A stretch of 32,000 nucleotides of DNA, from positions 60,001-92,000 of the forward strand of contig AP027133.1 of assembly GCA_027925325.1 (NCBI GenBank), read 5' to 3'. This DNA comes from Candidatus Saccharimonadota bacterium (lineage in GTDB: Bacteria; Bacillota_I; Bacilli_A; Mycoplasmatales; Hepatoplasmataceae). The notes under the pieces were generated by a model. That model was not told where the DNA came from. It searched no databases and saw nothing but the letters and a program-made list of their open reading frames with translations. A program made the translations under genes and the position numbers. Positions 1 through 32,000 of this stretch are shown one piece after another. Numbering within the stretch: position 1 is the stretch's first letter; each line of letters starts with the position of its first letter.

Positions 1-928
1 AGATAATCATTCTCTTTCTTTAATAATAAATATACCTCCAAGAGGAATTGGCGAAAAAACCTTTGCAAAATTAGAAAATGAATCAATATCTAAAAGACGT
101 ACAATTTGAAAAGGACTTACTGAAGAATCGATTTCTGTTCCCAAAAAATTGCAACCATTTATAAAAGAGACTAGTAAAACATTAAAAGAAATTGATAATA
201 TTAAAAATATTAAAGATTTTTCTATTATTGTTAAAAAATATTTAAATAATATTGGTTTTTTTGAATTTTATAAAAATTTTGCAGAAGAGAAAATTAAAAA
301 TATAGAAGCCTTATTAGAATTAATAGAGCAGCAATTTAAATCAAAATTAACTTTAATTGATGATCTTTTTGAATTTTTAAAAAGTTGTGCATTATTTTCT
401 GCAAGTGATACTAAAACAGTTGTAAATAATTTAACTTTAATTACCGTTCATGCTGCAAAGGGATTGGAATTTGATGCTGTTTTTTTTGTTGGATTTAATG
501 AAAATATAATTCCCTCAAATCGTTCAATTAATGATAATAAAATTGAGGAAGAACGACGAATTGCTTATGTAGGAATTACGCGTGCTAAAAAATATCTTTA
601 CTTCGCTTATTTTGGTGGATATGATTTTTATATGAAACCTTGAAGGCCATCAAGATTTATTCATGAATTCAATTATCCGTTTGATTTTGTTAATGATAAA
701 AATAAGGATTTAAATCAAGTTTCAATATCTTCACCAAAAATTTTTACAAAAAAAGGTTTCGTTGAGGATAAATCAAATCTTAAAGAAGGAGATATTGTTT
801 ATCATCAAAAATTTGGTGAAGGTGTTGTTGTTAAAGCTGATGATATTTTTGCAACGGTTGCATTTGATAAAAAATATGGAATAAAAGAAGTTTTAATTGA
901 ACACCACTTTTTATTAAAAAAAGATTAA
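1..928 (+). CDS. pcrA: PcrA/UvrD-type ATP-dependent DNA helicase, C-terminal part (5' end lies outside the window)
   Basis: Frame 2 is open from the window edge. In-frame TGA codons at 107-109 and 641-643 are read as Trp. Superfamily-1 helicase C-terminal motifs TVHAAKGLEFDAVFFVG and RRIAYVGITRAKKYLYF are present. The tail GDIVYHQKFGEGVVV is typical of PcrA. TAA stop at 926-928. Confidence 0.9.
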
Positions 929-949
929 AAATATATAATTTATTGAAAT

Positions 950-2500
950 ATGTTTACTTGAATCATTTTAACTATCTTAATAATTTTGCTTATTTTTTTC
1001 TTATTATATTTAATTAAAGTTTATTTTTTTAAAAATAAAAAACAACAAACTTCTCATATTGAAAAATATAATGTCTCGATTTTAATTGATCTAAATAGAA
1101 TGGTCTTAATTACAATAGATGATAAAAATAATAAAAATTATTTTGATTTTGAAAAAACTTTTGAGAGACTAGAAATTTTAGATCCATCAAAAAATAATTC
1201 TTTCTTATTTTTCTTAAATTTACTTTTAAGCAAAGATCAAAAGATTAAAAATTCAGTAATTAGATCTAAGATCAAAAAATTTTTAAATAACGAATACACT
1301 TTTTTCTCAAAATCATTAATTTCTGATTTTGGTTATTTTGGTGTTTTAAAAGTCGCAAAATTTGATACGATTAAACGTCAAATTACGATAATGTCTTATG
1401 GATATAGAACAAGTACTAATCATTTTCAAGATTATATTTATAAAACTAAAATCTATAAAGAACAAAAATCAACAGATTATGAGATATTTAAAAATTTTTA
1501 TGAAAAAACAAAAACAAAAAAAGATAATTACAATCTTTCAATTATTAAAGATTTAACCTTAAGTAATATTAATAATCTTTATAATAAATTTTTAATTTGA
1601 GGATTAAAGGCATTTTTTAGTGAATATGAAAATGTTAATTTTTATATTGATAATTTTAATAATTTATATTTTTTGACAAAAGGTAAAAAAACAAAAAATG
1701 AATTATTAATTAATAATTACTACATCGAAAAATTTAATCTTATTAAATTTAGGTTTAATCAGCAAATGAGAATAAATTTTGATTTTTCAGGATTTAAAAT
1801 TGCAAGTGCTAAAATTATCAAAAATACCGAAGAGATGTTTGATTTTGCATTTTGTCAAATTCAAACATATTTTGACAATATAATTGATAATAAGCAAAAT
1901 AATTATCAAAAAATAATGAATTACGCAAATGAAATTATTAATTATTCATATTCAAAAAAGGATGGAGTTAATTTAGAAATGCATGATAACTATTTTTTGA
2001 ATAAAAGTATTGTTATTATTTCGATTAATTTTTTAAATAAAAATGTTGAGGAAATTAATAGTTATACAATTTTTAAAAAATATGCGATGTTAGATATTTT
2101 CTTTAAATCTATTTTAAATACGATAAAAGATAAAAAAATACGTGATTATTTAATTTCTGTTAATCTATCAACATTTTCTAATCTTGTTAATTATTTTGAC
2201 AATAAGAAATTAAAAAATCATCAATATGTGCTTGAAAATAGTTATTGATATTTAATTAAAAATGAATTAGAAATCAAAAATATTAATTGAAATCTTTATT
2301 CTGTATATCTGTTACAAGATAATTTTTGATTTGATTTAGATATAATTTTGGTTATAAATCCAAAAATAATTTTTGTTTCACAAAATTATTTAGATAATTT
2401 TGAAAATAATCAAATTCAAGGACATAATTTAAATGGAAAATATTTAAATCTTTTGGATATTAAAGAAAATTATAAGGAGATAGAGATAAAAAAAATATAA
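950..2500 (+). CDS. hypothetical membrane-anchored protein (516 aa, single N-terminal TM helix)
   Basis: ATG at 950. Track ORFs 986-1600 and 1673-2248 plus the 2249-2500 tail share frame 2 and are joined only by TGA codons (1598, 2246, 2288, 2327). TAA stop at 2498-2500. The N-terminus MFTWIILTILIILLIFFLLYLIKVYFF is hydrophobic. I recognise no catalytic motif. Confidence 0.6.
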
Positions 2501-2525
2501 TTATTTATAATTTTTTTGAAAAAAC

Positions 2526-3929
2526 ATGAAGACAACGATTCTTTATCAAAATTTAAAAATTCTTTTAGATCAAAAAATTGAAAAATTAGAAAATTTTAAA
2601 ATTAAAAATAATTTGATTAAAGATAAAGCAGAACTTAATTTTAATAATAAAAAAGAATTATATTCAAAAGAATTACAAATATTTAAATTACAGAAAAAAT
2701 TACAAAATTATTTAAATAAAATAGATCAAGATATTTTAAAAATAAAGGCAAAATTATTGCAAAATGAAGCAGTCATTTTGAATTTTAAAAATATTATTGA
2801 AAATAAAAATAATTTGCAAAAATATGAACAAGAAATAAAAAATATTATTTTGGAGATTAAAGAAAATAAATCAAAAATAAAAATTTTAAAAAAAGAAAAA
2901 AAACCTTTTTCTGCTTTTTATAAAGTTAATTCTAAGCACAAAAAAGAAATAAAAAAAATTAAAAAAAATATTAAAATTAGCAAAAATAGTAATTTTTCAA
3001 AATCAAATTTAAAAATAAAAAATTTACAAGCTAAAAACAATAAATTAGATATAAATTTAAAAGTTAAAAATGATGATTTAGAAAAATTTATTAAATTAAT
3101 AAAAAAAGCGCAAAATTCCTTAATAAAAAAAGAAAAAAAAGATGATAAAAATTTAGCATTTGTAGTTCGAAATTTAGATGCCTACTATGGAACTAAAAAA
3201 GCTTTATTTAATATAAATATTGAAATACCAAGAAATAAAATAATTGCTGTCATTGGTCCTTCTGGTTGTGGAAAATCAACTTTTTTAAGAACTCTTAATC
3301 GAATAAATGATGAAATTACAAATTTTAAAAGCAGAGGGGAAATTTTATTAAATGGAGAATATGATATTTATAAATTACAATCAATAATTAATAAATATGA
3401 TAAAATCGAATTAACAGAGTTACGAACAAGAGTTGGAATGATATTTCAAAAACCAAATCCTTTCCCTATTTCAATCTATAAAAATGTTTCATATGGCCCT
3501 AAAATTAATGGCATAAAAAAGAAATTCTTATTGAACCAAATTGTTCAAGATTCACTTGAAAAATCAGCTCTTTGAGATGAAGTGAAAGATAATTTAAAAG
3601 AAAATGGAACTTCTCTTTCGGGAGGTCAACAACAACGACTTTGTATTGCTAGATCAATTGCAAATAATCCTGAAATTTTATTAATGGATGAACCGACATC
3701 AGCATTAGATCCAATAGCATCTGCCAAAATTGAAAAGCTTTTATTAGATTTAAAAAAAGATTATACAATTATAATGGTTACTCATTCGATGCAACAAGCG
3801 ATTAGAATTTCTGATTACACTGCTTTTTTTTATCAAGGAAAATTAATAGAATTTAATACAACAGAAAAACTATTTAAAAATCCGATGCAAAAAAGAACTT
3901 CTGATTATGTGATGGGTAAATTTGGTTAA
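2526..3929 (+). CDS. pstB: phosphate ABC transporter ATP-binding protein PstB with a Lys-rich N-terminal extension of about 207 aa
   Basis: Track ORFs 2526-3575 and 3582-3929 are in the same frame, joined by TGA 3573-3575 at the conserved LWDEV Trp. PstB-type sequence [44 protein letters not shown] is present, with signature [16 protein letters not shown] and Walker [12 protein letters not shown]. Residues 1 to about 207 (nt 2526-3146) are K/N/I-rich and look like coiled coil. Confidence 0.9.
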
Positions 3930-3936
3930 ATAAAAA

Positions 3937-5364
3937 ATGGAAAAAAAAGATAACATAATTAGATCTTTTGAAAAAGATCCGATAAATTGATATACAGATA
4001 TAGTTTCTAAAGCAGAATTAATGATCTATGGACCAACAAAAGGAACGATGTATCTTCGTCCTTATGCACTCTCTATCTGAAATTTAATTGTAAAAAATTT
4101 GACAAAAGAATTTGAAAAAAATGGGGTGGAAGAGGTTAAATTTCCTTTAATTTTTCCTAAATCTTTATTAGATAAAGAAAAAAAGCATATTGAAGGATTT
4201 GCGCCCGAAGTTTTAGTTATTACACAGATTGGTGATAAAAAATTAAATGATTTTAATGTTATTAGACCGACATCAGAGATGCTCTTTAGTGATTATTTTA
4301 AAAAAACAATTAAAACTTATAATCAACTTCCGATTAAATTAAATCAATGAGTTAATGTAATGCGATGAGAAAATAATACAAGACCTTTTCTACGAAATTC
4401 TGAATTTTATTGACAAGAAGGACACACCGTTCATAATGATGAAGATGAGGCGAAATCTTTTGCTTTAAAGATTCATCAGATATATTCAAATTTTATAAAT
4501 AAAGCATTATTACTTCCTATTATAAGTGGTGAAAAAAGTTTGAATGAAAGATTTGCAGGTGCGATTAATTCATTTACACAAGAAGCAATATTAAAAGACG
4601 GACAGGCACTTCAAATTGCAACTTCTCATTATCTTGGTAATAGTTTTGCAAAATCAATTGACTTTAAAATTCAAAATAGTAAAAATAAGTATGTTTTTCC
4701 TTTTCAAACTTCTTGAGGAACTTCTACAAGATTAATCGGTGGAATTATTATGACTCATTCCGATAACAAAGGATTATTATTGCCATCTAAAATTGCTCCT
4801 TTTCAAATAGTAATTATTCCAATTAAAAATCAACAAAATAGCGAAAAAATAGAGATATTTTTAAATAATACATTTGCAAAATTAAAACGAAATTTTAGAA
4901 TTAAAATTGATGATAGTAATAATTCTTTCGGCTATCGAATGAATAATTGAGAAATAAAAGGTGTACCAATTATTATTGAAATCGGTATAAAAGAAGTTTT
5001 AAATCAAAATTTAATCTTAAAATTGAGATCAGAAGAAGATAAAAAATCAATAAATATTAATCAATTTAATTCAAAAGTTATCTCAAATTATTTAAAAGAC
5101 TATGATCAAAAAATACAAAAAAAAGCTTTAAATAATTTTTTAAATAGAAAAATTTGAATTAATGACCTTAAAGATTTAAAAACAAAAATATTGCAAAAAA
5201 AAGTTGTTTTTTGCTATTGAATTGAAGATTCAAAATTAGAAAATAAAATTAAAATCGAAACAGGGGCAACAATTAGACTTATTTATAAAGAGAAAAAATT
5301 AGCAACGGCGATAAATAAAAATCAACAAACAGATCAAGTGGCAATTTTTGCAAGAGCATATTAA
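3937..5364 (+). CDS. proS: prolyl-tRNA synthetase (archaeal/eukaryote-like class II type)
   Basis: ATG at 3937. Track ORFs 4099-4350 and 4750-4950 and the flanking segments share frame 1 across multiple TGA codons. The N-terminus WYTDIVSKAELMIYGPTKGTMYLRPYALSIW, then RPTSE and WVNVMRWE, is characteristic of ProRS. TAA stop at 5362-5364. Confidence 0.85.
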
Positions 5365-5404
5365 ATTGTTAAGAATATTAAAATAATATAAATAATATAT
5401 TTAT

Positions 5405-6541
5405 GTGATAAATTATTCAAGTTTAAATTATAATTTTAATTTAATTTATTATCATGATGGTAATATAGTTTTAAAGTTAAATGATAAAAATTCTGATAAT
5501 TGAGGATTTAATTTCTGAAATTACGATTGAAATGGGAAAAATTTAAATTTTGAGCAATTAGTTTATTATCATAATCCGATCTATAAAAATTATGCTTTTA
5601 ATTATGAAATTAATCAGATAATAATTGAAGATTTTGATCACTATCCCAAAATTTATTTAAATGCAAAATATAATTATAAAGAATATATATTTGATCAAAG
5701 AACAAATCAATTTTATTATAGTGATTATTTACCAACCGATTTAAAGATTGATGTCAATATAAACGATCAATATCAAGAGGTTTTTTTAATTGATCAATTT
5801 AATAAATTTGGCGAAAACAAGCAAATTATTTTAGAACCGGAAATTGATTGTTTTGAAAATAATCTTTCGATAAATCTTGATTGTAGTTCAAGTTATGGAT
5901 ATCATTACAATAAATCAGTATATTTGAATACAAAAATAAAAACGGATTATAATTTAAATTTTACTAATTATTTATTTCTTGATTTATATATACCAATTTA
6001 TTATCAAGATCAACAAATTTACTATGATAGATTTTACTTTTTAAAATTATTTCGAAACAATTTTTACTATCCTAAAAAGATTAAATTTTTAATTTTGTTT
6101 TATTATAATGATCCAAAAAATTGACAAATATCAATTGAAAATCAGGAATTAAGCGGATTAATTAATCTTAAAGGAATTAATGATAATTCAAAGCAATTTA
6201 AAATAAATTTTTATTCATATCATAATTTTTTCTTATTTTACGTTGATGATATTTATTATTATGACTATAAAAATCAAGAAAGTATAAATGGTTTAGATCA
6301 AAATTTTGAAATTATAAATGGAATTTGTCTTCCTTGAGATTATGAAAATAATATCGGATATATTGAATTTAATTTATCTACTTCAACTTTTTTAGAAACA
6401 GAAATAAATTTTAATTTTTATTTACCAATTAAAATTAAAAATAGTTTAAGAGGCAATCAATATTCTAAATTTCAATTGATTGAAGTTTTTGATTATTCTA
6501 ATTTTGATGATGAAGCGATAATTTGGGAACAATATGCATAA
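5405..6541 (+). CDS. hypothetical Tyr/Asn-rich protein (378 aa), probable GTG start
   Basis: Frame 2 is open from the stop at 5393-5395 to TAA 6539-6541, with TGA codons read as Trp. There is no in-frame ATG near the 5' end. The first usable start is GTG 5405, or ATT 5399. No TM segment or signal peptide was seen and no motif was recognised. Confidence 0.5.
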
Positions 6542-6893
6542 AAAGAAATTAATTAGAAAAATAATTATTAATTTAATTGTGATTTCTTTTTTTCTTGTTT
6601 CTTGAAGCTATTTTTTTATTGTAATTAATCAAAATGAAAATGATAATATCGTGAATGAAAAACCCATCATTGATATTGACAATTTAAGCAAATCAATTAT
6701 TAATGTCGATCCCTTTATTGATTTTAATTATTTTAAAGAACTTTGAATCGAAGATTTTGACAAATATCAATTGCAATTTGAACCAACAATTTATTTTGGA
6801 TATGATAATGAATATATTTATGTAAAAGTATTAGATGATCAAAAAATTGTTTTTAAATATGAGTATTATTTGATAAATAATCAAATATTTTAA
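6534..6893 (+). CDS. hypothetical small membrane-anchored protein (119 aa)
   Basis: ATG 6534 overlaps the upstream stop (ATGCATAA, 8-nt overlap). The N-terminus MHKKKLIRKIIINLIVISFFLVSWSYFFIVI is a basic stretch followed by a TM helix. In-frame TGA codons are read as Trp. TAA stop at 6891-6893. Confidence 0.5.
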
Positions 6894-6911
6894 TGTATAA
6901 TTCATTTTGTA

Positions 6912-7133
6912 ATGGAAATTTTTACTGAATTAAAAAAAATTGCTAAGAAAGAAACAGGAAAAGTTATCGAAAAGAATGACACTTTTCGTGATTTAGGAAT
7001 TGATTCAATAGATCTTTTAGATTTTGTTATGAAAATTGAAGGTCATTTTAATGTAAAAATTGAAGATTCTGAATTGCTAAAAATAAATTCAATTAATGAT
7101 CTTGTTTTAATTTTAGAAAAAAAAATAAAATAA
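6912..7133 (+). CDS. acpP: acyl carrier protein
   Basis: 73 aa. The phosphopantetheine attachment motif LGIDSIDLLDFVMKIE (DS-I/L-D) sits at the usual position, with an acidic helical remainder. Confidence 0.85.
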   Translation: MEIFTELKKIAKKETGKVIEKNDTFRDLGIDSIDLLDFVMKIEGHFNVKIEDSELLKINSINDLVLILEKKIK

Positions 7134-7147
7134 TATTTTTTTAATTT

Positions 7148-7224
7148 AGGGGTGTAGCTCAATTAGGCAGAGCAGCTGACTTCAGATCAGACGGTTGTGG
7201 GTTCGATTCCTGTCACCCCTGCCA
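7148..7224 (+). tRNA. trpT: tRNA-Trp, anticodon UCA (reads UGA/UGG)
   Basis: 77-nt cloverleaf folded by hand. Acceptor AGGGGTG/CACCCCT. D arm GCTC..GAGC. Anticodon arm GCTGA-CTTCAGA-TCAGA with TCA at 7182-7184. T loop TTCGATT. Discriminator G73 and an encoded CCA. A1-U72 with G73 is typical of bacterial tRNA-Trp. Confidence 0.9.
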
Positions 7225-7273
7225 TTTTTTATCGAAATGAAAAGGTTAATTTCTTTAATTTTCGTTTTTATTA

Positions 7274-7350
7274 AGAGATGTAGCTCAATTAGGTAGAGCA
7301 GCTGACTCCAGATCAGACGGTTGTGGGTTCGATTCCTTCCATCTCTGCCA
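7274..7350 (+). tRNA. trpT: tRNA-Trp, anticodon CCA (reads UGG)
   Basis: 77 nt and about 90% identical to the upstream tRNA. Acceptor AGAGATG/CATCTCT carries compensatory changes. Anticodon loop CTCCAGA with CCA at 7308-7310. G73 and an encoded CCA. Confidence 0.9.
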
Positions 7351-7418
7351 AAATATCTTAAAATTAAGATGATATCTTTTTTTAGGGCCAAAATTAAAAG
7401 TAAGTTAAATTATGTAAT

Positions 7419-7498
7419 AGGAGTGTAGCTCAATTTGGGGGAGCAGTTGGCATTTTTAAGAATGCTGGTGGTTGCAGGTTCAAATCCTGCCACTCCTA
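7419..7498 (+). ncRNA. tRNA-Trp-derived tRNA-like gene with a non-canonical anticodon arm (possible pseudogene or neofunctionalised RNA)
   Basis: 80 nt. Acceptor AGGAGTG/CACTCCT, D arm GCTC-AATTTGGGG-GAGC and T arm GCAGG-TTCAAAT-CCTGC are intact and collinear with the two Trp tRNAs. The anticodon region GTTGGCATT-TTTAAG-AATGCTGGT forms a stem of about 9 bp (5 Watson-Crick plus 4 G-U) with a 6-nt loop, or 8 bp with an 8-nt loop. This is 24 nt where 17 is normal. The discriminator is A and no CCA is encoded. Confidence 0.6.
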
Positions 7499-7514
7499 CT
7501 GTTTTGTTTAGAAT

Positions 7515-7552
7515 ATGAAAAAAGAACAAGTTAAGACTTGTTCTTTTTTCAT
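7515..7552. terminator. bidirectional rho-independent terminator between the tRNA cluster (+) and degV (-)
   Basis: Perfect 16-bp inverted repeat ATGAAAAAAGAACAAG / CTTGTTCTTTTTTCAT around the loop TTAAGA. A/T runs on both sides supply a U-tract in either orientation. Confidence 0.75.
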
Positions 7553-7565
7553 ATAGTTAATTGAT

Positions 7566-8438
7566 TTATCGATTTTTCTCGTGTACTATCAATCCAAATC
7601 CTGTTGCTCTTGGTCCGATATGAGCAACTATTTCTGGTGCTATTATTGTTTGTTCGAATTCTTTAAATCCCTCTTTTTGCAATTTTTCTTTTAGAATACT
7701 AAAATTTTTATCAGAATTAAGATTAATTGCTTTTAATTCAACACGATATCCTTTTTTAATTCAATTATTATATTGCTTTTTCAAAATTTCAATCGCCTTA
7801 TCATAAGCTTTATTGATTGTTCTTTTTTTAATTATATCTTCACTATCAATTCTTCCGTTTTTTACAACTATAATTGGTAATACTTTTAAAAAACTTCCAG
7901 CAATATATTGAGTTTTAGTAATTCTTCCACCTGCATATAAAAAATCTAAGGTATCAGGAATTAAAAACGCATTCATTTTATCTTTTAAAAATGAAAGTTT
8001 TTCAATGATAAATTCCATTTTAACTTCATCATTTTCAATTCATTTTTTAAGATTTACAAATTCATGATATATTCAAGGGGTGATAAAATTTGAATCAAAA
8101 ACAAATACCTTTCCTTTGTATTTTTCTTCATCTACTAATACTTTTATCATTGAATTCATTGAAGAAAGATATTTTGAAATTGTAATTATTAATAATTGAT
8201 CAACTTCTTTTAATGCTTTTTTAATTTCTTGTTCTACATCGCCTAATTTTGCAGTTGATGTCTGCACCTTTGTTTTAAGACTCATATTATCTAGTAAAAA
8301 TTTATTATCAATGTTAATTCCAGATTTATATTCTTTTCCATCAATATTAATAATAAGAGAAGAATAATAAAATCCCATTTCTCTTGCTTGTTTTTCTGTT
8401 AATCCTGTAGAGGAGTCAATTAGCAAACCTTTTTTCAT
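7566..8438 (-). CDS. DegV family fatty-acid-binding protein (paralog 1)
   Basis: Track ORFs 8073-8438 and 7761-8018 plus the 7566-7760 tail share one frame across TGA codons (8073, 8040, 7761). It starts MKKGLLIDSSTGL, has GGRITKTQY, and ends with a HIGP..G motif, as DegV proteins do. An AGGAG RBS lies upstream. TAA stop at 7566-7568. Confidence 0.85.
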
Positions 8439-8450
8439 AAAATTCTCCTT

Positions 8451-9341
8451 TTAAATTTCTATATCTCAAAAATAAGTTAATCCAAATGAACCTGGACCCA
8501 TATGTACTGATTGTTCTGGGGAAATATATTTTTCAAAAATTATTTCTTTTTCATCAAGTTTAAAAATTGATGTTACGAGACTTGTTAATATTTTTTTTGA
8601 TTTTGTTTGATCTTCGCTTAAAATAATGATTTTATGATTTATTTTTTTTTGTCTTAAATTTTCAATTTCTGGTTTTAAAATATTAATCATTTTTATCGCT
8701 GCTTTTTTAATTGAAAATGCTTTTTCAACATTATCTGGATTTATTTCACCATCTTTTACTACTAAAATTGGATGAATATTTAGTATATTTGCTGTTTTAT
8801 ACTGTCTTTTTGTGATTCTTCCTCCTTTATAAAATCAATAAATGTCTCCTGGGGAAAGAACTCCGATCATTTTTTCTTTTTGCTTATCTAATACTTCATA
8901 AATACTACTTATGTCTTTATATTTATCAATAATTTTTTTAAAAGAATTATAATAAAATTTTGTCCAAGGGGCAGAAAATTGTGACTTATAAATAAATACT
9001 TTTCCTTTAAATTCATCTTTGTATTCATTTATAATAACACGTGCATTATTTTGTGTAGAAGAAAATTTTTCAGAAATTCCTATAAAAATTAATTTATCAA
9101 ATATTTTTAAACCTTTTTTAAATGAATTATAAATATCTTGTAATTCTGGTGATGCGGTTTTTATTTCAATATTTTTATCTTTCATTTTTTCAAGAATTTT
9201 TTCTGAATCAATATCAATTCCTGCTTTATATTTTTTTCCATCTATTTCAATAATTAAGGGAATAAAAAAATTACCATCTTTTTCAACTTTTTCTTTTGAA
9301 TATCCACATGAGGAATCAAATACTAGTCCTATTTTTTCCAT
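8451..9341 (-). CDS. DegV family fatty-acid-binding protein (paralog 2)
   Basis: Track ORFs 8835-9341 and 8466-8690 are in the same frame and the 8691-8834 segment translates without TAA or TAG. Sequence includes MEKIGLVFDSSCGY, GGRITKRQY and HMGPGSFGL. TGA at 8466-8468 is read as Trp. True stop is TAA at 8451-8453. Confidence 0.85.
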
Positions 9342-9414
9342 TTTTTAATGATAATTATTTCCTTTATTTTTATTATTCATTAACAAAATTATATAATTTA
9401 ATCAATAAATAATA

Positions 9415-9439
9415 AAAATAAATATTTAATATTTATTTT
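9415..9439. repeat. 25-nt perfect palindrome in the divergent degV / M42 peptidase intergenic region
   Basis: AAAATAAATATT-T-AATATTTATTTT, with 12-nt arms checked base by base. Confidence 0.9.
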
Positions 9440-9471
9440 GTATTAATTTGTTTTTAAAATTAAGTATAAAA

Positions 9472-10512
9472 ATGGAAAAATTAAAAGAAATTTTAGCAAT
9501 TCCAGGGGTTTCTGGATATGAAAATAGAATAGTTGAATTTTTTAAAAAAGAATTTTTGAGTTTAGGTTATTCATACAAAAGAGATAATTTAGGTTCTATT
9601 ATTTTTTTTAAAAATAAAAATGATAGTAAGGCAAAAAAAGTAATAATTGATACTCATATTGATGAGGTTGGGTTTTTAATTACAAATCTTAATGAAGATG
9701 GAACAGTTTTAATCGAAAGCATAGGTGGAATAAATTTAAAATTAATGCAAACTCAAGTATTGGAGGTTTGAAGTTCAAATTTTAAGAAAAAATATTTAGC
9801 AATTTTAACTTTTCCAAATCAAGATGATAAAGATTTAGATTTACAAAAGGCAATTTTGGATTTAGGATTTAAAAGCAAAGAAGATTTAATTAAACATGAT
9901 ATTAATGTTGGATCTTCAGTTACCTTTCCGAATTTATTTCAAGAAAATGAAATCTCAATTTTATCTAAAGGAATTGATAATCGCTTAGGTGCTTATATTT
10001 CCTTAAATCTCGCAAGAGATCTTGCAAAAAAGTCTTTAAAATTTAATTTGGAATTTGTCTTTTCAACACAAGAGGAAGTGGGGCTTAGAGGATCAAGAAC
10101 AGCAATTTATAATCAAAATCCAGATTTAGTGATTGTAATAGATATTTCGCCCGCTTATGATCTTGATAAAAAGGGATCTCCTTATGGAATTTTAGGAGAA
10201 GGAACAATGCTTAGACATAAAGATGCTTATACAATTTATAAAAAGAAAATTATTATTTTTTTAAGAAATTTATTTAAAAAAGAAAATATTAAATATCAAG
10301 ATTATTTTTCTTTAGGTGGAACAAATGCCGGAATAATTCAATTATTAAAAGAGGGAATATTAGTTTTTCCAATCGGTCTTTGTGCAAGAAATATTCATAC
10401 TGGATTAGCAATTGTTAATAAAAATGATTTAATGGAAACAGAAAGGGGATTAAGAATTTTAATAAATAAAATAAATGATAATTTAATTAAAAAAGGAACT
10501 TTAATAAATTAA
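9472..10512 (+). CDS. M42 family metallo-aminopeptidase (glutamyl aminopeptidase / FrvX-like)
   Basis: ATG at 9472 (MEKLKEILAIPGVSGYE). Track ORFs 9448-9771 and 9856-10512 are in the same frame, joined by TGA 9769. Metal-ligand motifs are intact: IDTHIDEVGF, STQEEVGLRGS and VIVIDIS. Confidence 0.8.
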
Positions 10513-10558
10513 ATATTTTATAAAAGATTTATTAATAATGTAAAATATTCTTAGAATT

Positions 10559-11110
10559 ATGGCACAAAAATTTTTATTTTTCTTTACAAATCTTTTAAAT
10601 AGTAATTATACGAATTATTCAGCTGATCTTGATAAAACATACGATATATTAATAATTATATTAATTGCCTTTGCAGCTGTTGCAATTTTGGTTTTAATTA
10701 TTGGTCTTTTTTATTTAATTTCAATTTTAAAACGAACAAATATAGTTATGAAAAAAATTGATTATTTGATGGAGGATATTACTTATAAATCAGAGTCTTT
10801 AAATGTGACTGTGGAGACATTAAATAAATTATCTAATTATCTATTATTATTTGATTCAAGTTCAAAAAATGGAATTAAAGCTTTGGTTAAACTATTTTCT
10901 GAAAATAGAAATTATTTTTATTCATTTGCTGATAAATTACGTGAAAATTTTGATAAAAAAATATCAGAAGGAAAAGATAAAATTAAAAAAGCAGCTCCTA
11001 AAGCAAAGTCAAAGGTGCAAAAATTAAAAAAAGTAATTGAGGATTTAGAAGATAAAGCTAAGACTAAAAAGGCAGAATCTCCAAAAATTAAAAAAGAAGA
11101 TAAGAAATAG
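10559..11110 (+). CDS. DUF948-like membrane-anchored coiled-coil protein with a Lys-rich tail
   Basis: 183 aa. One TM helix (ILIIILIAFAAVAILVLIIGLFYLISIL) is followed by a helical region and a KAKSKVQKLKK-type C-terminus. This resembles the Firmicutes protein that precedes YtxH. Assigned by eye only. Confidence 0.5.
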   Translation: MAQKFLFFFTNLLNSNYTNYSADLDKTYDILIIILIAFAAVAILVLIIGLFYLISILKRTNIVMKKIDYLMEDITYKSESLNVTVETLNKLSNYLLLFDSSSKNGIKALVKLFSENRNYFYSFADKLRENFDKKISEGKDKIKKAAPKAKSKVQKLKKVIEDLEDKAKTKKAESPKIKKEDKK

Positions 11111-11121
11111 AGGTTCAAAAA

Positions 11122-11496
11122 ATGTTTAAAGAATTAGTTGCCTTTTCACTTGGGATGTTGGCTGGTTTTGTTATTTCATCTTATAATAAAGAAACAAAAG
11201 AAGTTATTGAATTGATTATTAAAAAAGGAAAAATTTATTATGAAGATTTAAAAAAATTGGTTTATCAATCTTTAAAAAGTATCGAAGATTTGGATTCTGA
11301 TTTAATAAAATTGAATTATGAAAAAATAGTAACAATATTAAAAAGTAAATTAAATGAGATTACAGAGTTATCATCTATTAGCGATCAAATTGAATATGCA
11401 ACAAGTGAAATATCTGGATTGTTTGAAAGAAGTAAATTAAAATTGGTAAAAAATACTATCGATAATACAAAAAAGAAAATAAGAAAAGTGAAATAA
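11122..11496 (+). CDS. YtxH-like small membrane-associated protein
   Basis: 124 aa. N-terminal Gly-zipper-like hydrophobic segment FSLGMLAGFVIS followed by a long amphipathic helix. Its position directly after a DUF948-like gene matches the Firmicutes gene pair. Confidence 0.45.
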   Translation: MFKELVAFSLGMLAGFVISSYNKETKEVIELIIKKGKIYYEDLKKLVYQSLKSIEDLDSDLIKLNYEKIVTILKSKLNEITELSSISDQIEYATSEISGLFERSKLKLVKNTIDNTKKKIRKVK

Positions 11497-11512
11497 ATAT
11501 AGGAGATATTTA

Positions 11513-12778
11513 ATGAATAAATTATTAGAAGACTTAAAGTGAAGATCACTTTTGAAAGAATTAATTACAGAAGATGATGTCAGTAAAATTTTTTCATTAG
11601 ATGATAAAAAATTTTATCTTGGAATTGATCCTACTGCCGACTCTTTGCATATCGGTCACTTTTTAACGATAAATTTAGCAAATTTAATTTCTAAAAAATC
11701 TAATTTAACTCCTGTTTTTGTATTAGGCGGTTTTACAGCACAGATTGGTGATCCTTCTGGGAAAAATGCCGAACGAAAATTAATTTCGGAAAATATTGTT
11801 GCTAATAATTGCAAAAAAATAAAAGAACAATTACAATTTATTTGCAAAAATTTAGAAATTAAAAATTATGAAATTTTTGATAATTTTAATATTTATAAAA
11901 ATTTAACATTAATTGATTTTTTTAAAAAATATGGAAAATTAATTAATATTTCAAAAATGCTTTCTCGAGATGTTGTAAAAAATCGAATTGATGTTGGAAT
12001 ATCATATACAGAATTTTCTTATCAAATTTTTCAAGCAATTGATTTTTTATATTTATTTGAAAATAAAAATGTTTTATTGCAAATTGGTGGATCCGATCAA
12101 TTTGGCAATATTTTATCAGGAATTGAAATTATTAGAAGAATTAGAAATAAAAATATATTAATCGGAGGAATTACTGTTCCTTTATTAATTGATGAAAGTG
12201 GGAATAAAATTGGAAAGACAGATGGAAATCCTCTTTGAATATCAAAAGAAAAATTATCTCCTTATTTTATTTATCAATATTTATTTAATCTTTCTGATTC
12301 TTTTGCTAAGAAATTATTATTACAACTTACAACAATTACTAAATTTGAATTTTCAGATTTATTAAAAAAAGCCAATTCTAACAAAAGGGAAAGATATTTA
12401 CAAAAAGAATTAATTAGAAGATTATTTATTTCCTTTTATGGAGATAATGATTATTTTGAAAAATTTGATAAGATTTCTGAATATTTATTTACACAAAATT
12501 ATCAAAAAATTGAGGAAAAACTTTTACTTGATATTTTTAAAAATTTAGATTCTTTTAAATATGATTTTAAACAAGATTTATTTACACAATTAAAATCTAA
12601 TAATTTAATAAGTTCAAAGCGAGAATTTATTCAATTTTTAAAAGATAAGGCTTTAAAAATTAATAATACATCGATATTAGAAGTTGATTTTAAGTTAAAA
12701 AAAACTGATTTTTCAAAGCAAAAATTTTTAATTTTATCATTGGGTAAAAAGAAAAAAATAATTATAAAATTAAATTAA
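11513..12778 (+). CDS. tyrS: tyrosyl-tRNA synthetase
   Basis: ATG at 11513, preceded by AGGAG (11501-11505). HIGH-type motif DSLHIGH. GGSDQFGNI. KMSKS-equivalent KIGKT. Continues through TGA codons at 11540 and 12236 to TAA at 12776-12778. C-terminal S4-like region. Confidence 0.9.
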
Positions 12779-12787
12779 TTGTTATTT

Positions 12788-12815
12788 TTGCTTAAAATTA
12801 TTAATATTTTATAAT
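12788..12815 (+). promoter_or_regulatory. putative sigma-70-type promoter for the HTH gene
   Basis: TTGCTT (12788-12793), a 16-nt spacer, then TATAAT (12810-12815). AAGGAG RBS at 12827-12832. Hexamers like these arise easily in DNA this AT-rich. Confidence 0.35.
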
Positions 12816-12847
12816 TTTAATTGTAAAAGGAGTTTGTTTATAAATTA

Positions 12848-14029
12848 ATGAATGATATTTCTCATTTTGAAAAGAATAATTTTAATTTTTTATATGCTAA
12901 AAAATTGAACGAAAATTGAAAAAGAGATAATAAAATTATCTATTTGCATTTTAATTATAATTTAGGTTTTAATAATCTTGCACAGGAATTTGGATTAACA
13001 AAAGAGAGAATAAGGCAAATTTTAATTAAATTTATATCTAGTTTTAATAAAAAAGAAAAGAATAATTTTTTTATTGATTTTTATGTAAGAAGAAATAAAT
13101 TTAAATTTATTTCTAAGTTTTTTAAAATTGAATGTAATTTTTATAAAAAACAATTAGAACAAGAGATTGAGGATATTTCTTTCAAATTTAGTTATAATAA
13201 TAATTTTTTCAAAATAGTTAAAAAATCTTTAATTTTAAAATCAAATGCTAGATATTTTTTAAAATCAAATAACTATTTTAAATTAAATATTTTAGATTTT
13301 AAAGATAATTTAATCTTGCCTTTTTGAAAGCAATTTGAATTTAAAGATATAATCACAAGAAAAGATAAGGTAGATATTATTGCAAAGGCTTATTTTAAAC
13401 CTTATACAAAATATAAAATTGAGGAAATAATTTCAATTTATAAACAATATTTTCCAAAATTAAGTAGAAGGGCAATTGAAGGAATGCTTTTTAATTATAA
13501 TGAGATTTTTTCTCTTTCTGCGGGAAAATATATGATTTCTTATTATAAGGATCAAAAAGAATTTTTATACTTTTCATATATTGCTGATTTAATATATGAA
13601 AAAGTAAATAATTTTTTCTTAAATGATGATAATATAATTTGTGATATTTCAAAATTTAAAGAAAAGAATAATTTTAATTATCCTTTCTTAAATGAACATC
13701 ATTACTATTTTTTTGCAAAAAAATATTCAGAAAAATTTAATAATAAATTTGATTCTTTTAGATCACCAATAATTTTTAAAAAAGAACAAAAAGCAAAAAT
13801 TTCTGGAAAAGATATTCAACTTTTATTTAAAAAACAGATTGAAATGTTTTTAGAAGAAAATGATTTATATAACAAATGAATTAATAAAGATTTATTTTTA
13901 AAAAATATTCATGATGAATATGGAATAAAAGATTATTATTTTTTTCAAAAAATGCATTTATTTAATTTAAATAAAATTTCTGGTAATCGCTATGAAAAAG
14001 GAAAAATAAAATTTAATAAAGATTATTAA
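12848..14029 (+). CDS. hypothetical DNA-binding protein with an N-terminal sigma-70 region 4-like helix-turn-helix (393 aa)
   Basis: ATG at 12848. Track ORFs 12944-13327 and 13484-13879 and the linkers share frame 2 across TGA codons (12917, 13325, 13877). Residues about 30-63, IIYLHFNYNLGFNNLAQEFGLTKERIRQILIKFI, match the region 4.2 pattern (G-x-T/S-x-E-R-I/V-R-Q-I). The rest is unrecognised. TAA stop at 14027-14029. Confidence 0.6.
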
Positions 14030-15990
14030 ATTTTATTGAATTTACTTCTTCTTATTTCAATTTTGTCATCGTTTATAAATTGAAAAAGAGTTAATTTATC
14101 TAATTCTATTTTTTTATTGACTTTACTTTTATTTAAGATAATTAAGGTATTTTTATATTCATCTTTATTTTCAATTTTTAATAATAAAGATCTTAATTCT
14201 TGTTCATTTATATTTCCTGCTTCTAAAATTTCATCAAATAAAAGGTTATTTTGATAATTATAATTATTTGAGATTATGTATTTTCTTAAAATTATTGAAA
14301 AATTTTTATTAATATATTTTATTTTATTTTCAATACTAAAATATTTTGATTGAAAAATTGGAAAATAAAAATAAGGTATTTGAATTAATTTTTCATTTTT
14401 ATTTTTTGTAACATAATCTGATAATGGTTTTAAATTATTTTTTTGAACAGCAATAAAGAGTTCTTTAAAATAAGGAAGAACATTATTCAAAATTTGTTTA
14501 AAATTTTCATTTAAAATCTGATATTTTCAATTTATTATTGGGTCATTAATTTTACCAAAAATAAAAGAACGTAAATTAAAAGTTAATTTATTTTCATTTT
14601 TTATTATAAAATCAAAAAATTTACTTTGATACTCAAATTGATTTTTTAATAAATCTTCTATTAAAATCATAAAAGTTAATTCATCATTTTTTATTTTTAC
14701 ATTAAGCATCTTAATTAATTTTAGAAAATCTTTTGTATTATCTAATTCATAATTTTTAAAAATATTTTCTCTTATATATAATTTAGCAATATCTTCAACA
14801 ATTGGATTTAATTCTTTTTTGAAGACGTTATCGATCGAAATAATGAAATTGTCTTTTAATAACTTATTAAATAATATTTCTGTATGAGCTCTATTTTTAA
14901 TTCTTATTAGAAGTTTTTTGAATTCTTCATCATTTAAAAAGTGTTTTTTATGAAAGTGATCAAAAAGTTCTCTGAATAATTTTCAATCTTTTTCATTTTT
15001 ATAAAGATTATAAATGACAATAATTGTATTTAAAGATAGTTTGGTTTCTTTAGTACTCAATTTATCATATTGAAGGTAAAATTTTATTATTTTTTTTAAT
15101 TCTAAAATTGACATTCTTAAATTGTAATTATTTTTTTCAATATAATATGAAATTAACTGATCACTTAATTCTTTTTTTGCTGCCTCAAATTCATTTTTAT
15201 CGCTTGTTTTTTTGATTAATTCATTTCTAATTACTTTAATATTCTCTATTTCTTTTCGCTCAACATTTATCACATAATCAATATATTTTAAATCCTCATT
15301 AAATAATTTATCTTCAGAATCAGTTTCAATAATAATAATTTTTTTATAATCAATATTTATTAAATTTAAAAATCCTTTACTTAATTTTCCTTGTTCGCTT
15401 TTTTCTTTAAATTCAGATATGAAACGGTAAACAGCAATTTCAACATCTTTTCCTTCATCTGACATTCGATTTATTTCATCAAATATATAAATATCTTTTT
15501 TATTAAAAAATAAGGGAATAATAGGTAAAACAAAAATTATTAAGATTGCAGAGATGAAAATTCATAATATCGTCATCGTTTGACTTTGATCTAAAATAAT
15601 TAAAATAAATGAAAATGATATTCAAATTAATGCTATTAAATAATAAAGATTCCTAATTTCAGAAAGAAAGGAAACTAATTTTCCTCGATAACCGAAGATA
15701 TCTTTTTCAAATGAAGGATATCGAAAATGTCTCTGTTCAAATGATTTACAATCTATTTTTTTGACTTTTGATTTTTTGATATTTAATTTTGTTAATAAAT
15801 AATTTAAATAATAAGTTTTTCCACTTCCCTTTTTTCCAGCAAAATTAATAATAATCGGCTTATTATATTTAAAATTTTTTTTTCTATCTTTTTTGATTTT
15901 TTCGCTTATAAAATTGATTTGTGCAACTAACTCATTTGATTTATAATCATTTTTATCATCATCATTAAAATTATTATTTTTAGAATTCAT
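14026..15990 (-). CDS. KAP-family P-loop NTPase with two TM helices inserted between Walker A and Walker B (654 aa)
   Basis: Track ORFs 15622-15990, 14983-15465, 14527-14709 and 14026-14490 share one frame. I translated all three linkers and they contain only TGA codons (15622, 15562, 14983, 14527). Walker A GKKGSGKT is at 15814-15837. Hydrophobic helices LYYLIALIWISFSFILIIL and ILWIFISAILIIFVLPIIPLFF are at 15505-15648. Walker B IYIFDEINR is at 15466-15492. TAA stop at 14026-14028. Confidence 0.7.
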
Positions 15991-15999
15991 ATATTATTT

Positions 16000-16005
16000 A
16001 TTATA
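16000..16005 (-). promoter_or_regulatory. possible -10 box (TATAAT on the minus strand) for the KAP NTPase gene
   Basis: TATAAT lies 9 nt upstream of the ATG at 15990 and just downstream of the ppa terminator. No Shine-Dalgarno was seen, which would imply a leaderless or near-leaderless mRNA. Weak evidence in AT-rich DNA. Confidence 0.25.
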
Positions 16006-16014
16006 TTATGAAAT

Positions 16015-16041
16015 AAAAAAAAATTCCCGATTAGGGAATTT
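16015..16041 (-). terminator. rho-independent terminator downstream of ppa
   Basis: On the minus strand: stem AAATTCCC / GGGAATTT (plus-strand 16021-16028 and 16034-16041), loop of 5 nt, then a T-run. The plus-strand A9 run at 16015-16023 supplies both part of the stem and the T-run. The hairpin partly overlaps the ppa stop codon. Confidence 0.7.
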
Positions 16042-16577
16042 TATTTGTATTTATTGGGATATTTTTTCTTCATTATTTTGATAAATTCACTTTTTTCTAA
16101 ATGATGAAATTCTTTATAAATATTTTTTGCTTCTTCTAATTCTTTTTTAGCAAAAGTTATATCTTCAAATCCTAATATCTCAACTTTTTTATTTTGCAAA
16201 TTTTTATAATTTTCAAAAAAGTCTTTAAATTCCAATAGAAGATTTTTATTTAAATCATTTAATTTATTAATATTATCAAATCTTGGGTCTACGTCAACAA
16301 CTGTAAGTATTTTTGTATCAGTTTCGCCCGCATCGATCATTTTGATTGCGCCAATTATTCTGATTGGAACAATACTTTTTGGTAAAAATTGTTGATCAGA
16401 AATAATAAGTGCATCTAAAGGATCTCCATCTCAATCTAAAGTTTCTTCAAAATAACCATAATTTGCTGGATAATTCATTGCGCCATATAATATGCGATCA
16501 ACTTTTAAACGTCCATCCTCTATTTCATATTTAACTTTTGAATTCTTAGGAATTTCTATTACTATATTAGCTTTCAT
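16041..16577 (-). CDS. ppa: inorganic pyrophosphatase (family I)
   Basis: ATG at 16577 ([18 protein letters not shown]). [20 protein letters not shown] with TGA read as Trp. [14 protein letters not shown]. 178 aa. Track ORF 16041-16340 is the C-terminal part in the same frame. Confidence 0.9.
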
Positions 16578-16638
16578 ATAATTATTATTATATTATTAAT
16601 TTATAATTAAGTTAATTTTTTAAAATTAATTAAAGATA

Positions 16639-17187
16639 ATGGAAAATACGAAGATAGAGAATTTTAAAAAATTGGCAACGGCTGGAATGTTTTTGGCTCT
16701 TACTTTTTTTGCTATAATAATTCAAATTCCAATTCCTGCCACTTTTCTAAAATTAGATTTTTCTGTTGCAATAATTTTATTATCACTTAAATATACAAAA
16801 GTAGTGTATACATTTTTCATTGCAATTATTGCTCCCTTTATTTTATTCTTTGTAGGAGGAGAAATAATTGGAATTACATTTCTTGTTTTTCTTAATGTAA
16901 TTGTTATTATTTTTCAATTATTTTTTGAAAACTTTTTTTTAAAAAAAATAAAATCTAAAAAACTTATTTTTTTTATGTATTTTTTATTATTTTTTTGTTT
17001 AACTATTATTTTATCTTTTGCAAATATTTTTATATTTACCCCCGCCTATTATAATTTTGATTATCAAATTATTTTTGATAATTTTGCAAAATTATTTTTT
17101 ATTACAATTTTTTTTAATTTATTTAAATTAGTATTAAATTATTTTTTTTATTTCTTTTTATTAAATAATTTTTATAATTTAAAATAG
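16639..17187 (+). CDS. polytopic membrane protein, ECF-transporter S-component-like
   Basis: 182 aa with about 5-6 hydrophobic helices. The N-terminal pattern KLATAGMFLALTFFAIIIQIPIP..LKLDFSVAIILLS resembles substrate-capture S components. No ecfA or ecfT gene is adjacent. Confidence 0.45.
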   Translation: MENTKIENFKKLATAGMFLALTFFAIIIQIPIPATFLKLDFSVAIILLSLKYTKVVYTFFIAIIAPFILFFVGGEIIGITFLVFLNVIVIIFQLFFENFFLKKIKSKKLIFFMYFLLFFCLTIILSFANIFIFTPAYYNFDYQIIFDNFAKLFFITIFFNLFKLVLNYFFYFFLLNNFYNLK

Positions 17188-17209
17188 ATAGGTAAGGTTT
17201 AAATAAATT

Positions 17210-17686
17210 ATGAAAGTTTTAATTATTTCAGATGTTCATGGAAACATAGATTTAATGAATAAAATATTAAATGATAATTCTGATGCCAATTTTAAAATTT
17301 TTTGTGGTGATCTACAAAAAAATGATAAAAGTCTTATAAAGAAAAATTTTGATTATTATGTAACGGGAAATGCAGATTATTTCCATTTAGATGAGATAAA
17401 AGAATTAGAGATTGAAAAAGTAAAAATTCTTTTGACTCATGGACATTTATTTGAAAGCTTTTGAGAAAAGATAGATTTTAAAAAATTATATAAATTGGGT
17501 GAACTTTTAAAAGTAAAATTAATTATTCATGGTCACGATCATATTGCTATAATTGAGGAAAAAAATCGAATAATTAGATTCAACCCCGGATCAATAACTT
17601 ATCCTCGTGGTAATAATAAAGCAAGCTATGGAATCATTGAAATTAAGGATGGCAGAATTCTAAATTTAGAGCATATTTATATTTAA
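17210..17686 (+). CDS. YfcE/MJ0936-type metallophosphoesterase
   Basis: Track ORFs 17210-17464 and 17495-17686 are in the same frame, joined by TGA 17462. Calcineurin-like motifs are present in order: ISDVHGN, GD, GNAD, THGH and HGHDH. Confidence 0.8.
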
Positions 17687-17734
17687 TTTTTTAAAAAATT
17701 AAAATTTAGGTTCTATTTTTCTTATTATAAATAA

Positions 17735-17742
17735 TGTATAAT
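17735..17742 (+). promoter_or_regulatory. extended -10 element (TGTATAAT) upstream of tRNA-Arg
   Basis: TGnTATAAT consensus, 13 nt upstream of the mature tRNA 5' end. Confidence 0.4.
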
Positions 17743-17755
17743 TTTTTTGTGTATT

Positions 17756-17832
17756 GCCCACATAGCTCAGCAGGATAGAGCACGTGCCTTCTAAGCATGG
17801 GGTCGGAGGTTCGAATCCTCTTGTGGGCGCCA
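17756..17832 (+). tRNA. tRNA-Arg, anticodon UCU
   Basis: 77 nt. Acceptor GCCCACA/TGTGGGC. D arm AGCTCAGCAGGATAGAGC. Anticodon arm CGTGC-CTTCTAA-GCATG (anticodon TCT). T loop GGTTCGAATCC. An encoded CCA. Confidence 0.9.
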
Positions 17833-17872
17833 TAATTTGTTTTTTATTAATAAAGTTTTGGATTTTAATAAA

Positions 17873-18625
17873 ATGGAGAAAAATAATTATTATAATCATT
17901 TAATTTTCAAAATTGAAAATTTTATTAATAAAAAAGAATATAGCAAAGCTTCTAAATTAATTGTTGATGAATTAAAAATGCCTTATGTTCCTCTTGATGT
18001 AGAAGCTAAGCTTTTTGATTTTGAAAAAATTATTTTTGCTAATTTAAAAAATAATAAAGAATATAATTCCTTTTCAATTTATTGGTATTTAAATTTTTTA
18101 AATAATGATAAAATTGATTTTTTTGAAAAATTTGAAATTATAGAAAATTTTGATAATTTCAATTTGAAAAAATATCTTTCTGACTTTAAAAATTTTTTTT
18201 TAAATGATAAAGTATCAGATCTTTTAAAATTAAAATTATTATTAATATTTAAAAGACAAGAAATTAAAGAAAATATAGATATATTATTTAATGATGGTAA
18301 AAAGGAACTTTTTGATTTAAGTAAAGTTACAAACTTTTATTTTAGTAAGGAATTTGCAAAAGATTCAAAATTAATTGAAGATTTTTTATTTAAAGATCCA
18401 GTAATAAAGAATTTTAGTTTTTTAATTCTTGAAATGTTTTATTTTTTAAAATTAAGAGAGAAAGAAAATAATAAAGATTTATTTTATTTAAAAGCTTTAT
18501 ATATTTCTGCAATTTTTTTCAAAAATAATGAATTACAAAAATCAATTAAGAATAAAATTTCAAATTATGATTCTTTTATTTCTGAGATAGATATTTTTTT
18601 AATAAAGACAAGTTTAAAAAAATAG
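17873..18625 (+). CDS. hypothetical helical protein (250 aa) immediately upstream of tig-lon
   Basis: ATG at 17873. The track's TTG start at 17837 would begin only 5 nt after the tRNA. TAG stop at 18623-18625. All-helical, TPR-like appearance. From memory, Mycoplasma genitalium and M. pneumoniae carry a DUF3196 protein (MG237/MPN330) in this position. That point is unverified. Confidence 0.55.
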   Translation: MEKNNYYNHLIFKIENFINKKEYSKASKLIVDELKMPYVPLDVEAKLFDFEKIIFANLKNNKEYNSFSIYWYLNFLNNDKIDFFEKFEIIENFDNFNLKKYLSDFKNFFLNDKVSDLLKLKLLLIFKRQEIKENIDILFNDGKKELFDLSKVTNFYFSKEFAKDSKLIEDFLFKDPVIKNFSFLILEMFYFLKLREKENNKDLFYLKALYISAIFFKNNELQKSIKNKISNYDSFISEIDIFLIKTSLKK

Positions 18626-18642
18626 TATAAATATTCCGATAT

Positions 18643-18650
18643 TGTATAAT
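18643..18650 (+). promoter_or_regulatory. extended -10 element (TGTATAAT) upstream of tig
   Basis: TGnTATAAT lies 48 nt upstream of the tig ATG. GGAG RBS at 18691-18694. Confidence 0.4.
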
Positions 18651-18698
18651 ATAAAAAGTAAAAGAATTTTTAATGTTTTTTAAATATTAAGGAGAAAA

Positions 18699-19988
18699 AT
18701 GAAAAAAATAGACATAAATATAGAAAATAATAATATAAACATAAAATTAATCTTAAAAGAAGAAGACTGAACTAATATTTTAAAAAAGGTTAATAATGAT
18801 CTAATTAATAAATTGGAATTAAAAGGTTTTCGTAAAGGAAAAATCCCGATTGAAATTGCAAAAAAACATATTAGTCAAGAACAAATATGAAATAAAGGTG
18901 TTGATGAAATTATTAACAGCAACTATGATAAGATCATTGAGGAATTTAAGAAACATAATGTAATTTCCGGACCTAAATTAGAAGTTAGAAAAATAACAAA
19001 TGATGAAGTTGAAATAAATTTTAGTGGAGTTTTATTTCCTAATATTAAATTAGGTAATTTCGATGACTTAAAAATAAAATATCAAAATGAAAAGGTAACT
19101 TCTGATGATATTAAAAAAGAACTTAAAAAAATGGATAATTTTTTAATTGATAAAAAGGAAATATTAGACAAAAATTATCAAATTAAAAAAGATGATATCG
19201 TTATTATTGATTTTAATGGAAAGGTTGATGGAAAAGAATTTGAAGGTGGTTCAGCTAAGGATCATGAATTAAAAATTGGTTCAAATTCTTTTATTGGAGA
19301 TTTTGAAAATCAGTTGATTAATCTTAAAGTTGGAGACAGCAAAAATATAAATGTTAAATTCCCCGAAACATATCCTGTAAAAAATTTATCTAACAAAAAT
19401 GCTGTTTTTGGTGTTAAAATTAATAAAGTATTCCAAGAAGAAAAATTATCAGATAAAAAATTGACTGAAAAATTAGAGAAAATTGGAATAAAATCAATAG
19501 AAGAATTTCATAAAAAAATTGAAAAAATGTTAAGCGAAAGAAATATTCAAGAAGCAAATGATAATTTTTTTAGTAAATTTTTAGATGAAGTTAAAAAATT
19601 AGAAAAAACAAATATAGAAATACCTATCGAATTAATTGAGCAAGAGTTAGAAAAGGAATTTGAAAACTTTAAAGATCGTTTAAAACAACAGGGAATGCAA
19701 GTAAAAGATTATTTTGCAATGCTTGGGACAGATGAAGATAATTTCAAAAAAACAAATTTAAAATCAAATGTAAAAAATAAAATTGAAAATAGTTTAATTT
19801 ATTCAAAATTACTTAAAGATTTTAAAATTGAAATTTCAAAAGATGATTTAGAAAAGGAATATAATAAAATTTCTAAAGATCAAAATATTAAAGTAGAAGA
19901 TGTTAAAAAGGAAATTCCTGAAGAAACAATTAGAAATTCTTTAGTATATCAAAAATTAATAAATACATTGATAAACAAATTGAAATAA
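18699..19988 (+). CDS. tig: trigger factor
   Basis: ATG at 18699 after a GGAG RBS. The N-terminal ribosome-binding signature GFRKGKIP is present. Track ORF 19131-19988 is in the same frame, with TGA codons at 18768 and 18888. FKBP-type domain with VDGKEFEGG. 429 aa. Confidence 0.9.
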
Positions 19989-20008
19989 GGATTTTAAATA
20001 AAAAAATT

Positions 20009-22378
20009 ATGTCTTTAAATAAAAAATTACCGTTAATAATTACAAAGGGAAATATTTTATTTCCTAATTTTGTTACAAGTCTAGGATTTAAAAAAGAGTA
20101 TTTATCAGAAGATTTCATTAAAAATTTTCAGAAAAGTGATTTAAATGTTATTATCACATCTTCTTATGAAATTGATAATTTTGCTGATAATAAAAGTACA
20201 AAGAAAAATTCTAAGAAATTAAAAATTTTAGAATATGGAACTTTTGCTTCTGTTGGTAATATTGTTGAAAAAGAAGATACAATAAATATCTTTTTTAGCG
20301 GTCTTAAACGTGTAAAAATTATCGATTTTGTTGAAAAATCTCCTGGTAATTTTTTAGCTGAATTTACTGATTTAAAAGATGTAAATATAGATTCATCAAA
20401 ATCACTTGATTTAAAAAATAAAATTCGTAATTTAATTTTGCAAAGAATGAATCAACTTAAATTAAAAGCCGATAATATGGAACCATTATTTCAAGCACCT
20501 GCTGGAGCTTTTTCTGATTCAATTGCAAATATTTTACATCTTACAAATGAAGAAAAATTTGAATTAATAAGTGAAAATAATGTTGAAAAAAGATTAGAAA
20601 TATTATTAGATAATTTACAGACTTCTTTACAAGTAAATGAAGATATCGCTCGTGATATTAATACAAGAGTAAGAGAAAAATTTACTAAACAGCAAAAAGA
20701 ATTTTATTTAAGAGAGCAATTAAAAGCGATAAGAGAAGAACTTGATGAAATGTCAGGAGAAGAAAACGATATTAAAACGCTTAAGAAAAGAGCCGAACAA
20801 AATCCTTATCCTGAAAATATTAAGACTAAAATCATAAAGGAAATTGGTAGACTTGAAAATACACCAAGTTCTGCTCCTGAAGCCGGAATTATTCGTACAT
20901 ATTTAGATTGAATAATGAATGTTCCATGATGACAAAAGGATAATGAAAAAATTGATATTGTAAAAGCAAAAAAAATTCTTGATGAAGATCATTATGGTCT
21001 TGAGGAACCAAAGAAGAGAATTATTGAATATCTTGCTGTAAAACAAAGTAATCCTGATTCAAAAGGTGCTATTATATCTTTAATAGGTCCTCCCGGAACA
21101 GGAAAAACTTCACTTTCAAAATCAATTGCTAGAGCGCTTGATCGTAAATTTATTAAAATTTCTTTAGGTGGTATAAAAGATGAATCAGAAATAAGAGGTC
21201 ATCGTCGTACCTATATTGCATCAATGCCCGGGAAAATTGTTCAAGCAATGCGTAAAGCCGGAACAACAAATCCGGTTATTTTATTAGATGAAATTGATAA
21301 AATGTCTTCTGATTTTAGAGGAGATCCAGCATCAGCGATGCTTGAAGTTTTAGATTATGAGCAAAATAATAAATTTCAAGATCATTACCTAGAAGAAGAA
21401 TATGATTTATCTAATGTCTTTTTTATTGCAACAGCAAATTACGTAAAAGATATTCCTGAACCTTTATATGATCGTTTAGAAAAAATTGAAATAACTTCTT
21501 ATACAGAACTTGAAAAAGTTGAGATAGCAAAGAAATTCTTAATTCCTCGTGTAGTTAGTGAAACAAATTTAAAAGTAAGAAATTTTAAAATTGATGATGA
21601 TGCCTTAAAATTTATTATTCGCCATTATACAATGGAAGCCGGGGTAAGACAACTTCAACGTACGCTTGAGAAACTTGCTCGTGGAATTTTAGTAATGAGT
21701 TTGGATGGGGAATTAAAAAGTAACGGTGTTTATAGAATTAATAAAAAGCATATTACTAAATTATTAGGAAAGATAATATTTAATTTTACAAGAAAAGAAG
21801 ATGTACCACAGATTGGAACTGTAAATGGGCTTGCATGAACAGCCTATGGTGGTGATATTTTACCAATCGAAGTTACTCTTTTTCCGGGAAAAGGGAATTT
21901 AATTTTAACAGGACAAATCAGAGATGTAATGAAAGAATCAGCATCAATTGCTTATTCTTATATCAAATCAAATTATAAAAAATTTGATATAAAGACAGAT
22001 TTTAAAGATAATAAAAACCTTTTCAAAGATTTTGATATTCATGTTCATTCTCCAGATGGAGCGACACCAAAAGATGGTCCTTCAGCCGGTGTAACATTTA
22101 CTACTTCTTTAATTTCTGCTTTAAGAAAGATTCCTGTTTCTGAAAAAATAGGTATGACAGGAGAGATTACTTTGAGAGGTAAAATTTTACCAATTGGTGG
22201 ATTAAGAGAAAAATCTATTTCAGCTTATAGATCAGGTTTAGAAGCGATTTATATTCCAAAGGAAAATTTACGAGACGTTGATACTTTGCCAAAAGAAGTT
22301 ACAAAGAATTTAAAAATTATTCCTGTTGCGACATTTGATGAACTTTATAGTCGTTTAAAAAAAGACCACCGCATATAA
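20009..22378 (+). CDS. lon: ATP-dependent Lon protease
   Basis: Track ORFs 20009-20911, 21224-21838 and 21929-22378 share frame 2 across TGA codons. Walker A GPPGTGKTS. Walker B ILLDEIDK. Proteolytic Ser motif PKDGPSAGV. 789 aa. Confidence 0.95.
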
Positions 22379-22395
22379 AAATTTTAATTTAAAAT

Positions 22396-24972
22396 ATGGA
22401 AGAAAAAAAATCAATAAAAAAGATATATAATCCATTAGAATTTGAAGAGAGAATTTATTCTTTTTGAAAGAAAAATAATTTTTTTATTGATAAAAATAAA
22501 AATAATAAAACTTTTACGATAATTCTCCCTCCACCTAATGTTACGGGGGAATTACATTTAGGTCATGCTTGAGATCTTTATTTTCCCGATCTTTTAATAA
22601 GATATAAAAGATTAAAAGGATACAATGCAATTTGATATCCTGGTACAGATCATGCTGGAATTGCAACGCAAGCTAAAATAGAAAAAATAGTTTTTGAAGA
22701 AACAGGCAAAAATCGTTTCCAGATTGGAAAAGAGGACTTTTTAAAAAAAATCTGAAACTGAAAAAATTTTTATGAAAAAAACATTTTTAAACAATGATAT
22801 AAAATTGGTGTTTGTTTAAATTTTGATAAATATAAATTTACTCTTGATGGTGATGTAAATGATTTAATTAATGAAGTTTTTATAGATTATTATCATAAAA
22901 ATTTAATATATCAAGATACTAAGATTATAAATTGAGATATAAAATTACAAACAGCTATTTCAAATATTGAAATTGAAAGAAAAGAAACAAAATCGAAATT
23001 ATATTATATTCGTTATCCATTATTAGAAGATCCAAAGAAATATTTAATAATTTCAACAACAAGACCTGAAACAATTTTTGGTGATACCGCTATATTTATA
23101 AATCCTAAAGATAAGAGATATCAAAATTTTATTGATAAATATTTGGTAAATCCTTTAAATCAAGAAAAATTAAAAATATTTAGTGATAAATATGTTGATA
23201 TTAATTTTGGAACAGGAATCATGAAAGTTACGCCTGCTCATGATTTTAATGATTATGATTTAGGAAAAAAATATAATTTAAATTTTATTAATATTTTAAA
23301 TAAAAATGGCACATTGAATGATAAATGCTTAAAATACGTAAATATGGATCGATATGAAGCGAGAAAAAAAATTATTGAGGATCTATCTAAAAGAGATTTA
23401 ATTGAAAAAATTGATGATAATTATATAAATTATGTCTCTTATTCTCAAAGATCAGGGACAATTATTGAACCTCTAATTTCAAAACAATGATTTTTAAGAT
23501 CATCTAAATTATCAACTAATATTTTAAAAAAAGATTTAATAGGACTTAATTTTTATCCAAAGAGATTTTTAAAAGAATATCAAAAAGGACTAAAAAACAT
23601 GGAAGACTGATGTATTTCACGTCAATTATGATGAGGTCATCAAATTCCTGTTTGATATTTTAAAGATAAAATTAAAGTTCAAAAAGATTCACCTGGAAAA
23701 AATTGAATTCAAGATCAAGATGTTTTAGATACTTGATTTTCTTCATCTCTTTGACCGATTATTTTTAAAAATAATAAAATAATTGAAAAATCTAAAAATA
23801 ATGAATATTTATCTGATTTACTATTTACAGGTAGTGATATTCTTTTCTTCTGAGTTATAAAAATGGTTTTGCAAGCAATTGAAATTGAAAACAAATACCC
23901 TTTTAAGAATGTTATAATTCATGGTTTAATTCGTGATAAAAATGGCAAAAAAATGTCTAAATCTTTAAATAATGGAATAAATCCAATTGATGTTATTAAT
24001 AAATGAGGATCAGATTCATTGCGCTTTTTTTTATTAGCAAATTCAACTGCTGGTAATGATCTTAATTTTAATGAAAATAAAATAAATTTTTCTTGAGATC
24101 TTAATAATAAGTTATTTAACATTAATAATTTATTATTAAGATTATTGAAAGATAAAAAAGTTGAACGTCTTGAGTTTTCTAATTTAAAATTAAATTTTTT
24201 GGATAATTATTTAATTTACAAATTAAGAAAACTTATTCTTTTAATTGAAAATAATCTTGAAAAATATAATTTAACTATTATATTTAATAATATTTCTACC
24301 TTCTTACTAGAAGATTTTTCTAGTAATTATCTTGAACTTTTAAAAAATGATGTAAATGAAAATAAATATCAGAATGCCTTAAATATTTATTTACAAATTT
24401 TAATTGTTTTACACCCATTTATTCCATTTCTTACAGAGAAAAATTATCAATCTTTAAAAAATAATATCAAAGTTAAGAAATCAATTTTATTAGAAGATTA
24501 CTTAAATTCAAATACTATTAGTAATTTAAAAATTAATTTTAATATAATTAAAAAAGTAATCGTTATTTTAAAGGTTTTGCGAAAAATAAATTCAGATTCA
24601 AATTATAAAAAAAATTATCAAATATTGATATTGAGTAAAAATTTAAATTTAAATCAAAAAAAATATATTATTCAATTTTTAAAAAATAATTATAATTTTA
24701 AATTTGTAAATGAAAATAGGGAAATGAAATTTAATGATATTTATATTTCAAAAAATATCGGGGCAATTTTTTATAAGTTTTATGAGAAAGATTTAAAGTC
24801 AACTTCGAATTTAAAAGCAAAAGCAATACAACATTTTCGATTTGAATATGATCGTTCTAATGATTTATTGAAAAATAATGGATTTATTAAAAATGCAAGA
24901 AAAGAATTAATTGAAAAAGAAAAAATTAAACGGGAAAAATATAAAAAACTTTTGACTTTAATTGATTTTTAA
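22396..24972 (+). CDS. valS: valyl-tRNA synthetase
   Basis: ATG at 22396. [15 protein letters not shown] (HIGH region). WCISRQLWWGHQIPVW is encoded with three TGA codons (23608-23634). KMSKS is present. Track ORFs 23143-23490 and 24145-24972 are in frame 1. 858 aa. Confidence 0.95.
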
Positions 24973-24975
24973 AAT

Positions 24976-25917
24976 ATGGAATTTAATTTTACAAATTTAA
25001 AATCGATCCGGATTGATAAATATTTAATTGAGATATTAAAAGATCAACAAATACAATTAACAAGAAGTAAAATTAGTGATTTAATTAAGAAAAAAGGAAT
25101 ATTTGTTAACGGAAAATTAATAACAAAATCCGGATATCTTTTAAAAGGGAACGGAATTATAAAAATTAGCGATCTTTTTTTAGATCAAGAAGATAATCAA
25201 AATTTAAATAAATGATACAATTCGGAATTAATTGATATAATTTTTGAAACAGATGATTATATTGTAATTAATAAACCATCTAACTTATCTGTTTACCCTG
25301 GATCTGGAAGTAGAGATGATACTTTAGTTAATATTCTTATTTCATTAAGGAGTGATTTAGCTAATATTGAAACTAAAAGACCGGGAATTGTTCATAGAAT
25401 TGACAAAAATACTTCTGGCGTGCTAATAATAGCCAAAAATGATAATTTTGCTAATTATTTGCAAAAACAATTTAAAGAGCGAAAAATATATAAAGAATAT
25501 TTAGCAATAACCAACGGGAATCTTCCATCTAAAAAGGGAATAATAGATGCTCCAATTGGAAGAAATGTTAATAATAGAAAATTGATGACGGTAACTAATA
25601 AAAATAGTAAATATGCGATTACTGAGTATGAAGTTATTAAAAGATTTACAAATTATGATTATTTAAAATTAATTTTAAAAACAGGAAGAACACATCAAAT
25701 TCGTGTTCATTTGAAATTTTTAAATACTCCTATTTTAAATGATTTTGATTATGGTAGAAAAATAAAAAGTAATAATATTTATGGTCAGTTCTTACATGCT
25801 TATAAAATTTGTTTTTATGATTATGAAAGTAATAAAAAATGTTATACAGCAAAATTACCTTCTTATTTTAGAAAGCAATTAGATATTTTAAAAAGGAATA
25901 AAAATGGCGAAAATTAG
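24976..25917 (+). CDS. rluD: RluD/RluA-family 23S rRNA pseudouridine synthase with an N-terminal S4 domain
   Basis: Track ORFs 24976-25215 and 25420-25917 are in the same frame, with TGA at 25213. S4-like RIDKYL. Catalytic motif HRIDKNTSGVLIIAKN. TGRTHQIRVH. Confidence 0.85.
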
Positions 25918-27556
25918 ATTATTAGGTCTAGGAGGCCTGGATGAAAAAGCAAAAGATTTATATGTTTTAGAAATCGATTCTAAAATATTTATTTTAGATG
26001 CCGGTGTATCCGAACCTTTTTATCCATTATTAGGAATAAATTATTATATTCCTAAAATTGATTATTTAAAGGAAAATGCAGATAAAATAAAAGGGATTTT
26101 TTTATCTTCTCCAAATCGTAGCATGATAGGTGCAATTTTACAAATATTAAATTTATTTCCTAAAATTCCTATTTACGGATCAGATATTACAATTAAATCT
26201 TTGGATGTATTTTTTAAAAATAATTTTCAGATAAAAAAAGCAAATAAAAATATAATATCTGAAAATAAATCAGTAAAAATAGATGATATTTTAATAAGGG
26301 TTGTGGACTTAAATGCCTCTTGCCCAGGGACTTTGGGATATGTTTTTAATACAACTGATGGAAATATTTTTTATTTTTCATCATATATTTTTGATTACAT
26401 TGAAGAATACAATATATCAATTTTTGATCATATAAAAAAATATACAATCGAAAAAAATCTTTTATTTATATCTGATTCATTAAATATGAATCGTAATTCT
26501 TCGATATATCCTCTTTACAAAATAAGCAATCATATAGAAAAATATTTTGATGAAAAGAAAAGAATTTTTATAACTATTTATGAAGATAATATTATTAATA
26601 TAGTTGAGATTATTAATTTAGCAAAAGAATATAAAAGAGATATTTATATATTTGATGTTGAGTTTTTAGAATTAATTAAATTAATGATGCAAGCAAAAAG
26701 AATTCCTTATTTTGATCTTAAGAAAGCATCAGAATTAAAAAGTTCAATCCCAGCAGAAAAAATAATTATTATAATGTCGGGAACAAGATCTAATCTTTAT
26801 CATCGTGTAAAAGCAAGTCTAATTGAAGATAATATTTATAATTTAGAAATTGAAAAAAGAGATATTTTTATTTTTGCATCAGAACCACAACCAGGTAACG
26901 AAGCTATATTTCAAAATATCACAAGTGAGGTTTCAAAAATTGATCCTAAAACATTAATTTTGAGTGAAAATGATAAAATTTGGATTCATCCGACTCAATA
27001 TGATTTAAAAAATTATATTGGTTTATTAAAGCCAAAATTTTTCATGCCAGTAAAAGGATTTTTTAAAGAATTTATTGAAGCCAAGAAAATTTTAAAATCA
27101 ATCGGCTATAAGGATAATCAGATTATTATTTGTGAAAATGGGGAGATTTTTGAGATAAATGATGGGAATAATTTAGGTATTGTTCGCAAAATAAAAGAAG
27201 TTGGAGAACAAATAATAGAAGGAATGAATGATGAACTTATAGATAGTGAAATAATTACACAAAGACAAGCTCTAGGAAAAGATGGATTACTTACAATAGG
27301 ATGTGTTGTCAGTAAAGAAGAAAATTTTAAGATAATTTCAAATATAGATATTCAAATGAGGGGATTAATTTATATTAAAAATCAAGAGAAATTAATGCAA
27401 AATTTAGAGAATGAGATTAAATTGATAATTGAAGAAAATCGTGATGATTTTATCTTAAATCGAGTTCAATCGATCATAATAAAAAGAATTAATAAAATAT
27501 TACGTTTGTCAATTAAGAAAATTCCGACTATAATAATAAAGATTAAGCAAATATAA
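25904..27556 (+). CDS. RNase J-like protein (beta-CASP metallo-beta-lactamase fold) with substituted metal-binding motifs
   Basis: 550 aa and collinear with RNase J: LGLGGLDE..LYVLEIDSKIFILDAGV, LKPKFFMPV, and a C-terminal domain. The HxHxDH motif is replaced by SSPNRS (LSSPNRSM spans 26102-26125). Other His/Asp ligands are also substituted: NASCPG, YFSSYIFD, HPTQYD and MPVKGFF. The start overlaps rluD by 14 nt. Confidence 0.65.
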   Translation: MAKIRLLGLGGLDEKAKDLYVLEIDSKIFILDAGVSEPFYPLLGINYYIPKIDYLKENADKIKGIFLSSPNRSMIGAILQILNLFPKIPIYGSDITIKSLDVFFKNNFQIKKANKNIISENKSVKIDDILIRVVDLNASCPGTLGYVFNTTDGNIFYFSSYIFDYIEEYNISIFDHIKKYTIEKNLLFISDSLNMNRNSSIYPLYKISNHIEKYFDEKKRIFITIYEDNIINIVEIINLAKEYKRDIYIFDVEFLELIKLMMQAKRIPYFDLKKASELKSSIPAEKIIIIMSGTRSNLYHRVKASLIEDNIYNLEIEKRDIFIFASEPQPGNEAIFQNITSEVSKIDPKTLILSENDKIWIHPTQYDLKNYIGLLKPKFFMPVKGFFKEFIEAKKILKSIGYKDNQIIICENGEIFEINDGNNLGIVRKIKEVGEQIIEGMNDELIDSEIITQRQALGKDGLLTIGCVVSKEENFKIISNIDIQMRGLIYIKNQEKLMQNLENEIKLIIEENRDDFILNRVQSIIIKRINKILRLSIKKIPTIIIKIKQI

Positions 27557-27585
27557 TTTAATTATTGGGGGTTAAATTAAGTAAA

Positions 27586-29592
27586 ATGGTTAATAAAAAT
27601 AATAAAAATAAAAAAAATTTTTTTTCATCAAGTCTAAATACGATTTCAAATTATTTTAAAAATACTTTTAAAAGGGATAAAAAAAATGAGATTTCTTTAC
27701 AAAGTGAAAGTTTTGAAAATAGTGAGATTTTAAATAAAAAATCAGATAATTTTGATCTTTTAGAAGAAAATACTCGTCTTTCAAAAATTAAAAATAAAAT
27801 TTTATCTGAAAAAAAAGGAGAAGATTTTTTAGATGAAAATTTAGATCTTCAAACAAATACAGCGCAATTTTTATTTGAAAATATTTTTGAAACAGAAAAA
27901 TTAAAACAAAAATTAGAAGAATTAAATTTAGAGAAAAAAATTGATATTGATATTAATGATAAAAATAAAAAATCTTATTCATTAAAATTTGATAATAATG
28001 ATTTAAATGATGATTTAAAGCAAAATAATAATTCTAATGATTCTGATGAATTGTTTTCTGATTTTGAATACGAAAATGAAATTAGTGAAGAATTAGATGA
28101 AGATAATTTAAAAAAAAACGAGATAAATAATTTAGAGGAAATTGAAGATAAAAAGGAAATAGAGGAAGTTGATATTCAAAAAAAAAACGAGATAAATACT
28201 AAATTTCCTTTTTTTTTATTGCAAAATCAAAAAGAAAAGATAGATAATGATGATTCAAGTGAAAAATATCAGCGAAAAATTAATTATATTTTGAGAAATG
28301 TTGATTTTCCAGGAAAAATTAGTGAAGTAAATAGTTGCTCGACATTTTCTACTTTTGTAATTACTCTTTTTAAAAATTTTAATATAAAAGATTTATATAA
28401 ATTTAAAAGTCATTTTAGTAAATTTTTTTATAAAATAGATTATCGGTTTGATATTAATAAAATTAATCAAAAAAAATTAATTTTAGAGATAAAAAATCCC
28501 TATTTTAATATTTCAAATTTTAAATATTTTTATCAAAAAATGAATAATGATTTTATTGAAGAAAAATTGATATTAGGACAAGATTATCAAAATAAACCAA
28601 TTTATAAGTCTTTATCAAAATTATTTATATTAGCAAAAGCAAAAGATAAAACTAATTTTATTAATAATCTAATTACATCTATTGTTTTAAAAAAAAATTC
28701 TGATGAGATAAAATTTAAAATTTTTTTAGAAAAAGATATTGATTTAAAATATGATTTAAATTTTCCATTTTTTTTTGAAAATAACTTATCTAAAAATTAT
28801 TCATTAAACGAAATGATTGATATTTATAATCAAAGAAAAGAAATTTTTAAACAAAAAAAAGCTAATAATTTTGATCATTATAATAATCTACTAATTGATG
28901 AAAATGAAAGAATTCCTAAAATAATTTTGGTAATTTCTGAATTAAAAAATGTATTAGAAAATAATGATAATTCTATTATTAATAAATTTATAAAAATAAT
29001 TGCAAAAGGTGAGAAATATGGAATTTATCCAATTTTGTTGGCAGAAAAAATATCTAATAATATTAGAGAAAAGATTGATATAAATTTATTTAAAAACGAA
29101 CAACGAATTTTATTTTTTCAAGATACTAATTTATCAAATTTTCAATTTTTCAAAAATAAAGAAATTGATAAATTATTTTCAATTGGAGATTTTGTCATTT
29201 TAAATCAAAATGAATTAATTCATTGTCAACAGATAGTTATTTCAGATCAGGAATTAAAATTAATAAATATTTATTTAAAAAATTTTTATAATTTAAGAAA
29301 TAAACAAAGGTTAATTGAAAATAATATGAATGATAAAATGAATCAAGAAGATATAAATGAGGAAATTTTAGATAAAGATGATTTTTTACTAAAGACAGCA
29401 AAAATGATTTTATCTGAAAAAAAAGAGATAAATTTGCAAATAATTCAATCTTATATGGGGATTGATTATAATCAAGCATATTTAATATTAAGAAGTTTAA
29501 TTAAATATAAGATAATCTCTGATCAAAAAAATAATAATAATCGCTATAAATTAATTGATGAAGAGGTTTATAATGAAGTCGAATATTTCTAA
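27586..29592 (+). CDS. FtsK/SpoIIIE-like protein lacking TM segments, with substituted Walker motifs and a gamma-domain-like winged helix
   Basis: ATG at 27586, with an alternative TTG at 27565. The N-terminal 210 aa or so are acidic/Lys-rich low complexity. The core is collinear with the FtsK motor: LGQDYQNKPIYKSLSKLFILAKAKDKTNFINNLITSIV where FtsK has LG.D..G......L...PH.L.AG.TGSGKS; IPKIILVISELKNV where FtsK has the DEFADL Walker B; LLAEKIS where FtsK has ATQRPS. The C-terminus LLKTAKMILSEKKEINLQIIQSYMGIDYNQAYLILRSL resembles the gamma domain. Confidence 0.6.
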   Translation: MVNKNNKNKKNFFSSSLNTISNYFKNTFKRDKKNEISLQSESFENSEILNKKSDNFDLLEENTRLSKIKNKILSEKKGEDFLDENLDLQTNTAQFLFENIFETEKLKQKLEELNLEKKIDIDINDKNKKSYSLKFDNNDLNDDLKQNNNSNDSDELFSDFEYENEISEELDEDNLKKNEINNLEEIEDKKEIEEVDIQKKNEINTKFPFFLLQNQKEKIDNDDSSEKYQRKINYILRNVDFPGKISEVNSCSTFSTFVITLFKNFNIKDLYKFKSHFSKFFYKIDYRFDINKINQKKLILEIKNPYFNISNFKYFYQKMNNDFIEEKLILGQDYQNKPIYKSLSKLFILAKAKDKTNFINNLITSIVLKKNSDEIKFKIFLEKDIDLKYDLNFPFFFENNLSKNYSLNEMIDIYNQRKEIFKQKKANNFDHYNNLLIDENERIPKIILVISELKNVLENNDNSIINKFIKIIAKGEKYGIYPILLAEKISNNIREKIDINLFKNEQRILFFQDTNLSNFQFFKNKEIDKLFSIGDFVILNQNELIHCQQIVISDQELKLINIYLKNFYNLRNKQRLIENNMNDKMNQEDINEEILDKDDFLLKTAKMILSEKKEINLQIIQSYMGIDYNQAYLILRSLIKYKIISDQKNNNNRYKLIDEEVYNEVEYF

Positions 29593-29914
29593 TAACTTAA
29601 TTTTTGAATTAAAGCAATTAATTGAAAAAGAAGAGATAGTCTTTGCTTATTTTTCAGCAAATTGATGTGGGGAATGCAAGATGTCAAATTTAGTTTTTGA
29701 TAAATTAAAATTAAATTACGCTGATAAAATCTCTTTTTTAAAAATTGATGTCGATGAAGAAAAATTATGAGATGATGATGAAAATAAATTTTTTAAAGTT
29801 GAAAAAGTACCAACTTTTTTGATATATAAAAATAAAAAGGAGAACAATAGATATTTTAATTTTAAGACAATTGATTTTCATCAAAATCAAATTAGAAAAT
29901 TATTAAATATTTAA
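29573..29914 (+). CDS. thioredoxin-like protein with a WCGEC active site
   Basis: ATG at 29573, overlapping the upstream gene by 20 nt. 113 aa. FSANWCGECK has its Trp encoded by TGA (29663-29665). KVPTFLIY corresponds to the cis-Pro loop. TAA stop at 29912-29914. Confidence 0.75.
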
Positions 29915-29938
29915 TTGAAATAAATTAGGAAATTGTAA

Positions 29939-30577
29939 GTGAAAATAAAGGGAATAGAATTAACATCAGAGGAAAAATATCTAATCTTAAATATTGATAG
30001 GAATTTAAATAATAATCCATTTCAATACAATATTTTAGTAGAAAATTTAAATCAATCTTTTAAAAATATTTTTTTTGAAAATGAACAAAAAATATTTTTT
30101 GATTTTAAAAAAAATTTAAATTATTTTAGATTTATTAATCAAAATTATATTAAGGAAGAAACAAAAAATCTAAAAAACAAGATTTTATTTAAAAGAAGTG
30201 AATATCATAATATGAAAATCAATGAAGATTTAAACCTTAAATTAAAAAATATTAGTAAGTTATTTGTTGAAAAAGAAAAGGCGGAATCTTTAAATTTTTT
30301 AGGAAATTTGAGATTGGAAAATAATAAAGATTTAGAAGAAAAATATATTAATTTGTATAATAAAAACTTAAATAAATTAGTTTTTTTATTAAAAGATCAA
30401 GATGTTTTAAAAATAAAATCTTTAGTTTATGATTATGAGTTAATCAATAAAATAAAAAAATTAAATTTTAATATTAAAATTTCACAAAAAAAACATAATT
30501 GATTTTTTTTGATGATTATTTTTTTAAATATAATTTTACTAGGTGTTTTTATATGAATTTTAATAATTATAATATAG
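29939..30577 (+). CDS. hypothetical protein with a C-terminal hydrophobic tail (212 aa under table 4), GTG start
   Basis: GTG at 29939 directly follows an in-frame TAA, with an AGGAAA RBS 7-8 nt upstream. The track ORF ends at TGA 30500. Reading that TGA as Trp extends the protein by [25 protein letters not shown] to TAG at 30575-30577. Confidence 0.5.
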
Positions 30578-31227
30578 CAATAGATGGTTATGCAGCTACA
30601 GGAAAATCAACTTTAGCTTTAGCACTTTCTTTAGATTTAAAAATGAAATTTTTAAATACGGGTAAAATGTATCGCTTAGTTGCATTATTTTCGAATAGAA
30701 ATAATTATGACCAAGAAAGCTTAAAAAGAAATTTAAGGAAATTAAAATTTAGATATCAAAATAATAAAATTGATATTAAAAATTTTTCTTATGATCCTTT
30801 AGAATTAGAATTGCAAGAAATTTCAGATTTATCTTCAAAATTATCACAATTACAATTTGTAAGAGATTATTTAACAAAGATTCAAAAAAAAATCTTACGA
30901 AGAAAAGGATTTGTCGTTGAAGGAAGAGATATTGGTACAGTTGTTATTCCTGATGCAAAAATTAAATTTTTTCTTACTGTAAGCGATGAAGAGGGAGCGA
31001 AAAGACGATTTTTAGAAATTAAAAATAAATTTAAAAATTTAAAGTATGATGAGATTTTATTAAAAATAAAAGAACGTAATGAAAATGACAAAAATAGAAA
31101 ATTAGCTCCATTAATTCCAGCAAAAGATGCAATAAAAATAGATACTACAAATAAAAGTTATGACCAAGTTTTTAATTTAATTAAAGCAAAAATTTTGGAG
31201 ATTGATAAAAATGATGAATCTGCCTAA
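30553..31227 (+). CDS. cmk: cytidylate kinase
   Basis: ATG at 30553 ([22 protein letters not shown]), the usual Cmk N-terminus with a P-loop. [11 protein letters not shown]. The TTG start at 30499 used in the track is unlikely. 224 aa. Confidence 0.85.
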
Positions 31228-32000
31228 AGTTTTGATTATTGGAAGACCAAATGTTGGGAAATCAACTCTTTTTAATCGATTACTAAGTAAAAAAATTTCA
31301 ATTACATTTGATCAAGAAGGAGTAACAAGAGATAGAATTTATCAAAAATGTAATTGATTAAATAAAGAATTTCTTTTGATTGATACGGGTGGATATTCAA
31401 AAAAGAATAAAATTTCTTTTCAAAATGATATTAATTCACAGATAAAGATTGCTTTAAAAGAAGCAGATCTTATTTTAATGGTTGTATCAAAAAAAGAAAA
31501 TTTATTAAATGAAGATAGAATAATCGCAAAAGAAATTTTAAAATATAAAAAACCTATAATATTGGTCATTAATAAATCAGATAACTTAAATGAAATAAAT
31601 TTAAATATAGATCAGTTTTATCAGCTTGGAATTAAGGATTTTTTTCCTATATCATCTATTCATGGAATTAATGTAAATAATTTATTAGATAAAATAATTC
31701 AAAAATTAAATTTTATAAATTTAGATGAGAAAGATGATTTTTTAAAAGTAGGAATAATAGGAAAACCAAATGTTGGAAAATCAACTTTATTAAATAAAAT
31801 TTTAAATGATAAAAGAGTGATTGTTTCAGATAAACCTGGGACAACAAGAGATTTTATTGATACTTTTATAAGTATAAATGAAAAAAAATATCAAATTACT
31901 GATACAGCAGGGATTAAAAAAAATAAAAAAACACTTGATGATATTGAATGATTATCGGAATTAAGATCAAATTTTGTAATTATAAATTCCCAGATAACTT
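31211..32000 (+). CDS. der: ribosome-assembly GTPase Der/EngA, N-terminal part (3' end lies outside the window)
   Basis: ATG at 31211, overlapping cmk by 17 nt. First G domain [22 protein letters not shown]. Second G domain [21 protein letters not shown] codons at 31355 and 31949 are read as Trp. The frame is open to the window edge. Confidence 0.9.

Follow-up and report, generated by a model that had tools for sequence, protein, structure and literature searches.

We tentatively favor the view that an 80-nt gene lying behind two tandem tRNA-Trp genes of Candidatus Hepatoplasma scabrum (Table 1) encodes a lineage-restricted, selected tRNA-like RNA that would be non-chargeable and would act outside translation as a mimic of uncharged tRNA. 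The window, that is, the whole 32,000-nt stretch of DNA analyzed here, comes from this Mollicute gut symbiont of woodlice; its ProRS is 100% identical to the ProRS of the MAG 'Candidatus Hepatoplasma scabrum', and its long ORFs require UGA to be read as Trp (code 4). The MAG, of 606 kb, was obtained from Porcellio scaber and assembled with SPAdes from Illumina reads only (PMC10928387). Hepatoplasma genomes are streamlined to 0.6 Mb at 94% coding density (PMC3942034), and mobile elements were reported absent from the genome carrying the tRNA-like gene. The G+C content of the window is 21.2%, compared with 24.7% given for H. scabrum in the stored text of Table 2 of PMC10928387, a gap that may come from variation along the genome or from shifted columns in that table text. 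Gene order runs from ProRS through two hypothetical genes and the acyl carrier protein gene to tRNA-Trp(UCA), tRNA-Trp(CCA), the tRNA-like gene, a strong hairpin, and two convergent degV genes. The NCBI record of H. scabrum names the DegV-family protein encoded at 7566-8438 (PF02645, P0121) '6-phosphogluconate dehydratase', likely a misannotation. Nearly all genes in the window terminate in TAA. The same locus in H. crinochetorum Av was analyzed for its adjacent Trp tRNAs by Leclercq et al. 2014 (PMC3942034), and we found no third gene mentioned in the text of that paper.

Table 1. Features of the Trp-tRNA locus, with positions counted within the window.
Feature	Position	Strand	Basis or remark
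tRNA-Trp(UCA), encoded CCA, first gene of the operon, closest paralog of the tRNA-like gene	7148..7224	+	ARAGORN; Rfam tRNA, 59.1 bits
tRNA-Trp(CCA), encoded CCA	7274..7350	+	ARAGORN; Rfam tRNA
Spacer hairpin UCUUAAAA...UUUUAGGG, then CC, between tRNA-Trp(CCA) and the tRNA-like gene	7356..7387 (with CC to 7389)	+	MFE folds, four lineages
tRNA-like gene	7419..7498	+	ARAGORN; Rfam tRNA model; folds; orthologs; model R1
Acceptor stem of the tRNA-like gene	7419..7425/7491..7497	+	
D arm	7428..7444	+	
Extended anticodon-position arm	7446..7469	+	Kept in all orthologs; sequence unique in the window
T arm	7474..7490	+	
Discriminator A	7498	+	
CTG at the CCA position	7499..7501	+	CTA in the Ps and Av lineages
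A-tract/hairpin/T-tract, GAACAAGT-TAAG-ACTTGTTC, with A6 and T6 flanks	7517..7550	+	By inspection
degV, convergent neighbor, synteny anchor	7566..8438	-	Code 4 translation; PF02645

From 5' to 3', the tRNA-like gene reads AGGAGTG TA GCTC AATTTGGGG GAGC A GTTGGCAT TTTTAAGA ATGCTGGT GGTT GCAGG TTCAAAT CCTGC CACTCCT A, with a perfect 7-bp acceptor stem, canonical D and T arms, and a variable region of 4 nt (GGTT). ARAGORN returned an undefined type ('tRNA-???', 7419-7499) with a 4-base 'anticodon', ttaa. The Rfam tRNA model (RF00005), run with Infernal, scored the gene at 43.1 bits (E=4e-6) and the Av ortholog at 45.8 bits, both beyond the gathering score of 29 bits; the 43.1 bits are far above chance. 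By score and by its acceptor, D, and T arms, the gene therefore falls within RF00005. Both programs had been proposed in a preliminary description of this DNA, and the tRNA shape of undefined type that they return agrees with the sequence on the intact acceptor stem, D arm, and T arm reported there. In each of the four lineages carrying the gene the MFE fold is the cloverleaf, and the core nucleotides U8, A14, A15-U48, G18 G19, and G46, together with the T-loop TTCAAnT, are invariant among them.

With the anticodon arm excluded (56 nt compared), the gene is 80% identical to tRNA-Trp(UCA) and 73% to tRNA-Trp(CCA) of the window genome, while the Ps orthologs are 86-88% identical to the former and 77-82% to the latter. 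Since identity of the body to tRNA-Trp(UCA) reaches 80-88% and exceeds that to tRNA-Trp(CCA), the gene appears to be a duplicate of the UCA-type tRNA-Trp gene, which upholds its earlier designation as a third tRNA-Trp paralog and narrows it to the UCA type. It is a tRNA-Trp by descent only, as judged by body identity: no ortholog has a CCA or UCA triplet at the loop position, and the discriminator is A73 in four of the five sequences (window, L044, L053, and Av), with G solely in L045. The G73 discriminator is an identity element for bacterial TrpRS. Compared with tRNA-Trp(UCA) of the same operon, the gene shares the tandem position, a near-identical acceptor stem, a related D arm, the GGTT variable region, and the T arm; it differs in that its arm has 8 bp with a 7-8-nt loop instead of 5 bp with 7 nt, a UCA/CCA anticodon is absent, A73 takes the place of G73, and CCA is not encoded. 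Identity as a tmRNA, YrlA RNA, or T-box was rejected, Rfam matches at threshold being absent. Neither the Rfam tmRNA nor the YrlA model matched the gene, and the sole YrlA match (27.7 bits, gathering score 69) spans the two Trp genes.

Syntenic intervals were retrieved through relatives of ProRS and DegV. Orthologs of the gene were found at the same spot (acyl carrier protein, tRNA-Trp(UCA), tRNA-Trp(CCA), tRNA-like gene, terminator, and degV) in three other H. crinochetorum-type lineages, so the search for orthologous loci suggested beforehand was successful. H. crinochetorum Ps (L044) carries the gene, as do two independent Logan assemblies (L045 and, partially, L053) and the Av lineage (L050 and L054-L059). 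The last comprises the Av genome CP006932, Tokyo2021 (AP027132), one NCBI contig, and four Logan runs, all with an identical gene. Neither H. vulgare nor a vulgare-like contig has the gene, the terminator there directly following tRNA-Trp(CCA), and its distribution therefore points to a gain in the scabrum/crinochetorum clade. A covariance model (R1) built from the four distinct sequences gave homologs 90-106 bits, against at most 63 bits for ordinary tRNAs, and detected no further copies in the 456 kb scanned. A degenerate pattern of the gene matched only contig JACCDS010175187.1, already found, in the JGI metagenome scan and nothing in the viral contig scan; a generic D-arm pattern returned 43 viral loci, where tRNAs, serving as negative controls, scored at most 63 bits by R1. 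A profile search of genome contigs with the DegV alignment gave, among the matches listed, only H. vulgare and an unrelated Lachnospiraceae contig. A literature search for Mollicute tRNA-like RNAs with a long anticodon stem or without CCA yielded nothing specific, and the supplements of the Hepatoplasma genome papers contain no tRNA lists.

Conservation of the fold was assessed from the alignment of the four distinct sequences, which represent one small clade. All 94 stem cells in the alignment are paired and none is broken. Four pairs changed on both sides, one per helix (7-66, 10-25, one in the long arm, and 50-64), and eight others switched between G.U and A-U or G-C through a change on one side only. 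In the long arm, where covariation had been singled out as worth checking, a C-G pair became U-A and no pair was lost; the remaining changes there are G.U/A-U exchanges, and the three outer pairs of the stem show only purine transitions opposite U, which would be tolerable paired or unpaired. RNAalifold recovers the same cloverleaf from the alignment. When 14 stem transitions, the number observed, were placed at random in simulations, all pairs stayed intact in 0.4% of trials, or in 1.4% under AT bias set at tenfold. With only four distinct sequences from one small clade, statistical support for covariation is modest (P about 0.01). At the level of primary sequence, window and Ps differ at 8 of the 80 nt (90% identity), compared with 64-67% identity in spacers and 72-74% at degV third codon positions, the neutral yardsticks for this pair, so that conservation exceeds neutral expectation with P about 3e-4 or less. 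The Av gene is 72-75% identical, versus 67-69% at third positions, and its G+C content is down to 35%, with every pair kept; this almost neutral divergence and loss of G+C could reflect relaxed selection in the Av lineage. Gene conversion from the Trp genes was rejected as a cause of conservation: differences specific to the tRNA-like gene are common to the lineages, and its arm has no donor. Given 94 of 94 paired stem cells and 90% identity against 64-74% at neutral sites, plain decay appears unlikely. The stem-breaking changes of a neutrally decaying tRNA pseudogene were not seen, and the apparently selected tRNA-like fold places the gene among pseudo-tRNAs and tRNA-like ncRNAs. Between the two histories that the preliminary description had raised, a decaying duplicate and structure-preserving evolution, the paired stems in four lineages, the two-sided change in each helix, and the above-neutral conservation between window and Ps argue for the latter, toward which it had leaned.

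At the anticodon position, an 8-bp stem (GTTGGCAT/ATGCTGGT, with four G.U and four Watson-Crick pairs) carries the 8-nt loop TTTTAAGA, bearing out the long arm noted earlier. In thermodynamic folds the hairpin closes to 7-10 bp with a loop of 3-4 nt, and Infernal treats the arm as a 23-nt insertion replacing the 17-nt anticodon arm. The 8-bp stem and 8-nt loop depart from the RF00005 pattern of a 5-bp stem and a 7-nt loop with U33, a 3-nt anticodon, and a purine at position 37. Only L044 and L053 have a 7-nt loop, likewise on an 8-bp stem; it reads UUUAAGA (U33, anticodon UAA, G37, and A38), differs at two positions from the tRNA-Trp(UCA) loop CUUCAGA, and is called tRNA-Leu(taa) by ARAGORN. 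The loop is UUUUAAGA (8 nt) in the window and L045 and UUUUUUAG (6/8 nt) in Av, where a usable anticodon is lacking and ARAGORN misses the gene. The earlier statement that no canonical 7-nt loop can be drawn does not hold, as UUUAAGA with anticodon UAA can be drawn in the window with one U of the T5 run bulged and is present without a bulge in the Ps ortholog.

The T run of the loop has 4, 5, or 6 residues depending on the lineage (window 7454-7458; L044 9527-9530; L045 4192-4196; L055 minus strand, within 3950-4027). Because T4 and T5 are each backed by two independent assemblies, the run behaves as a length-variable homopolymer. The assembly artifact over 7446-7469 that the preliminary description wished to see excluded is unlikely, and an error in the T run was rejected in view of the Illumina/SPAdes origin of the MAG and the T5 run of the independent Logan assembly L045. 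The idea that a repeated palindromic element had inserted into the anticodon loop was likewise rejected, the arm being unique in the window and in the other loci examined. The DegV proteins of the window, L044, and L045 are about equally distant from one another (identities of 0.89-0.90), with Av as the outgroup (0.82-0.85), so the 8-nt loop is, most parsimoniously, probably ancestral and the tidy 7-nt loop of Ps, which resembles that of tRNA-Leu(UAA), derived.

An encoded CCA is absent from the gene in every lineage, the three nucleotides after the discriminator being CTG in the window and CTA in the other lineages, again in departure from RF00005; both Trp genes and the tRNA-Arg(TCT) gene of the window do encode it. 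In these respects, A73 with no CCA in this gene and CCA in the other three tRNA genes, the preliminary description was accurate. Grosjean et al. 2014 placed the loss of the CCA-adding enzyme and RNase Z at an early Mollicute node shared with the loss of RF2, and reported that Mollicute tRNA genes all encode CCA (PMC4014445). Their survey covered other Mollicutes, and absence of the enzyme presumably extends to Hepatoplasma, which uses the UGA=Trp code and branches within the enzyme-losing Mollicute group. Without an encoded CCA or a CCA-adding enzyme, the RNA would not be chargeable.

Decoding by this RNA is unlikely, because CCA is missing, the CCA-adding enzyme is reported lost, the loop is unconserved, and Av has no usable anticodon. 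The notion of an unusual decoder with an expanded loop, entertained at the outset, finds no support, given a loop that varies, the absence of encoded CCA in all lineages, and the reported lack of a CCA-adding enzyme in Mollicutes (PMC4014445). UUA accounts for 63 per 1000 codons in Av and 71 per 1000 in the window. Given this heavy use in Av and an Av gene without an anticodon, another tRNA must read UUA, and from codon use a normal tRNA-Leu(UAA) must be encoded elsewhere in the genome. The gene itself does not qualify as tRNA-Leu(UAA): the conserved 7-nt loop with UAA is confined to L044 and L053, with 8 nt in the window and L045 and no UAA in Av, and the variable region, at 4 nt, is not the long arm of a class II tRNA. 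Nor does it qualify as a frameshift-suppressor or quadruplet-decoding tRNA, given its 8-bp stem, lack of CCA, and loops differing among orthologs. An ochre-reading role is disfavored because almost all genes here end in TAA. DFAST relies on ARAGORN. The published tRNA counts (Prokka/ARAGORN and DFAST), 27 in Av, 27 in Tokyo2021, and 28 in scabrum, fit a common set of 27 plus the tRNA-like gene where ARAGORN detects it. Among working tRNAs, the longest anticodon stems listed in a review reach 6 bp (PMC7609411).

The tandem tRNA-Trp(UCA)-tRNA-Trp(CCA) arrangement is found in M. capricolum, S. citri, and Hepatoplasma (PMC3942034). ARAGORN labels tRNA-Trp(UCA), a 77-nt ordinary cloverleaf, as tRNA-SeC in every Hepatoplasma locus; the label is an artifact of the UGA=Trp code and the UCA anticodon, and the gene is not a selenocysteine tRNA. 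UGG is almost unused (1 TGG versus 54 TGA in 12 window genes), and among Hepatoplasma lineages tRNA-Trp(CCA) is 84-94% identical, versus 97-100% for tRNA-Trp(UCA), with acceptor-stem changes compensated. tRNA-Trp(CCA) looks nearly redundant, yet every lineage has kept it, CCA end included.

The spacer hairpin begins at UCUU right after tRNA-Trp(CCA) and ends right before a conserved CC in all four lineages carrying the tRNA-like gene, with the consensus UCUURAA...UUYRRGR then CC, and is absent from H. vulgare. Its arms covary (A-U / G.U / G-C) by inspection, and its folding energies are weak and, alone, not significant. The weak hairpin and T7 run (7366-7383) that were thought to separate the tRNA-like gene from tRNA-Trp(CCA) do not form a terminator: the T run is the 3' arm of the spacer hairpin, and CC and A-rich sequence with no T tract lie downstream. 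The hairpin may mark a point of processing, perhaps by RNase III, or of pausing. The A-tract/hairpin/T-tract element is the only convincing terminator at the Trp operon; an equivalent hairpin stands at the same place in all orthologous loci, and the element looks like a bidirectional terminator common to the tRNA operon and the convergent degV. A simple terminator scan does not list it. Because the spacer hairpin is not a terminator and this element is the only convincing one, the simplest view is that the tRNA-like gene comes last in the Trp operon. A promoter of its own was considered and rejected, since -10-like hexamers abut the gene in every lineage but at varying spacing to it and to a conserved GGRCC motif, and a promoter scan near the gene found nothing above chance. 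The sole sigma-70-like match in the region (CTGCCA-16-TAGAAT at 7487-7514, plus strand) overlaps the 3' end of the gene and is probably due to chance, as the count is below shuffle expectation. The spacer between the two Trp genes is 38-49 nt in lineages carrying the tRNA-like gene. In H. vulgare (L047 11288-11438) the Trp genes lie 150 nt apart, with a strong GC-containing hairpin and T8 right after tRNA-Trp(UCA), and the operon may be split there into two units.

Under the reading that we tentatively prefer, a further tandem duplication of tRNA-Trp(UCA) in the ancestor of H. scabrum and H. crinochetorum would have produced a copy that keeps the full L-shaped tRNA body but has lost its CCA end and carries a hairpin of 8-10 bp, rebuilt from the anticodon arm. 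The polymerase would read through the spacer hairpin and transcribe the gene together with both Trp tRNAs, RNase P would cleave at its 5' end, and the 3' end would be trimmed to a few nucleotides beyond the acceptor stem. Lacking aminoacylation, the product would stay outside EF-Tu and the ribosome. It may then serve as a stable ligand of, or competitor for, proteins that read the tRNA body, such as RNase P, modification enzymes, or possibly TrpRS, a guess among several, with the long arm providing a new lineage-specific surface.

The gene could alternatively be a dead tRNA-Trp duplicate, in which the lost CCA, the G73A change, and the rebuilt arm are lesions and the stems have survived through short time and AT-biased transitions. 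We consider this unlikely, if worth serious thought. That CCA is missing in all lineages, that the loop T run varies freely among 4, 5, and 6 residues, and that the Av copy, at 35% G+C, diverges near the neutral rate are all expected of such a relic; the neighboring tRNA-Trp(CCA), with UGG almost unused, is also under relaxed constraint. The four two-sided pair changes all run from G-C to A-U, the direction of mutation bias, but two substitutions went against the bias (A to G) and still formed G.U, and no cell among 94 was broken by 14 stem substitutions (P 0.004-0.014, tenfold AT bias included). Against decay also stand the 90% identity between window and Ps, compared with 64-74% under neutrality, and the extended arm, which was already in the common ancestor and has outlasted near-saturating divergence at third codon positions. 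In streamlined 0.6-Mb genomes of 94% coding density (PMC3942034), useless DNA would moreover be expected to be deleted. Decidedly unlikely, in our estimate, is a cis-acting role, in which the gene would be a processing or stability module of the Trp operon and the released RNA would have no function of its own. The tRNA shape would recruit RNase P, whose cut would release tRNA-Trp(CCA), together with its trailer, from the strong terminator hairpin; alternatively, the folded RNA would shield the 3' end of the transcript. H. vulgare and the vulgare-like strain run the same operon without the gene, although wherever present it lies between tRNA-Trp(CCA) and the terminator, downstream of the positionally conserved spacer hairpin. 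Mollicute tRNA 3' ends are matured by exonucleolytic trimming by a single RNase, RNase Z being absent (PMC4014445), and an extra downstream RNase P site could help. Such a module would require only the acceptor/T-arm half and the overall fold, matching the freely varying loop; the long arm, needless for an RNase P handle, is nonetheless identical between window and Ps over 29 aligned columns bar one T indel, and conservation also extends to the D arm and the core tertiary nucleotides, which is more than RNase P needs.

A73 is the major LeuRS determinant in E. coli. A working non-canonical adaptor is highly improbable in any of three forms: an extra tRNA of the tRNA-Leu(UAA) kind that reads UUA/UUG, a tRNA whose 8-nt loop decodes quadruplets or is prone to frameshifting, or an ochre reader with a UUA anticodon. 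The perfect 7-nt UUUAAGA loop of Ps and L053, called tRNA-Leu(taa) by ARAGORN and only two positions from the CUUCAGA of tRNA-Trp(UCA), fits the first of these, as does A73 in four of the five sequences, with G in L045 speaking against it. Loop length and sequence are unconserved, however, with the 8-nt loop ancestral by parsimony; yeast mitochondrial tRNA-Thr, which arose from another isoacceptor family and has an 8-nt loop, provides a precedent (PMC3113583). No lineage has CCA, position 76 is G in the window, and the CCA-adding enzyme is reported absent in this Mollicute branch. The 8-bp stem is given as 3 bp longer than in the decoding tRNAs described (maximum 6 bp, PMC7609411). The abundant UUA codons of Av need another tRNA, and an ochre reader would be harmful where nearly all window genes end in TAA. 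We give almost no credence to the further proposal of an active adaptor or aminoacyl carrier that gains its 3' end by an unspecified route or uses a CUA end, undergoes LeuRS-type charging via A73, and serves in ribosomal reading of UUA/UUAA, in programmed frameshifting, or as an aminoacyl donor outside translation; if true, it would represent a tRNA geometry not known to function.

By analogy only, the nearest described functional counterpart of the gene is a bacterial pseudo-tRNA such as Bacillus cereus tRNAOther, which is described as a pseudo-tRNA without function in translation (PMC3399842). Both would be chromosomal tRNA-shaped RNAs of Firmicute-derived lineages, retained outside decoding, a likeness of function and not of compared sequence. 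tRNAOther is reported to flank a genomic island and to be expressed within longer RNAs (PMC3399842), whereas the Hepatoplasma gene sits inside a tRNA operon. tRNA-Sec, tRNA-Pyl, and mitochondrial tRNA-Ser(UCN) likewise combine an anticodon stem longer than 5 bp with a short variable region (PMC7609411), the latter being 3 nt in tRNA-Pyl and mitochondrial tRNA-Ser(UCN) and 4 nt here. They reach 6 bp through 26-44 pairing and compensating changes, with a 7-nt loop and CCA kept (PMC7609411), in contrast to the 8 bp (up to 10 in thermodynamic folds), variable loop, and absent CCA of the Hepatoplasma gene. Yeast mitochondrial tRNA-Thr(UAG), derived from tRNA-His, shares a foreign isoacceptor origin and an 8-nt loop, but it is charged, reassigns CUN, and has a conserved loop on a canonical stem (PMC3113583), so that the two differ in CCA, stem length, and loop conservation. 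The tRNA-like domains of tmRNA and YrlA (RF00023 and RF02553) also mimic the tRNA body with the anticodon arm replaced by a non-decoding part; unlike them, the Hepatoplasma RNA stands by itself as an 80-nt cloverleaf whose own 5' and 3' ends lie at the acceptor stem. No description of a tRNA-like RNA with this architecture in Mollicutes was found in the literature.

For annotation, ARAGORN reports the gene as tRNA-Leu(taa) in Ps, as 'undefined' in the window and L045, and not at all in Av, which fits the differing tRNA counts of otherwise collinear genomes. Mollicutes have the most reduced translation systems known and have been used to define the minimal tRNA set and its processing, with neither a CCA-adding enzyme nor RNase Z. 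If our reading is true, the gene would be a compact natural case of a tRNA duplicate leaving decoding as its CCA was lost, its discriminator changed, and its anticodon arm was rebuilt. A selected, unchargeable tRNA-shaped RNA in a 0.6-Mb genome would then mean that even such genomes devote sequence to a tRNA mimic.

Follow-up and report, generated by a model that had tools for sequence, protein, structure and literature searches.

A convergent gene pair between tyrS and ppa

The 32,000-nucleotide stretch of DNA analysed here (the window) belongs to Candidatus Hepatoplasma scabrum (21.2% GC), in which UGA is read as tryptophan. Continuous open reading frames (ORFs) appear in the window under genetic code 4 only, and a tRNA with anticodon UCA lies at 7148–7224, adjoining tRNA-Trp(CCA). 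Hepatoplasma is a woodlouse-gut symbiont with a genome of ~0.6 Mb. Between tyrS and ppa, and flanked by housekeeping genes, two genes converge: gene A (HPPSJP_0710; 14026–15990, minus strand), predicted to encode a 654-aa membrane-inserted P-loop NTPase, and gene B (HPPSJP_0700; 12848–14029, plus strand), encoding a 393-aa protein with an N-terminal sigma-70 region-4-type helix-turn-helix (HTH). Their products are 100% identical to P0001 and P0006, respectively. Under code 4 each gene is a single intact ORF, with four in-frame TGA codons in A (aa 123, 143, 336 and 488) and three in B. A prior sequence-only reading had merged four minus-strand ORFs across TGA into the 654-aa protein, had assigned 393 aa to B and had taken both genes to be real, TGA-decoding and surrounded by housekeeping neighbours, all of which is borne out. 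The four TGA positions of A are invariant tryptophan columns among the five orthologues, and at aa 488 TGG replaces TGA in one lineage.

The two stop codons share the tetranucleotide TTAA (14026–14029), an overlap identical in all five lineages (L001–L005). A hairpin scan of 12600–16200 returned three terminator-like sites against 0.3 expected, two of which are the two strands of one hairpin at 16020–16042. This is the only hairpin in the interval with a proper T tail; it lies between ppa and the start of A, and no terminator was found between A and B. On the minus strand it forms the intrinsic terminator after ppa (AAAATTCCC-TAATC-GGGAATTTT plus a T run), and the plus strand also forms a hairpin. 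The other lineages also have a hairpin with a T run at this site, but with a different stem sequence. The claims of overlapping convergent stops and of a terminator after ppa with none between the two genes therefore hold.

Putative expression signals of B occupy 12788–12832 on the plus strand: TTGCTT, a 16-nt spacer, TATAAT (12810–12815) and GGAG (12829–12832), the last 15 nt before the ATG. Four other lineages retain both the TATAAT and a GGGG/GGAG box. Promoter-like hexamers as such do not rise above chance and are uninformative at the present composition (45 observed versus 39 expected). For A, a TATAAT (16000–16005, minus strand) lies 9 nt upstream of the ATG without a Shine-Dalgarno sequence, and each of the five lineages has it at a distance of 9–12 nt from the start codon; the A transcript is probably near-leaderless. 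A and B would form separate convergent transcription units, B being transcribed from its own TATAAT after tyrS and A starting from the TATAAT 9 nt before its ATG, directly past the ppa terminator. With any read-through, either transcript would run antisense into the neighbouring gene.

Domain composition of the two proteins

The Walker A (GKKGSGKT, aa 52–59; 15814–15837, minus strand) and Walker B motifs of A (IYIFDEINR, aa 167–175; 15466–15492, minus strand) are invariant in the five orthologues and lie exactly where the sequence-only reading had placed them. It had also described two strongly hydrophobic helices between them, which hydropathy confirms: aa 115–133 and 139–162 (15505–15648, minus strand) read LYYLIALIWISFSFILIIL-DQSQT-MTILWIFISAILIIFVLPIIPLFF, with a loop of five residues and 19-residue Kyte-Doolittle means of up to 2.5 and 2.95, against a threshold of 1.6. 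Basic residues flank this hairpin on one side (R102, K104, R113) and on the other (K164, K165), Walker B begins four residues past the second helix, and a low-confidence AF2 model (pLDDT 43) contains helices 100–133 and 139–162. From hydropathy and this model the hairpin is predicted to span the membrane, and alignments to RuvB and Lon place its insertion point between helix α2 and the Walker B strand. A putative sensor-1 strand (KIIIIET, aa 218–224; 15319–15339, minus strand) aligns with the Lon strand VFFIATAN/VMFVATSN, and the same low-confidence model predicts a strand at 218–223. The C-terminal region (aa 231–654, ~425 aa; 14029–15300, minus strand) is predicted, again at low confidence, to be all-helical; it gave no Pfam match and contains no internal repeat. 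Pairwise identity among orthologues is 85–90% in the core plus hairpin (89.6% in the hairpin) versus 63–78% in the C-terminal region.

The assignment of A to the KAP family had rested on transmembrane (TM) segments within the P-loop domain and on a Walker B of the form hhhhD[DE]h[DN]R. Both features are present, the TM segments by hydropathy only, together with a Walker A of the form GxxGxGK[ST]; the KAP controls read DDLDR or DDIDR at Walker B. In the profile test that the sequence-only reading had itself proposed, however, the family was not detected: Pfam KAP_NTPase (PF07693) returned nothing at E≤1 for intact A and nothing at E≤10 for hairpin-deleted A in four orthologues, and the PADLOC models for PifA, QatA and PDC-S20 never detected A, intact or insert-deleted, although PF07693 found PifA at 3e-43 and the PADLOC models found three KAP controls. 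Nor does the Walker B form define KAP, since FIDEIHR of Escherichia coli RuvB and LDEIDK of Lon align to the Walker B of A, which aligns both to RuvB and the Lon stretch FLLDEIDK and to KAP VVMDDLDR. Outside the Walker motifs, our own four-sequence KAP alignment defined two further motifs, PW after strand 2 and LEKxIQxPxxLP, which are present in all four KAP controls and absent from A. Intact KAPs align to A at Walker A only. With the inserts cut on both sides, the four-sequence KAP profile matched A over the N-terminal helix and onwards up to and including Walker B with 90–93% probability (E 3e-7), about equal to the 90–91% of Lon/RuvB-type AAA+ proteins. The KAP label for A is premature.

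Removing the hairpin by hand (aa 113–162) yielded a borderline AAA-type Pfam match in all four orthologues examined. PF00004 scored 21.2 bits, which equals its cut-off (E 3–4e-4; model positions 3–129 of 131; 4/4 orthologues), AAA_14 reached 5e-6 in three of the four and AAA_7 5e-5. In hhalign, hairpin-deleted A matched E. coli RuvB at 91%, the organism's own Lon at 90–91% and E. coli Lon at 75%, while reversed and unrelated sequences stayed at ≤0.6%. The alignment to the own Lon ran from Walker A through Walker B to the sensor-1 strand; ClpX, FtsH, HslU and DnaA aligned at the P-loop only. Every Foldseek match with the AF2 models was non-significant (E>0.08), and no YobI/Tmn family occurred among the Pfam, NCBIfam and PADLOC matches of A, libraries that may not each hold such a model. 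Shallow orthologue alignments (Neff about 1.3) and an extreme composition (K, N, I, F, L and Y make up 64% of A) weaken all remote-homology statements, in either direction. The best reading of the A sequence is a putative ASCE-type P-loop NTPase of the AAA+/KAP neighbourhood, membrane-coupled and with a KAP/YobI-like topology. Databases label the H. crinochetorum orthologues 'DNA polymerase III PolC', an annotation that this result corrects.

In B, the region 4.1–4.2-like HTH (aa 26–64, KIIYLHFNYNL...LAQEFGLTKERIRQILIKF; 12923–13039, plus strand) is matched by Pfam Sigma70_r4 (PF04545) over aa 26–59. The full protein scores 21.7 bits, below the cut-off of 24.1, and aa 1–100 score 24.2 bits, just above it; one orthologue carries a precomputed PF04545 match. 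Weak PDB matches of the HTH are mostly to region 4 of RpoD, SigA and RpoS, and LTKERIRQI of B resembles RpoD VTRERIRQI. Sigma70 regions 2 and 3 gave no match in Pfam or NCBIfam, and the sigma-family NCBIfam matches span only the C-terminal end of each model. The description of B as opening with a region-4-type HTH and lacking the other sigma regions is thus confirmed, if borderline in Pfam. Since regions 2 and 3 are missing, B cannot be a sigma factor; in sigma factors, moreover, the corresponding HTH is C-terminal, whereas that of B is N-terminal. A recent copy of the lineage's rpoD was likewise rejected, identity to Tyloplasma RpoD being only 32% over 34 aa. The most conserved part of B is aa 161–245 (13328–13582, plus strand; 88% mean pairwise identity versus 79.5% for the HTH), which had no Pfam, PDB or PHROG match. 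The ~300 residues beyond the HTH have no known relative, and the AF2 model of B is of low confidence (pLDDT 37.5).

Distribution, constraint and rival explanations

The A/B pair occupies the same slot in all five sampled H. crinochetorum/H. scabrum lineages; H. vulgare and Tyloplasma lack it. H. vulgare, a related Logan contig, Tyloplasma GLR43 and T. litorale all retain the block upstream of tyrS; rpsD follows tyrS in the first three and other genes follow it in T. litorale. The pair lies at a synteny breakpoint between this family-wide block ending in tyrS and a block starting with ppa. Orthologues share 70–76% of residues in A and 69–80% in B; in the comparison with tyrS (74–75% amino-acid identity) the pair gave 69–79%. 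Both genes evolve like tyrS: dN/dS is 0.130 (A) and 0.140 (B), compared with 0.129 (tyrS), 0.178 (leuS) and 0.219 (tig). Their GC contents (16.7% and 17.9%) are, along with that of ECF-S (17.6%), the lowest among the genes measured in the window, the others ranging from 20 to 28%; GC at codon positions 1 and 2 is below that of most neighbours, while GC3 is the same. A profile of A searched against 1.84 billion protein representatives found Hepatoplasma only, and neither gene turned up beyond the H. crinochetorum/H. scabrum clade when 5.8 billion proteins were searched through a word index and viral and metagenome contigs were scanned with patterns. The term accessory, applied to the pair in the sequence-only reading, fits its absence from H. 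vulgare and Tyloplasma but not its fixed slot and tyrS-like rate in every crinochetorum/scabrum lineage; the comparison of the tyrS–ppa interval proposed there yielded invariant presence within the clade, an outcome which that reading had itself named as counting against the term, and absence from the sister lineages. The pair is clade-specific, not variable.

On balance, A and B are probably two vertically inherited, strongly constrained clade-only genes, one for a membrane-coupled ASCE ATPase and one for a region-4-type DNA-binding protein. Judging by their fixation, position and substitution rates, they more likely serve the cell constitutively at the membrane, in a lineage-specific role, than make up a mobile defence cassette. 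Adjacency and a shared phyletic range are the only evidence for a functional link between A and B, and it is this link that is denied if the two are functionally unrelated orphans, juxtaposed by rearrangement next to tyrS, with the TTAA overlap reflecting genome compaction. We regard such an arrangement as rather unlikely: A and B share exactly the same narrow range, similar substitution rates and low GC, which suggests a common origin, and the overlap is unchanged in all five lineages. It would nevertheless accommodate the organisation of the two as separate units transcribed from opposite strands with a −10 box apiece, the placement exactly at the breakpoint and the fact that, having no homologues elsewhere, A and B offer no independent co-occurrence evidence. 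Tmn-type NTPases, too, reportedly work by themselves and lack a conserved operon partner (PMC13001434).

The sequence-only reading had put forward a candidate defence or sensing module. In its fullest form, A would be a true KAP- or YobI/Tmn-family NTPase that, with B as its dedicated regulator, constituted an anti-phage or membrane-surveillance module acquired horizontally by the clade ancestor and, in a genome of 21% GC, diverged too far to be recognised by sequence. The signature given for YobI/Tmn NTPases is indeed a hairpin within the P-loop domain (PMC13001434), Tmn has been described as a KAP member (PMC11846954), and the Achromobacter KAP control shares the layout, but the hairpin of A apparently lies on the other side of α2. 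The insert-deleted KAP profile reaches A, yet Lon and RuvB score level with it, the PW and LEKxIQxPxxLP motifs are missing, no YobI or Tmn model matched and the KAP models detect the controls but never A. Absence from the sister lineages, the F-plasmid precedent of pifA adjoining the DNA-binding regulator gene pifC, and a faint match of the B HTH to the anti-phage sigma MzaA (E 0.002) would fit acquisition of a regulated defence gene. Against it, PADLOC-DB 2.0.0 defence models returned 0 families for A, B and hairpin-deleted A, PHROG had no match to A or B, no defence island, mobile-element trace or presence/absence polymorphism was found for the pair, and dN/dS is tyrS-like; by contrast, restriction-modification and CRISPR content differs among published Hepatoplasma genomes (PMC10928387; PMC4536667). 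We consider this explanation improbable, and a defence role for the pair is unsupported. Conservation and fixation do not in general preclude a defence function. Domestication of a prophage, integrative and conjugative element (ICE) or plasmid that integrated beside tyrS and left the pair as its remnant seems very unlikely, for although the insertion is lineage-specific and at a breakpoint, GC at codon positions 1 and 2 is low, and KAP-type NTPases and sigma-r4 HTH proteins are common plasmid cargo (1133 plasmid records contain PifA homologues), no integrase, transposase, flanking direct repeat or adjacent tRNA was found, intergenic spacers are merely 50–69 nt, GC3 is that of the neighbours, and searches of phage, plasmid, IMG/VR and PHROG data gave no match. 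An independent invention is also unlikely, in our judgement: a resident Lon/RuvB-like AAA+ protein would have gained a hairpin in the α2–β3 loop, convergent with KAP and YobI/Tmn, and ended up as a fixed membrane ATPase of housekeeping grade, accompanied by a new region-4-based regulator. We know of no Lon or RuvB with a membrane hairpin in this loop.

Under the preferred reading of a membrane-coupled ATPase with a DNA-binding neighbour, the α2–Walker B loop of A would carry the two-helix membrane hairpin, the preceding helix continuing straight into TM1 and TM2 ending four residues before Walker B. Given this spacing, the catalytic core would have to lie flat on the cytoplasmic membrane face. 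Nucleotide binding and hydrolysis by the invariant Walker residues would be mechanically coupled to the hairpin, A would probably work as an oligomer, as reported for the YobI-family Tmn, and its helical ~425-aa C-terminal region would bind a partner or signal. B may act as a DNA- or RNA-polymerase-binding regulator that combines the region-4 HTH with two conserved domains without a recognised fold.

Comparison with known membrane-embedded and AAA+ NTPases

Few P-loop NTPases have membrane helices spliced into the catalytic domain, and those known so far are patchily distributed conflict proteins (PifA, QatA, Tmn). In A, this design is fixed in a ~0.6-Mb symbiont genome, evolves as slowly as an aminoacyl-tRNA synthetase and takes a very compact form, with 654 aa in all and 113 aa from Walker A to Walker B. 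If this design had an independent origin, or if a defence-type ATPase was domesticated for a cellular task, a wider role for the TM-in-P-loop architecture would be implied, and the small A protein could be a convenient model for ATP hydrolysis coupled to a membrane hairpin.

With the KAP family as compared here (PF07693; PifA of plasmid F, QatA, Kidins220/ARMS), A shares an N-terminal helix and a P-loop at the same offset (GAWGSGKT at 53–60 in PifA, GKKGSGKT at 52–59 in A), the Walker B form and, with some members such as the Achromobacter plasmid protein, two hydrophobic helices between the Walker motifs. In the Achromobacter protein, however, the TMs apparently precede the α2-like helix, whereas the hairpin of A apparently follows α2; the distance between the Walker motifs is only 113 aa in A, unlike in KAP; and A is chromosomal, fixed and slowly evolving where KAP proteins are patchy. 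B beside A recalls pifC beside pifA on the F plasmid. Once the hairpin is removed, A aligns with Lon and RuvB from Walker A through helix α2 and Walker B, the stretch GKLVSFLSEI..NKKDIYIFDEINRMS being matched to RuvB and to Lon GKLIQKMAKVGVKNPLFLLDEIDKMS; unlike them, A has no protease, substrate-binding or DNA-binding domain. Tmn, an anti-phage protein of the YobI family, is described as having two TM helices embedded in the P-loop domain, no recognisable accessory domain, a variable, all-helical C-terminal part and an NTPase core that superposes on the AAA+ protein NSF (PMC13001434). A, compared with Tmn by description, has a matching layout of two predicted TM helices in the P-loop domain, no recognisable accessory domain and a less conserved C-terminal region predicted to be helical, and its weak, non-significant Foldseek list also includes NSF. 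The two differ in that Tmn-25 has ~210 residues from Walker A (residues 66–67) to D276 where A has 113, and in that Tmn is patchily distributed, often on plasmids or prophages, whereas A is fixed in one clade.

Genes, code and predicted transcription units

Gene A most likely encodes a membrane-coupled ATPase with KAP/YobI-like topology that is confined to one clade and under strong constraint; it lies beside the gene for a predicted region-4-type DNA-binding protein. The pair represents an orphan-gene case in an uncultured symbiont. Gene A (window 14026–15990, minus strand) specifies 654 aa with four TGA-Trp codons and gene B (12848–14029, plus strand) 393 aa; the products are 100% identical to HPPSJP_0710 and HPPSJP_0700, respectively, both hypothetical proteins of a Candidatus Hepatoplasma scabrum MAG. 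Candidatus H. scabrum lives as a symbiont in the hepatopancreas of a woodlouse, Porcellio scaber (PMC10928387).

The window has a GC content of 21.2%, and long ORFs appear only under genetic code 4 throughout the 32 kb. ARAGORN detected three tRNA genes in a row (7148–7499), the first of which has the anticodon TCA (UCA) and adjoins tRNA-Trp(CCA) on its upstream side. The program names this gene 'SeC', but it is the UGA-reading tRNA-Trp that code 4 calls for; the third member of the row is an odd 81-nt tRNA-like gene with a reported four-base anticodon 'ttaa'. In orthologue alignments, the TGA positions of genes A and B fall in invariant Trp columns, with some TGG in one related lineage. The UCA anticodon, the invariant columns and the TGG replacements together make the reading of UGA as Trp in both genes secure, in agreement with the sequence-only reading, whose coordinates and motifs were all recovered when the window sequence was rechecked.

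The stop codons of the two genes overlap (TTAA, 14026–14029) and, as that reading had stated, no terminator separates them: the sole convincing terminator in a scan of 12600–16200 is the ppa hairpin at 16020–16042, between ppa and the gene A start. This hairpin is kept, with a varying stem sequence, in all five lineages, namely the crinochetorum/scabrum clade loci that carry both genes. Promoter-hexamer matches occur at chance level (45 vs 39 expected at this composition), so promoter claims rest on conservation. A TATAAT lies 9–12 nt before the gene A ATG, without a Shine-Dalgarno sequence, and a TATAAT with a GGAG/GGGG box precedes gene B, both kept in 5/5 lineages. The predicted transcript start of gene A is 2–5 nt upstream of its ATG. 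The predicted arrangement is most likely one of two separate convergent transcription units.

Distribution, synteny and evolutionary constraint

Word-indexed searches of 5.8 billion proteins recovered both genes from Hepatoplasma only, with four further clusters for gene A (70–76% identity) and two for gene B (69–80%). HMMER with a profile of five gene A orthologues found nothing beyond Hepatoplasma among 1.84 billion representatives, pattern scans for each of the two genes in IMG/VR and in JGI metagenome contigs were empty, and tblastn with the N-terminal half of gene A gave no match at E<=10 among 72,556 plasmids and 50,697 phages. In public records, the gene A orthologues of H. crinochetorum (locus L001, 10001–11932; locus L004, 10001–11962) carry the label 'DNA polymerase III PolC', a name that Pfam and NCBIfam searches do not support.

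The order tyrS, B, A, ppa, ECF-S, with the identical 4-nt overlap, recurs in H. crinochetorum Av, strain Ps and three SRA-derived contigs, one of which breaks off before tyrS. Four outgroups, namely H. vulgare, a related Logan contig, Tyloplasma GLR43 and T. litorale, also keep the block upstream of tyrS (DegV, DegV, M42 peptidase and two small proteins). Downstream of tyrS, all but T. litorale have rpsD and then a gene encoding a 540–563-aa protein (L012 11312–14131, L014 5842–8689 and L007 4930–7414), which in Tyloplasma GLR43 opens with a hydrophobic stretch; this order resembles the Bacillus tyrS-rpsD-ezrA neighbourhood. In T. litorale, other genes follow tyrS. The SRA runs behind the contigs used are SRR4046665, SRR29904083, SRR32609521 and ERR14048305. 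Neither gene A nor gene B was detectable at these four outgroup tyrS loci, and the tyrS-rpsD linkage is broken in the crinochetorum/scabrum clade exactly at the position of the pair. TyrS identity is 74–75% within the clade bearing the pair and 45–48% to the outgroups. The same slot across the clade and the absence from the outgroups therefore indicate that the pair was gained in this clade alone, at a breakpoint of synteny, and is fixed there. The term 'accessory' accordingly holds with respect to the sampled outgroup loci but not within the clade, where every sampled locus has the pair in the same position. A search for mobile-element scars returned only low-complexity AT repeats; the pair is flanked by neither repeats nor a tRNA, and no integrase was found.

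Amino-acid identity of the two proteins to three other lineages is 69–79%, compared with 74–75% for tyrS and 72–75% for leuS, and the Nei-Gojobori method, applied to the closest pair, gives dN/dS values of 0.130 for A, 0.140 for B, 0.129 for tyrS, 0.178 for leuS and 0.219 for tig. Genes A and B thus evolve at the rate of the surrounding housekeeping genes. Together with ECF-S (17.6%), they have the lowest GC content (16.7% and 17.9%) of the genes measured in the window, the others having 20–28%; for genes A and B the difference lies entirely in the first two codon positions, whereas their GC3 is that of the neighbouring genes. Such a pattern is consistent with protein sequences that are young or weakly anchored and drift towards FYILMNK residues, and it will hamper any homology search.

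Two observations concern other genes of the window. Automated orthologue pairing gave the RNase J gene (25904–27556, plus strand) 26–28% identity to the loci, a truncation artefact rather than divergence because the loci end inside this gene. A 668-aa ORF (27586–29592, plus strand) shows weak FtsK_gamma and FtsK_SpoIIIE matches, lacks a GxxxxGK[ST] P-loop (AKAKDKT stands at the expected place) and has a long, acidic, low-complexity N-terminal half in which no hydrophobic stretch was noticed; it may encode an FtsK/SpoIIIE homologue that has degenerated and lost its ATPase activity.

Predicted membrane hairpin and family placement of gene A

Walker A (GKKGSGKT, 15814–15837) and Walker B (IYIFDEINR, 15466–15492) of gene A enclose two hydrophobic segments (aa 115–133 and 139–162; 15505–15648) with Kyte-Doolittle 19-residue means of 2.5 and 2.95, which bears out the two strongly hydrophobic helices noted earlier. 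The segments are joined by a five-residue DQSQT loop, basic residues flank both outer sides, and the second segment (TM2) stops four residues short of the Walker B strand. Within the protein, conservation is highest in the NTPase core and the hairpin (85–90% pairwise identity), and Ser and Pro residues inside the hairpin helices are conserved. The C-terminal part (~425 aa) is predicted to be helical, with 63–78% pairwise identity, and self-comparison revealed no solenoid repeats. The AlphaFold and Foldseek check proposed by the sequence-only reading yielded little: AF2 pLDDT was 43 for gene A and 37.5 for gene B, too poor for fold assignment, and Foldseek with the gene A model returned AAA+ matches only, all non-significant.

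Membership of the KAP family, as first proposed, was not borne out by profile searches. No Pfam family exceeded its threshold with intact gene A, KAP_NTPase (PF07693) included; only short P-loop matches (Zeta_toxin, AAA_22 and MobB) were seen at aa 34–94, and PADLOC, NCBIfam and PHROGs gave no match. The libraries did recognize their positive controls: Pfam KAP_NTPase detected F-plasmid PifA at 3e-43, and the PADLOC models PifA, QatA and PDC-S20 detected three KAP proteins. After in silico removal of aa 113–162, AAA-type Pfam models matched in 4/4 non-redundant orthologues: PF00004 aligned over model positions 3–129 of 131 with 21.2 bits, a score that just equals its cut-off, AAA_14 reached 5e-6 (3/4 orthologues) and AAA_7 5e-5, with additional matches to RNA_helicase, RuvB_N (3/4 orthologues) and Torsin. 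KAP_NTPase still did not match any of the four. The Walker B form of gene A (hhhhDEhNR), whose general pattern hhhhD-[DE]-h-[DN]-R was previously taken as KAP-defining, is shared by RuvB (DEIHR) and therefore does not define KAP; gene A lacks the KAP features found beyond the Walker boxes, namely PW after strand 2 and the LEKxIQxPxxLP motif.

Profile comparison of the hairpin-deleted alignment with hhalign appeared to favour AAA+ relatives, with 91% for E. coli RuvB (Walker A to beyond Walker B), 90% for the organism's own Lon and 75% for E. coli Lon (in both cases covering the two Walker boxes and the sensor-1 strand). ClpX, FtsH, HslU, DnaA and an ABC ATPase scored low and intact KAP proteins 0.6–68%, all over the P-loop only; reversed or unrelated sequences stayed at <=0.6%. 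The comparison with intact KAP proteins is unfair, however, because these also carry a long insert between Walker A and Walker B. With this insert cut out, a four-sequence KAP profile reached 90–93% (E 3e-7) over a stretch that begins at the N-terminal helix and includes Walker B, and single KAP sequences 4% to 76%; a two-sequence Lon profile gave 91%. Scores being level, a preference for Lon/RuvB over KAP was rejected. Searches of PDB sequences gave nothing for the gene A profile and only P-loop noise for the hairpin-deleted version, and PifA likewise has no solved relative by sequence. We conclude that gene A has a predicted ASCE P-loop core in the AAA+/KAP neighbourhood, with no single family favoured by these tools.

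In alignments, the gene A helix GKLVSFLSEI matches the helix preceding Walker B in RuvB and Lon (GKLIQKMAKV), and the hairpin stands in place of the short loop that follows (EPHD in RuvB, GVKNP in Lon). In the one KAP control with an internal hairpin, from Achromobacter (Walker A at 71, TMs at 161–208, Walker B at 237), the hydrophobic helices precede the equivalent helix, KVRGDLETRLRKL. If these alignments of few sequences are right, the two insertion points would differ by one helix. That the design arose independently and convergently from an AAA+ module seems unlikely.

Gene B and comparison with known membrane NTPases

The region 4-type helix-turn-helix attributed to gene B was narrowly recovered by the profile searches. 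Its first 100 residues score 24.2 bits against Pfam Sigma70_r4 (cut-off 24.1; 21.7 bits in full-length context), the pattern KIIYLHFNYNL...LAQEFGLTKERIRQILIKF spans regions 4.1 and 4.2, and the PDB sequences matched by its profile are mostly region 4 of RpoD, SigA and RpoS, each weak (E 0.24–2.3). Pfam and NCBIfam revealed no sigma region 2 or 3, so gene B does not encode a sigma factor. A copy of the lineage's rpoD was considered as the source of the domain and rejected: identity to Tyloplasma RpoD is 32% over 34 aa, and gene B resembles the RpoD of its own lineage no more closely than it does others. The best conserved part of the protein (aa 161–245, 88% identity) had no detectable relatives when searched as an isolated segment against Pfam; a HARE-HTH-like winged helix in this segment (…RAIEGMLFNYNEIFSLSAGKYMISYY) found support neither there nor in the PDB profile search.

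A hairpin within the P-loop domain is the signature by which the literature recognizes these membrane NTPases (PMC13001434). Tmn is described as a YobI-family NTPase that carries two TM helices inside its P-loop domain, lacks accessory domains and has a C-terminal part that is helical and variable; the core can be superposed on NSF, and the protein assembles in the membrane as a decamer that acts against phage (PMC13001434). Another paper calls it a KAP member (PMC11846954). Compared with this published description, gene A looks like a miniature of the Tmn design, and this likeness underlies the proposed mechanism, in which nucleotide hydrolysis would be coupled mechanically to the hairpin.

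A defence module, the function suggested for the pair by the sequence-only reading, appears improbable. Gene A has no PADLOC match and, in its reduced genome, is fixed in a syntenic position and evolves slowly, whereas the recognized Hepatoplasma defences, restriction-modification and CRISPR-Cas9, vary between strains (PMC10928387; PMC4536667). A known precedent for a KAP NTPase beside a DNA-binding regulator is pifA/pifC of the F plasmid, in which the repressor gene pifC (L015 14673–15761) lies directly upstream of the gene for PifA, the founding KAP protein. The pif genes are co-directional, whereas genes A and B are convergent.
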